A stretch of 64,000 nucleotides of DNA, taken from assembly GCF_048403405.1 (NCBI RefSeq), contig NZ_CP183129.1; one strand, written 5' to 3'. Positions 1-64,000 of this stretch are shown in pieces. Below the pieces are notes generated by a model. It had not been told where the DNA came from. It saw only the letters and a list, made by a program, of their open reading frames with translations, and did no database searches. A program made the translations under genes and the position numbers. Numbering within the stretch: the stretch's first letter is position 1; each line of letters starts with the position of its first letter. The DNA comes from Escherichia coli. GTDB taxonomy: Bacteria; Pseudomonadota; Gammaproteobacteria; Enterobacterales; Enterobacteriaceae.

Positions 1-468
1 ATCTGCTCGGTGTACCGCGAAAGCGACATCGTACCGGGAGAGCAGACCGCCACCAGCATATTGAAACAACGCACAAAAAATCTTGCACCGTTGCCTTACG
101 CCCACCAGCAACAAAAACCACCACAGGAAAAGACGGTGGTAAGCATCAACGTTGATCCAGAGTCTCCGGAATCTTTCATGAAGCTGCCTAAACGTCGCCG
201 CTGGGTTAAGGAGAAATACACTCGTTGGGTTAAGACACAGCCGTGTGCTTGCTGCGGTATGCCAGCCGACGATCCGCATCATCTGATTGGTCACGGGCAG
301 GGCGGAATGGGAACAAAAGCACATGATCTCTTTGTGTTGCCTTTGTGCAGAAAGCATCACAACGAGCTGCATACGGATACAGTGGCATTTGAAGAGAAGT
401 ATGGCTCCCAACTGGAGCTGATATTTCGTTTTATCGATCGCGCGCTGGCAACTGGCGTACTGGCGTAA
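1..468 (+). CDS. ydfU: DUF968-family prophage protein (YdfU-like), C-terminal part; 5-prime end outside window
   Basis: Frame open from position 1; HNH-like Cys/His motifs (CACCGMPADDPHHLIGHGQGG, CRKHHNELH); sits directly upstream of Q as in K-12 Qin. Confidence 0.7.
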   Translation: MCSVYRESDIVPGEQTATSILKQRTKNLAPLPYAHQQQKPPQEKTVVSINVDPESPESFMKLPKRRRWVKEKYTRWVKTQPCACCGMPADDPHHLIGHGQGGMGTKAHDLFVLPLCRKHHNELHTDTVAFEEKYGSQLELIFRFIDRALATGVLA

Positions 469-481
469 GTGGAGAACGAGC

Positions 482-1234
482 ATGAACCTTGAAGCCTTAC
501 CAAAATATTACTCCCCAAAATCTCTAAAATTGAGCGATGACGCTCCAGCGACAGGCACCGGTTGTTTAACAATTACGGATGTAATGGCAGCGCAGGGGAT
601 GGTGCAGTCGAAAGCACCACTTGGGTTGGCCTTATTTCTGGCAAAAGTTGGTGTTCAGGACCCTCAGTTTGCGATTGAAGGCCTGCTAAATTACGCGATG
701 GCACTGGATAACCCGACATTGAACAAATTGAGTGAAGAAAGCCGGTTACAGATTATTCCTTACCTCGTGAATTTTGCCTTTGCTGATTACTCCAGGTCTG
801 CGGCAAGTAAGGCTCGCTGTGAGCATTGTTCAGGTACGGGATTTTATAATGTATTGCGCGAAGTGGTGAAACACTACAGACGCGGGGAATCTGTAATCAA
901 GGAAGAATGGGTAAAGGAACTATGTCAGCATTGCCATGGTAAGGGCGAAGTCAGCACAGCGTGCAGAGGGTGTAAGGGTAAAGGGATTGTTCTGGATGAA
1001 AAAAGAACCCGGTTTCATGGCGTACCGGTATATAAGATTTGTGGGCGTTGTAATGGAAACCGGTTTAGTCGTTTACCGACCACGCTGGCACGACGTCATG
1101 TCCAGAAGCTGGTACCAGACCTGACCGATTATCAGTGGTATAAGGGGTATGCGGACGTCATTGATAAACTGGTAACAAAGTGCTGGCAGGAAGAAGCATA
1201 CGCGGAAGCGCAATTGAGGAAGGTGACGAGATAA
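482..1234 (+). CDS. quuQ: late-gene antiterminator Q
   Basis: 250 aa, near-identical to recalled K-12 QuuQ ([14 protein letters not shown]...), with Cys-rich zinc-binding motifs. Confidence 0.85.
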
Positions 1235-1337
1235 ATGATTTTTGCTGAAGATGGCGACATGATGTTTGCATTTTTCAAAAAACATGGATAAGATTTTCTC
1301 AACGATGGGCTTTGTGTATCCGACGTTTAGAAAAAAG

Positions 1338-1367
1338 TAGAAAACCCGCTTATAAGCGGGTTTTTGT
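1338..1367. terminator. hairpin plus T-run between quuQ and the csp remnant
   Basis: aaaacccgcttataagcgggttttt: GC stem, loop, U-tract; readable on both strands. Confidence 0.5.
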
Positions 1368-1399
1368 GCTTTAAATGGGGCAATAGAGATATTGAATCT

Positions 1400-1611
1400 C
1401 ATCCCGGGATAAACATTGGCAGTTGAAGGTCCACGCGAACCATTTATCCGGCAAAATTCCACGCGTAATCCTGTGGTAATTTCTTCTGCATCTCGAAGAT
1501 TGAGAGCTGAAACGTGAAGCTGGGCATCGATACGCCATCGGATGGGAATATAAGACCTTTGCTGCTTTTGTAGTCAAAGTTTTTGACAATTCCTGTCATT
1601 TTAGGGGACAG
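1400..1611 (-). pseudogene. cspF/cspH-family cold-shock gene remnant (start codon lost, 1-bp deletion, stop lost)
   Basis: Minus-strand frame gives [22 protein letters not shown], then the next frame gives [42 protein letters not shown]; ancestral ATG position reads CTG; no stop after ANVY. Confidence 0.6.
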
Positions 1612-1909
1612 AAAAACTCCTTAATACTGATAACCTGGTGCACCATACACACGTTCCTGGAGAAAACTACTTTTTTGATAGGGTTGAAGGTGGCTGGATG
1701 TCTAAAATAAACATTGCTTCATATGTTCAACTATGAGTTAATGACTGCGTCGGTTTGAAGAACAGACGATATACGAAGTAGTTTACTAAAGCAGTTCTCA
1801 TTTCAGGTGTTATTCACTTATTCCTTCTTTGAGTCTCTCCAATTAAGTACGAAGTCGTTTCTGTTATGCAAACCATTTATGCCGAAAGGCTCAAGTTAAG
1901 GAATGTAGA

Positions 1910-2125
1910 ATGTCAAATAAAATGACTGGTTTAGTAAAATGGTTTAACGCTGATAAAGGTTTCGGCTTTATTTCTCCTGTTGATGGTAGTAAAGATGTGT
2001 TTGTGCATTTTTCTGCGATTCAGAATGATAATTATCGAACCTTATTTGAAGGTCAAAAGGTTACCTTCTCTATAGAGAGTGGTGCTAAAGGTCCTGCAGC
2101 AGCAAATGTCATCATTACTGATTAA
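1910..2125 (+). CDS. cspB: cold-shock protein, CspB-like
   Basis: 71 aa, [38 protein letters not shown]... with RNP motifs; long AT-rich 5-prime UTR; terminator downstream. Confidence 0.85.
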
Positions 2126-2405
2126 AATTCATCGCTCGTCTGTATACGATAACGAAGAAGGCTGATGCCTGAGTAGAGATACGGACAGAGTAGTGAATAT
2201 TGGATCTCTTTAATAAAAAGTAAGGAGGTCCAATACATGAAACAATGGCCAGCATATTTGGCAAAATCTTAATCAGGAAAAGTATGCTAACCATTGTGGT
2301 GAAGTGCAGGTTTGCTGCATGAATAGTTTCACAGCAGAAGCTAACTGCTGGCATCGCAAAACAAAGTGCGTAAGTGGATGACTCCCACAAAAAGCACCAC
2401 AATCT

Positions 2406-2429
2406 CAAACCCGCTCAGGCGGGTTTTTT
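2406..2429 (+). terminator. rho-independent terminator after cspB
   Basis: aaacccgctcaggcgggtttttt. Confidence 0.6.
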
Positions 2430-2488
2430 ATTATCTGCTTTAAATATATTATTAAAATATAAAAAATACTTGTTACTAATAAAATCAA

Positions 2489-2660
2489 TCAGGCTACAGC
2501 TTTAAGATTTGTCTGGAATACTTTGTTGCAATGAGGGCAGATCAAAAGGGCACCTTTTTGTACTCTTGAAAAACTGTGTTCTGACTCTTGGGTGCAGTTT
2601 GGGCAGGAACATTTAACGAGATAATTACGGCGTGATTTTGAGTCTTTACGTTCTGACATA
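2489..2660 (-). CDS. small zinc-ribbon protein (56 aa), probably the YnfU equivalent
   Basis: MSERKDSKSRRNYLVKCSCPNCTQESEHSFSRVQKGALLICPHCNKVF...; two CxxC pairs; AGGA about 8 nt upstream of the ATG. Confidence 0.5.
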
Positions 2661-2878
2661 GGCTTTTCCTGTATAAATGGCCGTATACAGTACACTAAAT
2701 ATGAAAACATTTCTCGTATTATTATTTTATATGTGACTTTCTTTCAAAATAATTACCCACATTTTTAATGTGTATGTTTTTTTAGCGCCGTTGAGAACAA
2801 CGTGTGCTGTCAAAACTACCCCGTAGACTCCGATCTTTTCAAACATATTGCACCATCCGTGTACATCGGGGTGAGGAT

Positions 2879-3094
2879 ATGAAATCAATGGATAAGTTAA
2901 CAACAGGTGTTGCCTATGGCACATCGGCGGGTAATGCTGGTTTCTGGGCATTGCAGTTACTCGATAAAGTAACTCCGTCACAGTGGGCTGCAATCGGTGT
3001 GCTGGGTAGCCTGGTTTTTGGCCTGCTGACGTATCTGACAAATCTTTATTTCAAGATTAAAGAAGACAGGCGTAAGGCTGCGAGAGGAGAGTAA
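2879..3094 (+). CDS. essQ: phage 21 S-type holin (pinholin) with dual-start motif
   Basis: 71 aa, [26 protein letters not shown]...[15 protein letters not shown], matches recalled S21; Met1 and Met4 give the holin/antiholin start pair. Confidence 0.85.
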
Positions 3095-3098
3095 TCCA

Positions 3099-3650
3099 AT
3101 GACTCAAGACTATGAACTGGTTGTGAAAGGAGTCCGTAATTTTGAGAATAAAGTTACGGTAACTGTAGCCTTACGGGACAAAAAACACTTTGACGGTGAA
3201 ATTTTTGACCTGGACATCTCGCTGGACCGTGTTGAAGGTGCCGCGCTGGAGTTTTATGAGGCAGCAGCCAGAAGGAGCATCAGACAGGTCTTCCTGGATG
3301 TTGCTGCCGGGTTATGTGAAGGGGATGAGCAGTCGCCGGAAAAGCGCCCCATAATTTTAGAGGCGCAGAATGTGTGGATAACCTACAAAGGAAAGCTACC
3401 GGGAAGAATTACTGGTTCTCTGAAGACGCCACCGACGGCATTGCGGTCAGAAAAAGATGATATTGAATCGCCCATTGAAAAACTGGAGGGCAGCGTCGCT
3501 GATCTGAATAAAAAATTGTCGGTGCTGATTCCTTCTGAAGATGAAAAAAAACGCCGCGATGAGCAGTTTGCGGCGTTTTACGATTATTGCATTGAAGTTA
3601 CTCGCAGGAATTTTGTGAAGATTTTTGAGGAGGGTAAATCTCTTCAGTAA
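3099..3650 (+). CDS. YdfR-like protein with divergent, extended C-terminus (183 aa)
   Basis: N-terminal ~75 aa match recalled K-12 YdfR (MTQDYELVVKGVRNFENKVTVTVAL...); remainder differs and is longer than the 103-aa K-12 protein; lies between holin and endolysin. Confidence 0.55.
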   Translation: MTQDYELVVKGVRNFENKVTVTVALRDKKHFDGEIFDLDISLDRVEGAALEFYEAAARRSIRQVFLDVAAGLCEGDEQSPEKRPIILEAQNVWITYKGKLPGRITGSLKTPPTALRSEKDDIESPIEKLEGSVADLNKKLSVLIPSEDEKKRRDEQFAAFYDYCIEVTRRNFVKIFEEGKSLQ

Positions 3651-3858
3651 GCTTATTGGCGGACGCTGCAATTAATTCAGGAAGGTCCGCAAGGTCATCT
3701 GTCAGTGGATATGATGAAAAATCGGCGGCAGTTCTGTTAAGAAGCGCTTTAACTAATTCCTTTTCCTTCTCCGGCAACAAGTTGATTAGAGCTACGACTG
3801 CTTGCCTGAGTGCGATTAAATCAGCAAAAGTTTGTTTAGGTAGATTTGTGTAATCCAT
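3598..3858 (-). CDS. hypothetical acidic 86-aa protein, convergent with and overlapping the 3-prime end of the YdfR-like ORF
   Basis: ATG with AGAGG about 7 nt upstream; predicted helical, acidic; no recognised family. Confidence 0.35.
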   Translation of the reverse strand: MDYTNLPKQTFADLIALRQAVVALINLLPEKEKELVKALLNRTAADFSSYPLTDDLADLPELIAASANKLTEEIYPPQKSSQNSCE

Positions 3859-3971
3859 AGTCGCCTCTGTGTTTATCAGATTGACATCCTCCTCCCGCCA
3901 GTGCCCATCACTGGTGAGGTAAGATTTAACATATCCGGGGATTTGAAGCCGATAAATCCTGATAAATATCC

Positions 3972-4999
<1,028 letters not shown>

Positions 5000-5362
5000 A
5001 TTAATATTAAATCGGATTATTTTTAGCGCTGAATGTGAAATTTAAATAAAAAGGACTCTTCCATGAGTCAAAATCCTTGAAATCTTAAGGGTAAGATAAA
5101 AGGTCATTAGACAGAATGACACGTTTTATTAATAAATAAAGCTATTGTTTCATTCGTGTGTTTTTCTTTACAAAAGTAATCCTTGCTATGGTTGGTTAAT
5201 CATGCGTTAATGGTGTTCTGGTTTGTTACAAAATTATCTGAAGCAGTCATTGTTATAATTTTATTATTTGTACCTCTTGAGATTTCCTTGTTGGTTTTTC
5301 TCTCTGATATTTTTTTTCGGACCATTCTGCCCAAGGGCTAACTTCTTCAAAAGGTAATAATG

Positions 5363-5575
5363 ATGTCTAACAAAATGACTGGTTTAGTGAAATGGTTTAA
5401 CCCTGAAAAAGGTTTTGGTTTCATCACGCCGAAAGATGGTAGCAAAGATGTGTTTGTCCATTTCTCAGCTATTCAGAGCAACGATTTCAAAACGTTAACT
5501 GAGAATCAGGAAGTCGAATTTGGTATTGAGAACGGACCTAAAGGCCCCGCGGCTGTTCATGTTGTGGCACTTTGA
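5363..5575 (+). CDS. cspI: cold-shock protein, CspI-like
   Basis: 70 aa, [43 protein letters not shown]...; long AT-rich leader. Confidence 0.85.
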
Positions 5576-5775
5576 GGTAGATAATATTACAAACCATATT
5601 CACTTTAGATGCCCGTGTTGCCATGGTTCTCAGTATAGAACATCATCTTTTGATGTTTCTGACAGGAATCCTTTCGGGGCAAAATGTATCTTTTGTAAAT
5701 CAATGATGATTACATTTGATAATATTTCACAATACTTAAATGTTAGCCGTCTATCGTTAGATTTAAGAAAGTGAA

Positions 5776-5801
5776 AATGAAGGCTCCTTCGGGAGCTTTT
5801 T
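5776..5801 (+). terminator. rho-independent terminator downstream of cspI
   Basis: gaaggctccttcgggagcttttttt. Confidence 0.55.
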
Positions 5802-5846
5802 TTCTTAGTGTCTAGTCGATGGATACTCACATAATACGGTAACATT

Positions 5847-6077
5847 ATGAAAAAAATAATAGTTTTTTTTAACTCTGAACCAGCAATGGTAGTGCCAGTG
5901 ATGACCGGAGTTAACACCATCATGCGTGAATATCCAAATGGCGAAACAACACACCTCACTGTAATGGCTGCAGGGTTTCCATCTCTGACCGGAGATCATA
6001 AAATCATTTATGTAGCAGCGGATCGACATGTAACTTCAGAAGAAATTCTGGAAGCAGCAATGAGACTCTTGAATTGA
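5847..6077 (+). CDS. hypothetical small protein (76 aa) between cspI and gnsB
   Basis: ORF with upstream purine-rich stretch; occupies the ynfN position of K-12 Qin; identity not confirmed. Confidence 0.45.
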   Translation: MKKIIVFFNSEPAMVVPVMTGVNTIMREYPNGETTHLTVMAAGFPSLTGDHKIIYVAADRHVTSEEILEAAMRLLN

Positions 6078-6249
6078 TTTGATTCTAATGCATTGATAAT
6101 AAATGATAATCATCTTTATCTGTTTGTGTGAAATTTAGACCGTCGTATGTTGATTATTGCGATGTTTCATCTTATCTTTTATACGTTTGCTCCATATAAT
6201 TGACACTACTGTGTACCAGGAAAGTCATAACAGACTAAAAGAGGAAATG

Positions 6250-6423
6250 ATGAACATTGAAGAGTTAAAAACAAAAACAGAAGCAGATATTTCTGAATAT
6301 ATAACAAAAAAAATCATTGAGCTTAAGAAAAAGACCGGGAAAGAAGTTACCAGTATCCAGTTTACTGCACGGGAAAAAATGACTGGTCTTGAAAGCTATG
6401 ATATCAAGATTGATTTAATCTAG
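6250..6423 (+). CDS. gnsB: GnsA/GnsB-family small protein
   Basis: 57 aa, MNIEELKTKTEADISEYITKKIIELKKKTGKEVTSIQFTAREKMTGLESYDIKIDLI; close to recalled GnsB. Confidence 0.8.
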   Translation: MNIEELKTKTEADISEYITKKIIELKKKTGKEVTSIQFTAREKMTGLESYDIKIDLI

Positions 6424-6716
6424 TCTGTTTAGTATTAGCATCAATTTCTCATCAGATGCTATTCAACAATACAAATTACCCATAAACCTCGTTTTTACGG
6501 GGTTTTGTTATATTTAAACATTACCGAATAGGTATAAATCTCGATTGTCGATGGTATTGGTTGTGTGACAATACCTAGTCTTTCCGGTATGCCTGATGAG
6601 AATACAAACGACAGATTATGTAAGGGAAACGCGCTGAATCTTTAACTCTTTCATGCTGAGTGATTTGACGTTATATTTTTAGCCGTAAGTGAAGAGCAAA
6701 CGCATGGAGCGACAAA

Positions 6717-6923
6717 ATGCATAAAGATCAATACACTGATGCCCCCTCCCAGGAGCAGGTTCGTGTAAAAACTATGCTTAATAGCACCATTTCGATGGGT
6801 TACCCGGATGTTGTAATTGCATGTATAGAACATCAAGTGTCTCTGGAAGCATTCAGGGCAATTGAGGCCGCGTTAGTAAAGCACGATAAGAATACGAAGG
6901 ATTATTCCCTGGTGGTTGACTGA
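6717..6923 (+). CDS. hypothetical protein (68 aa)
   Basis: ATG preceded by GGAG; no family recognised. Confidence 0.35.
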
Positions 6924-7286
6924 TCACCATAACTGCTAACCATTCTGACCATTTCACAAGTGACAGAGTCAATATCGTATTCTGTCACTGTCAGGCTAAT
7001 ACAGCAATGCAATTCAACTACAGCAATGCCTCGTATTTAGGTGAATTTACAATATCGTCCAGTTCGGATGCCGGCTGCATTTCTGAAGATAAGGCATTTC
7101 GGTTCTCGTATTTTCCCCTCATGCTCGTCAGTCCTGCGCGTAGTAAGAAACAGGACACTCACACTAATTTGTGTGGGCATGCTGTGATGTCCTTCTGAAT
7201 TATCCCCATGCCATTATGTAAAGCTCTGTTAAAGATGCTCGTCACGGTTGTCAGGCTGTCGGGTCCTCCCAGTGGGGGGCCCTGCC

Positions 7287-7306
7287 ACGGGGCGGGAGCG
7301 TCGCGG
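7287..7306. promoter_or_regulatory. cohesive-end site (cosN-like) for terminase
   Basis: ACGGGGCGGGAGCGTCGCGG closely parallels lambda cosN context ACGGGGCGGCGACCTCGCGG; lies ~185 bp upstream of the terminase small subunit start, as in lambda. Confidence 0.65.
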
Positions 7307-7473
7307 AAAAAGGCTAGTTTTTGCATTTCCATGGCGGCGGCAGCATGTTTGGTAATTTATTGATAATTAAAAGTTATTTCCCTTTTCACCTGTACAATAT
7401 TTTTTTCTTCCTGTCATTAGACCAGTTTGCAATTAATTGAAATATATAAATAAACCTGATTTTCACCTGCCAG

Positions 7474-8013
7474 ATGGAGTTGCTTATGTCAAATGTGAGC
7501 GGGATCGGTGATGCTTATTACTGGAGTGTTTTTAAAATCGCCGAGGCCTTTGGGCTTCACCGGGACACAGTAAAAAAACGGCTCCTCGCGGCCAACACTC
7601 CTGTGGCTGCGACTGTCAGGGGGAACCCCGTTTACGCCCTGCAGCATGTCGGGCCCGCCCTGTTTAGTGTGAAGCATGAGGCAGCAGACTCTGTTCATGA
7701 TCCATCCCGTATGGAGCCGAAAGAGAGAAAGGACTGGTACCAGTCTGAAAATGAAAGGATCAAGCTGGAAAAGGAGCAGCGAAAACTCATCCCAGTTGAT
7801 GAAGTAGTCATCGTCTATTCGTCCATGAGAAAGGCTGTCGTCCAGGTTCTGGAGACAATTCCGGATGTTCTTGAACGCGATTGCGCTCTGACTCCTCAGG
7901 CCGTCGGCGTTGTACAGCAGGCCATTGATGACCTGCGATACACTCTTCAGGAAAAATCCTACGAGGCTTGTGCTGCTGAATTAATTCCTGATGAGGAAGG
8001 AGAGAGTCTCTAG
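7474..8013 (+). CDS. terminase small subunit
   Basis: 179 aa; N-terminal helix-turn-helix (SVFKIAEAFGLHRDTVKKRL); immediately upstream of the large subunit and downstream of cos. Confidence 0.7.
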   Translation: MELLMSNVSGIGDAYYWSVFKIAEAFGLHRDTVKKRLLAANTPVAATVRGNPVYALQHVGPALFSVKHEAADSVHDPSRMEPKERKDWYQSENERIKLEKEQRKLIPVDEVVIVYSSMRKAVVQVLETIPDVLERDCALTPQAVGVVQQAIDDLRYTLQEKSYEACAAELIPDEEGESL

Positions 8014-8021
8014 GAGGAATA

Positions 8022-10121
8022 ATGGGTTTTTCATCAGCCCGAAATTTGGGAAGGGACATATCGGCAGGATTTTCCCCACCACGTCGCATGCCGATTTCGG
8101 AGGCTGTTAAAAAATTCATGCGTGTTCCCAAGGGGGCTGGTAACTCGGTGCCATGGGATCCTGAACTGACACCCTACATCATTGAGCCCATGAACTGCCT
8201 GGCATCGCGTGAATACGATGCGGTGATTTTTGTTGGTCCTGCGCGAACAGGGAAGACCATTGGTCTGATCGATGGATGGATTGTCTATACCATCGTTTGC
8301 GATCCTTCGGACATGCTCGTTGTGCAGATGACCGAAGATAAGGCCCGCGAGCATTCTAAAAAGCGCCTCGACAGAACGTTCAGAAGCAGTGCGGCGGTAA
8401 AGAAAAGAATGAGTCCACGTCGTAACGACAATAATGTCCATGATAAGACGTTCAGGGATGGCTCGTTCCTTAAAATTGGTTGGCCCTCGGTCAACATTAT
8501 GTCGTCGTCGGATTACCGGTTTGTCGCCTTAACCGATTACGACCGTTTTCCGGAGAATATCGACAGCGAGGGTGATGGTTTCTCCCTGGCCTCAAAACGT
8601 ACCACCACATTTATGTCCGCCGGGATGACTCTGGTGGAGAGCTCGCCGGGACGTGACATCTGCGACAGCAAATGGCGACGTAAGTCGCCTCATGAAGCGC
8701 CACCGACGACTGGTATTCTTTCCCTTTACAATCGTGGTGACCGCCGCCGCTGGTACTGGCCATGTCCGCACTGCGGTGAATATTTTCAGCCAGCTATGGA
8801 TGCCATGACCGGCTACCGTAATGAACCGGATCCCTTTAAAGCCAGTGAGGCGGCGTATCTACTTTGCCCGCACTGCAGCGGCATTATCACTGCGGAGAAA
8901 AAGCGTGAGCTCAATAGTGCAGGAGTCTGGTTGCGTGAAGGTCAGGTCATTGATCGTAACGGCAACGTTTCCGGTGAACCGCGCCGCTCCCGTATCGCCA
9001 GTTTCTGGATGGAAGGGCCAGCTGCTGCGTATCAGACCTGGGCGCAACTGGTTTACAAATTACTGACTGCAGAACAGGAGTATGAAGCGACAGGAAGCGA
9101 AGAAACACTCAGGGCGGTTATCAACACCGACTGGGGATTGCCTTATCTTCCTCGTGCCAGCATGGAGCAACGAAAAAGTGAACTGCTTGAGCAGCGGGCA
9201 GAGCCAGTTCCTTCCTGCAGTGTGCCGGATGGCGTTAATTTCCTTGTGGCGACAGTGGATGTGCAGGCGGGACGTCATCGCCGTTTTGTGGTTCAGGTAA
9301 CTGGCTATGGCAGTCGTGGCGAACGCTGGATTATTGATCGTTACAATATCACGCAGTCATTGCGCAGTGACTGCGACGGGGAGAGCCAGCGAATTGATCC
9401 GGCCAGCTATCCGGAAGACTGGGATGTCCTGCTGACGGATGTTTTTCATAAAAGCTGGCCGCTGGCCTCCGATCCTTCTCAACAAATGCGACTGATGGCA
9501 ATGGCGGTGGACTCCGGCGGTGAAGACGGGGTCACTGATAATGCCTATAAATTCTGGCGTCGTTGCCGTCGTGATGGCCTTGGTAAACGTATTTACCTGT
9601 TTAAGGGCGACAGCATCCGGCGCGCAAAACTGATCACCCGTACATTCCCTGATAACACCGGACGAACGGGCCGACGGGCGCAGGCCGCAGGTGATGTGCC
9701 GCTCTGGCTTCTTCAGACGGATGCACTGAAAGACCGGGTGAATAACGCGTTATGGCGTGACTCGCCAGGTCCCGGCTATGTGCATTTCCCTGACTGGCTG
9801 GGGAGCTGGTTTTACGACGAACTGACGTATGAAGAGCGGAGCAGTGACGGGAAATGGAGTAAGCCGGGTCGCGGTGCCAACGAAGCTTTTGACCTGATGG
9901 TGTATGCCGAGGCTCTGGTCATTCTGCATGGATACGAAAAGATCCGCTGGCCGGATGCACCGGAGTGGGCGAGCCGGGAAACCTGGCTGGAGTGTGTCCC
10001 GGACAGTACCGAACCGTCACCCTCACCGGAACCGGTATCCACGCCTGTTAAAAAACAAAAACGGAAGAAAACAGTAACTGACGATGTTAACCCCTGGCTG
10101 ACTTCCGGAGGATGGTTATGA
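8022..10121 (+). CDS. terminase large subunit (lambda GpA family)
   Basis: 699 aa; Walker A motif GPARTGKT; C-terminal nuclease-like region; gene order. Confidence 0.9.
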   Translation: MGFSSARNLGRDISAGFSPPRRMPISEAVKKFMRVPKGAGNSVPWDPELTPYIIEPMNCLASREYDAVIFVGPARTGKTIGLIDGWIVYTIVCDPSDMLVVQMTEDKAREHSKKRLDRTFRSSAAVKKRMSPRRNDNNVHDKTFRDGSFLKIGWPSVNIMSSSDYRFVALTDYDRFPENIDSEGDGFSLASKRTTTFMSAGMTLVESSPGRDICDSKWRRKSPHEAPPTTGILSLYNRGDRRRWYWPCPHCGEYFQPAMDAMTGYRNEPDPFKASEAAYLLCPHCSGIITAEKKRELNSAGVWLREGQVIDRNGNVSGEPRRSRIASFWMEGPAAAYQTWAQLVYKLLTAEQEYEATGSEETLRAVINTDWGLPYLPRASMEQRKSELLEQRAEPVPSCSVPDGVNFLVATVDVQAGRHRRFVVQVTGYGSRGERWIIDRYNITQSLRSDCDGESQRIDPASYPEDWDVLLTDVFHKSWPLASDPSQQMRLMAMAVDSGGEDGVTDNAYKFWRRCRRDGLGKRIYLFKGDSIRRAKLITRTFPDNTGRTGRRAQAAGDVPLWLLQTDALKDRVNNALWRDSPGPGYVHFPDWLGSWFYDELTYEERSSDGKWSKPGRGANEAFDLMVYAEALVILHGYEKIRWPDAPEWASRETWLECVPDSTEPSPSPEPVSTPVKKQKRKKTVTDDVNPWLTSGGWL

Positions 10122-10330
10122 ACCAGAATGATATCGAAGCCATGATTCAGCGTTATACGGAAGCTGAAATGGCGGTGCTGGACGGAAAATCCGTCACCTT
10201 TAATGGTCAGCAGATGACCATGGAAAACTTATCTGAGATCCGGCAGGGACGGCAGGAGTGGGAGCGCCGCCTTGCGGCTCTGATTACACGACGACGGGGG
10301 CATCCCGGGTACCGGCTGGCGAGGTTCTGA
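10112..10330 (+). CDS. head-tail joining protein (gpW-like)
   Basis: 72 aa; C-terminal RRRGHPGYRL resembles lambda gpW tail; position between terminase and portal. Confidence 0.7.
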   Translation: MVMNQNDIEAMIQRYTEAEMAVLDGKSVTFNGQQMTMENLSEIRQGRQEWERRLAALITRRRGHPGYRLARF

Positions 10331-11838
10331 TGGCAATTCTTGATGATGTGATTGGCGTTTTTTCACCAGGATGGAAAGCGGCAAGGCTGCGTTCCCGGGC
10401 GGTGATCCAGGCTTATGAGGCCGTAAAAACGACGCGGACACACAAAGCCCGGCGGGAAAACCGAACTGCCGACCAGTTAAGCCTCTACGGGGCCGTGTCG
10501 TTACGTGAGCAGGCCCGTTACCTTGATAACAACCACGATCTGGTCATTGGTGTATTTGACAAGCTGGAAGAACGGGTGGTGGGGAAAAACGGGATTATTG
10601 TCGAGCCACATCCGGTATTACGCAATGGGGCCATTGCCCGTGATCTGGCAGCGGAGATACGCACCCGATGGAGTGAATGGTCTGTCAGTCCGGAAGTTAC
10701 CGGGCAGTTTACCCGTCCGATGCTGGAACGTCTGATGCTGCGTACCTGGCTGCGCGATGGTGAGGTGTTTGCCCAGATGGTTTCCGGGCGCATAAACAGC
10801 CTGACGCCTTCTGCCGGTGTTCATTTCTGGCTGGAGGCACTCGAGCCAGACTTTATTCCCATGACCAGTGATGAGAGCAACAGGCTGAATCAGGGCGTGT
10901 TTGTTGATGACTGGGGGCGTCCCGAAAAATATCTGGTGTATAAAAGTCGTCCTGTATCCGGACGGCAGATGGAAACCAAAGAAGTGGATGCAGAGCGAAT
11001 GCTGCATCTTAAATTTGTTCGCCGTCTGCACCAGATGCGCGGGACGTCTTTATTGTCCGGTGTGCTGATCCGCCTCAGTGCCCTGAAAGAATATGAAGAT
11101 TCTGAGCTGACTGCAGCAAGGATCGCTGCTGCTCTGGGGATGTACATCCGCAAAGGCGACGGACAGAGCTATGAAACGGATGGTAATGACAGCAAGGAGA
11201 ATGAACGCGAGCTTACCATTCAGCCAGGCATTATTTACGACGATCTGAAACCCGGCGAAGAAATCGGAATGGTGAAGTCGGATCGCCCCAATCCTAACCT
11301 TGAAACTTTTCGTAATGGTCAGTTGCGTGCCGTGGCGGCGGGCAGTCGTCTGAGTTTTTCCAGTACAGCGCGCAACTATAACGGCACTTACAGCGCCCAG
11401 CGTCAGGAGCTGGTTGAATCCACTGATGGCTACCTGATCCTGCAGGACTGGTTTATTGGTGCCGTCACCCGCCCGATGTATCGTGCCTGGCTGAAACAGG
11501 CTGTGGCATCCGGTGTTATCAGGCTACCCCGCGATCTTGACCGTTCTTCACTGTATACCGCGGTGTATTCCGGACCGGTGATGCCGTGGATTGACCCTGT
11601 TAAGGAGGCTGAGGCCTGGAAAATTCAGATTCGTGGTGGAGCGGCGACAGAATCAGACTGGGTACGTGCAGGTGGTCGTAATCCGGATGATGTCAAACGT
11701 CGGCGCAAGGCAGAAATTGATGAAAACCGCAAGCTGGATCTGGTATTTGATACCGATCCGGCCAGTGATAAAGGAGGCAGCAGTGCCGCAACGAAACGAC
11801 AGGAGCCGCAGCACACCGACGACCAGTCCGAAGAATAA
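10330..11838 (+). CDS. portal protein (lambda gpB-like)
   Basis: 502 aa from MAILDD...; size and position; start chosen at first Met after the gpW-like stop. Confidence 0.85.
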   Translation: MAILDDVIGVFSPGWKAARLRSRAVIQAYEAVKTTRTHKARRENRTADQLSLYGAVSLREQARYLDNNHDLVIGVFDKLEERVVGKNGIIVEPHPVLRNGAIARDLAAEIRTRWSEWSVSPEVTGQFTRPMLERLMLRTWLRDGEVFAQMVSGRINSLTPSAGVHFWLEALEPDFIPMTSDESNRLNQGVFVDDWGRPEKYLVYKSRPVSGRQMETKEVDAERMLHLKFVRRLHQMRGTSLLSGVLIRLSALKEYEDSELTAARIAAALGMYIRKGDGQSYETDGNDSKENERELTIQPGIIYDDLKPGEEIGMVKSDRPNPNLETFRNGQLRAVAAGSRLSFSSTARNYNGTYSAQRQELVESTDGYLILQDWFIGAVTRPMYRAWLKQAVASGVIRLPRDLDRSSLYTAVYSGPVMPWIDPVKEAEAWKIQIRGGAATESDWVRAGGRNPDDVKRRRKAEIDENRKLDLVFDTDPASDKGGSSAATKRQEPQHTDDQSEE

Positions 11839-13810
11839 TTCCTGGTTCAGGATGCAGGCTGGTCACCAGAGTGACGCGGATATTTATATTTATGACGAGA
11901 TTGGTTTCTGGGGTGTTACAGCGAAGCAGTTTATCAGTGATCTGAATGCACTGGGCGATATCACCCACATTAATCTCCATATCAATTCACCGGGTGGCGA
12001 TGTCTTTGAAGGCATCGCCATTTTTAATGCGCTGAAAACACATGGTGCGTCCATTACCGTTTATGTCGACGGTGTGGCGGCGTCAATGGCGTCGGTCATT
12101 GCGATGGTGGGAAACCCGGTCATTATGCCGGAAAACACCTTCATGATGATTCATAAACCATTTGGCTTTACGGGCGGTGATGCGGAGGACATGCGCACCT
12201 ATGCCGACCTGCTCGATAAGGTTGAGGCGGTTCTGTTACCCGCTTATGCACAGAAAACCGGGAAAACCACCGATGAAATTGCTGCCATGCTGGCGGATGA
12301 GACCTGGATGTCCGGTGCCGAATGTCTGGCACATGGATTTGCTGATCAGGTGACGCCAGCCGTTAAGGCAATGGCATGTATTCAGTCAAAACGTACAGAG
12401 GAATTTAAAAAGATGCCGGAATCCATTCGAAACATGATTACTCCGCCACGCAACAGTGCTCCACGCGTACAGGATGATGAACCTGCAGCCTCCCGGACGC
12501 CAGTGCAGGCAGCAGCACCCGTGGTGGATGAAAACAGTATCCGTGCGCAGGTACTGGCAGAGCAAAAAGCGCGTGTAAACGGTATTAATGATCTGTTTGC
12601 CATGTTTGGCGGGCGTTATCAGACGCTGCAGGCTCAGTGTCTTGCCGATCCTGAGTGTTCGCTGGAGCAGGCCCGCGAAAAGCTGTTGAACGAGATGGGG
12701 CGCGAGTCCACGCCATCCAATAAAAATACACCGGCTCATATTTATGCTGGTAACGGTAATTTTGTGGGGGACGGGATCCGCCAGGCGCTGATGGCGCGTG
12801 CCGGATTTGAAAAAACCGAACGTGATAATGTCTACAACGGGATGACCCTGCGTGAATATGCCCGTATGTCACTGACTGAACGGGGTATTGGGGTTTCCGG
12901 TTATAACCCGATGCAGATGGTCGGTGCGGCGTTCACCCACAGTACGTCTGACTTCGGTAATATTCTGCTGGATGTTGCGAACAAAGCCATTCTGCAGGGC
13001 TGGGAAGATGCTCCTGAAACCTATGAACAATGGACGCGGAAAGGTCAGTTGTCTGATTTTAAAATTGCCCATCGTGTGGGTATGGGGGGCTTCAGTGCTC
13101 TGCGTCAGGTGCGTGAAGGGGCGGAATATAAATACGTCACCACCGGAGATAAACAGGCCACTATTGCACTGGCGACCTATGGCGAGCTGTTCAGTATCAC
13201 CCGTCAGGCCATTATCAATGATGATCTGAATATGCTGACCGATGTCCCGATGAAACTGGGCCGTGCGGCGAAATCCACTATTGCCGATCTGGTTTATGCC
13301 ATTCTGACGTCTAACCCGAAAATCTCCACAGATAATGTAAGTCTGTTCGATAAAGCGAAACATGCAAACGTACTGGAGAGCGCTGCAATGGACGTGGCAT
13401 CGCTGGATAAAGCCCGCCAGTTGATGCGCGTTCAGAAAGAGGGGGAGCGTCATCTGAATATTCGTCCTGCGTTCGTACTGGTACCGACGGCGATGGAGTC
13501 TGTTGCTAACCAGGTCATTCGCTCCTCAAGTGTCAAGGGGGCTGACATTAACGCCGGTATTATTAACCCGGTGAAAGATTTTGCGACCGTTATTGCAGAG
13601 CCTCGTCTTGATGATAACAGCCAGACCACCTTCTACCTGGCTGCGTCAAAAGGCTCCGATACGATTGAAGTGGCTTATCTCAACGGTGTGGATACGCCAT
13701 ATATTGATCAGATGGAGGGCTTCAGTGTGGATGGCGTGACAACGAAAGTGCGTATTGACGCCGGTGTCGCGCCAGTTGATCACCGCGGTCTGGTGAAATG
13801 TACGGCGTAA
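11783..13810 (+). CDS. prohead protease (ClpP/S49-like) fused in one frame to the major capsid protein
   Basis: GTG start after AAGGAGG; N-terminal ClpP-like region (IYIYDEIGFWG...HINSPGGDVFEG...); C-terminal ~330 aa capsid-like; no separate capsid gene downstream. Confidence 0.8.
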   Translation: MPQRNDRSRSTPTTSPKNNSWFRMQAGHQSDADIYIYDEIGFWGVTAKQFISDLNALGDITHINLHINSPGGDVFEGIAIFNALKTHGASITVYVDGVAASMASVIAMVGNPVIMPENTFMMIHKPFGFTGGDAEDMRTYADLLDKVEAVLLPAYAQKTGKTTDEIAAMLADETWMSGAECLAHGFADQVTPAVKAMACIQSKRTEEFKKMPESIRNMITPPRNSAPRVQDDEPAASRTPVQAAAPVVDENSIRAQVLAEQKARVNGINDLFAMFGGRYQTLQAQCLADPECSLEQAREKLLNEMGRESTPSNKNTPAHIYAGNGNFVGDGIRQALMARAGFEKTERDNVYNGMTLREYARMSLTERGIGVSGYNPMQMVGAAFTHSTSDFGNILLDVANKAILQGWEDAPETYEQWTRKGQLSDFKIAHRVGMGGFSALRQVREGAEYKYVTTGDKQATIALATYGELFSITRQAIINDDLNMLTDVPMKLGRAAKSTIADLVYAILTSNPKISTDNVSLFDKAKHANVLESAAMDVASLDKARQLMRVQKEGERHLNIRPAFVLVPTAMESVANQVIRSSSVKGADINAGIINPVKDFATVIAEPRLDDNSQTTFYLAASKGSDTIEVAYLNGVDTPYIDQMEGFSVDGVTTKVRIDAGVAPVDHRGLVKCTA

Positions 13811-13896
13811 ACGTCGCAGACAACAACTCTGATGGCCCGTAAGGGCTTTTTTTGTACCTGAAATCAGCCCCTGAACGGGGCTGTGCGGAGACAGTT

Positions 13897-14220
13897 ATGG
13901 CAAAGAATTTTGTAGAAGAAGGAAAAACGGTGGCGATTGTTGCCAGTGCAGCCATCAGCAGCGGAGAGCTGGTGCAGGTGGGTGATGTTTTTGCGGTGGC
14001 GCTGACCGATATTCCACAGGGTGAAACAGGCGACGGCATGACCGAAGGTGTGTTTATGCTGCCTAAGCTGAAAACGGATGACATGAAAACGGGTAAGAAG
14101 GTTTATCTGAAGTCCGGAAAAGTTCAGCTGACTAACAGCGGCTCTGATCCGCTGGTCGGGGTTGTCTGGGCAGATGCCGGAACCAGTGCAGAAGAAGTGC
14201 CGGTAAAACTCAATGTCTGA
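13897..14220 (+). CDS. small head-associated protein (possible decoration/completion protein)
   Basis: 107 aa from MAKNFVEEGK...; position right after the capsid gene. Confidence 0.5.
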   Translation: MAKNFVEEGKTVAIVASAAISSGELVQVGDVFAVALTDIPQGETGDGMTEGVFMLPKLKTDDMKTGKKVYLKSGKVQLTNSGSDPLVGVVWADAGTSAEEVPVKLNV

Positions 14221-14488
14221 TCCCTTTTCCCGGCTGGCAGCGCGTATGGATGCGATCACGGTCAGAAAGATGGGAAAGACAGCCTCGATTAATGATGTCG
14301 ATATGACTGTGATCCCGGGAGAAACACTGGCAGAGCTGAATGCTCTGTCCGGACCTGCGGTCTCTCTGGTGGTGTTTTCTTCGGGATACCGCCCACGGCG
14401 CGGGGATCGCGTTGTTTATGACGGACAACAATGGACGGTCACACGGCATGAACGCTTTAACGGTAAGCCAATGATCTTTATTGAGTAA
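14213..14488 (+). CDS. head-tail connector/head completion protein
   Basis: 91 aa; position between head and tail modules. Confidence 0.5.
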   Translation: MSDPFSRLAARMDAITVRKMGKTASINDVDMTVIPGETLAELNALSGPAVSLVVFSSGYRPRRGDRVVYDGQQWTVTRHERFNGKPMIFIE

Positions 14489-14499
14489 AGAGGTGTGGG

Positions 14500-15090
14500 A
14501 TGAAGGGGCTTGAGAATGCCATCCGCAATCTGAACAGCCTTGATACCCGTATGGTGCCACAGGCCAGCGCATGGGCGATAAACCGTGTGGCACAGAAAGC
14601 GGTCTCGGTTGCCACCCGGCAGGTTGCCGGGAATATCGTTGCGGGAGATAACCAGGTGAAAGGGATCCCCCTGAAACTGGTACGTCAGCGTGTCCGGGTG
14701 TTTAAAGCCAGTCCGTCAGGAAAAATGACGGCCAGGATCCGCGTTAACCGGGGCAATCTGCCCGCCATCAAACTGAACACAACACGGCGGCGTGCTGGTG
14801 AAGGACTGAGAGTGGGAAAATACTTTTTCCGGGGGGCATTTGTTCAGCAACTGGCGAATGGCCGCTGGCATGTTCTGAGGCGTCTTCCTGAAGCGCGTTT
14901 TGCAACAGGGCATGACCATCAGGGCAGGCCAAGAAAAAATCGTCTTCCTGTGGAGGTAGTGAAAATCCCGCTGTCCGGACCGCTGACACAGGCATTTGAA
15001 GATGCCCGCGACCACATCATTGCTGCGGAAATGCCGAAACAGCTGGGGTATGCACTGAAACAACAACTGAGGTTATGGCTGACCCGATGA
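14500..15090 (+). CDS. minor tail protein, gpZ-like
   Basis: 196 aa, basic; position corresponds to lambda Z. Confidence 0.55.
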   Translation: MKGLENAIRNLNSLDTRMVPQASAWAINRVAQKAVSVATRQVAGNIVAGDNQVKGIPLKLVRQRVRVFKASPSGKMTARIRVNRGNLPAIKLNTTRRRAGEGLRVGKYFFRGAFVQQLANGRWHVLRRLPEARFATGHDHQGRPRKNRLPVEVVKIPLSGPLTQAFEDARDHIIAAEMPKQLGYALKQQLRLWLTR

Positions 15091-15488
15091 ACCGACATAC
15101 ACAAATCCGCCAGGTCGTACTGGCACGCCTTCGGGAACAGTGTGGAGACAGCGCCACGTTTTTTGACGGGCTTCCGGCATTTATTGATGCGCAGGAACTG
15201 CCTGCCGTGGCGGTGTGGCTGAGTGATGCTCAGTACACCGGAAAAATGACGGATGAAGATGACTGGCAGGCTGTTCTGCATATTGCCGTCTTCATCCGGG
15301 CACAGGCACCGGATTCAGAGCTGGATATGTGGATGGAGAGCACCATTTTTCCGGCCCTGAATGATGTACCGGCACTTTCCGGACTCATCGACACCCTGAA
15401 CCCACTCGGTTTTAACTATCAACGTGATAATGAGATGGCCACCTGGGCGATGGCGGAAATCACGTACCAGATCACGTACACGAATTAA
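15075..15488 (+). CDS. tail terminator, gpU-like
   Basis: 137 aa; position immediately before the major tail gene. Confidence 0.55.
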   Translation: MADPMNRHTQIRQVVLARLREQCGDSATFFDGLPAFIDAQELPAVAVWLSDAQYTGKMTDEDDWQAVLHIAVFIRAQAPDSELDMWMESTIFPALNDVPALSGLIDTLNPLGFNYQRDNEMATWAMAEITYQITYTN

Positions 15489-15498
15489 GGAGGTGGTA

Positions 15499-16242
15499 AT
15501 GACCACACCAAATCCACTGGCAAAGACGAAAGGTGCGGGGACGACGTTCTGGATGTATACCGGCAACGGCGATGCGTTTGCGAACCCTTTGTCGGACACT
15601 GACTGGCTGCGTCTTGCGATGGTGAAGGATCTGCAACCTGGCGAAATGACCGCTGATGCAGAAGATGACACTTATCTCGATGATGAAGATGCAGACTGGA
15701 AAACGACAACCCAGGGGCAGAAATCCGTTGGTGATACTTCGGCGACGCTGGCCTGGCGTCCGGGTGACAGCGGGCAGAAAAAACTGGTTCAGTTGTTCGA
15801 CTCCGGTGAAGTCTGCGCGTTTCGTATCAAATATCCCAACGGCACTGTTGATGTTTTCCGTGGCTGGCTGAGCTCACTGGGTAAAACCATTGCCTCAAAA
15901 GACGTGATGACCCGCACTGTGAAAATCAGCGGTGTGGGGCGTCCGTATCTGGCAGAGGAAGGCACTGAAACCGTGAGCGTTACCGGGCTGACAGTATCAC
16001 CGGCGTCTGCCAGTGTAAAAGTGGGAGCAACCACCACGCTGACCTTTACAGTAAAACCTGACGGAGCCAGTGACAAAGCGATCAGTGTGCATTCGTCAGA
16101 TCCACAGACTGCCACGGTTACCCTGAACGGACTTGTGGCCACGGTAAAAGGCGTGAAGCAGGGCAGTGTCAGCATTGTGGGCATGACCGCTGACGGGAAT
16201 TTTGTGGCTGTGACTGCGGTGACTGTCAGCGCAGCAGGTTAA
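15499..16242 (+). CDS. major tail protein (gpV-like) with C-terminal Ig-like domain
   Basis: 247 aa after AAGGAGG; C-terminal Big_2-like repeat (VTGLTVSPASASVKVGATTTLTFTVKP...). Confidence 0.8.
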   Translation: MTTPNPLAKTKGAGTTFWMYTGNGDAFANPLSDTDWLRLAMVKDLQPGEMTADAEDDTYLDDEDADWKTTTQGQKSVGDTSATLAWRPGDSGQKKLVQLFDSGEVCAFRIKYPNGTVDVFRGWLSSLGKTIASKDVMTRTVKISGVGRPYLAEEGTETVSVTGLTVSPASASVKVGATTTLTFTVKPDGASDKAISVHSSDPQTATVTLNGLVATVKGVKQGSVSIVGMTADGNFVAVTAVTVSAAG

Positions 16243-16299
16243 CAGGACGATACTCATCATTTGCCCCGGTTATGCGGGGCTTTTTTGCAGGTGGAGAAC

Positions 16300-16689
16300 A
16301 TGATGTTTCTGAAACAGGACACGTTTAATTATGAAAAACAGTCCGTGGTGCTCAGTGAGCTGTCCGGGCTGCAGAGAATTGAATATCTGACGTTTGTTCA
16401 GCAGCGAACGGCAAAGTTTGATGCCGTGGAGGGAGAACTGCCGGAGGCTGAACGACAGATTGCTTTTCTGCGGATGGGGATGGATATCAATGCCTGGCTG
16501 GTTTCCCGCTCACTGTGGAATGCGGATCAGTCTAAGGATGTAGAGACGCTTTGCGCATCCGTTATTACAACATGGTCGTATGATGCCCTGGGTGCGGGGG
16601 CGGAGATGGTTCTGTCGCTGAGCGGTATGGGGGCCATTGATAATGCCGTGGATGATGAGCATGAGGCGCTGACGCCGGAAAAGTCCTGA
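16300..16689 (+). CDS. tail assembly chaperone gpG
   Basis: MFLKQDTF...SELSGLQRIEYL... parallels lambda gpG (MFLKTESF...SELSALQRIEHL). Confidence 0.75.
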   Translation: MMFLKQDTFNYEKQSVVLSELSGLQRIEYLTFVQQRTAKFDAVEGELPEAERQIAFLRMGMDINAWLVSRSLWNADQSKDVETLCASVITTWSYDALGAGAEMVLSLSGMGAIDNAVDDEHEALTPEKS

Positions 16690-17027
16690 CGCGGGAAATG
16701 CAGTTTGTCATGCGGCTTGCCCGGGAGTTCCGGCGGGCAGACTGGCGGCGGATGCTGTCGGAAATGTCGGCCACTGAGCTTGGTGAGTGGGGCGATTATT
16801 TCCGGATGCAGAGCTTCAGTGATGTGTGGATGGATGCGCAGTTTGCCTCGCTGAAGGCATTGATCGTGAGAATGGTGTCCGGCAGCAGTGATGCTGCGGT
16901 GGCTGATTTCAGCCTTTTACCGGAAGAGAACGGGATACCGGAGCGAACGGACGAAGAACTGATGCATCTTGGGGAAGGTATTTCCGGAGGTGTGCGTTAT
17001 GGACCAGATAGCCAACCTGGTCATTGA
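16665..17027 (+). CDS. gpT reading frame, expected to be expressed as a G-T fusion by -1 programmed frameshift
   Basis: Frame -1 relative to G is open from 16665 and overlaps the G 3-prime end; conserved lambdoid G/T arrangement. Confidence 0.6.
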   Translation, partial: GADAGKVLTREMQFVMRLAREFRRADWRRMLSEMSATELGEWGDYFRMQSFSDVWMDAQFASLKALIVRMVSGSSDAAVADFSLLPEENGIPERTDEELMHLGEGISGGVRYGPDSQPGH

Positions 17028-20000
17028 TTTGGGGATTGATGCGGCAGAGTTTAAAAATGAAATTCCCCGTATCAAAAACCTTCTGAATGGTGCAGCCAGC
17101 GATGCAGAACGGTCTTCTGCCCGTATGCAGCGTTTTATGGAGCGTCAGACTCAGGCCGCCCGGCAGACAACGCAGGCAGCTTCTTCGGCTGCAACAGCCG
17201 CATCCGTCCATGCGCAGACGGTGGAGAAGAACGCACAGGCTCATGAACGCATGGCCCGCGAGGTGGAGAAAACCCGCCAGCGCATGGAGGCACTGAGCCA
17301 GAAAATGCGCGAGGAACAGGCGCAGGCCATCGCTCTGGCGGAGGCTCAGGATAAAGCGGCTGCTGCGTTTTATCGTCAGATTGACAGTGTGAAACAGGCC
17401 AGTGCGGGGCTGCAGGAATTACAGCGTATTCAGCAGCAGATCCGACAGGCCAGAAACAGTGGCGGGATTGGTCAGCAGGATTATCTGGCGCTGATTTCTG
17501 AGGTTACGGCGAAAACCCGTGTTCTTACGCAGGCTGAGGCAGAGGCTACCCGACAGAAAGTGGCGTTTATCCGTCAGCTTAAAGAGCAGGCAACCCGCCA
17601 GAATCTTTCTTCTTCTGAGTTGCTTCGTGCCAGGGCTGCCCAGCTGGGGGTAAGCAGTGCTGCAGAAGTGTATATCCGCAAAATGGAGCGGGCAGGAAAA
17701 GCCACGCATTCGCTGGGTCTGAAAAGTGCAGCGGCCCGCCAGGAGATAGGCGTTCTGATAGGTGAACTGGCCCGCGGCAATTTAGGGGCGCTGAGGGGAT
17801 CCGGGATAACGCTGGCTAACCGTGCCGGATGGATAGACACACTGATGTCACCGAAAGGCATGATGCTGGGCGGGGTTATTGGCGGTATTACCGCGGCCGT
17901 CTATGGTCTGGGTAAAGCCTGGTATGACGGTCAGAAGGAGGGGGAAGAATTTAACCGCCAGCTGTCGCTGACGGGGCATTATGCCGGAGTCACTGCCGGG
18001 CAACTGTGGACGCTCAGTCGTGCTATTTCCGGGAATGGTATCACGCAACATGCTGCAGCCGGTGCGCTGGCTCAGGTGGTGGGGAGTGGTGCATTTCGTG
18101 GAAACGATATCGGTATGGTGGCGAGAGCTGCCGCACAGATGGAGCGATCGGTTGGCCAGTCGGTCAGCGATACCATAAATCAGTTTAAGCGGCTGAAGGA
18201 TGATCCTGTAAATGCCGCGAAGTCTCTGGACAATGAGCTGCATTTTCTTACTGCCACTCAGCTTGAGCAGATACGCGTCCTTGGAGAGCAGGGGCGGTCC
18301 AGTGATGCGGCACGGATAGCCATGTCTGCACTGGCAGAGGAAACCGGTCGGCGTACTGCGGATATTGATAATAACCTCAATGCGCTGGGCAGTACGCTGC
18401 AAACTTTGTCTGACTGGTGGAAGCAGTTCTGGGATGCGGCCATGAATATTGGTCGTGAAGATTCGCTGGATGCGCAGATTGCCACTTTGCAGGAGAAAGT
18501 GTCGCGGGCGAAAAGACTCCCCTGGACGGCATCATCTTCTCAGGTTGAATACGATCAGCAGCGTCTTAACGATCTTCAGGAGAAAAAACGCCAGAAGGAT
18601 TTGCAGGATGCAAAAGAGCAGGCAGAGCGGAATTATCAGGAGCAACAGAAACGCCGTAATGCTGAAAATGCTGCACTGAACCGGATGAATGAAACGGAAG
18701 CTGCACGACATCAGCGTGAAATTGCGCGTATTAATGCCATGCAGTACGCCGATCAGGCTGTCAGGGATGCGGCGATACAACGTGAAAATGAACGTTACGA
18801 GAAAGCCCTGGCATCCGGTAAGAAAAAAACACGCGAAACCCGTAATGATGAGGCCACCCGGTTATTGCTGCAGTACAGTCAGCAACAGGCACAGGTGGAA
18901 GGACAGATTGCTGCTGCCAGACAGTCAGCAGGCATTGCCACGGAAAGGATGACAGAAGCGCATAAACAGCTCCTGGCTCTGCAGCAGCGCATCAGCGACC
19001 TGGACGGGAAAAAACTGACGGCAGATGAAAAGAGTGTGCTGGCCCGTAAAGATGAACTGATTCAGGCACTGACGCTGCTGGATGTAAAACAGCAGGAGCT
19101 TCAGAAACAGACGGCACTCAACGAGCTGAAGAAAAAAACAATTCAGCTGACCAGTCAACTGGCTGAAGAAGAGCGCGCTCAGCGTCAGCAACATGACCTG
19201 GATATCGCCACGGTGGGTATGGGTGATCAGCAGCGACAGCGATATCAGGTACAACTGAGTCTTCGCCAGAAATACCAGCAACAGCTGGAGCAGTTGAGGC
19301 GGGATAGTGAGCAGAAAGGGACATATAACACGGATGACTACAGAAAGGCCGAGCAGGCGCTGACGGAGAGCCTGAACCGACAACTGAATGAGAATCGCCG
19401 TTACTGGCAACAGCTTGAAGTTGTGCAGGGTAACTGGAAAAACGGAGTCCTGCGTGCATTTCAGGATTTTACCGTGGATGCAGATAATACGGCAGAAACA
19501 GCAGAACAGGTGTTCTCGTCAGCCTTCAGCAACATGGGAAATGGCCTGGCAACTTTTGTCACTACCGGCAAACTCAATTTCAAATCCTTCACCTCTTCTG
19601 TGCTGTCAGATATGGCGAAAATCCTGGCGCAGGCAACCATGATGAAATCGATAAAAGGGATTGGCAGTGTACTGGGATTTGATCTCAGCAGCCTTTCCCT
19701 GAATGCCAATGGGGGGATTTATCAGTCTGCTGATTTGAGTCGTTACAGTGGCACGGTGGTTAACCGTCCGACGTTTTTTGCTTTTGCAAAAGGCGCGGGT
19801 GTGATGGGGGAAGCGGGACCTGAAGCCATTCTGCCATTGCGTCGTGGTGCTGACGGTAAGCTGGGGGTTGTGGCGGATATTGGGGGTTCAGGTATGGCGA
19901 TGTTTTCCCCGCAGTACAACATCGAGATCAATAACGATGGCACGAACGGGCAGATAGGTCCGGCTGCCCTGAAGGCGGTTTATGACCTCGGGAAAAAAGC

Positions 20001-20064
20001 GGCAGCGGACTTTATGCAACAGCAGGCCCGTGATGGTGGTCGGTTAAGTGGAGCATATCGGTAA
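16999..20064 (+). CDS. tail tape-measure protein (gpH-like)
   Basis: about 1020 aa, long coiled-coil Ala/Gln/Arg-rich middle; position. Confidence 0.9.
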   Translation: MDQIANLVIDLGIDAAEFKNEIPRIKNLLNGAASDAERSSARMQRFMERQTQAARQTTQAASSAATAASVHAQTVEKNAQAHERMAREVEKTRQRMEALSQKMREEQAQAIALAEAQDKAAAAFYRQIDSVKQASAGLQELQRIQQQIRQARNSGGIGQQDYLALISEVTAKTRVLTQAEAEATRQKVAFIRQLKEQATRQNLSSSELLRARAAQLGVSSAAEVYIRKMERAGKATHSLGLKSAAARQEIGVLIGELARGNLGALRGSGITLANRAGWIDTLMSPKGMMLGGVIGGITAAVYGLGKAWYDGQKEGEEFNRQLSLTGHYAGVTAGQLWTLSRAISGNGITQHAAAGALAQVVGSGAFRGNDIGMVARAAAQMERSVGQSVSDTINQFKRLKDDPVNAAKSLDNELHFLTATQLEQIRVLGEQGRSSDAARIAMSALAEETGRRTADIDNNLNALGSTLQTLSDWWKQFWDAAMNIGREDSLDAQIATLQEKVSRAKRLPWTASSSQVEYDQQRLNDLQEKKRQKDLQDAKEQAERNYQEQQKRRNAENAALNRMNETEAARHQREIARINAMQYADQAVRDAAIQRENERYEKALASGKKKTRETRNDEATRLLLQYSQQQAQVEGQIAAARQSAGIATERMTEAHKQLLALQQRISDLDGKKLTADEKSVLARKDELIQALTLLDVKQQELQKQTALNELKKKTIQLTSQLAEEERAQRQQHDLDIATVGMGDQQRQRYQVQLSLRQKYQQQLEQLRRDSEQKGTYNTDDYRKAEQALTESLNRQLNENRRYWQQLEVVQGNWKNGVLRAFQDFTVDADNTAETAEQVFSSAFSNMGNGLATFVTTGKLNFKSFTSSVLSDMAKILAQATMMKSIKGIGSVLGFDLSSLSLNANGGIYQSADLSRYSGTVVNRPTFFAFAKGAGVMGEAGPEAILPLRRGADGKLGVVADIGGSGMAMFSPQYNIEINNDGTNGQIGPAALKAVYDLGKKAAADFMQQQARDGGRLSGAYR

Positions 20065-20393
20065 TGGAGACGTTTCACTGGAAAGTGCGCCCGGATATGA
20101 ATGTGGTATCAGAGCCGAAAGTGGTGACAGTGAAGCTGGGCGATGGTTATGAACAGCGTCGTGCGGCGGGACTGAATAACCAGTTGTCGACTTACAGCGT
20201 GACGATACGTGTTCGTAAATGTGAACACCCATCTTTAAAAGCCTTTCTGGAACGGCACGGTGGCGTCCGTGCATTTCAGTGGACGCCACCTTATGACTGG
20301 AAACCGATCAGGGTGGTTTGTCGTAAATGGTCGGCAAGCGTGGGGGCGCTGTGGGTAACCATAACGGCAGATTTTGAACAGGTCGTGGCATAG
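20064..20393 (+). CDS. minor tail protein M
   Basis: 109 aa; size and position as lambda M. Confidence 0.85.
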   Translation: METFHWKVRPDMNVVSEPKVVTVKLGDGYEQRRAAGLNNQLSTYSVTIRVRKCEHPSLKAFLERHGGVRAFQWTPPYDWKPIRVVCRKWSASVGALWVTITADFEQVVA

Positions 20394-20402
20394 GAGGCTC
20401 TG

Positions 20403-21101
20403 ATGCAGGATATTCCACAGGAAACACATCATGAGACGACACGCCTCACTCAGTCAGCCCAGGTGGTGCTCTGGGAAATCGATCTGACAGAGGTCGGTGG
20501 TGAACGTTATTTTTTCTGTAATGAGCAGAACGAAAAAGGTGAGCCGGTTACCTGGCAGGGGCGGCAGTATCAGGCATACCCCATTCAGGGGACGGGATTT
20601 GAACTGAACGGCAAGGGCAGTGCTGCCCGTCCGACACTGACGGTTTCTAACCTGCACGGAATGGTCACCGGGATGGCGGAAGACCTGCAGAGTCTGGTCG
20701 GCGGAACGGTGGTCAGGCGTAAGGTTTACGCCCGTTTTCTGGATGCGGTGAACTTCGTCAACGGAAACAGTGACGCCGATCCGGAGCAGGAGGTGATCAG
20801 CCGCTGGCGCATCGAGCAGTGCAGCGAACTGAGCGCGGTCAGTGCCTCTTTTGTACTGTCCACGCCGACGGAAACGGACGGTGCTGTTTTTCCGGGGCGC
20901 ATCATGCTGGCTAATACCTGCACCTGGACCTATCGCGGTGATGAGTGCGGTTATCACGGTCCGGCGGTCGCGGATGAATATGACCAGCCGACGTCCGATA
21001 TCACGAAGGATAAATGCAGCAAATGCCTGAGTGGTTGTAAGTTTCGCAATAACGTCGGCAACTTTGGCGGCTTCCTTTCCATTAACAAACTTTCGCAGTG
21101 A
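20403..21101 (+). CDS. minor tail protein L
   Basis: 232 aa; C-terminal Cys cluster (CSKCLSGCKFRNN) as in lambda L. Confidence 0.85.
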   Translation: MQDIPQETHHETTRLTQSAQVVLWEIDLTEVGGERYFFCNEQNEKGEPVTWQGRQYQAYPIQGTGFELNGKGSAARPTLTVSNLHGMVTGMAEDLQSLVGGTVVRRKVYARFLDAVNFVNGNSDADPEQEVISRWRIEQCSELSAVSASFVLSTPTETDGAVFPGRIMLANTCTWTYRGDECGYHGPAVADEYDQPTSDITKDKCSKCLSGCKFRNNVGNFGGFLSINKLSQ

Positions 21102-21850
21102 ATCCCATGACAGAGACAGAATCAGCGATTCTGGCGCACGCCCGGCGATGTGCGCCAGCGGAGTCGTGCGGCTTCGTGGTGAGAACACCGGAGGGGGAAA
21201 GATATTTTCCCTGCGTGAATATCTCCGGTGAGCCGGAGGAGTATTTCCGGATGTCGCCGGAGGACTGGCTGCGGGCAGAGATGCAGGGTGAGATTGTGGC
21301 GCTGGTCCACAGCCACCCCGGTGGTATGCCCTGGCTGAGTGAGACCGACCGGCGGCTGCAGGTGCAGAGTGATTTGCCGTGGTGGCTGGTTTGCCGGGGA
21401 GCGATTCACAAGTTCCGCTGTGTGCCACATCTTTCCGGGCGGCGCTTTGAGCACGGGGTGACGGACTGTTACACGCTGTTCCGGGATGCTTACCATCTGG
21501 CGGGGATTGAGATGCCGGATTTTCATCGCGAGGATGACTGGTGGCGTAACGGTCAGAATCTCTATCTGGATAATCTGGAGGCCACAGGGCTGTATCAGGT
21601 GCCGTTGTCAGCGGCGCAGCCGGGCGATGTGCTGCTGTGCTGTTTTGGTTCATCGGTGCCGAATCATGCCGCCATTTACTGTGGTGACAGCGAGCTGCTG
21701 CACCATATTCCTGAACAACTGAGCAAACGAGAGAGGTACACCGACAAATGGCAGCGACGCACACACTCCCTCTGGCGTCACCGGGCATGGCACGCATCTG
21801 CCTTTACGGGGATTTACAACGATTTGGCCGTCGCATCGACCTTCGAGTGA
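21098..21850 (+). CDS. tail assembly protein K (JAB/MPN plus NlpC/P60-like)
   Basis: HSHPGG metal-binding motif; C-terminal Cys/His peptidase-like region; position. Confidence 0.85.
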   Translation: MNPMTETESAILAHARRCAPAESCGFVVRTPEGERYFPCVNISGEPEEYFRMSPEDWLRAEMQGEIVALVHSHPGGMPWLSETDRRLQVQSDLPWWLVCRGAIHKFRCVPHLSGRRFEHGVTDCYTLFRDAYHLAGIEMPDFHREDDWWRNGQNLYLDNLEATGLYQVPLSAAQPGDVLLCCFGSSVPNHAAIYCGDSELLHHIPEQLSKRERYTDKWQRRTHSLWRHRAWHASAFTGIYNDLAVASTFE

Positions 21851-22395
21851 AAACGGGGTCCGAAGCCATCCGGGCGCTGGCCATGCAGATCCCGGCGTTT
21901 CGTCAGAAACTGAGCGACGGCTGGTACCAGGTACGCATTGCCGGGCGTGATGCCGGTGAAACCGAATTGTCTGCCCGTCTTAATGAGCCGCTGGCAAATG
22001 GTGCCGTGATCCACATCGTGCCGCGTCTGGCGGGAGCTAAAAGTGGCGGTGTGTTTCAGGTGGTGCTGGGGGCGGCGCTGATTGCGGTGGCATGGTGGAA
22101 CCCTGTGGGCTGGCTGGGAGCCGCGGCTGTATCGGGTATGTATGCGGCAGGGGCCAGTATGATCCTGGGCGGAGTGGCGCAGATGCTGGCACCGAAAGCC
22201 AGGACGCCCACGGCAGCAAGTACAGATAACGGCAAACAGAACACCTATTTCTCCTCACTGGATAACATGGTTGCCCAGGGCAATGTTCTGCCCGTTCTGT
22301 ACGGTGAAATGCGCGTGGGGTCGCGGGTGGTCTCTCAGGAGATCAGCACGGCAGACGAAGGGGATGGTGGTCAGGTTGTGGTGATTGGTCGCTGA
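21748..22395 (+). CDS. tail assembly protein I
   Basis: MAATHTLPLASPGMARICLYGDLQRFGRRIDLRVKTG... matches recalled lambda gpI; start overlaps K in another frame. Confidence 0.8.
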   Translation: MAATHTLPLASPGMARICLYGDLQRFGRRIDLRVKTGSEAIRALAMQIPAFRQKLSDGWYQVRIAGRDAGETELSARLNEPLANGAVIHIVPRLAGAKSGGVFQVVLGAALIAVAWWNPVGWLGAAAVSGMYAAGASMILGGVAQMLAPKARTPTAASTDNGKQNTYFSSLDNMVAQGNVLPVLYGEMRVGSRVVSQEISTADEGDGGQVVVIGR

Positions 22396-22398
22396 TGA

Positions 22399-25850
<3,452 letters not shown>

Positions 25851-25917
25851 ATTTTATAACCCATATACGGGCGCCAGAAATGGCGCCTTTTTTATTGCAG
25901 AAAAGCGAGAGGTAATT

Positions 25918-26517
25918 ATGCGTAAAGTTTGTGCAGCCATTTTGTCCGCAGCCATCTGTCTGTCCGTATCCGGTGCGCCTGCATGGGCATCTGAACATCA
26001 GTCCACGCTGAGCGCGGGGTATCTTCATGCCTCGACGAACGTTCCCGGCAGCGATGATCTTAACGGGATTAACGTGAAATACCGTTATGAGTTTACGGAC
26101 ACACTGGGGCTGGTGACGTCATTCAGCTATGCAGGAGACAAGAATCGCCAGCTTACCCGTTACAGCAATACCCGCTGGCATGAAGATTCCGTGCGTAACC
26201 GCTGGTTCAGCGTGATGGTGGGGCCGTCTGTGCGCGTGAATGAATGGTTCAGCGCGTATGCGATGGCGGGTATGGCTTACAGCCGTGTGTCGACCTTCTC
26301 CGGGGATTATCTCCGCGTAACTGACAACAAGGGGAAAACGCACGATGTGCTGACCGGAAGTGATGACGGTCGCCACAGCAACACGTCTCTGGCGTGGGGG
26401 GCTGGCGTGCAGTTTAACCCGACCGAATCCGTGGCCATTGACCTTGCTTATGAAGGTTCCGGCAGTGGTGACTGGCGCACTGACGGTTTCATCGTGGGTG
26501 TCGGTTATAAATTCTGA
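25918..26517 (+). CDS. lom: Lom/Ail-family outer membrane protein
   Basis: 199 aa; signal peptide; beta-barrel C-terminal ...GVGYKF; own terminator; classic position after J. Confidence 0.85.
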
Positions 26518-26542
26518 TTAGCCAGGTAACACAGTGTTATGA

Positions 26543-26572
26543 CAGCCCGCCGGTTCAGGCGGGCTTTTTTGT
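26543..26572 (+). terminator. rho-independent terminator after lom
   Basis: cagcccgccggttcaggcgggctttttt. Confidence 0.6.
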
Positions 26573-26581
26573 GGAGTGGAT

Positions 26582-28987
26582 ATGGCAGCAGTAAAAATCT
26601 CAGGTGTGCTGAAAGATGGTGCGGGAAAACCAATACAGAACTGCACTATTCAACTGAAGGCAAAGCGTAACAGCACCACGGTACTGGTGAACACGGTGGC
26701 CTCTGAAAATCCGGATGAAGCCGGGCGTTACAGCATGGATGTTGAGTATGGCCAGTACAGCGTTATCCTGCTTGTTGAAGGTTTTCCGCCTTCACATGCC
26801 GGAACCATTACCGTCTATGAAGGTTCCAGACCAGGTACGCTGAATGATTTTCTCGGTGCCATGACGGAAGATGATGTCATGCCGGAGGCATTGCGTCGTT
26901 TTGAGGAAATGGTGGAAGAAGCGGCACGCAACGCCGAAGCCGCCTCTCAGAGCGCAGCGGCGGCAAAGAAATCCGAAACTGCAGCGGCATCATCAAAGAA
27001 CGCGGCGAAAACCTCAGAAACGAATGCAGCTAATAGTGCACAGGCGGCAGCGACCTCAAAGACTGCATCGGCAAACTCCGCGACAGCAGCCAAAAAATCA
27101 GAAACCAACGCGAAAAATAGCGAGACAGCCGCAAAGACGAGCGAAACCAACGCAAAGTCCAGCCAGACGGCAGCGAAAACCAGCGAAACGAATGCCAAAG
27201 CCAGTGAAACTGCGGCAAAAAACAGCCAGGTTGCAGCAGCCCAAAGCGAGAGCGCGGCAGCCGGTTCTGCGACTTCAGCAGCTGGATCAGCAACTGCTGC
27301 GGCTAACAGCCAGAAAGCTGCGAAGACGAGTGAAACTAACGCAAAGTCCAGCCAGACGGCAGCGAAGACCAGCGAAACGAATGCCAAAGCCAGTGAAACT
27401 GCGGCGAAAAGCAGTCAGGATGCAGCGGCCCAAAGCGAGAGTGCCGCAGCCAGTTCTGCAAGCGCGGCGGCTGCTTCTGCCACTGCATCAGCTAACAGTC
27501 AAAAAGCAGCAAAAACCAGTGAAACCAACGCAAAGGCGAGCGAGACTGCGGCGGCGAACTCGGCGCAAGCATCGGCAGCAAGCCAGACAGCAGCTAAAGC
27601 AAGTGAAGACGCAGCCAGAGAGTATGCAAGCCAGGCAGCGGAGCCGTATAAACAAGTTTTGCAGCCGTTGCCCGATGTGTGGATACCGTTTAATGATTCA
27701 CTGGATATGATTACGGGCTTTTCGCCATCATATAAAAAAATTGTTATTGGCGACGATGAAATAACAATGCCTGGCGACAAGATTGTAAAGTTTAAACGCG
27801 CATCGAAAGCAACTTACATTAATAAATCTGGTGTGCTGACAGAGGCTGCCATTGACGAGCCACGATTTGAACGTGATGGCCTGCTTATTGAGGGGCAAAG
27901 AACTAACCTGCTAATCAATTCAACAAATCCGACTAAATGGAACAAGTCGTCAAATATGATCTTAAGTGCATCAGGTGTAGATGATTTCGGATTCCAGTAC
28001 GCAAAATTTACATTAAAACCAGAAATGGTAGGGCAAATTTCAGCGATTAACATAGTAACCGTTTCCGGCAGTAAAGGTTTTGATGTAACAGGCGGAGAAA
28101 AGTATGTAACCATATCATGCAGGGTGCAAAGTGGCACTCCAAATTTAAGATGCCGATTACGATTTGAAAACTATGATGGTTCTACCTACACATTCTTAGG
28201 TGACGCTTACTTAAATACGACAGATTTATCTATTGATAAGACGGGTGGTGCCGCTAATCGCATTACTGCAAGGGCTGTTAAAGATGAAGCAAGCAAATGG
28301 ATCTTTTTTGAGGCGACAATTAAGGCACTTGATACAGAAAATATGATAGGTGGAATGGTTCAGTATGCCCCGGCAAAAGGAGTGGGCACTGGCGCGGATG
28401 ATTATATTTATATTGCGACCCCTCAAGTTGAAGGTGGGGCGTGCGCTTCATCGTTTATTATAACAGGCGCATCCCCTGTAACACGCGCCAGCGATATTGT
28501 AACGGTCCCCATTTCTCTAAATTGGTGCAATCCCGCTATTAGTTCATTAGCAGAAGTTAATACCAATTGGGATGAATCGCCAAACAAAGAAGGTAGCGCA
28601 CGTATTCTTAATATTTCCACTACGGGAGATACAACTGAAATTGCAGATGAAAGTTATATGTATTTGGGGTATACATCTTTGGGAGCACGCGCAATCATTA
28701 CAAATGGTAAAGGCACTAAAATAGAATATAAAAGCGTTATAGAACGACCAGAGAGAAAAAGCATTATCGGCTTTAGATTCACAGAAAGTCGAGAATTGTG
28801 TGTTGTGGTTAACGGTAATATTGGTGCTAAGGTAGTTTCTCCTTATAAAAAACACAAATATACAGGAGGCTTCATTAATATTGGTGGTCAATCATCATCC
28901 GGCAACCGTCACCTATTTGGACACGTTCGAAATCTGCGTATTTGGCACAAGGCATTGACTGATGCTCAGATGGGGGAGTCAATCTAA
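26582..28987 (+). CDS. stf: side tail fibre protein Stf with a replaced, low-GC C-terminal receptor-binding module
   Basis: N-terminus MAAVKISGVLKDGAGKPIQNCTIQLKAKRNSTT... matches recalled lambda Stf; Ala/Ser/Thr-rich repeats; C-terminal ~440 aa of lower GC with a possible lectin-like motif. Confidence 0.85.
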   Translation: MAAVKISGVLKDGAGKPIQNCTIQLKAKRNSTTVLVNTVASENPDEAGRYSMDVEYGQYSVILLVEGFPPSHAGTITVYEGSRPGTLNDFLGAMTEDDVMPEALRRFEEMVEEAARNAEAASQSAAAAKKSETAAASSKNAAKTSETNAANSAQAAATSKTASANSATAAKKSETNAKNSETAAKTSETNAKSSQTAAKTSETNAKASETAAKNSQVAAAQSESAAAGSATSAAGSATAAANSQKAAKTSETNAKSSQTAAKTSETNAKASETAAKSSQDAAAQSESAAASSASAAAASATASANSQKAAKTSETNAKASETAAANSAQASAASQTAAKASEDAAREYASQAAEPYKQVLQPLPDVWIPFNDSLDMITGFSPSYKKIVIGDDEITMPGDKIVKFKRASKATYINKSGVLTEAAIDEPRFERDGLLIEGQRTNLLINSTNPTKWNKSSNMILSASGVDDFGFQYAKFTLKPEMVGQISAINIVTVSGSKGFDVTGGEKYVTISCRVQSGTPNLRCRLRFENYDGSTYTFLGDAYLNTTDLSIDKTGGAANRITARAVKDEASKWIFFEATIKALDTENMIGGMVQYAPAKGVGTGADDYIYIATPQVEGGACASSFIITGASPVTRASDIVTVPISLNWCNPAISSLAEVNTNWDESPNKEGSARILNISTTGDTTEIADESYMYLGYTSLGARAIITNGKGTKIEYKSVIERPERKSIIGFRFTESRELCVVVNGNIGAKVVSPYKKHKYTGGFINIGGQSSSGNRHLFGHVRNLRIWHKALTDAQMGESI
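27100..27560. repeat. about 2.4 tandem copies of a 189-bp (63-codon) in-frame repeat inside stf
   Basis: cgcaaagtccagccagacggcagcgaa(a/g)accagcgaaacgaatgccaaagccagtgaaactgcggc recurs at 27151 and 27340. Confidence 0.7.
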
Positions 28988-29268
28988 TGAAAGATTTAAC
29001 ACTCAAATTTGCCGACAGGGCCGACTTTTCGGCCTTTATGGGAAGTATTGGCTATTATAATGACGAGTCGATGCAGGATGATATTCTGATTGATGTGATA
29101 GGTAACGTGTACAAAGAAACCGGAGAGCTGACTGAAGATGGCGAACCGGTATGTGTTAAGGAAGATGGATATTTTGTAAACGTGCGCATCATTAAGGATA
29201 CGCAAATATCGTCATTATTCGATGAATACGTGGTTGCTGTTGAGCATCAACTTCGTGGCTGGATGTGA
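28987..29268 (+). CDS. ORF-A: small acidic protein (93 aa), function unknown
   Basis: ATG overlaps the stf stop (TAATG); about 19 Asp/Glu versus 8 Lys/Arg; no family recognised. Confidence 0.5.
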   Translation: MKDLTLKFADRADFSAFMGSIGYYNDESMQDDILIDVIGNVYKETGELTEDGEPVCVKEDGYFVNVRIIKDTQISSLFDEYVVAVEHQLRGWM

Positions 29269-29277
29269 GGAAGAAAA

Positions 29278-30318
29278 ATGGCTACATCGACAGTAATTCC
29301 TGATGACATCAAAACGCTAAAATCCGACGTTAGCAAATTAAAAAACGATCAAGGAAGCTACGCAACAAAATTATATGTAGACAGCAAAGATGAAATCGTT
29401 GGTGACTGGTCTGCTTCATGGTATCAGCAGGTATTGCCAACTAGCGGAGCTATATTTGGGAGAAAACTCCGCTCAACTCACAGGACGGCAGGTGTTGAGG
29501 ATGCGTATTGCGAACTATACCTCAAAAAATGGATAGACAGTCCAGGTAACGCAATGGCGCGCCTTAACCTGAACGATAACGGGACAAACATTTGCTGGGA
29601 CTTTACCAACCTTTATGGCGGTACGATGATTTTTCCCGGTGACAGCGGATACCTCAAAATGGGTAACTGCCTTATGTCATACAGCAAGCGTGGAAGTAAC
29701 GCGCTTATTAAATTTGATTACACCGACACATTACAGATCAAATATGCCAATCATGGGTCAACCATGACATTAAACACACAGGGAACCGCTTATGCTGGTG
29801 TTACTGCTCAATTGTGGGGCAACTCCAGCCGTCCTGTTGTTTATGAAGTCGGTGTTGATGGTGGCGCTTATATGTTCTATGCGCAAAAAAATACCGATAA
29901 CACCTATATGTTAAGCGTTAATGGTGCATGTCATGCCACCGCATTTAACCAGCATTCCGACCGGGATCTGAAAGACAACATTCAGGTGATCGATAATGCA
30001 ACCGACCGCATCCGTAAAATGAACGGCTATACATACACGCTTAAAGAAAACGGTATGCCCTATGCTGGTGTCATTGCACAGGAAGCTCTGGAAGCAATCC
30101 CAGAAGTTGTAGGTTCCGCAATGAAATATCAGGACGGCGCAAGCGGATCGGAAGGTGAAGAAGGTGAACGTTATTACACAGTAGATTATTCTGGTGTTAC
30201 TGGCTTGCTTGTTCAGGTAGCCAGAGAGTCAGACGACAGAATAACAGCACTGGAAGAAGAAAACGCAGAATTAAGACAAAGATTATCTGCAATTGAGGCG
30301 GCGCTTGCGTCTAAATAA
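29278..30318 (+). CDS. ORF-B: fibre/tailspike-like protein (346 aa) with C-terminal intramolecular-chaperone (peptidase S74-like) domain
   Basis: RBS GGAAG; C-terminal SDRDLKDNIQ...YTYTLKENGMPYAGVIAQEALEAIPEVV...coiled-coil ITALEEENAELRQRLSAIEAAL, the pattern of autoproteolytic fibre chaperone domains; hairpin aggggccgagcgcccc after the stop. Confidence 0.6.
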   Translation: MATSTVIPDDIKTLKSDVSKLKNDQGSYATKLYVDSKDEIVGDWSASWYQQVLPTSGAIFGRKLRSTHRTAGVEDAYCELYLKKWIDSPGNAMARLNLNDNGTNICWDFTNLYGGTMIFPGDSGYLKMGNCLMSYSKRGSNALIKFDYTDTLQIKYANHGSTMTLNTQGTAYAGVTAQLWGNSSRPVVYEVGVDGGAYMFYAQKNTDNTYMLSVNGACHATAFNQHSDRDLKDNIQVIDNATDRIRKMNGYTYTLKENGMPYAGVIAQEALEAIPEVVGSAMKYQDGASGSEGEEGERYYTVDYSGVTGLLVQVARESDDRITALEEENAELRQRLSAIEAALASK

Positions 30319-30360
30319 TATCAAGGGGCCGAGCGCCCCGTTTTATTGGGTAGGATGAAA

Positions 30361-30654
30361 ATGGATATAACACCTTTCCTTCATGCGCTTTGTGCTGTGG
30401 CTGCGCAGCTACTGGTTGGTCTTTTTACCGGGAACTGGGCTTACGGGGCGATAGCCGGTTGTACGTTCTTCATTGCGCGTGAACACACCCAGGCGGAATA
30501 TCGCTGGATTGAAATGTTTGGGCATGGCAAGAGGATTAACATGCCGTGGTGGGGCGGTTTTGATCCGCGCGTGTGGGATGTGGCAAGCCTGATGGATTTT
30601 GCTGTGCCGGTGGTGGCGTGTCTGCTGGTCTGGCTGTTGGTTAATCGTGGGTGA
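30361..30654 (+). CDS. ORF-C: small membrane protein (97 aa; 2-3 predicted transmembrane segments)
   Basis: Hydrophobic stretches ALCAVAAQLLVGLF, GAIAGCTFFIA, VPVVACLLVWLLV; AGGA 5 nt upstream of ATG; start could also be 30346 or 30355. Confidence 0.5.
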   Translation: MDITPFLHALCAVAAQLLVGLFTGNWAYGAIAGCTFFIAREHTQAEYRWIEMFGHGKRINMPWWGGFDPRVWDVASLMDFAVPVVACLLVWLLVNRG

Positions 30655-30664
30655 AAAAAGGTGA

Positions 30665-30784
30665 GCTGTATATGCAACGGAGGAAGAAACCCCGTTGCTG
30701 GAAGCCTGGAAAAAGTATCGGGTGTTGCTGAACCGTGTTGATACGTCAACTGCACAGGATATTGAATGGCCAGCACTGCCGTAG
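30665..30784 (+). pseudogene. tfa: 3-prime remnant of tail-fibre assembly gene tfa (last ~36 codons only)
   Basis: Frame opening right after the ORF-C stop reads [39 protein letters not shown], matching the recalled lambda Tfa C-terminus; no start codon or N-terminal domain. Confidence 0.7.
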
Positions 30785-30881
30785 GGTAAAACATATAAAT
30801 TCTATAATTAGATGTATCTTTCCATTTACGGCAAGGAAGGGGGCTTGGAAGACGTAAAGCATCTCACACCGAGATTATTTT

Positions 30882-31472
30882 TTATATGTCAGGTGTCTGA
30901 AGTTTTGCTTTGGCTCTTAAAATGGTTTGCCGCGAGGTTTTGAATTCCCGGGCAATGGCACTTATACTTACACCTGACTTAATTCGTTCGAATACCACCT
31001 GTTTCTGTTCTTCATTTAACACAGGTGGTCGACCAAAACGTTTCCCTGCGCCCCGGGCTCTTACTATCCCGGAATGAGTGCGTTCAAGTAAAAGGTCTCG
31101 TTCAAATTCAGCGACTGCTGAAATTACTTGCATCATCATTTTTCCTGTTGGACTGGTCAGGTCAATGCCCCCCAATGCTAAGCAATGCACTCTGATACCT
31201 GTTTCGGTCAGTTGTTCCACTGTTTTCCTGATATCCATTGCATTACAACCAAGGCGATCCAGTTTTGTCACAATCAATTGATCACCACATTTCAGGCGAG
31301 CAAGCAACCGGTTAAAACCAGGACGCTCACTGGTTGCTGCTGAGCCGCTAATGTGTTCTTCGATTATTTGCTGAGGTTTGATTTTAAAACCTGCACTTTC
31401 GATTTCCCGGCGTTGATTTTCGGTGGTCTGATCCAGCGTTGATATCCGACAGTAAGCAAAAATTCGAGACAT
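30882..31472 (-). CDS. pinQ: serine recombinase (invertase/resolvase family), PinQ/PinR-like
   Basis: 196 aa; catalytic-region motif YCRISTLDQ; C-terminal helix-turn-helix; same position as pinQ next to tfa and ydfK in K-12 Qin. Confidence 0.75.
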
Positions 31473-31788
31473 AGTGAGACTCTATACGAAATTGGTGTTC
31501 ATATCATAATGCATCTCAGAAAATAATTTTGATTATTTTTGTGCATGTTTGTATGTACACGTTCGAAAATAAACGAATGCGTATGCAACCCCGTAATTTT
31601 GGTGAGACCCAAAATCGATTTTGTGAAAAATGGCTTTAACTCGGTTTGTTTTTCGAGTTCCGGGCGGACTCAAGGAAGAAGAATAGTGTTGCGTGTTATT
31701 TTAACCAGATTTCAAGTTGTTTGGTCGTGGAAAAGTGGAGCAAAATGTTGTTAAAGTGGAAAAATGATAAAAAAGTAAGTTTATTATA

Positions 31789-32022
31789 TTACATTTTACC
31801 ATTTAAATTTTGGTTGTCTTTAAGAACTGATATCGCTGTTTGTAATAATTCTTTGTTATCCAGCCATGACTTTTTCTTTATGTTTCCTTCAATGTAATCA
31901 AGCAATGTTCTGGTATTGATAGGTCTTCCCTGTTTTGCCACTTCCACGACAGCATCTCCCAGGATAATTCTGACTTCAGGAAGCTGCGCAGGGAACCACT
32001 TTAGGGTGTCTTTTGATTTCAT
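31789..32022 (-). CDS. ydfK: YdfK/YnaE-family cold-shock-inducible prophage protein
   Basis: 77 aa from MKSKDTLKWFPAQLPEVRIILGDAVVEVAKQGRP...; AT-rich leader upstream (higher coordinates). Confidence 0.75.
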   Translation of the reverse strand: MKSKDTLKWFPAQLPEVRIILGDAVVEVAKQGRPINTRTLLDYIEGNIKKKSWLDNKELLQTAISVLKDNQNLNGKM

Positions 32023-32807
32023 GAATATATTCCTTAAAATATTATTGATTTTCATTGCGATATTGTATGTCTGATTCAGGATATGTTGACTTATACATCG
32101 GTTTTGTCTGGGTTATTGGATATGCCAATCCCTAATTTTATTAGAGCATGACTAAAAATGCTGAATATGATAAGGAGCGAAGTGATTATCAGTATGCTGT
32201 TCATATAGCCTCGAATTAGTAATGTGTTATATATGATATAGTTGACAATTTTTATCCTGGGTGTTCTTAAAGTTCGTAGATAAACATTGTCGTTTCAGGT
32301 ATACAGGAATGCTAACAGATGGCGGCAAAAATCAGGCGGTTTATGGCGCAAGCTGAAGTGGCAACTGCAAACTATCTTATGCAGAGACTCTACACGGATT
32401 GGGTTTAAAAGTATACATAGATAACAGTTTTTATCTGAAGAAGAAAAATATCAAGGTGATATAGCCTATATGCCTTTGATGCGGAGGAATGAATGTGATG
32501 GGAGTGATGTATCTGAATAGTTGAAAAACCGCAGACACGCCTTATGCAAGAACGTGCTGCGGTTGGCTGGTAAATTTTTCGATAGTGCGAGTATTGAATG
32601 ATTTCCAGCCGTTATTGATTTTACGCGTAACTCCATGAAAAAACTACTTATCTGTTGAGGAGTTTTTTTGGGGCATATATGGGACAGAAATAGGCCCCAG
32701 ATAGACACTGAGATCGAACTTAGGATGCTTTTTAAAAAATGCAACTATCTGAAAAAACCTAGAAAACGCCAAGGAAACCACAGGATGGGAAAAAACACCT
32801 GTGAATT

Positions 32808-34091
32808 ATGGATTTCCAGTTATATTCGCTCGGCGCAGCGTTAGTGTTTCATGAAATATTTTTTCCTGAATCATCAACGGCAATGGCGTTAATTCTGGCA
32901 ATGGGAACCTACGGTGCAGGTTATGTGGCGCGTATTGTCGGAGCATTTATTTTCGGCAAAATGGGCGACAGAATCGGGCGTAAAAAAGTACTCTTTATTA
33001 CCATCACCATGATGGGGATCTGTACCACCTTAATTGGTGTGTTACCGACCTATGCACAGATTGGTGTTTTTGCACCCATCTTGCTGGTGACGCTGCGTAT
33101 TATTCAGGGATTGGGTGCAGGTGCGGAAATTTCCGGTGCCGGTACGATGCTGGCGGAATATGCGCCAAAAGGTAAGCGCGGAATTATCTCCTCATTTGTG
33201 GCTATGGGGACTAACTGCGGAACCTTGAGCGCAACGGCAATCTGGGCCTTTATGTTCTTCATTCTCAGTAAAGAGGAACTGCTTGCGTGGGGATGGCGTA
33301 TACCGTTCCTGGCGAGCGTTGTCGTGATGGTCTTTGCTATCTGGTTGCGTATGAATCTGAAAGAAAGCCCGGTCTTTGAGAAGGTTAACGACAGCAACCA
33401 ACCGACAGCAAAACCTGCACCTGCTGGTAGCATGTTCCAGAGCAAATCCTTCTGGCTGGCAACAGGGCTGCGTTTTGGTCAGGCTGGTAACTCCGGTTTA
33501 ATTCAGACTTTCCTTGCAGGCTATTTAGTGCAGACGTTATTGTTTAACAAAGCAATTCCAACAGATGCATTGATGATCAGTTCGATTCTCGGCTTTATGA
33601 CCATTCCGTTCCTTGGTTGGTTATCCGATAAAATTGGTCGCCGGATCCCGTATATTATTATGAATACCTCTGCGATTGTGCTGGCGTGGCCAATGCTTTC
33701 TATCATCGTAGATAAAAGCTATGCCCCGAGCACCATTATGGTTGCACTGATTGTGATTCATAACTGTGCGGTGCTGGGATTATTTGCTCTGGAAAACATT
33801 ACCATGGCAGAAATGTTCGGCTGTAAAAACCGCTTTACCCGGATGGCTATTTCTAAAGAAATTGGTGGTCTTATCGCTTCCGGTTTTGGTCCTATCCTGG
33901 CGGGTATTTTCTGCACCATGACGGAATCCTGGTATCCGATCGCCATTATGATCATGGCATATTCAGTGATTGGTTTAATCTCTGCGCTGAAAATGCCAGA
34001 AGTGAAAGACCGTGATTTAAGTGCACTGGAAGATGCCGCGGAAGATCAACCGCGTGTTGTAACAGCTGCGCAACCTTCAAGAAGTCTGTAA
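32808..34091 (+). CDS. ydfJ: MFS metabolite transporter YdfJ, N-terminally truncated at the prophage junction
   Basis: 427-aa ORF; MFS motif GKMGDRIGRKK at residue ~50 means the first transmembrane helix is largely missing; AT-rich prophage DNA directly upstream. Confidence 0.8.
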   Translation: MDFQLYSLGAALVFHEIFFPESSTAMALILAMGTYGAGYVARIVGAFIFGKMGDRIGRKKVLFITITMMGICTTLIGVLPTYAQIGVFAPILLVTLRIIQGLGAGAEISGAGTMLAEYAPKGKRGIISSFVAMGTNCGTLSATAIWAFMFFILSKEELLAWGWRIPFLASVVVMVFAIWLRMNLKESPVFEKVNDSNQPTAKPAPAGSMFQSKSFWLATGLRFGQAGNSGLIQTFLAGYLVQTLLFNKAIPTDALMISSILGFMTIPFLGWLSDKIGRRIPYIIMNTSAIVLAWPMLSIIVDKSYAPSTIMVALIVIHNCAVLGLFALENITMAEMFGCKNRFTRMAISKEIGGLIASGFGPILAGIFCTMTESWYPIAIMIMAYSVIGLISALKMPEVKDRDLSALEDAAEDQPRVVTAAQPSRSL

Positions 34092-34097
34092 ATCCTC

Positions 34098-34130
34098 CAT
34101 CCCTTCTCTTACCGGAGAGGGGATTTTTTA
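34098..34130 (+). terminator. terminator after ydfJ
   Basis: cccttctcttaccggagaggggattttttatt: imperfect stem plus T-run. Confidence 0.5.
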
Positions 34131-34180
34131 TTCATATAACAAAACATGCAGCTTGCCATATTTAAATTTAAGGAATTGTT

Positions 34181-35641
34181 ATGGGAAATAATTTGTTATC
34201 AGCAAAAGCGACACTCCCTGTTTATGATCGTAATAACCTGGCCCCAAGAATTGTTCATTTAGGCTTTGGTGCATTTCACCGTGCGCATCAGGGCGTGTAT
34301 GCCGATATTCTTGCTACAAAACATTTCAGTGATTGGGGATATTATGAGGTCAATTTAATCGGCGGCGAACAGCAAATTGCCGATTTACAACAGCAAGATA
34401 ATCTTTATACCGTTGCGGAAATGTCGGCCGATGCGTGGACGGCTCGCGTCGTTGGCGTCGTTAAAAAAGCCTTGCACGTACAGATTGATGGCTTAGAAAC
34501 CGTGTTGGCTGCGATGTGTGAACCGCAAATCGCGATTGTCTCTCTGACAATCACCGAAAAAGGGTATTTCCACTCTCCGGCGACCGGACAGTTAATGCTC
34601 GATCACCCGATGGTCGTTGCCGACGTACAAAATCCCCACCAGCCGAAAACTGCAACAGGGGTGATTGTCGAGGCGCTGGCTCGCCGTAAAGCGGCAGGAC
34701 TTCCCGCATTTACCGTCATGTCATGTGACAACATGCCAGAAAACGGTCATGTTATGCGTGACGTTGTCACTTCCTACGCGCAAGCTGTTGATGTAAAACT
34801 GGCACAATGGATCGAAGAAAACGTGACTTTCCCATCAACAATGGTGGACCGTATTGTGCCCGCAGTGACGGAGGATACGCTGGCGAAAATCGAACAACTT
34901 ACCGGTGTGCGCGATCCTGCTGGCGTTGCCTGTGAACCTTTCCGCCAGTGGGTAATAGAAGATAACTTTGTTGCCGGACGTCCGGAATGGGAAAAAGCGG
35001 GAGCCGAACTGGTTAGTGATGTGCTGCCTTATGAAGAGATGAAGTTGCGCATGCTCAACGGCAGTCATTCATTCCTGGCGTATCTGGGGTATCTTGCCGG
35101 ATATCAGCACATTAATGACTGCATGGAAGATGAACATTATCATCATGCAGCGTATGCCTTGATGTTGCAGGAACAAGCGCCGACGTTGAAAGTGCAGGGC
35201 GTTGATTTGCAAGATTACGCTAACCGATTGATTGAACGCTATAGCAACCCGGCGCTACGTCATCGAACCTGGCAGATTGCGATGGATGGCAGCCAGAAAT
35301 TGCCACAGCGGATGTTAGATTCTGTTCGCTGGCATCTGGCGCATGACAGCAAGTTCGATCTGCTGGCGCTGGGCGTCGCAGGTTGGATGCGTTATGTGGG
35401 TGGTGTTGATGAACAGGGAAATCCGATAGAAATCAGTGACCCACTGTTACCTGTTATTCAGAAGGCTGTACAAAGTAGTGCCGAAGGGAAAGCGCGCGTC
35501 CAGTCATTGCTGGCGATTAAGGCGATCTTTGGTGATGATTTGCCAGACAATAGCTTGTTTACTGCAAAAGTGACGGAAGCGTACTTGTCTTTATTAGCGC
35601 ATGGTGCAAAAGCGACCGTGGCGAAATATTCCGTGAAGTAA
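34181..35641 (+). CDS. ydfI: mannitol-dehydrogenase-family oxidoreductase YdfI
   Basis: 486 aa; N-terminal Rossmann motif [10 protein letters not shown]. Confidence 0.85.
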
Positions 35642-35644
35642 AAA

Positions 35645-35672
35645 AAGCAATGCCGCCATCGGCGGCATTCAC
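35645..35672. terminator. bidirectional hairpin between ydfI and ydfZ
   Basis: gcaatgccgccatcggcggcattc. Confidence 0.6.
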
Positions 35673-35676
35673 ACGC

Positions 35677-35880
35677 TTAGTTCATGCCGAGACGAATCAG
35701 GTCCAGAGGTGCCAGTTTCTCTTCACAACCTTCAACAACTACGGTTTTTCCGCGGCGGATTTGCTCAGCGGTCAGACCTTCAGTATCAATCGACAGGATC
35801 TTGCCAGTGTGACCGGTGCCGCTAACCATAACACGGCTGCCAGTGGTGATTGCGTTACGGTTACGATCGTAGGTCGTCAT
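35677..35880 (-). CDS. ydfZ: small protein YdfZ (67 aa)
   Basis: [31 protein letters not shown]...; matches recalled K-12 YdfZ and its position. Confidence 0.8.
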
Positions 35881-36056
35881 AGGTGTTTTCTCCTTTCTGA
35901 TTTACAGTCGAAGCCCACGTAACGGGCGCAATATAAATACTCCTGTCGAGTGAAATATTTTTTGTTTTTGATCAAGCTCACATCTTTTTTGATGCATGCA
36001 TGAGCCATATGACGGAGGGAAAAACTCTCATCCCGGATGGGATGAGAGGAAATGAA

Positions 36057-36743
36057 TTACTCTTCGCTAAACCAGTCGCTGTTTTCCTGACGGATCTGGC
36101 GCACGGATTCGCTGATTTCCTGCAAATGTTGCGTCATTGCACGTTCTACCGCATCGCCATCACGTTTTTGCAGGGCAGAGAAAATCTCAAGATGCTGGCG
36201 TAACAGCATTTCTGGTGGAGAAACGTGGTCGAAACTCATATAGCGCACGCGATCAACGGTCGCTTTCAGGTTCTCAATGGTATCCCACGCCAGTTGACAG
36301 TCGGCAATCTGGGTCAGGAGTTGATGGAAGTTGTCATCAAGTTCAAAAAAATCATCCAGTTGCTTGCGCTCAATGGCAATGCGTTGCTGGTGAAGATTTT
36401 GTTCCAGTTGGTAGCACTGGCTTTCGGTAATCATGCTCGCCGCCCGACGCGCCACCGCGCACTCAATGGCCTGACGGATAAAACTGCCGTTGCGCACCTG
36501 GGCCATGGAAATTTTGTTGACGTAGCTGCCACGCTGCGGACGAATTTGGATCAGGCCGTTTTCCGCCAGTTTAATAAAGGCTTCACGAACCGGCTGGCGT
36601 GACACATTGAAACGAACAGAAACTTCTTTTTCCGACAACGGTGTGCCTGGTGCAATCAGGCAATGGACAATGTCGCGACGAAGGATACGATAAATTTGCT
36701 GATTGACAGGCTGTGTGGGATTAAGTTGCGTTTCGACGGTCAT
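36057..36743 (-). CDS. ydfH: GntR/FadR-family transcriptional regulator YdfH (RspR)
   Basis: 228 aa; N-terminal winged helix-turn-helix, FCD-type C-terminal domain. Confidence 0.85.
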
Positions 36744-36831
36744 TCGTTCTTGCTTGTGAGTGAGTTAACTGCATGAGTCTACCACTTTTTTGTGACAAGC
36801 AATAACCCGGCAGTTACGCCGGGTATAAAAA

Positions 36832-37578
36832 TTACTGACGGTGGACATTCAGTCCGGCATAGCTTTGGGTAACCGGCATCATTTCCAGGGTATTGATATT
36901 AACGTGAGCAGGCAGCGTTGACACCCACCAGACGGCTTCGCTGACATCTTCTGGCGTCAATGCAACGGTATTTTGATAGGTTTTTTCCGCTTTACCGTCA
37001 TCGCCTTTAAAGCGGACATTGGAAAACTCGGTGCCACCCACCAGACCCGGTTCGATGTCGGTGACGCGCACCGCCGTACCATGCAGGTCCGTACGCAGAT
37101 TCAGGCTAAACTGACGAACAAACGCTTTCGTCGCACCGTAAACGTTACCACCGGCATACGGCCAGCTGCCTGCCGTTGAGCCAATGTTAATAATATGACC
37201 ATGATTACGTTCAACCATACCCGGTAAGACGGCGCGCGTCATATATACCAGGCCTTTGTTGTTGGTATCAATCATCGTTTCCCAGTCTTCAACGCTGGCT
37301 TTATGCGCAGGCTCCATGCCCAACGCCAGACCGGCATTATTTACCAGGATATCAATATTGCACCACTCGGCAGGAAGCGATGCCAGCATCTCTTCAATAG
37401 CGGCGCGGTTGCGAACGTCCAGTTGGGCGATATAAAGATTATCTCCCAGTTCGTCTTTTAACTCCTGCAACCGCTCCTGGCGACGGCCAGTGGCGATAAC
37501 TTTATGCCCTTGTTGAATAAAACGACGAGTAATGCATTCACCAAAACCTGCCGTTGCTCCAGTTACTAAAACGATCAT
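36832..37578 (-). CDS. ydfG: NADP-dependent 3-hydroxy acid dehydrogenase (short-chain dehydrogenase family)
   Basis: 248 aa from MIVLVTGATAGFG (GxxxGxG); catalytic YxxxK. Confidence 0.85.
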   Translation of the reverse strand: MIVLVTGATAGFGECITRRFIQQGHKVIATGRRQERLQELKDELGDNLYIAQLDVRNRAAIEEMLASLPAEWCNIDILVNNAGLALGMEPAHKASVEDWETMIDTNNKGLVYMTRAVLPGMVERNHGHIINIGSTAGSWPYAGGNVYGATKAFVRQFSLNLRTDLHGTAVRVTDIEPGLVGGTEFSNVRFKGDDGKAEKTYQNTVALTPEDVSEAVWWVSTLPAHVNINTLEMMPVTQSYAGLNVHRQ

Positions 37579-37714
37579 CTCACTGTTCCTCAACGCTTTT
37601 GTGTGTCAATAACATAGCACGGGATGCTTAAGAGCGGGTAATACTGGTTTGCAAGATTGCACTCCGTTATCAGTAAGCCTACGCTATGGAACACCTCGCG
37701 TTCAGGAGAAGAAA

Positions 37715-39760
37715 ATGACAACAATGAATCCTTTCCTTGTGCAAAGCACACTGCCGTATCTGGCTCCCCATTTTGATCAAATTGCCAATCATCACTATCG
37801 CCCGGCATTCGATGAGGGAATGCTGCAAAAGCGGGCAGAAATTGCTGCCATCGCGCTTAACCCGCAAACGCCTGATTTCAACAATACTATTCTGGCACTG
37901 GAACAAAGCGGAGAATTACTTACCCGCGTTACCAGCGTCTTTTTTGCGATGACTGCGGCGCATACCAATGATGAATTACAGCGTCTTGATGAACAGTTTT
38001 CCGCTGAACTGGCGGAACTGGCTAATGATATCTATCTGAACGGTGAATTATTCGCGCGGGTAGATGCTGTCTGGCAGCGCCGAGAATCCCTGGGGCTTGA
38101 TAGTGAATCCATCCGCCTGGTGGAGGTGATTCATCAACGTTTTGTCCTTGCCGGAGCCAAACTTGCGCAAGCTGATAAAGCAAAATTAAAAGTACTGAAT
38201 ACAGAAGCTGCGACCCTGACCAGCCAGTATAACCAGCGGTTACTGGCAGCAAATAAATCCGGCGGTCTGGTTGTGAACGATTTCGCGCAGCTGGCAGGAA
38301 TGAGTGAGCAAGAGATTGCTCTGGCGGCAGAGGCGGCTCGCGAGAAAGGTCTGGATAACAAATGGCTGATTCCGTTGCTGAATACCACCCAACAACCGGC
38401 GCTTGCCGAAATGCGCGATCGTGCGACGCGTGAAAAACTGTTTATTGCGGGCTGGACGCGAGCGGAAAAAAATGATGCCAATGATACCCGCGCTATCATT
38501 CAACGTCTGGTGGAGATCCGTGCGCAGCAGGCGAAACTGCTTGGTTTCCCTCATTATGCCGCATGGAAAATCGCCGATCAGATGGCAAAAACGCCAGAAG
38601 CAGCACTCAACTTTATGCGGGAAATTGTTCCAGCGGCGCGTCAACGTGCGAGCGATGAATTAGCCTCCATACAGGCGGTTATTGATAAGCAGCAGGGCGG
38701 GTTTAGCGCGCAGCCGTGGGACTGGGCATTTTATGCCGAACAGGTACGGCGGGAGAAATTTGATCTTGATGAGGCGCAGCTCAAGCCATATTTTGAATTA
38801 AACACGGTGTTGAATGAAGGTGTATTCTGGACCGCGAATCAGCTCTTCGGTATTAAGTTTGTCGAACGTTTTGATATTCCTGTCTACCATCCTGACGTTC
38901 GGGTGTGGGAAATTTTTGATCATAATGGCGTGGGGCTGGCGTTATTTTACGGTGATTTCTTCGCCCGTGATTCAAAAAGCGGCGGTGCATGGATGGGCAA
39001 TTTTGTTGAGCAATCAACGCTTAATGAAACGCACCCGGTAATTTATAACGTTTGCAATTATCAGAAACCCGCTGCCGGTGAGCCTGCGTTGTTACTCTGG
39101 GATGATGTAATAACCTTATTCCATGAATTTGGTCATACGCTGCACGGCCTTTTTGCCCGCCAGCGTTATGCCACGCTTTCCGGCACCAACACGCCGCGTG
39201 ATTTTGTCGAATTTCCGTCGCAAATCAATGAACACTGGGCAACGCATCCGCAGGTATTCGCTCGCTACGCCCGGCATTATCAGAGCGGGGCAGCAATGCC
39301 TGACGAACTGCAACAGAAAATGCGTAATGCCAGCCTGTTCAACAAAGGGTATGAGATGAGCGAACTGCTTAGCGCCGCACTTCTCGATATGCGCTGGCAT
39401 TGCCTGGAAGAAAACGAAGCAATGCAGGATGTCGATGATTTTGAATTGCGGGCGCTGGTGGCGGAAAATATGGATCTTCCTGCTATACCGCCACGCTATC
39501 GCAGCAGTTATTTCGCCCATATTTTTGGTGGCGGATATGCCGCGGGTTATTACGCTTATCTGTGGACGCAAATGTTGGCCGATGATGGTTATCAGTGGTT
39601 TGTTGAGCAGGGCGGATTAACGCGTGAAAATGGGCTGCGTTTTCGCGAGGCGATCCTTTCCAGAGGTAACAGCGAAGATCTGGAACGCCTTTATCGACAA
39701 TGGCGCGGTAAGGCACCTCAGATTATGCCAATGCTGCAACATCGTGGCTTGAACGTATAA
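37715..39760 (+). CDS. dcp: dipeptidyl carboxypeptidase II (M3 metallopeptidase)
   Basis: 681 aa from MTTMNPFLVQSTLPYL; HEFGH zinc motif. Confidence 0.9.
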   Translation: MTTMNPFLVQSTLPYLAPHFDQIANHHYRPAFDEGMLQKRAEIAAIALNPQTPDFNNTILALEQSGELLTRVTSVFFAMTAAHTNDELQRLDEQFSAELAELANDIYLNGELFARVDAVWQRRESLGLDSESIRLVEVIHQRFVLAGAKLAQADKAKLKVLNTEAATLTSQYNQRLLAANKSGGLVVNDFAQLAGMSEQEIALAAEAAREKGLDNKWLIPLLNTTQQPALAEMRDRATREKLFIAGWTRAEKNDANDTRAIIQRLVEIRAQQAKLLGFPHYAAWKIADQMAKTPEAALNFMREIVPAARQRASDELASIQAVIDKQQGGFSAQPWDWAFYAEQVRREKFDLDEAQLKPYFELNTVLNEGVFWTANQLFGIKFVERFDIPVYHPDVRVWEIFDHNGVGLALFYGDFFARDSKSGGAWMGNFVEQSTLNETHPVIYNVCNYQKPAAGEPALLLWDDVITLFHEFGHTLHGLFARQRYATLSGTNTPRDFVEFPSQINEHWATHPQVFARYARHYQSGAAMPDELQQKMRNASLFNKGYEMSELLSAALLDMRWHCLEENEAMQDVDDFELRALVAENMDLPAIPPRYRSSYFAHIFGGGYAAGYYAYLWTQMLADDGYQWFVEQGGLTRENGLRFREAILSRGNSEDLERLYRQWRGKAPQIMPMLQHRGLNV

Positions 39761-40124
39761 ACACCACCAGTGGCTGGCCTGGAGAAATCGCCAGGCCAGC
39801 CTGGTTAGAGTAGTAATTGCAGCAGCTGGGCGAGGGCAAACCTCACCGCTAATGCTAATACCGTTTCGCAGTCGCCAGCAAAATTACTTTTTTTGTATAC
39901 CCTTCCGTTATAATAATTTTCAAATTTATAAATCTGATTGTTCTGAAATATGTTTAAGACTCTTTAATCTTCTTCTTACTTTAGTGAGTAAAACTCTCTG
40001 AATATTTGACAGCTAGTTGCCTGATTTTAAATGCCTTATAACAATTGGCAGTATTCTTATTTGTCAATTATAAAAATAGCAACCAGACTTAATAAGTCAA
40101 ACCAAACGCAATTAAGGAGTCAGT

Positions 40125-40517
40125 ATGAAATTTCAGGCCATTGTATTAGCAAGTTTTCTTGTCATGCCTTATGCGTTGGCAGATGACCAGGGCGGATTAA
40201 AACAGGATGCAGCGCCACCGCCGCCTCATGCAATAGAAGATGGCTATCGCGGAACCGATGATGCAAAAAAAATGACCGTTGATTTCGCAAAAACCATGCA
40301 TGATGGCGCTTCGGTTTCACTACGCGGTAATTTGATTTCTCACAAAGGAGAGGACCGTTACGTTTTTCGCGATAAGAGCGGTGAAATTAATGTTGTTATT
40401 CCTGCGGCAGTCTTTGATGGACGAGAAGTTCAGCCGGACCAGATGATCAACATTAGCGGCAGTCTGGATAAGAAAAGCGCGCCGGCCGTCGTTCGGGTCA
40501 CTCATTTGCAGAAATAA
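40125..40517 (+). CDS. ydeI: periplasmic YgiW/BOF-family stress protein
   Basis: 130 aa; signal peptide; matches K-12 order. Confidence 0.8.
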
Positions 40518-40771
40518 AAATAAATTAGCCTGATGGCCTGAACTACTGGGCCATTAGGGTATTGGGTTATGCTATTTGTCATCCTTTTAATTGCGATAAT
40601 GCAGGCTTAATTTACAGAATTAAACACTTTTTTATCTGCTGATTTTGTTTCAAATCACAATGTTATCTCAGAGATGACTCATAACTTCGGATTTCTATGA
40701 AAATATTGACGTAATTTTGCTTTTCTCCCGTTAGAATAGCGCGCACAAGGAACTGTGAAAAAGGAGTGGCA

Positions 40772-41683
40772 ATGATCAAGAAGACAACGGAAATTGATGC
40801 CATCTTGTTAAATCTCAATAAGGCTATCGATGCCCACTACCAGTGGCTGGTAAGTATGTTTCACAGCGTGGTCGCGAGAGATGCCAGTAAGCCAGAAATA
40901 ACGGATAACCATTCTTATGGACTGTGCCAGTTTGGTCGGTGGATTGATCATCTGGGGCCACTCGATAACGATGAATTACCTTATGTTCGGCTAATGGATT
41001 CTGCCCATCAACATATGCATAACTGTGGTCGGGAATTAATGTTGGCTATTGTTGAAAATCACTGGCAGGACGCGCATTTCGACGCCTTTCAGGAAGGGTT
41101 GCTTTCTTTTACTGCGGCATTAACCGATTACAAAATTTATTTGCTGACGATCCGTAGCAATATGGATGTTTTGACGGGATTGCCGGGTCGTCGGGTTCTT
41201 GATGAATCCTTTGATCATCAGTTACGCAACGCTGAGCCTCTGAATCTTTATTTAATGTTGTTGGATATTGACCGATTTAAATTGGTTAATGATACCTACG
41301 GGCATTTAATCGGCGATGTAGTATTACGCACCCTGGCAACTTACTTAGCCAGTTGGACGCGCGATTACGAAACGGTTTATCGCTACGGTGGCGAAGAATT
41401 TATCATTATTGTCAAAGCGGCTAATGATGAAGAAGCATGTCGTGCAGGTATCAGAATTTGCCAGTTAGTCGATAACCATGCCATCACACATTCTGAAGGG
41501 CATATCAACATTACCGTGACAGCAGGTGTCAGTCGCGCATTTCCTGAAGAGCCTCTGGATGTGGTCATTGGAAGAGCAGACCGGGCAATGTATGAGGGTA
41601 AGCAAACCGGAAGAAATCGCTGCATGTTTATTGACGAACAAAATGTGATTAACCGAGTTTCAGCTCCGTTTAACATTCATTGA
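40772..41683 (+). CDS. dgcZ: zinc-sensing diguanylate cyclase
   Basis: MIKKTTEIDAILLNLNKA...; GGEEF motif (RYGGEEF); start codon choice uncertain by a few codons. Confidence 0.85.
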   Translation: MIKKTTEIDAILLNLNKAIDAHYQWLVSMFHSVVARDASKPEITDNHSYGLCQFGRWIDHLGPLDNDELPYVRLMDSAHQHMHNCGRELMLAIVENHWQDAHFDAFQEGLLSFTAALTDYKIYLLTIRSNMDVLTGLPGRRVLDESFDHQLRNAEPLNLYLMLLDIDRFKLVNDTYGHLIGDVVLRTLATYLASWTRDYETVYRYGGEEFIIIVKAANDEEACRAGIRICQLVDNHAITHSEGHINITVTAGVSRAFPEEPLDVVIGRADRAMYEGKQTGRNRCMFIDEQNVINRVSAPFNIH

Positions 41684-41777
41684 GAAAACTGATGCTACTG
41701 TGTCAACGATCCGTTATCAGTGCAGGAAAATGCCTGTTAGCGTAAAAGCAAAACACAAATCTATCCATGCAAGCATT

Positions 41778-41806
41778 CACCGCCGGTTTACTGGCGGTTT
41801 TTTTTC
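41778..41806 (+). terminator. strong rho-independent terminator about 95 nt downstream of dgcZ
   Basis: ccgccggtttactggcgg followed by eight T. Confidence 0.55.
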
Positions 41807-41880
41807 GCCGTCATAAAAATCAGGCCCCTTGTACACAACTGTAACAAGGGGCCGGTTAGGTGAGGGATTATCTCCGTTCA

Positions 41881-41976
41881 TTAGTCATCCCATTTGTGGC
41901 TGAAATACGCGGCCAGAAAACCAGAAAATAAAATTATTCCCAGTACGGCCATAAAAACATTCATATTACCCAGCAT
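41881..41976 (-). CDS. mgtS: 31-aa membrane protein MgtS (YneM)
   Basis: Minus-strand translation MLGNMNVFMAVLGIILFSGFLAAYFSHKWDD; minus-strand hairpin plus U-tract just downstream. Confidence 0.8.
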   Translation of the reverse strand: MLGNMNVFMAVLGIILFSGFLAAYFSHKWDD

Positions 41977-42102
41977 TATTTCCCTCCGTTTATGGTGTGG
42001 TGTGTTTCCTCGCTTACCTTAATTTTCATCTCAATGAGAAAGATATTAGCAGAGGTAACCTAAACGAAGGATGAATTAAATCTTTATTGTGTTCGACTTA
42101 AA

Positions 42103-43290
42103 TCAACAAAGCGCGGGCTGCCCCCACGGTCTTGCACGAATTCCTTTTAACATCAGCACCCACGCAGCAATGATCACCAACGCTAAGATGATAAACAGCG
42201 AGAAAGGCGGCAGACTGGTAAGCACTATGCCACTCACTAATGGGTTAATCGCCGCACCAAGCCAGCCTAAAGACTGAGCGGAAAAATAGCTGGCTTTCAT
42301 TCCTGGCGGCGCAATATGGTCAATCAACATATACTCGCCCGGCGCATAAATGATTTCTCCGACAGTAAATACCGCAGCTGACATACCCCACAATAGCAGG
42401 CTGTTGCCGGAAAAAATAAAACCAACCAGACCGATGACGAAACAGAGGGTGCCTGCTGTCATCAGCGCGCGGATGTTAGCCGGGTTAAGTCGGCGTCCCA
42501 CGGAATATTGCAACGTAACTACCATGGCAGCATTAACCGGAAGAACAACCGCAACCACCTTTTCGGCAAAATCACCATCAGCAATCACCATCACATATTG
42601 TGAAATGCATGAAGCAAATGCGCCGCTAACAAAGGAAGCCAGAAAACCAGAGCAGGTAAACCACAACAGTGCTTTATCTTGTAATAAAACTTTCGGCGAC
42701 CAGACACTGCCTGTTTCCGTGGCGATGATTTTCTCGCTGCGCTTTACCCAAATTTGAATGAAAAGCATGGGAAACGCGGAACAGATAGCTGCCAGCCAGA
42801 AGGGCAGATTGATGCTCTGCATCACCAACAGCGTGCCGAGCGGCGGACCGATGGTCCAGCCAATGTTTAGCATGGTGTAGTTGATTGAGAAGATTTTCGT
42901 TTTGCTGGTGGACGAAAGATTGTCGGCAAACCAGGCTTTCAACACGGTAGCAAAAACGGAATAGGCGCAGTTAATAAGGGCAAAAAAGAGCACCACCAGC
43001 GTCACGTTATTCACTAAAGGAATGGCAATAAAACCACTGGCGAAGGCGGTAATTGCCAGTAACATATAGCGTTTCTTGTCGAACTTATCCGCCAGGATAC
43101 CAAAACCGAGGCTAAAAACGACGCCAATAGTGAGCGCAATTGTCATCGCATAACCGATTAGATCGACACTCAGGTTGTACTGGCGACTCAAGTAAATGGT
43201 CATAAACGGCAGCGTAGCGCCGCGTCCGATGGTTAATAACAACGACGAGGTAAGAAGGGCGCTGGTAGAGCGTCGTAGGGATAAGTTCAT
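42103..43290 (-). CDS. ydeE: MFS efflux transporter YdeE
   Basis: 395 aa, 12 predicted transmembrane segments; K-12 order. Confidence 0.85.
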   Translation of the reverse strand: MNLSLRRSTSALLTSSLLLTIGRGATLPFMTIYLSRQYNLSVDLIGYAMTIALTIGVVFSLGFGILADKFDKKRYMLLAITAFASGFIAIPLVNNVTLVVLFFALINCAYSVFATVLKAWFADNLSSTSKTKIFSINYTMLNIGWTIGPPLGTLLVMQSINLPFWLAAICSAFPMLFIQIWVKRSEKIIATETGSVWSPKVLLQDKALLWFTCSGFLASFVSGAFASCISQYVMVIADGDFAEKVVAVVLPVNAAMVVTLQYSVGRRLNPANIRALMTAGTLCFVIGLVGFIFSGNSLLLWGMSAAVFTVGEIIYAPGEYMLIDHIAPPGMKASYFSAQSLGWLGAAINPLVSGIVLTSLPPFSLFIILALVIIAAWVLMLKGIRARPWGQPALC

Positions 43291-43484
43291 TTGTCTGTCC
43301 GGCAGTGCGTTTCGTTATGTTTTGTTTTAGAGATGTAAAGAAATAGCATGGCAAAAATCCGAAGTATAGCGACTTATTTGCGCATTAATGCCGTCGTAAT
43401 CGGCGACTAACGAATCAACTGTTAAAGAAAAGTAAATTCAGCTAAGTTGATTGCTTACAAAAGATGAAATTCAGAGGCGGTAGA

Positions 43485-44384
43485 ATGTCGCGAAAAGATG
43501 GGGTGTTGGCGCTACTGGTAGTGGTCGTATGGGGGCTAAATTTTGTGGTCATCAAAGTGGGGCTTCATAACATGCCACCGCTGATGTTGGCCGGTTTGCG
43601 CTTTATGCTGGTTGCTTTTCCGGCTATCTTTTTTGTCGCACGACCGAAAGTACCACTGAATTTGCTGCTGGGGTATGGATTAACCATCAGTTTTGCGCAG
43701 TTTGCTTTTCTTTTTTGTGCCATTAACTTCGGTATGCCTGCTGGACTGGCTTCGCTGGTGTTACAGGCACAGGCGTTTTTTACTATCGTGCTTGGCGCGT
43801 TTACTTTCGGTGAGCGACTGCATGGCAAACAATTGGCGGGGATCGCCTTAGCGATTTTTGGCGTACTGGTGTTAATCGAAGATAGTCTGAACGGTCAGCA
43901 TGTGGCGATGCTCGGCTTTATGTTGACCCTGGCGGCAGCATTTAGTTGGGCGTGTGGCAACATCTTCAATAAAAAGATCATGTCGCACTCAACGCGTCCG
44001 GCGGTGATGTCGCTGGTAATCTGGAGCGCTTTAATCCCAATCATTCCCTTCTTTGTTGCCTCGCTGATTCTCGATGGTTCCGCAACCATGATTCACAGTC
44101 TGGTTACTATCGATATGACCACCATCTTGTCTCTGATGTATCTGGCGTTTGTGGCGACAATTGTTGGTTATGGGATCTGGGGGACGTTACTGGGACGCTA
44201 TGAAACCTGGCGGGTTGCACCGTTATCGTTACTGGTGCCCGTAGTAGGACTGGCAAGTGCGGCACTATTGTTGGATGAACGCTTAACGGGTCTACAATTT
44301 TTCGGGGCGGTGCTCATTATGACCGGGCTGTATATCAATGTATTTGGCTTGCGGTGGCGTAAAGCGGTAAAGGTTAGAGGCTAA
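43485..44384 (+). CDS. eamA: cysteine/O-acetylserine exporter (DMT family)
   Basis: 299 aa from MSRKDGVLALLVVVVWGLNFVVIK. Confidence 0.85.
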   Translation: MSRKDGVLALLVVVVWGLNFVVIKVGLHNMPPLMLAGLRFMLVAFPAIFFVARPKVPLNLLLGYGLTISFAQFAFLFCAINFGMPAGLASLVLQAQAFFTIVLGAFTFGERLHGKQLAGIALAIFGVLVLIEDSLNGQHVAMLGFMLTLAAAFSWACGNIFNKKIMSHSTRPAVMSLVIWSALIPIIPFFVASLILDGSATMIHSLVTIDMTTILSLMYLAFVATIVGYGIWGTLLGRYETWRVAPLSLLVPVVGLASAALLLDERLTGLQFFGAVLIMTGLYINVFGLRWRKAVKVRG

Positions 44385-44428
44385 ACCATACGCACAGAAT
44401 GTGATGTCAGCACTCTGTGCGTCTGCTT

Positions 44429-45127
44429 TTATCGCGGGAAAAAGTACTTTACCTGGAACTCGAAAATATTGCTGTAAAGTAACGAATAATCCAGCGGAAT
44501 AGAGTTACTGTCCACAGCCTGGGTCTGAATTTTAAGTATGGGATCCCGTGGGCTGATCCGTAAAATACTGGCGATTTCTGGGGTAGGAAAAGTAGGGGAG
44601 AAAGTTTCAAAGGTGCCAATGATTTTGATCCCGCATTCGTTCTCAATATACGAAAATTTGGATTTTTGCATATGTGCTACGGTTAAATCAGGAAAACGTG
44701 CCACTGACATCCACGTTTCTTCTAATTGTGCTGCATTATCCTCAATGAATCGCAGTCTCTTTATGTAATAAACCTGCTCACCAGTCACTAAATTCAGCTC
44801 AGTCGCAATAGGGGGAGAAGCATCCTGCACTTCAAATTTCATAATCTGACTTCCTGCCTCCTTGCCGCTTTTATGCGCAATTTCACTGAAGCTGTTCATG
44901 TGATCAATGTGTGCAACAAAATTCTTTTTTTGAATATATGTTCCTGAACCATGCTTTCTATGAATAATTCCTTCGCCTTCCAGCAAGGATAATGCCTTAC
45001 GCAGGGTATTACGCGAAACATTATAACGAACAGCGAGTTCAGCTTCTGACGGCAACAAATCACCAACATGCCATGAATAGCCATTGATCTCGGATTTAAG
45101 TAAGCGGGCAATCTTTTGAAAAATCAC
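44429..45127 (-). CDS. GntR/HutC-family transcriptional regulator of the adjacent PTS operon
   Basis: 232 aa; N-terminal helix-turn-helix (ELAVRYNVSRNTLRKAL); UTRA-like C-terminus; divergent from the PTS genes. Confidence 0.75.
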   Translation of the reverse strand: MIFQKIARLLKSEINGYSWHVGDLLPSEAELAVRYNVSRNTLRKALSLLEGEGIIHRKHGSGTYIQKKNFVAHIDHMNSFSEIAHKSGKEAGSQIMKFEVQDASPPIATELNLVTGEQVYYIKRLRFIEDNAAQLEETWMSVARFPDLTVAHMQKSKFSYIENECGIKIIGTFETFSPTFPTPEIASILRISPRDPILKIQTQAVDSNSIPLDYSLLYSNIFEFQVKYFFPR

Positions 45128-45325
45128 TTTTGCACCTTTTAAGAGCCATTGAAAACAAGGAGTTGAGTCCTGATTGGTTTATCGTATGGTCGAGTCGTTT
45201 AATTATCACCCTGATGTTGAACAACTTTAGTGCTGTATTACTGTGATCAATGTACCAGGACGTATAGCTACTGCGGGATATGATATTTACACAATGTAAT
45301 CTGTTATATACCAGTAAGGAAAAAT

Positions 45326-45637
45326 ATGAAAAAGATATTGTTAGTTTGCGCTGCGGGCATGTCAACCAGTATGCTGGTTAAACGTATGATTGATCATGCT
45401 AACGCTATTTCACTTGAAGTTAATATTTCCGCATTGGCGATTGCAGAGGCTAAAGGGAAAATTAAAAATAACGAAGTTGACGTTGTTTTACTTGGCCCGC
45501 AAGTTCGCTTTCAGAAACCAGAGATTGAAGCTGTTGCACAGGGGAAAATGCCTGTAGCTGTTATCGAGATGAAAGACTATGGCACCATGAACGGACAGGC
45601 AGTTCTTGAATTTGCGATGAAACTACTGCAAGAGTAA
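45326..45637 (+). CDS. PTS lactose/cellobiose-family EIIB
   Basis: 103 aa; phospho-Cys motif LLVCAAGMSTS. Confidence 0.8.
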   Translation: MKKILLVCAAGMSTSMLVKRMIDHANAISLEVNISALAIAEAKGKIKNNEVDVVLLGPQVRFQKPEIEAVAQGKMPVAVIEMKDYGTMNGQAVLEFAMKLLQE

Positions 45638-45750
45638 GAATCTAATATTATTAAACTATTACCTGAACTAACTTTTCACACATCATAAAATGGATATGGC
45701 ATACATGCTTTATTGGGATGTATAAATATCCAGAACAACAGGTATAAAAA

Positions 45751-47073
45751 ATGGGATTAATGACCTCATTCGAACGTGGAATTGAACGTTTTCTTGTTCC
45801 AGTTGCTATCAAGTTAAACTCACAAAAACATGTTGCAGCGGTGAGAGATGGATTCGTTTTTACGTTTCCAATTATCATGGCAAGCTCATTAATTATATTA
45901 ATTAACTTTGCCATATTATCGCCCGACGGCTTTATTGCCGGGCTGCTGCATCTGAACCGCGTTTTCCCCAACCTTGAAAAAGCACAAGCTATTTTTACTC
46001 CGGTAATGAATGGCTCTGTAAATATCATGTCAATTATGATTGCTTTCCTGGTCGCCAGAAATATGGCGATTAGCTATGAGCAAGATGATCTTTTATGCGG
46101 ATTAACGGCAATAGGAGCATTTTTTATTGTTTATACGCCATATCAGATGATAGATGGGCAAGCATTCCTGACGACCAAATATCTCGGCGCACAGGGGTTG
46201 TTTGTTGCTGTTATCGTTGCATTAATCACCAGTGAAATATTTTGTCGCTTAGCTCGAAACCCAAAAATCACCATAACGATGCCGGCAGCTGTACCTCCTG
46301 CGGTATCGCGTTCATTTAAAGTTTTATTGCCAATATTTTTTGTCATGGTGTTCTTTTCCGCACTTAATTATTGCCTGACACTGATATCCCCGGCAGGATT
46401 AAACGATCTCATTTACACATTAATCCAGACGCCGCTCAAACACATGGGAACGAATATCTTTGCGGTAATTATCCTGGGGGCTGTGGGTAATTTCCTGTGG
46501 GTGCTGGGGATCCACGGACCTAATACCACCTCGGCAATTCGAGAAACTGTTTTTTCTGAGGCTAATCTGGAGAATCTCTCCTGGGCCGCTCAACACGGCA
46601 CTACCTGGGGCGCGCCATATCCGATTACCTGGACTTCTATTAATGATGCATTCGCCAACTGCGGCGGTTCAGGTATGACGTTGGGGTTATTGTTGGCTAT
46701 TTTTATCGCGTCTAAGCGTGCGGAATACCGTGATCTGGCAAAAATGTCGTTTATCCCCGGTATTTTCAATATCAATGAACCGATAATGTTCGGCCTTCCT
46801 ATTGTACTTAACCCCATCATGATGGTGCCGTTTATTCTGGTTCCCATTGTTAACTGTGCCATTGGTTACTTCTTTGTTTCGATGGAAATTATTCCACCGG
46901 TTGCTTATGCCGTGCCCTGGACTACGCCCGGACCTTTAATTGCTTTCCTCGGAACCGGGGGAAACTGGTTGGCGTTACTGGTGGGTTTTTTATGTTTAGG
47001 TGTGGCGACAATGATCTATTTACCTTTTGTTATTGCCGCCAACAAGGTCAATAACATGACAACTAACGGATAA
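45751..47073 (+). CDS. PTS lactose/cellobiose-family EIIC permease
   Basis: 440 aa polytopic membrane protein between EIIB and EIIA. Confidence 0.8.
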   Translation: MGLMTSFERGIERFLVPVAIKLNSQKHVAAVRDGFVFTFPIIMASSLIILINFAILSPDGFIAGLLHLNRVFPNLEKAQAIFTPVMNGSVNIMSIMIAFLVARNMAISYEQDDLLCGLTAIGAFFIVYTPYQMIDGQAFLTTKYLGAQGLFVAVIVALITSEIFCRLARNPKITITMPAAVPPAVSRSFKVLLPIFFVMVFFSALNYCLTLISPAGLNDLIYTLIQTPLKHMGTNIFAVIILGAVGNFLWVLGIHGPNTTSAIRETVFSEANLENLSWAAQHGTTWGAPYPITWTSINDAFANCGGSGMTLGLLLAIFIASKRAEYRDLAKMSFIPGIFNINEPIMFGLPIVLNPIMMVPFILVPIVNCAIGYFFVSMEIIPPVAYAVPWTTPGPLIAFLGTGGNWLALLVGFLCLGVATMIYLPFVIAANKVNNMTTNG

Positions 47074-47094
47074 TCCCATTTACACAGGAAGGAG

Positions 47095-47412
47095 ATGTTG
47101 ATGTTTGCAGATGAAGAACTTGTTATGGAGTTACTGATCAACGCGGGACAGGCACGTTCTGATGCGATGGAAGCCATACGTTGTGCCGGGCAAAAAGACT
47201 GGCAGGGCGCAACTCAGCTAATGGCCAGTTCGGAATTAGCCTGTCTTCAGGCACATAAGATTCAGACCGCGTTAATTAGTCAGGATGAAGGTTGTGGCAA
47301 AATAGAAGTTAATTTAATTCTGGTTCATGCACAGGATCATTTGATGAATGCAATATTATGCCAGGATTTAGCCAGGGAAATTATTTCATTAAGAAAAGAG
47401 CTCCATGCCTGA
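47095..47412 (+). CDS. PTS lactose/cellobiose-family EIIA
   Basis: 105 aa helical protein in the operon; conserved His in HAQDHLM. Confidence 0.75.
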   Translation: MLMFADEELVMELLINAGQARSDAMEAIRCAGQKDWQGATQLMASSELACLQAHKIQTALISQDEGCGKIEVNLILVHAQDHLMNAILCQDLAREIISLRKELHA

Positions 47413-47464
47413 TTTTTTCCTCCAGTGCGATAGCTGGAGGAAATTATTACACTCTTAAGGATAA

Positions 47465-50605
<3,141 letters not shown>

Positions 50606-50661
50606 GACTTCAGGAAGATATTACGGAGATATCAGGCTCTGTGATCAGAGCCTGACAATAA

Positions 50662-50880
50662 CTACATAGCGTGTTGATTATAATAGGGCACGCCGAGCGC
50701 ATCCGACTTATCACTGCCAGTACCCATGTGATTTAAATCAAACGGTGGTTGTTCCTGCGATGGGGGAACAACCACGACATTGGCACAGGAAGTAACAACC
50801 GGCTGCGTGGTTTGTTCCGCAATGCCCTGCGTGGAAAAGAGAATAAACGCAGCTGCTATTGCGGATAAAAGTGGTTTCAT
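50662..50880 (-). CDS. marB: periplasmic protein MarB
   Basis: 72 aa, MKPLLSAIAAAFILFSTQGIAEQTTQPVVTSCANVVVVPPSQE... Confidence 0.85.
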   Translation of the reverse strand: MKPLLSAIAAAFILFSTQGIAEQTTQPVVTSCANVVVVPPSQEQPPFDLNHMGTGSDKSDALGVPYYNQHAM

Positions 50881-50911
50881 GATTGCCTCAGTGACGTTGT
50901 CACGTTATCAA

Positions 50912-51295
50912 CTAGCTGTTGTAATGATTTAATGGATGTAAAAAGCGCGATTCGCCCTGCATATTGGTCATCCGGTATTTATGTGGCGGAACATCAAAGT
51001 AATTTTTGAAGGTTCGGGTCAGAGTTTGTTGCGACTCGAAGCCATATCGTTCTGCCAGATAGAGTATCGGCTCGTTACTTTCCTTCAGCTTTTGCGCGAT
51101 TTCCGTCATCTTACGGCTGCGGATGTATTGGCCTAATGAATGACCGGTTTCTTTTTTAAACATCCGTTGCAGGTGCCATTTAGAGTAACCCGAACGCTCT
51201 GACACTTTCTCCAGTGACAGTGGCGATTCCAGGTTGTCCTCGATCCAGTCCAAAATGCTATGAATGGTAATAGCGTCAGTATTGCGTCTGGACAT
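50912..51295 (-). CDS. marA: AraC-family multiple-antibiotic-resistance activator MarA
   Basis: 127 aa from [48 protein letters not shown]. Confidence 0.9.
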
Positions 51296-51315
51296 CGTCA
51301 TACCTCTTTTTTTGT

Positions 51316-51750
51316 TTACGGCAGGACTTTCTTAAGCAAATGCTCAAGTGTTGCCACTTCGTCCGCCGTCAGGTTTTTTGTTAATTCTTGATGCAGGTCC
51401 TGGCCAACTAATTGATGGCATTGTTCACATATTGCCGCGCCGCTGGTGGTAAGTTTTACCAGTACGCCGCGCTTGTCATTCGGGTTCGGCAACCTTTCCA
51501 CCCAGCCTTTACAGACCAGGCGATCCAGCATACGGGTCAGCGCCCCCAGGTCGACCGATAACACTCTTTTCAGTTCAACCGGAGTAATACACGCCGCGCA
51601 GCGGATAGAGCAGAGCACCTTAAACTGTGCCGCGGTAATATCCAGCGGAGACAGATACTCGTTAAGCAGGCGATCTTTCTTCTGATTAACCATATGGATT
51701 AAGCGACCCAATGGAATAATTTCATTGAACAGATCGCTGGTACTTTTCAC
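51316..51750 (-). CDS. marR: repressor MarR
   Basis: 144 aa, [46 protein letters not shown]... Confidence 0.9.
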
Positions 51751-51961
51751 ATTAGTTGCCCTGGCAAGTAATTAGTTGCAGGGGATAATATTGCCCAGGC
51801 AAGTATAAGTCAAATGAATGAATTGACCGATGCCACGTTTTGCTAAATCGGTTCAAGTTTTGGTCAGTGCGATGCAAGGCTAGCTAAAGAGTGACACTTT
51901 ATCGTTGTTTACCCCTTATACTTTTCGCTGATAACCCAGATACACAGGATAACAACCACCA
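51751..51961. promoter_or_regulatory. marO operator/promoter region between divergent marRAB and marC
   Basis: Intergenic position between the divergent operons; individual MarR sites and marbox not mapped here. Confidence 0.6.
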
Positions 51962-52627
51962 ATGTTAGATTTATTTAAAGCAATTGGCCTGGGGCTGGTG
52001 GTGTTACTACCGTTAGCTAACCCATTAACAACTGTCGCGTTATTTCTTGGCCTGGCAGGCAACATGAACAGTGCCGAACGTAATCGTCAGTCGTTGATGG
52101 CCTCGGTGTACGTCTTTGCCATCATGATGGTGGCGTATTACGCCGGGCAACTGGTGATGGATACATTTGGCATTTCGATTCCCGGTCTGCGAATTGCAGG
52201 CGGCTTAATCGTCGCGTTTATCGGTTTTCGGATGCTCTTTCCGCAACAGAAAGCAATTGATTCACCGGAAGCGAAAAGCAAGTCGGAAGAGCTGGAAGAT
52301 GAACCCAGCGCCAATATTGCTTTTGTACCACTGGCAATGCCAAGTACCGCCGGTCCGGGAACCATAGCGATGATTATTAGCTCGGCGTCCACAGTGCGTC
52401 AGAGTTCAACCTTTGCTGATTGGGTACTGATGGTTGCGCCGCCGCTGATCTTTTTCCTGGTGGCGGTTATTTTGTGGGGAAGTCTACGCAGCTCTGGCGC
52501 AATTATGCGGCTGGTGGGTAAGGGGGGCATTGAAGCGATCTCCCGTCTGATGGGATTCCTGCTGGTATGTATGGGGGTGCAGTTTATTATTAACGGCATC
52601 CTGGAAATCATTAAAACGTACCACTAA
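51962..52627 (+). CDS. marC: inner membrane protein MarC
   Basis: 221 aa polytopic membrane protein; K-12 order. Confidence 0.9.
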
Positions 52628-52650
52628 AAAAGGCCCGAATGGGCCTTTCA
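52626..52650. terminator. bidirectional hairpin between marC and sotB
   Basis: aaaaaaggcccgaatgggccttt. Confidence 0.55.
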
Positions 52651-52651
52651 A

Positions 52652-53842
52652 CTATTGCGTCTGTTCTTCGAGTGTCACTGGCCAGCGGCGGAAAATGATG
52701 ATTGACCATATTAACGCGGCAAAAGCAGGCACCGCGCCCACATAACCAATCATCGACATTGACCAGTGCAGACTGACCTGATTACCTACCAACGCACCCG
52801 CGCCGATTCCAATATTAAATATCCCGGAGAATAGCGCCATCGCGACGTCGGTAGCATCTGGTGCCAGCGCCAGCACTTTAACCTGCATACCAAGCCCGAT
52901 GATCATCATCGCTATCCCCCAGAAAATACTCAGCACCCCGAGGTGTATTTCACTGTTCGCCGCAGGTAGCAGCAGTGCCAGGCACACCAGCAACAGCGCA
53001 ATCGCCGTACTTACCAACGCAGACGCATACTGATTACCCAGTTTACCGAAAATCACGCTGCCAATAATGCCCGCACCACCGAGTAATAACAGTAATGCCG
53101 TGGCAAAGTTGGCGCTGAATCCCGCAATGTTTTGCACAAAAGGCTCGATATAGCTGTATGCCGTGTAATGGGCGGTGACAACCACCACAGTTAACAAATA
53201 AATGCTCATCAATGCCGGGCGGCGGAATAATAGCGGGAGGCTTTTCAGCGAACCGGAATGCTCACTGGGCAGTAAGGGAAGTAACTTAATCAGGCACAAA
53301 AGGGTGATAAGCGCCCCGATACCAATCGCGAAGAAGGTCATTCGCCAACCGAAATACTGCCCCACAATGCGCCCGAGAGGTAAACCTAAGACCATCGCCA
53401 GTGCAGTACCGGTGGCAATTAAACTCAATGCCTGTGCTCGCTTCCCGGCCGGAGCCATACGGATCGCCAAAGACGCCGTAATCGACCAGAAAATCGCATG
53501 TGCAAAAGCCACACCAATGCGACTGATCACCAGAACGGTAAAACTCCACGATAAAAACGACAGTACGTGGCTGGCAATAAACACCACAAACAGGCAGATC
53601 AGTAATTTGCGCCGTTCAACCTGGCTGGTCATTAACATAAAAGGCAATGACATTAGCGCTACTACCCATGCGTAAATGGTCAACATAATGCCGACCTGAG
53701 CGGTTTGCATGTGAAAACTTTGCGCAATGTCAGAGAGCAGGCCAACTGGGACAAATTCGGTGGTGTTGAAGATGAAGGCGGCGACTGCCAGCGTAACGAC
53801 CCGTAGCCACGCCACTTTGCGGGAAACAGTGTTTGTTGTCAT
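52652..53842 (-). CDS. sotB: MFS sugar efflux transporter SotB (YdeA)
   Basis: 396 aa, 12 predicted transmembrane segments. Confidence 0.85.
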
Positions 53843-53991
53843 AACAGATTATCGGGTGAGTTGCGAAAAAGTGATGAAATGATCTTAAAACGGTTAATGA
53901 TGTGAATACAATGCATTTGTGATCTGGATCGCGTTTTCCGTTTCTCTGACGCTGATTCTTTCACGCGTCAGAGAGTCGGTCACATCACGGT

Positions 53992-55107
53992 TTAATAACG
54001 TTCAGGGAGGTCTGGCGTTTTGGAGGTTGCGGGTATAGGTGGTCTGACAGGGGAGCGAGGCCTGTTTTTCACCAGGTCTTCATGAGTAACTTTTGGCGGC
54101 GTTTCATTTTTTACAAAAAGTTTGAGGGTCTTGCACGCCATATGTTTGATAATTTTATCATCACTTAATGATGCTGGCATCAACACGTCAATCAAATCAC
54201 TTTCATTGGGATTCATAAATTGGTGATAGTGCAATAACATATTGGCGAAAAATAAAAATAAGTCCTGAAAATGTGGAAAATCTTGTTCTGCTAAAATGGA
54301 TAAAAAGCAGATGCAGACTTCGGGTAGTACATGTTTGTTAGAACCTAGTGAATCCATCAGGCTTTGCAATAAATCCTCTTTTAATTCGCTGTCCGTTATG
54401 TCGAGAATAGCGGTGAGCAAGTTAGGTTCTTTATTCCCGAACCATCTGTGAACCTCAGAGTTATTCCATAATCGGGGGAGTATGACAAAATTACCGCGAG
54501 AGATAAAATTCAGGACAAGCAAATCAAACTGGCGTAAGTAATCTGCAGCGGTATGGTGATCCGGATGCAGGGGTTCAATATGTGGCGTATGCGCTCTTTT
54601 GATAGGAACGCCAGGGTTGATCATTGGAAATTGTTCAATAAAATCATTCAGAAACAGAAAGAGTACACGCTCGACGCCGGTCTGAAATACGCGCCCCATA
54701 GTGACAGGCTTTGGGTTGGGAGCGCAAAAAATATTAATTTCCCCATCATGGCGGAAATTATCTAAATAAATAGGGCTTAAATTTATTACTACCTGAAATT
54801 CAATATTTTCTTTGTGTCTTCCATTCCTGGCAGGATAAGTGAGTTTAAATTGAACTTTTTCATTGTATAGCGTGTCGTTACCCCGGAAAGAGGTTCTCTG
54901 AATATATGATAAGTTATCAAGGTTATTAAATATCTTTTTTGTGGCTGAGCTGATGTTTAAAGACGTACGCCACTCTTCATCACATATTATTGTACTTAGC
55001 GCATCAATAAAATCCTTTAAAACTTCTTTTACCTGAGGTGCAATATTACGAACGGGAAAATCATCAGGAAGAGATATGTAATTGCTGATGCTTACTGGCG
55101 TAACCAT
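53992..55107 (-). CDS. yneK: uncharacterised protein YneK
   Basis: 371 aa; position between sotB and yneJ. Confidence 0.75.
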   Translation of the reverse strand: MVTPVSISNYISLPDDFPVRNIAPQVKEVLKDFIDALSTIICDEEWRTSLNISSATKKIFNNLDNLSYIQRTSFRGNDTLYNEKVQFKLTYPARNGRHKENIEFQVVINLSPIYLDNFRHDGEINIFCAPNPKPVTMGRVFQTGVERVLFLFLNDFIEQFPMINPGVPIKRAHTPHIEPLHPDHHTAADYLRQFDLLVLNFISRGNFVILPRLWNNSEVHRWFGNKEPNLLTAILDITDSELKEDLLQSLMDSLGSNKHVLPEVCICFLSILAEQDFPHFQDLFLFFANMLLHYHQFMNPNESDLIDVLMPASLSDDKIIKHMACKTLKLFVKNETPPKVTHEDLVKNRPRSPVRPPIPATSKTPDLPERY

Positions 55108-55190
55108 ATTTGCCCCATATAGTCATAAGTCATCGGAGCATCACTATATAGAGCATATTAGCCGCAAGAACTATCAAAAATAGCTCATTG

Positions 55191-56066
55191 CTAACTCTGT
55201 TTTGCCGAGTCAGACACATCCAGTAGTTGAATAAATGCCTCAAGCGGACGCGTTTTTGCACCGCGACGCCAGACCAGCCATGTTGTTAACCAACGCCATT
55301 GCTCAGCTAACGGCCACGCCTCAACCTGGTGATGCCCCGGCATACTTTCCAGCATAGAGCGCGGAATAAGCGCAATACCTGCTCCTGCGACCACACAGGC
55401 CAACATTCCGTGATAAGACTCCATCTCATGGATAGTTCCCGGAGCGGCACCGTCAGCATGAAACCAGCTCTCGAAGTGGCGACGATACGAACAATTGGCG
55501 CGGAAGGCATAAATGTTACTGCCATTAACCTGACTGGCGCGGGTTACTGGCGCATGTCCTTGTGGCGTGACGATCATCAGCTCCTCGCGGTACACCGGTA
55601 TCCCGTCAATGGCAGTATGGTTAATGGGCCCATCAATAAACGCTGCATTCAGTTTTCCCTCCAGCACACCTTCCAGCATAGTGCCGGAAGGGCCGGTGGA
55701 AAGTGAAAACTGAATTTTGGGATAACGACGGTTAAATTCCGCCAGCGTGGCCGGAATGCGCACTGCAGCGGTGCTTTCCAGCGAACCAAGAGAAAATAAA
55801 CCTTGCGGCTCATCGCCAGCGACAACGCTCCGCGCTTCATCCACTAACGCGAGAATTTGTTGGCTATAGCGTAAAAAGTTATGCCCGGCAGGCGAGAGAC
55901 GTAAACGCTGATTCTCGCGAATAAACAGATCAACCCCCAGTTCTGTTTCCAGCTGGCGTAGACGGGTAGTGAGATTCGACGGCACGCGATGCACTTTTGC
56001 TGCAGCCTGGGTAATGCTGCCAGCTTCGGCAACCGCGTTGAACATCTCCAGTTGGGTCAGATCCAT
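55191..56066 (-). CDS. yneJ: LysR-family transcriptional regulator YneJ
   Basis: N-terminal helix-turn-helix ([32 protein letters not shown]); divergent from sad. Confidence 0.8.
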
Positions 56067-56166
56067 GGCATTCTCAATTCGTGAATAAGTGGCTTAATAT
56101 TATTCATTTTCAAGCAAGAGTAAATCTGCGTATCTTTTTACCATAACCCATAAAGGAGATACCCCG

Positions 56167-57555
56167 ATGACCATTACTCCGGCAACCCATGCAATTTCGA
56201 TAAATCCTGCCACTGGTGAACAACTTTCTGTGCTGCCGTGGGCTGGCGCTGACGATATAGAAAACGCACTTCAACTGGCGGCAGCAGGCTTTCGCGACTG
56301 GCGCGAGACAAATATAGATTATCGTGCTGAAAAACTGCGTGATATCGGTAAGGCTCTGCGTGTCCGTAGCGAAGAAATGGCGCAAATGATCACCCGTGAA
56401 ATGGGCAAACCAATCAACCAGGCGCGCGCTGAAGTGGCGAAATCGGCGAATTTGTGTGACTGGTATGCAGAACATGGTCCGGCAATGCTGAAGGCGGAAC
56501 CTACGCTGGTGGAAAATCAGCAGGCAGTTATTGAGTATCGACCGTTGGGGACAATTCTGGCGATTATGCCGTGGAATTTTCCGTTATGGCAGGTGATGCG
56601 TGGCGCGGTTCCCATCATTCTTGCAGGTAACGGCTACTTACTTAAACATGCGCCGAATGTGATGGGCTGTGCACAGCTCATTGCCCAGGTGTTTAAAGAT
56701 GCGGGTATCCCACAAGGCGTATATGGCTGGCTGAATGCCGACAACGACGGCGTCAGTCAGATGATTAAAGACTCGCGCATTGCTGCTGTCACGGTGACCG
56801 GAAGTGTTCGTGCGGGAGCGGCTATTGGCGCACAGGCTGGAGCGGCACTGAAAAAATGCGTACTGGAACTGGGCGGTTCGGATCCATTTATTGTGCTTAA
56901 CGATGCCGATCTGGAACTGGCGGTTAAAGCGGCGGTAGCCGGACGTTATCAGAATACCGGACAGGTTTGTGCAGCGGCAAAACGCTTTATCATCGAAGAG
57001 GGAATTGCTTCGGCATTTACCGAACGTTTTGTGGCAGCTGCGGCAGCCTTGAAAATGGGCGATCCCCGTGACGAAGAGAACACTCTCGGACCAATGGCTC
57101 GTTTTGATTTACGTGATGAGCTGCATCATCAGGTGGAGAAAACCCTGGCGCAGGGTGCGCGTTTGTTACTGGGCGGGGAAAAGATGGCTGGGGCAGGTAA
57201 CTACTATCCGCCAACGGTTCTGGCGAATGTTACCCCAGAAATGACCGCGTTTCGGGAAGAAATGTTTGGCCCCGTTGCGGCAATCACCATTGCGAAAGAT
57301 CCAGAACATGCACTGGAACTGGCTAATGATAGCGAGTTCGGCCTTTCAGCGACCATTTTTACCACTGACGAAACACAGGCCGGACAGATGGCGGCACGTC
57401 TGGAATGCGGTGGGGTGTTTATCAATGGTTATTGTGCCAGCGACGCGCGAGTGGCCTTTGGTGGCGTGAAAAAGAGTGGCTTTGGTCGTGAGCTTTCCCA
57501 TTTCGGCTTACACGAATTCTGTAATATCCAGACGGTGTGGAAAGACCGGATCTGA
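56167..57555 (+). CDS. sad: NAD(P)-dependent succinate-semialdehyde dehydrogenase
   Basis: 462 aa aldehyde dehydrogenase; motifs VLELGGSDP and catalytic Cys (QVCAAAKRF). Confidence 0.9.
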
Positions 57556-57618
57556 CGCTACATATTCAGCTCTGATATACTCGCAGGTCTTTTCAGACCT
57601 GCGGTCCAGGAGTAGAAA

Positions 57619-58545
57619 GTGGCAGTCGCCATGGATAATGCAATTTTAGAAAACATCTTGCGGCAAGTGCGGCCGCTCATTGGTCAGGGTAAAGTCGCGG
57701 ATTATATTCCGGCGCTGGCTACGGTAGACGGTTCCCGATTGGGCATTGCTATCTGTACCGTTGACGGACAGCTTTTTCAGGCCGGAGACGCGCAAGAACG
57801 TTTTTCCATTCAGTCTATTTCCAAAGTGCTGAGTCTCGTTGTCGCCATGCGTCATTACTCCGAAGAGGAAATCTGGCAACGCGTCGGCAAAGATCCGTCT
57901 GGATCACCGTTCAATTCTTTAGTGCAACTGGAAATGGAGCAGGGTATTCCGCGTAATCCGTTTATTAATGCCGGTGCGCTGGTGGTCTGCGATATGTTGC
58001 AAGGGCGATTAAGCGCTCCTCGGCAACGTATGCTGGAAGTCGTGCGCGGCTTAAGCGGTGTGTCTGATATTTCCTACGATACAGTGGTAGCGCGTTCCGA
58101 ATTTGAACACTCCGCGCGAAATGCGGCTATCGCCTGGCTGATGAAGTCGTTTGGCAATTTCCATCATGACGTGACAACCGTTCTGCAAAACTACTTTCAT
58201 TACTGCGCTCTGAAAATGAGCTGTGTAGAGCTGGCCCGGACGTTTGTCTTTCTGGCTAATCAGGGGAAAGCTATTCATATTGATGAACCTGTGGTGACGC
58301 CAATGCAGGCGCGGCAAATTAACGCACTGATGGCGACCAGTGGTATGTACCAGAACGCGGGGGAGTTTGCCTGGCGGGTGGGACTACCGGCGAAATCTGG
58401 CGTTGGTGGCGGTATTGTGGCGATTGTTCCGCATGAAATGGCCATCGCAGTCTGGAGCCCGGAACTGGATGATGCCGGTAACTCGCTTGCGGGCATTGCT
58501 GTCCTTGAACAATTGACGAAACAATTAGGGCGTTCGGTTTATTAA
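57619..58545 (+). CDS. glsB: glutaminase 2
   Basis: 308 aa serine-dependent glutaminase; catalytic SxxK (SISKVLS). Confidence 0.9.
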
Positions 58546-58904
58546 TGCAGTCTCTCGATCCACTCTTCGCGCGTTTATCCCGTTCAAAATTTCGCTCTCG
58601 CTTTCGTTTGGGGGTGAAAGAGCGTCAGTATTGTCTGGAGAAAGGCGCGCCAGTCATCGAACAACATGCGGCGGATTTTGTCGCTAAACGTCTTGCTCCG
58701 GCATTACCGGCTAACGACGGTAAGCAAACCCCCATGCGCGGGCATCCGGTGTTTATCGCTCAGCACGCCACTGCAACCTGTTGTCGCGGTTGTCTGGCTA
58801 AGTGGCATAACATTCCGCAGGGTGTTTCGTTAAGCGAGGAACAACAACGTTATATCGTGGCGGTAATCTATCACTGGTTGGTTATACAGATGAATCAGCC
58901 ATGA
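58545..58904 (+). CDS. yneG: uncharacterised protein YneG
   Basis: 119 aa; start overlaps glsB stop; four Cys (CCRGC). Confidence 0.75.
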   Translation: MQSLDPLFARLSRSKFRSRFRLGVKERQYCLEKGAPVIEQHAADFVAKRLAPALPANDGKQTPMRGHPVFIAQHATATCCRGCLAKWHNIPQGVSLSEEQQRYIVAVIYHWLVIQMNQP

Positions 58905-59042
58905 TAATCGCGGAAAACGATAAAATAGCATTCCCAGGATATCTTTATTTGCCGCCGCTGTCAGCGAACATGCTATCCTTTATAAGAATTTACTTATTAC
59001 GTTGAGATAATTGCCACCCGCAATTGTATGGACAGATAATTA

Positions 59043-60461
59043 ATGCATGTACAGCCCATTTCAACTTTCCGTTTGTTCCAGGAAGGTCATCTGCTACGTA
59101 ATAGCATCGCTATTTTTGCGCTAACCACGCTGTTCTATTTTATTGGTGCAGAGTTACGGCTGGTTCACGAACTTTCTCTTTTCTGGCCGCTGAATGGCGT
59201 AATGGCGGGGGTGTTTGCCCGCTATGTCTGGCTTAATCGACTGCATTACTATGCGATCAGTTATGTGGCAATGCTGGTTTATGATGCCATAACCACCGAA
59301 TGGGGGCTGGTTTCACTGGCTATCAATTTCTCCAATATGATGTTTATTGTTACCGTCGCCTTACTGGTCGCGCGGGATAAGCGTCTGGGGAAAAATAAGT
59401 ATGAGCCAGTAAGTGCCTTACGGCTATTTAATTACTGTCTGATTGCCGCATTATTATGCGCTATTGTCGGGGCGATTGGTTCGGTCAGTATTGATAGTCT
59501 GGATTTCTGGCCTTTGCTTGCCGACTGGTTCAGTGAGCAATTCTCAACGGGCGTGTTGATCGTGCCTTGTATGCTGACGTTGGCAATTCCTGGAGTGCTG
59601 CCGCGCTTTAAAGCAGAACAGATGATGCCCGCTATCGCGCTTATTGTGTCGGTTATTGCCTCGGTAGTCATTGGCGGAGCGGGGAGTCTGGCGTTCCCAC
59701 TGCCTGCATTAATCTGGTGTGCAGTGCGCTATACGCCGCAGGTAACATGTCTGTTGACCTTTGTCACCGGTGCGGTGGAAATCGTACTGGTGGCAAATTC
59801 GGTGATTGATATCTCGGTCGGTTCGCCATTCTCCATTCCGGAAATGTTCTCCGCACGTCTCGGTATTGCCACGATGGCGATATGCCCAATTATGGTTTCT
59901 TTTAGCGTGGCAGCGATCAATTCGCTAATGAAGCAAGTTGCGCTGCGAGCCGACTTTGATTTTCTGACTCAGGTTTACTCACGGTCCGGTCTTTATGAGG
60001 CGCTGAAAAGTCCATCGCTGAAACAGACACAACATCTGACTGTCATGCTGCTTGATATCGACTATTTCAAAAGTATTAACGATAACTATGGACATGAATG
60101 TGGCGATAAAGTGTTAAGCGTGTTTGCAAGGCATATTCAGAAGATTGTCGGTGATAAGGGGCTGGTGGCACGAATGGGCGGCGAAGAATTTGCTGTTGCA
60201 GTGCCGTCGGTGAATCCTGTCGATGGTCTGCTAATGGCGGAAAAAATCCGTAAAGGCGTTGAACTGCAACCATTCACCTGGCAACAAAAAACGCTTTATC
60301 TCACGGTAAGTATTGGCGTCGGTAGTGGTCGCGCATCGTACCGAACGCTGACCGATGACTTTAATAAATTGATGGTCGAAGCCGATACGTGTCTGTATCG
60401 CTCGAAGAAAGATGGGCGCAACCGTACCAGCACTATGCGTTACGGTGAGGAAGTTGTCTGA
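59043..60461 (+). CDS. dgcF: membrane-anchored diguanylate cyclase DgcF (YneF)
   Basis: N-terminal polytopic membrane domain plus GGDEF domain (ARMGGEEF); true start may be downstream of 59043. Confidence 0.8.
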   Translation: MHVQPISTFRLFQEGHLLRNSIAIFALTTLFYFIGAELRLVHELSLFWPLNGVMAGVFARYVWLNRLHYYAISYVAMLVYDAITTEWGLVSLAINFSNMMFIVTVALLVARDKRLGKNKYEPVSALRLFNYCLIAALLCAIVGAIGSVSIDSLDFWPLLADWFSEQFSTGVLIVPCMLTLAIPGVLPRFKAEQMMPAIALIVSVIASVVIGGAGSLAFPLPALIWCAVRYTPQVTCLLTFVTGAVEIVLVANSVIDISVGSPFSIPEMFSARLGIATMAICPIMVSFSVAAINSLMKQVALRADFDFLTQVYSRSGLYEALKSPSLKQTQHLTVMLLDIDYFKSINDNYGHECGDKVLSVFARHIQKIVGDKGLVARMGGEEFAVAVPSVNPVDGLLMAEKIRKGVELQPFTWQQKTLYLTVSIGVGSGRASYRTLTDDFNKLMVEADTCLYRSKKDGRNRTSTMRYGEEVV

Positions 60462-60688
60462 CATCTTTATTCATTCACAGCGATTTTAACGGAATGTGTT
60501 CTACCACTTTATTGAGCGAATAAAAGGCGTAGTTCCTCGATTAAACCATGATCCGCGCCACACTTTTCTCATAAAACTGCTCATTAATCATCAGGAGTTG
60601 ATCAAAACAGGGGTTCGGTGTATTAAAGTTTGCTAACCTGTCGTACCAATTCAAACAGGTTGTATGACTAATCAGAAGGGAACCCATT

Positions 60689-62140
60689 GTGAAAACACTA
60701 AATCGTCGCGATTTTCCCGGTGCACAGTATCCAGAACGTATCATTCAGTTTGGTGAAGGTAACTTCCTGCGCGCCTTTGTTGACTGGCAAATCGATCTCC
60801 TGAATGAGCACACCGATCTGAATTCTGGCGTGGTCGTTGTTCGTCCGATTGAAACTTCATTCCCACCGTCACTGAGCACACAGGATGGTCTGTACACCAC
60901 CATTATCCGTGGCCTGAATGAGAAGGGTGAAGCGGTCAGCGACGCGCGTCTGATTCGCTCGGTTAATCGTGAAATCAGCGTCTACAGTGAATTCGATGAA
61001 TTCCTGAAACTGGCGCACAATCCGGAAATGCGCTTTGTTTTCTCTAACACCACCGAAGCGGGTATCAGCTACCATGCGGGCGATAAATTCGATGACGCGC
61101 CGGCTGTAAGTTATCCGGCAAAACTGACCCGTCTGCTGTTCGAACGTTTTAGCCATTTCAACGGTGCGCTGGATAAAGGTTGGATCATCATCCCGTGTGA
61201 GTTGATCGACTACAATGGCGACGCGTTGCGTGAACTTGTGCTGCGCTATGCGCAAGAGTGGGCACTACCAGAAGCATTTATTCAATGGCTGGATCAGGCT
61301 AACAGCTTCTGTTCTACGCTGGTGGACCGTATCGTTACCGGCTATCCGCGTGATGAAGTGGCTAAACTGGAAGAAGAACTGGGTTATCACGATGGTTTCC
61401 TCGACACCGCTGAACACTTTTACCTGTTTGTGATTCAGGGGCCGAAATCCTTAGCGACTGAACTGCGTCTGGACAAATATCCGCTCAACGTGCTGATTGT
61501 TGACGATATTAAACCGTATAAAGAACGCAAAGTGGCAATACTCAACGGTGCGCACACCGCGCTGGTGCCGGTGGCGTTCCAGGCAGGGCTGGATACCGTA
61601 GGTGAAGCGATGAACGATGCTGAAATTTGCGCATTCGTTGAAAAAGCCATCTACGAAGAGATTATTCCGGTACTGGATTTGCCTCGTGATGAACTGGAAT
61701 CTTTCGCCAGTGCAGTCACCGGACGTTTCCGTAATCCGTACATCAAGCATCAGCTGCTGTCTATCGCGCTTAACGGTATGACCAAGTTCCGCACCCGTAT
61801 CCTGCCGCAGCTGCTGGCAGGGCAGAAGGCAAACGGCACACTTCCGGCGCGCCTTACTTTCGCATTAGCGGCATTGATTGCGTTTTATCGCGGTGAGCGT
61901 AATGGAGAAACATATCCGGTACAGGACGATGCCCACTGGCTGGAACGTTATCAGCAACTCTGGAGCCAGCATCGTGACCGTGTTATCGGCACCCAGGAGT
62001 TGGTAGCGATTGTGTTGGCAGAAAAAGACCACTGGGAGCAGGACCTGACGCAAGTGCCTGGTCTGGTCGAGCAGGTGGCTAATGACCTGGATGTGATTCT
62101 CGAAAAAGGAATGCGCGAAGCTGTACGTCCGTTGTGCTAA
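60689..62140 (+). CDS. uxaB: altronate oxidoreductase (tagaturonate reductase)
   Basis: 483 aa; N-terminal Rossmann fold ([13 protein letters not shown]). Confidence 0.9.
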
Positions 62141-62145
62141 TACTC

Positions 62146-62176
62146 TGAACCCGGTTTCGACCGGGTTTCTTATTTC
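62146..62176 (+). terminator. rho-independent terminator after uxaB
   Basis: aacccggtttcgaccgggtt followed by a T-rich run. Confidence 0.6.
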
Positions 62177-62336
62177 ACTATATTAGTTACAACATTCTAT
62201 GTACCTTTATCATTAACGGGTGCCATATGCCACACCTGTAAATGTTGTAAGCTTGTAGGTAATTTGTACGTAGCGTCTTGAGAATGTGATCGTAATCACG
62301 TTTAATAGGGCGACTTTTCCACGCCTGAAGATAACC

Positions 62337-63251
62337 ATGATTGTTCGTCCACAACAACACTGGCTGCGCCGTATTTTTGTCTGGCATGGCTCAGTATTAT
62401 CCAAGATGTCCTCGCGCTTACTACTCAATTTTCTCTTTTCTATCGCTGTTATTTTCATGCTGCCCTGGTACACGCATCTGGGCATCAAATTCACCCTCGC
62501 ACCGTTCAGCATTCTCGGTGTCGCCATCGCCATTTTTCTTGGTTTTCGTAATAATGCCGGGTACGCCCGTTACGTTGAAGCGCGAAAACTTTGGGGGCAG
62601 TTGATGATTGCCTCACGGTCGTTACTGCGGGAGGTAAAAACGACATTGCCGGATTCGGCAAGTGTAAGGGAGTTTGCCCGGCTGCAAATTGCCTTCGCCC
62701 ATTGTTTACGCATGACATTACGCAAACAACCACAGGCGGAAGTACTGGCTCAATATCTCAAGACGGAAGATCTTCAGCGAGTACTGGCTTCGAACTCTCC
62801 AGCTAACCGTATCTTGTTAATAATGGGGGAGTGGTTGGCGGTTCAGCGCCGCAATGGACAGCTTTCAGATATCCTGTTTATTAGCCTCAACGATCGGCTT
62901 AACGATATTTCAGCGGTTCTGGCAGGCTGCGAGCGCATTGCCTATACGCCAATTCCCTTTGCCTACACCCTGATTTTGCATCGTACCGTTTATCTGTTTT
63001 GTATCATGCTGCCGTTCGCGCTGGTCGTGGACCTGCATTACATGACGCCTTTTATCTCTGTGCTGATTTCCTACACTTTTATTTCGCTGGATTGTCTGGC
63101 GGAAGAACTGGAAGATCCCTTCGGTACTGAAAACAATGATTTACCGCTGGATGCCATCTGCAACGCTATTGAAATTGACCTGTTACAGATGAACGATGAA
63201 GCAGAAATTCCAGCAAAAATTCTTCCCGATCGTCATTACCAGCTGACGTAA
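62337..63251 (+). CDS. yneE: bestrophin-family membrane protein YneE
   Basis: 304 aa from MIVRPQQHWLRRIFVW; hydrophobic segments. Confidence 0.8.
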   Translation: MIVRPQQHWLRRIFVWHGSVLSKMSSRLLLNFLFSIAVIFMLPWYTHLGIKFTLAPFSILGVAIAIFLGFRNNAGYARYVEARKLWGQLMIASRSLLREVKTTLPDSASVREFARLQIAFAHCLRMTLRKQPQAEVLAQYLKTEDLQRVLASNSPANRILLIMGEWLAVQRRNGQLSDILFISLNDRLNDISAVLAGCERIAYTPIPFAYTLILHRTVYLFCIMLPFALVVDLHYMTPFISVLISYTFISLDCLAEELEDPFGTENNDLPLDAICNAIEIDLLQMNDEAEIPAKILPDRHYQLT

Positions 63252-63254
63252 GAT

Positions 63255-64000
63255 TTACTCCGTACGCCGGGCAACAATAAACAGACGCGGAAATGCCAGC
63301 AGTATCTCTCCGTTCTCTTGCAGTGGATACTGCTCTTCCAGCATCTGATGGTAGCGCGTAAGAAAATGCTGCTGTTCGCTCTCGGTCAGATCCTGTAACC
63401 ACGGACGTAATCCAGTGGCGGTCACCCAATCGATAATCGCCTGGTGCGACGGCATCTGGTGATAGTAGGTGGTTCGCCAGATATCGACCTCACATCCGGC
63501 TTCGCTCAAAATATCGTAGTAAGCATGAACGCCAGCCAGCGGCTCACGCCCGCGATCCGGGTAGTTTTGTTCCCAGGCAACTTCGCGCATGAGCACATGG
63601 GTCGGCTCCAGCCAGTTATCTGGCATCTGTACTGCCAGCACGCCCTGCGGATTAAGTAAAGAAACCAGATGAGGGAACAATTCGTAGTGGTCGGGCAGCC
63701 ATTGCAGTGAGGCATTAGCAAAAATCAGATCGAGTGCCTGTTCCGGTTGCCAGTTGCGGATGTCTGCTTCCACGAACTGGCAGTCTGGCAAAGCACTGCG
63801 CGCTTCAGCAATCATCGCCGGAGACGAGTCGATGCCTGTTATCCTGGCCGCAGGCCAACGTTGATGCAGCAGGGCGGTGCTGTTACCTGGGCCACAGCCA
63901 AGATCGGCAACGTATTCGATATTCTCCAGCGGCACTCTGGCAAGTAGCTCCACCGCCGGACGCGATCGTTCAGCGGCAAAGTGCAGATATAAAGAGGGGT
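63255..64000 (-). CDS. tam: trans-aconitate 2-methyltransferase, 3-prime part; start lies beyond the window end
   Basis: SAM-binding motif [10 protein letters not shown]; minus-strand frame still open at position 64000. Confidence 0.85.

Follow-up and report, generated by a model that had tools for sequence, protein, structure and literature searches.

The window, i.e., the whole 64-kb stretch of Escherichia coli DNA that was analysed, carries within a prophage a gene for a small serine recombinase, which lies between the remnant of a tail fiber assembly gene and a cold-shock gene. The genes of the locus, with the evidence for each assignment, are listed below.

30674–30785, plus strand: 3′ remnant of tfa, last 36 codons and stop (tblastn)
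30882–31472, minus strand: pinQ, 196-aa small serine recombinase of resolvase (TnpR) type (ORF, Pfam, homology)
31789–32055, minus strand: ydfK-like cold-shock gene, just outside the element described further on (ORF and annotated genomes)

A first, sequence-only reading of this DNA had recognised a 196-aa serine recombinase at the place held by pinQ in K-12, beside the tfa remnant, and both the ORF at 30882–31472 on the minus strand and the K-12 gene order confirmed it. The span proposed at that time (30785–31472) does contain a real gene, but its start at 30785 takes in the 97-bp spacer that lies 3′ of the tfa stop. The encoded protein shows the Pfam domains Resolvase (E 2.5e-36) and HTH_7. 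It is 99% identical to K-12 PinQ and 100% identical to the Pin proteins of the deposited phages Tritos, 2H10, HannyBb and mEp460, which are among eleven deposited phage genomes encoding a 99–100% identical protein. The gene is indeed the already known pinQ.

In near-identical genomes the gene order is tfa remnant, pinQ, ydfK, ynfT and truncated ydfJ, as at the Qin site of K-12, with ydfJ being the prophage insertion site. The same 5.8-kb fibre–pin stretch, annotated as tail fibre, tfa fragment, pinQ, ydfK, ynfT and truncated ydfJ, was found in about 50 complete genomes. The tfa remnant (nt 30674–30781) is 94% identical by tblastn to residues 156–191 of TfaQ, i.e., to its last 36, its DNA matches the 3′ end of lambda tfa, and near-identical genomes label it "tail fiber assembly protein, missing N-terminus". 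It forms the mosaic junction at which the fibre genes meet the pinQ module. The homology of tfa to phages that lack pin stops at about nt 30790, and the 48 bp at 30791–30838, between the tfa stop and the left repeat relic (see below), were found only in pin-bearing phages and genomes.

The fibre locus itself (nt 26576–30654) is of a non-K-12 type, coding for an 803-aa Stf with long Ala/Ser/Thr-rich repeats, followed by a 93-aa ORF, a 346-aa fibre protein of the Peptidase_S74 (intramolecular chaperone) type and a 102-aa ORF. Phage Tritos has the fibre set of the window (Stf, 93-aa ORF, 346-aa fibre protein and small ORF), with pin, a ydfK-like gene and int downstream, while in phage 2H10 complete stf and tfa genes converge on pin. 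The tail-tip gene J (nt 22411–25850) appears frameshifted near 25500–25570, its long ORF ending out of frame; a separate 93-aa ORF follows J, and a near-identical genome annotates gpJ as "frameshifted". The prophage of the window is probably defective.

Search for an invertible segment and comparison with Din-type invertases

The sequence-only reading had seen no invertible segment and had suggested a search for flanking inverted repeats of 17–34 bp. Once run, this search gave nothing above chance: between 20 and 36 kb, inverted repeats were limited to short, imperfect and scattered pairs at chance level. The longest of them (23742–23770 and 31244–31272, 76% complementary) links the J gene to the interior of pin and was rejected as meaningless. 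The Din-type crossover site TTNTCNNAAACCNNGGTTTNNGANAA, admitting up to three mismatches, had zero matches across the 64 kb. Likewise, tblastn with the Stf and Tfa proteins found no similar sequence on the minus strand, in line with the earlier remark that no oppositely oriented fibre or tfa segment is present. With no invertible segment alongside it, the gene can rightly be called an orphan.

Din invertible segments are bounded by two inverted 26-bp crossover sites, each made of 12-bp inverted half-sites around a 2-bp core; the invertase gene adjoins the segment, a crossover site lying at its 5′ end, the alternative ends of the fibre gene are encoded on the opposite strand, and the 5′ part of the invertase gene contains a Fis-dependent recombinational enhancer. 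In the window pin converges on tfa, so that its upstream end points to ydfK and not to the fibre genes; gin and pinE have the opposite orientation relative to theirs. Indeed, none of the defining features of Din invertases that could be tested was found at the pinQ locus.

The designation "Pin-type invertase" did not survive the comparison either. The identity of PinQ to Gin-like invertases is about 38–44%, i.e., 38–39% to the invertases of Mu-like and P2-like phages and 44% to a Gin-like fragment in the prophage fragment L019, and its close relatives are transposon and plasmid resolvases accompanied by res sites, Tn3-family transposases and 38-bp repeats (see below). Gin, Cin, Pin and Hin share about 60% identity or more with each other. 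Among solved structures the top relative of PinQ was Gin (E 2.7e-29), followed by gamma-delta and Tn3 resolvases (E about 1e-22).

The pin modules of phages Tritos and 2H10 also have no invertible segment, so that its absence is a property of the pin module and not the result of damage to the prophage of the window. No invertible segment was found in Erwinia phage LS-2018a, which carries a 61% identical homologue. In L019, an IMG/VR prophage fragment from a relative, pinQ is separated by about 500 bp from an invertible, G-like fibre segment. Its 38-nt repeats of gix type (TTATCTAAAACCTCGGTTTACAGGAA; nt 2009–2046 and 5058–5095, 92% complementary) enclose opposed pairs of stf end and tfa, and a Gin-like invertase of its own (nt 1764–1982, minus strand), truncated after 72 residues, lies between the segment and the tfa remnant/pinQ module. 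Since this segment comes with its own Gin-like invertase, PinQ is not its cognate enzyme; Din-type systems are thus cassettes distinct from the pinQ module, with the 3′ end of tfa as the point where the two meet.

Relatives of PinQ and their transposon context

Protein searches retrieved thousands of PinQ homologues, and many of the best 120 cluster representatives (77–99% identical) were plasmid-borne, in E. coli, Klebsiella, Providencia, Salmonella and Shewanella. At the DNA level the gene was recovered from 1801 plasmid records, and a scan of one genome per species yielded 80 loci, with 60–99% identity, in gamma- and beta-proteobacteria. Homologues with 60–85% identity are spread over about 1800 plasmid records and many genomes of other bacteria.

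The upstream regions were compared by right-aligning the 135 bp that precede each start codon. Three dyads were recognised in the clade. Site I (TGTMCGAAA-N8-TTTCGKACA) lies at −113 to −118 and was present with three mismatches at most in 75 of the 83 loci encoding an arginine at position 76 (hereafter Arg-type; median one mismatch). Site II, at about −75, is made of the same half-sites with an N14 spacer, whereas site III abuts the start codon, and a TATAAT box is found between sites II and III. The subsites of Tn3 res measure about 28, 34 and 25 bp and follow each other as I, II and III, the last of them adjoining tnpR. Judged by the sequence, the three-dyad upstream region of the clade matches the layout of a Tn3-type res; the latter is described as binding three resolvase dimers (PMC2602789). 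In the most distant homologue, that of the Erwinia phage, the half-site reads TTTAGTAC in all three dyads, a co-variation as expected for a protein-binding site. The 8-bp centre of site I (about −104 to −97, loci L031–L113) reads CCGGTCGG or its reverse complement CCGACCGG, depending on the homologue. In some members of the family the asymmetric core of the crossover site is therefore inverted with respect to sites II and III.

A Tn3-family transposase gene was present beside the recombinase gene in 23 loci, in some divergent, in some upstream on the same strand and in others downstream. In virulence plasmids of Klebsiella the recombinase gene comes after the gene for a 979-aa protein that has the Pfam domain DDE_Tnp_Tn3 (E 2e-132), and PGAP labels in relatives place a "Tn3 family transposase" next to a "recombinase family protein". 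The transposons of these relatives are bounded by 38-bp repeats, with consensus GGGGTCCGCTTGGAAAACGGAAAATATCCYACGCTAAG, that delimit elements of about 5.9 to 6.8 kb. A text search with the repeat sequence returned no paper naming them, and the plasmid annotations give "Tn3 family transposase" only.

The relative L031 is a mini-element of 852 bp in which two terminal repeats enclose nothing but res and, after it, tnpR; it has no transposase. It occupies nt 4845–5696, and its intact res about nt 4935–5059, of its record, the E. coli IncF plasmid pHS13-1-IncF, between tsh and ABC iron-transporter genes. Its two repeats differ at 8 of 38 positions, and its flanks (TTAGC and AAGGA) form no direct repeat.

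Probable relics of a Tn3-type element around pinQ

When the window was compared with these relatives, the following features were found around and within pinQ.

30834–30838: AGGAA, left copy of a putative 5-bp target-site duplication, assuming that the left repeat begins at the GGGGG run at 30839
30836–30873, plus strand: worn 38-bp terminal repeat of Tn3-family type on the 3′ side of pin, pointing inward; 25/38 positions match the consensus
31245–31247, minus strand: codon 76, TGT (Cys), at the equivalent of R71 in Tn3 and gamma-delta resolvases
31484–31503, minus strand: relic of res site III, TATGAACACCAATTTCGTAT, nearly intact and overlapping the 5′ untranslated region
31514–31545, minus strand: relic of res site II, TGCACAAAA-N14-TTTCTGAGA, with the CG core of both half-sites mutated
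31560–31585, minus strand: relic of res site I (crossover site), CATACGCAT-TCGTTTAT-TTTCGAACG, with left half and centre degenerate
31635–31672, minus strand: worn 38-bp terminal repeat of Tn3-family type upstream of res, pointing inward; 24/38 positions match the consensus
31673–31677: AGGAA, right copy of the putative target-site duplication, abutting the right-hand repeat

A scan of the 64 kb with the consensus repeat on both strands (at most 14 mismatches) gave just two matches, both of them flanking pin at homologous positions, against one match in total in 20 shuffles of the window used as a control. The right-hand relic agrees with the left repeat of L031 at 26/38 positions and is present in all 26 loci with cysteine at position 76 (hereafter Cys-type), while the left-hand relic aligns with the right repeat of L031. 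In a three-way alignment the window, the 85%-identical prophage branch L021 and L031 were collinear from repeat to repeat, and the element of the window has no Tn3-family transposase. The inverted repeats that flank pinQ are 38-bp transposon ends and not crossover sites.

Transposition of Tn3-family elements yields a 5-bp target duplication. The AGGAA pair is suggestive of such a duplication, although its left copy presupposes a particular start of the worn left repeat. An empty site, with the flanks joined and the element missing, was not spanned by any record among 5426 E. coli genomes and 50,697 phage records, so that both insertion and duplication are deduced from one locus type only. The spacer between the repeat relic and the res relic holds a perfect 14-bp palindrome, CAAAATCGATTTTG (nt 31610–31623), followed by ATTTTGG-N6-CCAAAAT; every prophage-type locus has kept this sequence, which the plasmid mini-element lacks.

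The sequence-only reading had left room for a site that the eye does not recognise. This proved to be the case, as the cognate site lies directly upstream of the gene, at about nt 31484–31585, and is a worn res of Tn3 type, a site for resolution and not for inversion. Wear is unequal along it. Site I, at the homologous offset −113, is mismatched at 6 of the 18 specified positions and retains its right half (TTTCGAACG); site II has four mismatches, against a median of one in the 83 Arg-type loci; site III has three, with two specified positions differing from L031, its nearest intact relative. The site I consensus has no match in the window, and a blastn-short search for a second copy of the upstream region returned chance matches only. 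Across the window res half-sites were not enriched (12 found, 29 expected).

The protein bears marks of wear as well. In alignments with Gin and gamma-delta, the motif DRLGR reads DRLGC in the window. Position 76 is Arg in 115 of the 120 cluster representatives and Cys in the other five, namely the PinQ/PinR cluster, its fragments and one E. coli cluster at 85% identity. Cys76 was found in 26/26 prophage-type loci and Arg in all plasmid, transposon and other-genome loci compared; the aligned codon of L031 is CGT, a single transition away from the TGT of the window. Tyr7, Arg9, Ser11 and Arg73 are kept in PinQ, and Glu39, aligned by hand to Tn3 D36, is invariant in a 21-sequence alignment of the clade. 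In Tn3 resolvase, the substitutions R71A and R71K abolish recombination and slow cleavage about 1000-fold, with binding and synapsis being kept (PMC2794168). By analogy PinQ may be catalytically impaired, a prediction that we regard as evenly poised.

Between the two Cys branches, i.e., the window and L021, dN was 0.076 and dS 0.199, giving an omega of 0.38. This is below neutrality (31 non-synonymous versus 23 synonymous changes; binomial p = 0.0015), and about six times the median of 0.066 (range 0.031–0.207) obtained from 25 Arg-type pairs of comparable dS. Constraint on PinQ is thus relaxed but real, and the protein probably still does something, though not the job of its ancestors. Its recognition helix reads TSRQTILRA, as compared with TTRQTILRV in the plasmid forms, and such a conservation would fit a retained DNA binding.

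Origin of pinQ and alternative readings

The reading that we prefer, with a probability of about three in four, is that pinQ is a decayed resolvase element of the mini Tn3-family type and has no segment to act upon in cis. pinQ would be the tnpR of a miniature element of about 835 bp, composed of terminal repeat, res, tnpR and terminal repeat, which would have inserted a single time between tfa and ydfK of an ancestral lambdoid phage and would since have been carried in Rac- and Qin-type prophages and in the deposited phages. In the ancestor, resolvase dimers would have bound the three dyads (res I, II and III) upstream of their own gene, resolving cointegrates or multimers that contained two directly repeated copies of res. 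As site II covers the −35 region and site III the transcript start, the ancestral protein probably repressed its own promoter too. What remains in the window would be an element from which the transposase has gone, with both repeats mutated at about one third of their positions, sites I and II eroded, no second copy of res and the equivalent of R71 replaced by Cys76. No invertible segment is found because, according to this reading, pinQ belongs to a worn resolvase cassette from which one key catalytic residue and most of the recombination site have gone; so decayed an element would be unable to recombine in cis, and there would be no invertible segment to find. Selection would still keep DNA binding, through autoregulation at site III or through related half-sites elsewhere.

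This reading builds on direct observations, i.e., the homology, the res sites and transposon context of the relatives, the relics and direct repeat of the window, the change from Arg to Cys and a dN/dS that is relaxed but not neutral. Several findings run against it, among them a published account of PinQ activity (see below) and the empty site that was looked for and not found. The sequence score is slightly better against Gin than against gamma-delta or Tn3 resolvase, which speaks against a resolvase ancestry, whereas a dN/dS below 1 and the identity of the protein in deposited phages speak against full decay. PinQ is, indeed, probably not functionless.

A different role for PinQ is already in print, namely that of an orphan enzyme acting elsewhere (PMC12529663). 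In that study Kirigo et al. (2025) described the previously uncharacterised PinQ as an active recombinase: its overproduction raised inversion of the P segment of e14 from 30% to 88%. This 1797-bp segment yields, upon inversion, a chimeric StfE2 that blocks adsorption of T2; deletion of pinQ lowered survival after T2 infection, and the effect was abolished by deleting stfP, stfE or e14 (PMC12529663). PinQ would accordingly be an active invertase in trans that has no segment of its own and flips the Din-type segments of other prophages, such as the 1.8-kb P segment, thereby switching tail-fibre-derived proteins that block T2 adsorption. The overproduction and deletion results favour this possibility, as do some purifying selection on PinQ and a direct comparison in which the clade res half-site TGTCCGAAACC and the e14 pix half-site TCTCCCAAACC shared 9 of 11 positions, a likeness that would make binding of PinQ to pix plausible. 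If PinQ itself is the catalyst of P inversion, Cys76 would not abolish catalysis.

Several points argue against this view. A pinE single mutant, with pinQ and pinR intact, was locked in one orientation (PMC12529663), which indicates that native PinQ is insufficient for inversion and fits PinE as the catalyst, with PinQ at most a modulator. The evidence in PMC12529663 consists of overexpression and knock-outs, without an in vitro assay, a catalytic mutant or a pinE-deleted background, and resolvases, Tn3 and catalytic residues go unmentioned. Moreover, the equivalent of Tn3 R71 is missing in PinQ, a gap of 4 bp separates the half-sites of the clade's site I, as against 2 bp in Din sites, and the window has no Din-type site and hence no assignable target. 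Altogether, inversion in trans by PinQ itself appears doubtful, though it deserves to be taken seriously.

Less likely still, and put forward tentatively, is that PinQ and PinR are domesticated resolvases which, having lost catalysis and the crossover site, would act as DNA-binding proteins on Din-type half-sites and bias the inversion that true invertases such as PinE carry out in other prophages. If so, a phage-defence switch would be controlled without any cutting of DNA by the controlling protein.

That PinQ is a still-active resolvase, resolving dimers of the phage or prophage at the site upstream of its gene, is very unlikely: the reading frame is complete, one can still recognise site III and the right half of site I, and the promoter has kept its −10 box, but the left half and centre of the crossover site are gone, the CG cores of both site II half-sites are lost, the catalytic Arg is a Cys and constraint is relaxed. 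The least probable origin, and a largely refuted one, is that of a true orphan Pin, i.e., a Din-type invertase whose invertible fibre segment was deleted when the present fibre genes recombined in: the gene does lie at the end of a fibre operon, as do the invertases of phage Mu and e14, and in L019 a G-like segment bounded by 38-nt repeats of gix type does lie some 500 bp away from pinQ, but that segment is accompanied by its own truncated Gin-like invertase, the 5′ end of pinQ faces away from the fibre genes, 2H10 (with complete stf and tfa) and Tritos (with the fibre set of the window) are equally segment-free, identity to Gin-like invertases is low at about 38–44%, and the repeats and res relics account for the locus without any deletion.

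The preferred reading of pinQ as a worn Tn3-type cassette appears to be new, since no paper that connects pinQ or pinR with elements of Tn3 type came up in a search of the literature on pinR, Tn3, resolvases and prophages. As a genome feature the finding is ordinary, and its modest interest lies in the origin of the gene and in its bearing on a recent mechanistic claim. Most E. coli genomes contain pinQ and pinR, which invariably bear the annotation "DNA invertase"; should the two genes be worn resolvase cassettes of Tn3 type, no invertible segment is to be expected beside them. For the 2025 claim that PinQ flips the P segment of e14, the missing catalytic Arg and the locked pinE mutant mark the weak point. 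The comparison also provides a definition of res site and terminal repeats for a large Tn3-family group, as yet without a name, on plasmids of Klebsiella and E. coli.

Three known systems serve for comparison. With the Din family (Gin of Mu, Cin of P1, PinE of e14, Hin) PinQ has in common the fold, the domain order and a position at the end of a tail-fibre operon, but its locus differs in lacking the 26-bp crossover sites and the invertible segment and in the direction of the gene, and the cognate site of its relatives is a three-part res instead of a simple site plus enhancer. With TnpR of the Tn3 family it shares the architecture of a small serine recombinase with an N-terminal catalytic and a C-terminal helix-turn-helix domain, and its system shares res half-sites like TGTCCGAAA and 38-bp terminal repeats of the form GGGG...ACGCTAAG; on the contrary, the catalytic set of Tn3 (Y6, R8, S10, D36, R68 and R71) is incomplete in PinQ, where the equivalent of R71 is Cys. 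The closest match is with PinQ and PinR of the K-12 prophages Qin and Rac, which have the same neighbours (tfa, and ydfK or ynaE) and the same ydfJ insertion site as the window: the left-hand fibre genes of the window differ from those of K-12, whereas Cys76 and the upstream relics are shared with K-12 PinQ.

Follow-up and report, generated by a model that had tools for sequence, protein, structure and literature searches.

Evidence for a lambda-like prophage attachment junction inside ydfJ of Escherichia coli and the parts of its AT-rich spacer

The described systems closest to the locus considered here are phage lambda and the Qin and Rac prophages. In lambda the 3' end of int is followed by a P' arm with an IHF site, a 15 bp core and a longer P arm with paired repeats, its heterobivalent integrase has an arm-binding domain, and past the P arm, ∼150 bp from the core, lies the tI/sib hairpin with its U-tract, which is split from int on integration. 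The Rac prophage, with an integrase of its own and ttcA as attachment site, carries a cargo unit, ynaE-ynaM, that is paralogous to ydfK-ynfT of Qin. Qin of K-12 is a remnant of ∼20 kb that has deprived ydfJ of its promoter and 28 N-terminal codons (PMC6379469).

Here we describe a 64,000-nucleotide stretch of E. coli DNA (contig NZ_CP183129.1, referred to in what follows as the window) in which positions 32056-32816 separate ydfK from the greater part of ydfJ. We are highly confident that these positions form the right-hand attachment junction (attR, P-O-B') of a lambda-like temperate prophage inserted inside ydfJ; the features that make it up are collected in Table 1. Annotation or earlier papers already cover the junction, the loss of 28 codons, ynfT, ynfP and the ydfK leader RNA, and a conserved element originating from the 3' end of dinI-like genes appears to be the sole part that has gone undescribed.

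Table 1. Coordinates of features at and around the junction (positions in the window)
Feature	Position	Strand	Description	Basis or relation
Prophage part of window	1-32805		head, tail, lysis genes	collinear with Ch1 prophage
ydfK	31789-32022	-	cold-shock protein gene, prophage cargo	ORF; RefSeq of K-12 and Ch1 loci
ynfT	32091-32204	-	37-aa small hydrophobic protein, YnaM/YnfT family	upstream of ydfK, same strand
ynfT-ydfK leader and promoter region	32205-32526	-		97-98% common to prophages with other attachment sites (Rac-type ynaM-ynaE)
Hairpin B	32527-32564	-	intrinsic-terminator-like, 13-14 bp stem then UUUUU	phage module boundary
Conserved non-coding core	32565-32624	-	60 nt, GGCTGG...CCAGCC stem and flank
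dinI remnant	32625-32660	-	last ∼10 codons of dinI-like gene, decayed	aligned with Stx2_499, 2H10, mEp460 dinI loci
attP P arm	32661-32805	.	∼145 bp	phage half of right-hand junction
Candidate arm-type sites	32669-32675; 32680-32686; 32693-32699		TGGGGCA; TGGGACA; inverted TGGGGCC
Possible weak IHF-like site	32742-32756			87% direct repeat of P'-arm sequence carrying IHF consensus
att core TTATGGATTTC	32806-32816		11 bp, strand-exchange site	within codons 28-31 of intact ydfJ
ydfJ'	32808-34091	+	427 aa, 3' 427 codons of MHS-family MFS transporter gene	ORF; Pfam MFS_1

The prophage to the left of the junction is collinear with a prophage of Ch1 and 99.4-99.6% identical to it. The Ch1 element measures 48.6 kb between its cores, has intact int and xis and encodes terminase, portal, capsid and tail, and the free phage Tritos matches positions 28950-32816 at 99% identity, with the match ending there. 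On these alignments the prophage, seen here at its right-hand end, is a lambdoid element close to full length, related to K-12 Qin and of full size. Insertion site and core are identical to those of Qin, as is the order pinQ-ydfK-ynfT-junction-ydfJ'-ydfI; in K-12 this right junction goes under b4600/b1543. The junction region is 98.5% identical and the same 28 ydfJ codons are lost in K-12. The content of the two elements is nevertheless different, a remnant in K-12 and here a prophage that fills the window from its first base, and identity with the defective ∼20-kb Qin content was rejected in view of the terminase, portal, capsid and tail genes and the collinearity with the 48.6-kb Ch1 prophage. 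The element is accordingly classed, from its genes and their order, as Qin-type and not as the K-12 remnant. Its left end lies outside the window, in which no left prophage junction is found, and integrase-side data have been taken from Ch1.

In order to place the core we have used three-way and nine-way alignments, which include the alignment with uninterrupted ydfJ that an earlier note on this DNA had called for; they put the last phage-specific base at 32805 and the core immediately after it. The 11 bp TTATGGATTTC are identical in the window, in attB of Qin-free strains, in the integrase-side junction of Ch1 and in attP of three of four phages (HannyBb, PhiR42_1 and mEp460_ev081), the core of the fourth, Tritos, differing by one base (TTATGCATTTC). 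Excision would be expected to give CTTGAATTTATGGATTTCCAGTT (attB) and CTGTGAATTATGGATTTCAAGAGTC (attP), and at the integrase-side end of this prophage the core would be expected after xis-int as GAAATCCATAA. The uninterrupted rspB-ydfJ(-ydfI) locus matches the window from 32802 rightwards, with no match leftwards, and in all four free phages arm, core and int are contiguous. Of 5426 complete E. coli genomes, 2009 (∼37%) have an empty site with full-length ydfJ and 1972 (∼36%) the ydfK-junction-ydfJ' arrangement seen here; the remaining genomes have other arrangements, some of which are different prophages with the same arm. Within the window the core occurs once, against a chance expectation of 0.03. 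A second copy is found 48.6 kb away in Ch1, beside xis-int and rspB, and also in K-12-type relatives, so that the duplication is seen in these and in the near-identical Ch1, the window strain's own left end being outside the window. The matching repeat that had been anticipated at the other prophage end is therefore present in the Ch1 integrase-side junction, with a single core copy in the window itself. The earlier note was thus correct in proposing a prophage-chromosome junction inside ydfJ, with an att core in the spacer; the core is found where the spacer meets ydfJ, at the edge of the range 32780-32810 that had been suggested for the junction.

The consequences for ydfJ are clear from comparison with the intact gene of strain ATCC 43886, which encodes 455 aa. 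A full-length alignment does not show an intact N-terminus in the window: the first 28 codons are absent, the motif GKMGDRIGRKK begins at residue 50 instead of 78 (residue ∼50 had been stated correctly, the intact position had been put at ∼85), and the Pfam MFS_1 match begins at profile position 33 as compared with 2 in the intact protein. Because a PDB sequence search with YdfJ returned only a distant phosphate transporter whose match leaves TM1 uncovered, Pfam coordinates and hydropathy were used to assess this helix. The truncation point lies midway through the initial hydrophobic stretch (residues ∼13-46), with M29 as the new start of the protein, and to describe ydfJ as lacking the first transmembrane helix is thus roughly correct. 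No Shine-Dalgarno sequence is found within 15 nt of the ATG at 32808, and RefSeq lists this ydfJ as a pseudogene, 'incomplete, missing N-terminus'. With promoter, ribosome-binding site and the first half of helix 1 gone we consider the window copy a pseudogene; missing 28 codons and its upstream region, ydfJ' is not expected to yield a functional MHS-family MFS transporter.

Two other readings of this boundary have to be weighed. The junction might lie further to the left, at ∼32529-32566, with 32566-32805 representing chromosomal DNA upstream of ydfJ, as could be supposed from BLAST classes that change at 32529/32543 and at 32566-32628 and from EC25- and O157-type strains that share only 32529-32805 with the window. 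At the intact locus, however, where rspB lies 58 bp upstream of ydfJ, nothing matches 32529-32801, and in the genomes of free phages 32450-32816 and int form one continuous stretch. For these two reasons the breaks between 32529 and 32628 are joints between phage modules and not a chromosome junction, and we regard a boundary on the left as next to impossible. It might also be argued that ydfJ is not truncated at all, the 427-aa protein being a short isoform that occurs naturally, with its own promoter in the AT-rich region. An ATG at 32808 does open a 427-aa frame, and older K-12 annotation presented ydfJ as a protein of this length. Against this stand the 2009 genomes in which a 455-aa gene is continuous with rspB, the loss, along with the 28 residues, of MFS_1 profile positions 2-32 and of half the initial hydrophobic stretch, the lack of a Shine-Dalgarno sequence before 32808 and the RefSeq flag, and a short isoform is in our view very improbable. 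The evidence bears out truncation by prophage integration. Recombination by a tyrosine integrase at the core inside the 5' end of chromosomal ydfJ has left codons 1-31 and the promoter beside rspB, past the integrase end and outside the window, where these codons form the short hybrid ORF known in K-12 as ynfP. Codons 29-455 remain in the window, lacking promoter, ribosome-binding site and the N-terminal half of helix 1.

On the phage side of the core the P arm is ∼87-93% conserved among otherwise different ydfJ prophages (EC25, Stx2_499 and O111) and is identical in free-phage attP. Tritos, HannyBb, PhiR42_1 and mEp460_ev081 are 98-99.5% identical to the window over 32450-32816, with the same arm and the same dinI-less spacer, the difference being that their core runs into a P' arm and the 3' end of int and not into ydfJ. 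The integrase contains Arm-DNA-bind_2 (84 bits) and Phage_integrase domains. Five of the seven matches to TGGGRCM in 7.4 kb lie within a span of at most 225 bp around the core and include two pairs with 11-bp spacing, and the single IHF consensus in the same 7.4 kb is in the P' arm, 16 bp from the core; both the arm-type and the IHF sites are motif matches picked after the sequence had been viewed. The paired TGGGRCA repeats are probably arm-type sites for the N-terminal arm-binding domain of the integrase, and the candidate Int- and IHF-bound sequences are the TGGGRCA pairs and TATCAAATAGTTG.

The arrangement resembles that of lambda in the succession of int 3' end, P' arm with a candidate IHF site, core and longer P arm with paired candidate arm-type repeats, in a heterobivalent integrase with an arm-binding domain, and in a hairpin with a U-tract past the P arm, a position seen in Tritos. 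It departs from lambda in its core of 11 bp as opposed to 15 bp, in a target that is inside a gene and in the greater distance between hairpin and core, ∼240 bp as opposed to ∼150 bp. In the circular phage int is read over the core into the P arm and towards the hairpin ∼240 bp further on, where its transcripts may terminate; the hairpin therefore occupies the position of the lambda tI/sib terminator, and integration parts it from int. By analogy, sib-like retroregulation through RNase III at hairpin B is possible. The element has no sequence similarity to lambda tI/sib, and in lambda-att-type contigs it is a separate unit found directly 3' of tI.

The DNA between ydfK and ydfJ (32056-32810) has a GC content of 37.7% as compared with 48.6% for the window, which places it within the lowest 5% of 755-bp windows and bears out its description as AT-rich. 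In contrast, the statement that it holds no convincing ORF was mistaken, as ynfT is located there. YnfT scores 96.2 bits against Pfam PF23676 YnaM (cut-off 27), with residues 1-37 of 37 aligned, and the identical K-12 peptide, under the name ynfQ, has been detected by epitope tagging (VanOrsdel 2018, PMC6001520). YnaM and YnfT have the same peptide sequence, ydfK is a homologue of ynaE, and the DNA of the Rac unit is 97-98% identical up to the hairpin, with homology classes of the leader module ending at 32536-32578. For ydfK itself RefSeq gives 77 aa, and an alternative ATG at 32055 would give 88 aa. Other spacer frames of 92 aa (32466-32744, minus strand), 58 aa and 45 aa were rejected as genes because Pfam gave nothing credible for any of them; indels in relatives also disrupt the 92-aa frame. 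A promoter scan of the leader gave one weak sigma-70-like site, at 32439-32410, that does not rise above the shuffled or chance level, and folding of the ynfT/ydfK leader over 32015-32405 is not unusual (z = +0.35). Short leader-derived transcripts of ydfK and ynaE, with Hfq binding, have been described in the literature. The expectation that the spacer would contain the ydfK leader thus holds for the region upstream of ydfK, with ∼280 bp of the remainder made up of the attP arm and the dinI-type 3' module. The whole spacer is of phage origin, and its parts can be identified.

Hairpin B folds with -20.7 kcal/mol (z = -3.8, none of 200 shuffles as stable). Among 84 unique variants of the element, mostly from IMG/VR phage contigs, its stem shows compensatory changes (CCGCAG/CUGCGG, CCGCGG/CCGCGG, CCGUAG/CUACGG, CCGCAA/UUGCGG). 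RNAalifold on 78 variants did not recover the hairpin because of register shifts in the alignment. Strand tests gave conflicting signals, with G.U versus A.C counts of 18 to 29 and a lower MFE on the plus strand in 53 of the 84 variants, and a clear U-tract is present in some variants only; the hairpin probably acts on both strands. In other phages the 60-nt core next to it comes after the stop codon of a dinI-like gene and before hairpin B, and its nucleotide diversity is 0.055 as compared with 0.090 at dinI third positions. Window positions 32523-32648 align at 83-86%, from the last dinI codons to the terminator, with the 3' ends of dinI-like genes in mEp460, 2H10, Stx2 phages and dusA-site prophages, the element being 3' of dinI in mEp460, 2H10 and the dusA-site prophages. 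Together, hairpin and 60-nt core make up the 3' module of dinI-like genes in prophages. At ydfJ, prophages of the Stx2_499 and O111 types have dinI intact between hairpin and arm, whereas the window lacks the dinI coding sequence save for a decayed remnant of ∼30 nt, the rest of the gene (∼250 bp) having been deleted in this phage lineage. A DinI-like ORF is directly upstream of the element in most contexts examined, and in 45 of 135 there is no ORF of at least 40 aa. The unit 32527-32624 is thus found in lambdoid phages 3' of int/attP, lambda tI or dinI-like genes, and is kept despite the dinI deletion.

Several readings of this unit have been weighed. With ynfT and the core set aside, the spacer could be non-functional phage DNA in decay, in which the element persists only since the dinI deletion is recent. 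The clearly decayed dinI remnant at 32625-32660, a core diversity that is not far under the synonymous value for dinI and a leader devoid of special folding would all fit. However, the dinI-less arrangement recurs, 98-100% preserved, in four free phages that were isolated independently and in ∼2000 genomes, the element occurs in those 45 contexts where an upstream ORF of at least 40 aa is missing, the hairpin stem has changed in a compensatory manner and a functional attP requires the arm; we consider decay unlikely, if still of appreciable weight. A different proposal is that 32527-32624 is a stand-alone sRNA, or a regulatory RNA derived from a 3'-UTR, with host or phage mRNAs as its targets in trans. 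A stem-loop followed by a terminator hairpin and U-tract is typical of Hfq-binding sRNAs, the element is conserved across differing upstream contexts, and Hfq-bound RNAs have been reported upstream of ydfK and ynaE in K-12. These reports may concern the ynfT/ydfK leader instead, the promoter scan identified none for such an RNA, and the indications of strand are mixed. When 30500-34500 and three related loci were scanned against Rfam, the minus strand of the element had no match and the plus strand only CssrB (RF02799), at 28.7 bits relative to a gathering threshold of 76, with the terminal hairpin alone aligned and related loci scoring 21.7-22.4 bits. CssrB identity was rejected on this basis; the same scan gave an IS009-like match elsewhere, detected no thermosensor of the cspA type and left the 60-nt core without a family. 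A full-text literature search returned no paper with the conserved element sequence or with an sRNA between ydfJ and ydfK, and for CssrB unrelated papers only. A trans-acting RNA is, in our estimate, doubtful. Similarly, it is with low confidence that we put forward the ∼100 nt of 32527-32624, with their near-invariant 60-nt stem-loop core and covarying hairpin, as an undescribed functional RNA, be it a 3'-UTR-derived sRNA or a sib-like retroregulatory element.

The prophage boundary is now fixed to the base, which aids both the delimitation of prophages and the annotation of pseudogenes, and ydfJ emerges as a heavily used integration site in E. coli. Should the element indeed be sib-like, it would couple expression of int (or dinI) to the integrated or excised state of the phage.

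The interval at 32056-32810 is an ordinary prophage attachment junction, already annotated and published, in which the interrupted host gene is ydfJ; RefSeq flags the remaining part, ydfJ', as a pseudogene. The features of the interval and its flanks are listed in the table, and to the left of ydfK lie pinQ and tail-fibre genes. The AT-rich spacer described in an earlier note is evident from a GC content of 37.7%, as compared with 48.6% for the whole window, which places it among the lowest 5% of 755-bp windows; the ydfK-pinQ region immediately leftward is equally AT-rich. Between the tail-fibre region and pinQ, 30652-30750 (plus strand) partially matches Rfam IS009, below threshold (65.9 bits vs a gathering score of 117); phage mEp460 has a similar match (L007 2249-2449, 91.7 bits).

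Features of the junction and its flanks (window coordinates)
Feature	Position	Strand	Remarks
ydfK	31789-32022/32055	minus	left flank of interval
ynfT, 37 aa	32091-32204	minus	Pfam YnaM, 96 bits
upstream region of ynfT-ydfK	32205-32526		97-98% common with prophages at other sites
hairpin	32527-32564	minus-strand reading, then UUUUU	-20.7 kcal/mol, z = -3.8
60-nt core	32565-32624		near-invariant in 84 variants
dinI-like gene remnant, decayed, last codons	~32625-32660
attP P arm	32661-32805		kept among otherwise different ydfJ prophages
ydfJ' (MFS-transporter ORF, 427 aa)	32808-34091	plus	right flank, then ydfI

We have searched positions 31700-33100 against 5426 complete E. coli genomes and obtained three classes of match. 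The full query is matched in 1972 of these genomes, with RefSeq labels ydfK, ynfT and 'ydfJ, incomplete, missing N-terminus', a second class matches only from 32529-32543 rightwards (∼93%) and comprises other prophages at the same site, and a third matches only from 32802 rightwards. In ATCC 43886, from the third class, the gene order is rspA-rspB-ydfJ-ydfI with a 455-aa ydfJ starting 58 bp past rspB, and this intact locus aligns with window 32802-37102 at 97.9%, with no match between the two to the left of 32802. Because the match starts there, the window ydfJ has lost its promoter region and ribosome-binding site along with 28 codons, so that alignment with an uninterrupted gene, the check proposed earlier, finds the N-terminus not intact; no Shine-Dalgarno sequence precedes the ATG at 32808. 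The motif GKMGDRIGRKK begins at residue 50 of the window ORF, in keeping with the earlier note, and at residue 78 of intact YdfJ rather than at the ∼85 given there. Pfam MFS_1 aligns to the truncated protein from profile position 33 onward, vs from position 2 in the intact one. Loss of the first transmembrane helix had been claimed; the N-terminus is indeed gone, but since the first hydrophobic segment spans residues ∼13-46 in the hydropathy profile of intact YdfJ, the cut at M29 takes off only its first half. A query spanning attB, the empty chromosomal site, finds the site unoccupied in 2009 of the 5426 genomes. Integration at ydfJ is very common, with ∼37% of complete E. coli genomes empty and ∼36% carrying the same junction as the window, and the remaining genomes include prophages with the same arm and different cargo (nleC, nleG7 or dinI; O157/O111/Stx2 phages).

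Apart from an IS2 in Ch1 and a non-aligning tail-fibre segment, the window aligns collinearly with a prophage of the near-identical strain Ch1 (99.4-99.6%), and at the other end of that prophage exo-xis-int adjoins rspB. Aligned with one another, the window junction, the integrase-side junction of Ch1 and the empty site have a single block in common, TTATGGATTTC, at 32806-32816, preceded by an imperfect TGAAT(T). This core is present once in the window (0.03 expected by chance) and its two Ch1 copies are 48.6 kb apart; the att core expected in the spacer is located in the window, and the matching repeat expected at the other prophage end is located in Ch1. Four sequenced temperate phages (Tritos, HannyBb, PhiR42_1 and mEp460_ev081) are 98-99.5% identical to window 32450-32819, Tritos being 99% identical over 28950-32816 and divergent beyond; past the core all four continue through a ∼35 bp spacer into the int 3' end, xis and exo. 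The exact 11-bp core is found in three of the four, Tritos having one change. From the core and the free-phage mapping, therefore, the earlier estimate of 32780-32810 touches the real core and its interpretation is right; together with the intact-locus and Ch1 comparisons these data support a prophage-chromosome junction inside ydfJ and refine it to a single base. This prophage differs from the Qin remnant of K-12: it is an almost full-length lambdoid relative of Qin that resembles Tritos. The window prophage (1-32805) is without the IS2 found in Ch1 (L004), and it does not align with Ch1 in two places, ∼468-2851 (close to the Q antiterminator/DUF968 region) and 29318-30360 (the tail-fibre tip); these differences are typical mosaic swaps.

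The observation is real except for the statement that the spacer has no convincing ORF, which is wrong on ynfT because its peptide is identical to a tagged, detected K-12 peptide (there named ynfQ) and matches Pfam YnaM; the Rac YnaM peptide is identical as well. For the other spacer ORFs (92, 58 and 45 aa) there is no support as genes. Similarity to prophages at other sites extends to 32536-32578. No promoter could be placed in the ynfT-ydfK upstream region by a promoter scan, and folding gave no unusual structure there. Short leader transcripts of ydfK and ynaE are attributed to Raghavan et al. 2011 in a passage of PMC5089854, and '5' UTR-ydfK' and 'ttcC-ynaE' RNAs are reported to be bound by Hfq (PMC4152368).

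The ∼100-nt unit at 32527-32624, an invariant GGCTGG...CCAGCC stem-loop core with a covarying terminator hairpin, is found at the ends of many lambdoid prophages, after dinI-like genes, after lambda tI, or alone (L007 2501-2624, L008 2501-2698, L012 1501-1600, L014-L018 and IMG/VR loci from L019 on). The 84 variants were drawn from collected loci, most of them IMG/VR phage contigs. Core and hairpin lie directly downstream of a minus-strand dinI-like gene in phages mEp460 and 2H10, and likewise in Stx2_499-/O111-type ydfJ prophages and dusA-site prophages. In the Stx2_499 prophage at ydfJ, an intact dinI still separates the hairpin module from the arm repeats; ∼250 bp of dinI have been lost in the window lineage. 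Most of the 135 contexts examined have a DinI-like ORF immediately upstream, 45 have no ORF of at least 40 aa ending at the element, and four lambda-att-type contigs carry it after the lambda tI/sib hairpin, directly or ∼100 nt on. The dinI-like genes of mEp460 and 2H10 are closely preceded by a perfect SOS box, TACTGTGTTTGTATACAGTA (L007 ∼2860-2900 and L008 ∼2935-2960), at the position where the dinI-keeping ydfJ prophages Stx2_499 and O111 carry attP arm repeats.

The hairpin stem shows compensatory changes and a nucleotide diversity of 0.31. Core diversity is 0.055; in dinI the figure is 0.090 for third codon positions and ∼0.01 for the first two, so the core looks to be under constraint, though not dramatically. 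A 601-bp query including the unit gives 17,921 matches in 5411 E. coli genomes. No Rfam family matches the unit and a literature search did not find its sequence in published papers; this conserved dinI-3'/post-attP element seems to be undescribed, and that it is a functional RNA is doubtful. An 88-bp copy in E. coli SCU-124 (L017 1501-1588, ykgJ-ecpE intergenic), with a perfect 12-bp hairpin (two of its pairs being G.U on the plus strand) and no annotated prophage genes nearby, appears to be left over from an old insertion.

The Tritos integrase combines Arm-DNA-bind_2 (84 bits) with a tyrosine-recombinase catalytic domain, and the neighboring gene encodes a DUF1233 excisionase. The 7.4-kb Tritos locus has seven TGGGRCM matches, of which five cluster within 225 bp around the att core. 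In the P arm these are a pair 11 bp apart (window 32669 and 32680) and a single inverted copy (32693-32699); the P' arm has a second pair, likewise spaced by 11 bp, inside the int end, and also the sole IHF consensus of the locus, 16 bp from the core. As candidate sites these match the lambda plan, in which a heterobivalent Int would bridge arm and core sites and IHF would bend the DNA. In the circular phage, int transcription would run through the core and P arm and reach the hairpin ∼240 bp on, as compared with ∼150 bp from the lambda core to tI/sib in the same orientation, and int transcripts (ancestrally also dinI) may well terminate there. Integration shifts the hairpin ∼48 kb from int; sib-like RNase III control is possible but rather improbable. 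Plus-strand late transcripts may also end at this hairpin, whose plus-strand reading gives a weak Rfam CssrB match. Wobble-pair counts and MFE comparisons did not single out one strand.

On the integrase side of Ch1 (L005 ∼4380-4500, outside the window) the first 31 ydfJ codons and phage DNA form a 42-codon hybrid ORF, MTIEKHERSTKDLVKAAVSGWLGTALEFMDFKSHTCQLFDKY; the K-12 equivalent, YnfP (36 aa), is listed among detected small proteins. The start codon and these 31 codons read on into phage DNA, and therefore the host promoter still drives a chimeric peptide.

Follow-up and report, generated by a model that had tools for sequence, protein, structure and literature searches.

The MgrR sRNA of Escherichia coli (E. 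coli) K-12 (b4698) was reportedly described by Moon and Gottesman in 2009. In the literature, mgrR and mgtS figure as a convergent pair of genes that both depend on PhoPQ, and MgrR is known as a PhoP/Q-dependent repressor of eptB; PhoP dependence of mgrR, as well as Hfq dependence of the RNA and repression of eptB, ygdQ and pitA, are quoted here from the literature only. RNase probing of MgrR revealed a stable stem-loop at either end of the molecule and little structure in the centre, where an (ARN)5-like tract was proposed to bind the distal face of Hfq, as in a Class II sRNA, and the region U55-A68 was found to pair with eptB and ygdQ (PMC6239178). On the opposite strand, mgtS and mgtT form one PhoQP-dependent operon, in which MgtT is without phenotype (PMC11429745). 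From the Salmonella ydeI/ydeE intergenic region, an RNA of about 90 nt named STnc560 was reported to be 29-fold enriched in Hfq co-immunoprecipitation (Sittka et al. 2008, Table 1), and it lies opposite STnc570, which is the yneM ORF (Sittka et al. 2008).

In our study, we analysed the corresponding locus in a 64,000-nucleotide stretch of E. coli DNA (contig NZ_CP183129.1), further called the window. Almost certainly, the sRNA of this interval is the known MgrR, transcribed from a PhoP promoter of its own and convergent with mgtS-mgtT as in K-12. It shares with K-12 MgrR the locus, strand relation, 98-nt length, promoter, seed, A-rich tract and terminator, and differs from it in nt 4, which is C instead of U, and in one base (41661) of an upstream GTTTA repeat located outside the core PhoP box. 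MgtS (YneM) has the identical 31-aa sequence, the same position downstream of ydeE, convergent with mgrR, and a PhoP-box promoter. Judged by sequence and predicted fold, the RNA is also like the Class II Hfq-dependent sRNAs (MgrR, ChiX, CyaR type), having both the ARN-type tract and the terminator U-tail present and unpaired in the fold, with no difference detected. Position, size and sequence indicate that STnc560 is the MgrR orthologue, i.e. the Salmonella name of the locus, and no paper using both names, 'STnc560' and 'MgrR', turned up in a literature search. With 214 nt, the Rfam STnc560 model has over twice the length of the transcript, as it also covers 34 nt of promoter and 82 nt antisense to mgtT and the mgtS terminator.

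Gene order and extent of the MgrR RNA

According to the ORF list and annotation, the gene order is ydeI-dgcZ-mgrR-mgtT-mgtS-ydeE-eamA, the same as in K-12, where the MG1655 annotation runs ydeE, mgtS (b4599), mgtT (b4775), ncRNA mgrR (b4698) and dgcZ. Three ORFs were listed for 41300-42300: one on the plus strand ending at 41683 (303/305 codons), and two on the minus strand, of 31 and 395 codons. The product of the first, DgcZ, matches NCBIfam NF007380 with 521 bits over residues 1-296. By megablast, the segment 41600-42100 was present in 5416 of 5426 complete E. coli genomes, in many of them with 100% identity, and the annotated genes under these matches were dgcZ, mgtT and mgtS. Alignment with K-12 MG1655 gave 99% identity over 41620-42000, where three bases differ (41661, 41711 and 41982). 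For strain L002, 100% identical over 41600-42100, RefSeq gives mgtS, mgtT and dgcZ, and no mgrR feature. Coordinates of all features are collected in Table 1.

Table 1. Features of the mgrR-mgtS locus and its flanks (window positions)
Feature	Position	Strand	Basis
dgcZ, diguanylate cyclase DgcZ, 303-aa allele	40772..41683	+	RefSeq annotation of identical strain
Upstream GTTTA-like repeat AGTTTC (K-12: AGTTTA)	41656..41661	+	11 nt upstream of core half-site
Predicted mgrR PhoP box CGTTTA-ACATT-CATTGA	41667..41683	+	Direct repeat, 11-nt period, in -35 region
Predicted extended -10 of mgrR, TGcTACTGT	41693..41701	+	9 nt past PhoP box, 6 nt before RNA start
MgrR sRNA, 98 nt	41708..41805	+	97/98 identical to K-12 b4698; inside RF01407 match
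MgrR 5' stem-loop (nt 5-35)	41712..41742	+	Minimum-free-energy fold; published RNase probing
A-rich single-stranded tract AAAAGCAAAACACAAA (nt 37-52), (ARN)5-like	41744..41759	+	Unpaired in fold
Target-pairing region U55-A68, UAUCCAUGCAAGCA	41762..41775	+	Region from PMC6239178; unpaired in fold
mgtT, 34-aa small ORF	41777..41881	-	ORF list; K-12 b4775; RefSeq
MgrR Rho-independent terminator	41779..41805	+	Stem-loop 41779-41798, U8 tail 41798-41805
Apparent mgtS terminator	41813..41853	-	13-pair G+C-rich hairpin 41853..41823, then UGAUUUUUAU
mgtS (yneM), 31-aa membrane protein	41881..41976	-	ORF, K-12 alignment, RefSeq, NF033842
Predicted mgtS promoter	42043..42077	-	AATTCA-TCCTT-CGTTTA (42077..42061), 9 nt, TGcTAATAT (42051..42043)
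395-codon ORF	42103..43290	-	ORF list

The K-12 mgrR gene (b4698; NC_000913 1622817-1622914, 98 nt, same strand as dgcZ) was aligned to both strands and matched the plus strand at 41708..41805, so that the RNA start is G41708. The single mismatch falls at nt 4 (window 41711), where C is the common state in other genera according to the alignment of homologues. The annotated mgrR 3' end falls on the last base of the terminator U8 tract. The original prediction, made from the bare sequence, had placed a strong terminator on the plus strand about 95 nt past the dgcZ stop and supposed that it may mark MgrR; there are exactly 95 bases between 41683 and 41779, and the terminator is indeed the 3' end of MgrR. 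Its stem, ACCGCCGGTTTACTGGCGGT (41779-41798, plus strand), has 8 pairs, 6 of them G-C, and is followed by TTTTTTT in the terminator scan. The consensus scan of 41500-42200 returned this one terminator-like site on the plus strand, and 2 such sites altogether in the scanned region, compared with 0.5 expected from shuffles.

One Rfam family matched the region, RF01407 (STnc560), at 41674-41887 on the plus strand with 281.9 bits (gathering score 55, E = 1.8e-64) over model positions 1-214. The scan at low threshold added only sub-threshold hits, namely Hrs13 (16.2 bits) and a match of the palindromic hairpin to its own antisense, and both are treated as chance. Elsewhere in the window, Rfam matches to the cspA thermoregulator at 1749-2141 and 5205-5621 (plus strand, 158.8 and 112.8 bits) correspond to two genes of the cold-shock-protein family with long 5' UTRs.

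The 98-nt RNA folds with -25.9 kcal/mol (z = -2.89; 0 of 200 shuffles as good) into a 5' stem-loop (nt 5-35), an unpaired centre, a terminator hairpin (nt 72-90) and the U8 tail. This computed fold agrees with the published probing as regards the terminal stem-loops, the single-stranded centre, G41 and U55-A68. The A-rich tract and the seed are both identical to K-12, and the former is largely conserved among homologues (alignment A2). When the single-stranded centre was matched with the K-12 eptB leader, nt 54-69 paired with positions -8 to +8, i.e. the start-codon region, with -17.6 kcal/mol; shuffling the centre gave an equally good energy in 242 of 2000 cases (12%). Unconstrained RNAduplex of full-length MgrR against the same leader gave a result no better than shuffles (270/500). 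The duplex thus recovers the published site; the computation is a matter of consistency, and it is the published experiments that support the pairing.

Conservation of mgrR and alternative readings of its transcript

A collection of species-representative genomes was scanned once with the 20-mer corresponding to MgrR nt 49-68, which yielded 67 loci in Escherichia, Salmonella, Citrobacter, Enterobacter, Lelliottia, Leclercia, Kosakonia, Pluralibacter, Phytobacter, Silvania, Yokenella and Huaxiibacter; the identity of this seed-surrounding 20-mer in all 67 is circular, as the loci were selected by it. Full flanks were available for 64 copies.

The PhoP box which the original prediction had suggested looking for upstream of the start is present, with its last three bases forming the dgcZ stop codon of the present allele, and it is conserved across genera. 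In 63 of the 64 full-length homologues, from about 15 enterobacterial genera, the box and the extended -10 are kept at fixed spacing, according to the shared pattern (T/C)GTTTA, N5, (T/C)(A/G)TT(G/T)A, 9 nt, TGnTAnnnT. In the extended -10, the G, T, A and final T do not vary among the distinct promoters of homologues (62/62), and the first T occurs in 58/62; the alignment was anchored on the first GTTTA, and the extended -10 columns were not constrained by this anchor. At distances beyond 3 nt upstream of the box, the columns hold 0-0.6 bits, and flanks located further upstream have diverged to saturation. CATTGA, the second half-site, resembles the textbook (T/G)GTTTA only weakly, and a generic GTTTA-N6-GTTTA pattern with one mismatch was found 4 times in the whole window, compared with 3.3 expected, so it is not rarer than chance. 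The case for the PhoP box rests for this reason on conservation and literature, not on the match itself. On these grounds the mgrR promoter with its PhoP box is present and conserved, and binding and induction by PhoP are taken from published work. The best-looking repeat, the K-12 GTTTA-N6-GTTTA at 41657-41672, was considered and rejected as the conserved one, as its upstream half is specific to Escherichia.

Structure of the RNA was compared in the same set. All 61 distinct homologues fold a 5' hairpin (-7 to -22 kcal/mol) although their sequences there differ widely, and 8 of the 11 pairs of the stem-loop have changed on both sides. In the MgrR terminator 95.7% of cells are paired across 44 homologues, and compensatory AU/GC changes occur at two pairs. 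RNAalifold on the sequence-only MAFFT alignment of these 44 recovered only the terminator, with AU to GC compensation at an inner pair, because sequence alone does not align the 5' hairpins of one genus with those of another; folds of individual sequences and pair counts were used instead. With the structure of the window's MgrR counted over the alignment, 81.5% of cells were paired (26-44% when the 3' partners were slid), 10 pairs had changes on both sides, and the covariation score was 0.217 compared with 0.05-0.07, the structure tested being derived from one of the aligned sequences.

These data bear on other readings of the plus-strand transcript. The original prediction had itself left room for a terminator that ends a long dgcZ 3' UTR, with no independently transcribed sRNA. 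The stretch from the dgcZ stop (41683) to 41779 is free of other terminator-like sites, and dgcZ transcripts very probably end at this terminator. However, 63 of 64 homologues keep the PhoP box and extended -10 at a constant distance from the first base of the RNA, a dgcZ homologue lies upstream in only 16 of the 67 loci, and the remaining 51, including Salmonella with ydeI as the upstream gene, have none. A separate ncRNA gene is annotated in K-12, and an Hfq-bound RNA of about 90 nt was seen in Salmonella (Sittka et al. 2008). The promoter-sRNA unit is conserved whatever the upstream gene, as in Salmonella, Enterobacter and Kosakonia, which rules out the reading as no more than a dgcZ 3' UTR; as an exclusive alternative this reading has a very low probability. 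What may stand of it is an addition to MgrR: dgcZ read-through, we infer, probably ends at the MgrR hairpin because no other terminator precedes it, and a terminator shared in this way is likely.

It is similarly very improbable that the RNA spans the full 214 nt of the Rfam match (41674-41887) with both hairpins, despite the end-to-end match of the model (1-214). The model opens with 34 nt of promoter sequence that reach from the second PhoP half-site as far as the -10, and the RNA is terminated at 41805 by the U8 tract. On the plus strand the second hairpin lacks a T-run, and its UGAUUUUUAU lies on the minus strand directly after mgtS. In loci of the Enterobacter type the sequence past the first terminator is unrelated, the transcript measured about 90 nt in Northern analysis (Sittka et al. 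2008), and the K-12 gene has 98 nt. Bounds of the STnc560 model appear to reflect the original candidate interval rather than the transcript. A small mRNA or dual-function RNA has next to no probability: the 38-codon ORF at 41700..41816 is present in the mechanical ORF list, but its GTG start (41700) precedes the first base of the RNA (41708), neither searches nor annotation gave a protein family for it, and the 5' third of the RNA varies between genera by indels or unrelated sequence yet keeps its hairpin, a pattern of structural RNA and not of coding sequence. MgrR transcribed from its own promoter remains the preferred reading, and no observation speaks against it.

An unusual arrangement was noticed in Enterobacteriaceae bacterium RIT691 (L014), where the 3' two-thirds of mgrR occur twice, 1.6 kb apart (1438-1457 and 3032-3051). 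The PhoP promoter is retained by the upstream copy, and the 5' flank of the copy beside mgtS is unrelated. The segment separating them encodes a 127-aa ORF, whose similarity to CHAP/NlpC-P60/Tae4 is weak and sub-threshold, and a 177-aa DUF3828 protein; this resembles the insertion of an amidase effector/immunity-like pair by which part of mgrR was duplicated.

The convergent mgtS-mgtT unit

A 31-aa MgtS encoded on the minus strand had been predicted, and this was confirmed. Its coding sequence is 100% identical in DNA to K-12 MG1655, and the protein, MLGNMNVFMAVLGIILFSGFLAAYFSHKWDD (31 aa), matches the NCBIfam equivalog model NF033842 'small_MgtS' with 80.6 bits (cutoff 35) over residues 1-31 of 31. 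A Shine-Dalgarno sequence GGAGG is located 6 nt before the ATG. Just past it on the minus strand, position 41982 makes GGAGGG here and GGAGGC in K-12.

The consensus of 29 mgtS upstream regions, aaTTcA...tTtGTTTA...tG.TA.taT, is in agreement with the promoter given in Table 1. At the level of sequence, the motif of a PhoP-regulated mgtS promoter is present and conserved, and its regulation is known from the literature. Promoters of mgtS and mgrR share their geometry, i.e. a direct repeat of PhoP type, 9 nt and an extended -10. The strong half-site CGTTTA is proximal to the -10 at mgtS and distal at mgrR.

Downstream of mgtS, the 13-pair hairpin followed by UGAUUUUUAU looks like the mgtS terminator. 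It folds with -25.3 kcal/mol (z = -3.15), is not followed by a T-run on the plus strand, and is conserved wherever mgtS adjoins mgrR. The ATG of mgtT overlaps the mgtS stop (ATGA), and the mgtT ORF crosses this hairpin and overlaps the MgrR 3' end in antisense by 29 nt (41777-41805). No NCBIfam model was found for MgtT. Outside Escherichia the mgtT ORF shows only 39-74% identity over partial lengths, and much of its conservation may reflect the overlapped RNA hairpins. Both mgtT and the separate mgtS terminator hairpin lie inside the interval of the original prediction, which mentions neither.

The mgrR-mgtS pairing is not universal. Adjacent convergent mgtS was found in 34 of the 67 homologous loci, and mgrR occurs without it in Enterobacter-like genera: mgtS was not found in the fetched flanks of mgrR in L005, L008, L010, L013, L016, L022, L026 and others, and likewise in those of L030, L033, L037, L048, L055 and L057. 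In Enterobacter, Lelliottia, Leclercia, Silvania and Huaxiibacter, mgrR keeps the PhoP promoter, seed and terminator. In a Pluralibacter metagenome-assembled genome (MAG; L031), mgtS is located 4 kb from mgrR. An enterobacterial mgrR-mgtS locus was also present in two assemblies labelled as other organisms, a MAG assigned to Caldithrix (L007), with MgtS and MgtT 100% identical to E. coli, and Chryseobacterium sp. 18061 (L058). Both are most likely cases of contamination or mislabelling in public assemblies.

The 41661 allele and significance of the locus

The region as a whole is ordinary, as MgrR, MgtS and MgtT are already known, annotated and experimentally studied low-magnesium (PhoQ/PhoP) genes of E. 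coli, and the only unexpected item is a minority allele affecting the dgcZ stop and the promoter flank. Due to an A to C change at 41661, the K-12 dgcZ stop TAA (41660-41662) reads TCA, and DgcZ is longer by 7 codons (SAPFNIH), ending at a TGA (41681-41683) that falls within the second PhoP half-site. When 41-mers with position 41661 in the middle were searched for, C was found in 149 (2.7%) and A in 5253 of 5426 complete E. coli genomes. The same C turns the upstream GTTTA repeat into GTTTC, while in K-12 it forms a perfect GTTTA-N6-GTTTA with the first core half-site. Between genera the 41661 column holds 0.04 bits and is not conserved; with the upstream repeat unconserved, an effect of this base on PhoP control is possible but unsupported.

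Two further proposals are drawn from geometry alone and, taken jointly, are unlikely. According to one, the C at 41661, with a damaged extra upstream PhoP half-site and a longer DgcZ C-terminus, might shift the induction of MgrR. The other concerns the opposite strand: expression of the mgtT ORF requires an mgtS transcript that is not stopped at its hairpin and extends, antisense to the MgrR terminator, for 29 nt or more, so the mgtS-mgtT read-through mRNA could affect MgrR, by pairing with it or by hindering its transcription.

In the mechanism that we favour, the locus consists of two convergent PhoQ/PhoP-activated low-magnesium genes, arranged as in K-12. A PhoP-box promoter within the last dgcZ codons would drive the 98-nt Hfq-dependent MgrR, with activation and Hfq binding known from the literature. 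As published for MgrR, the A-rich (ARN)-type tract would serve the distal face of Hfq and the U8 tail its proximal face, and the single-stranded seed (nt 55-68) would pair with mRNAs, e.g. with eptB around the start codon, leading to repression. On the minus strand, a second PhoP-box promoter would drive mgtS-mgtT, and the 31-aa MgtS would stabilise the Mg2+ importer MgtA.

As a discovery, the locus matters little, for the window carries MgrR, MgtS and MgtT essentially unchanged. Its practical value lies in annotation: an automated reading could miss or misplace MgrR, because RefSeq/PGAP annotation of the identical strain lacks mgrR and the Rfam match bears the name STnc560 with over-wide bounds. 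Comparison across genera, in turn, cleanly defines the mgrR and mgtS promoters and their common geometry of PhoP box and extended -10.
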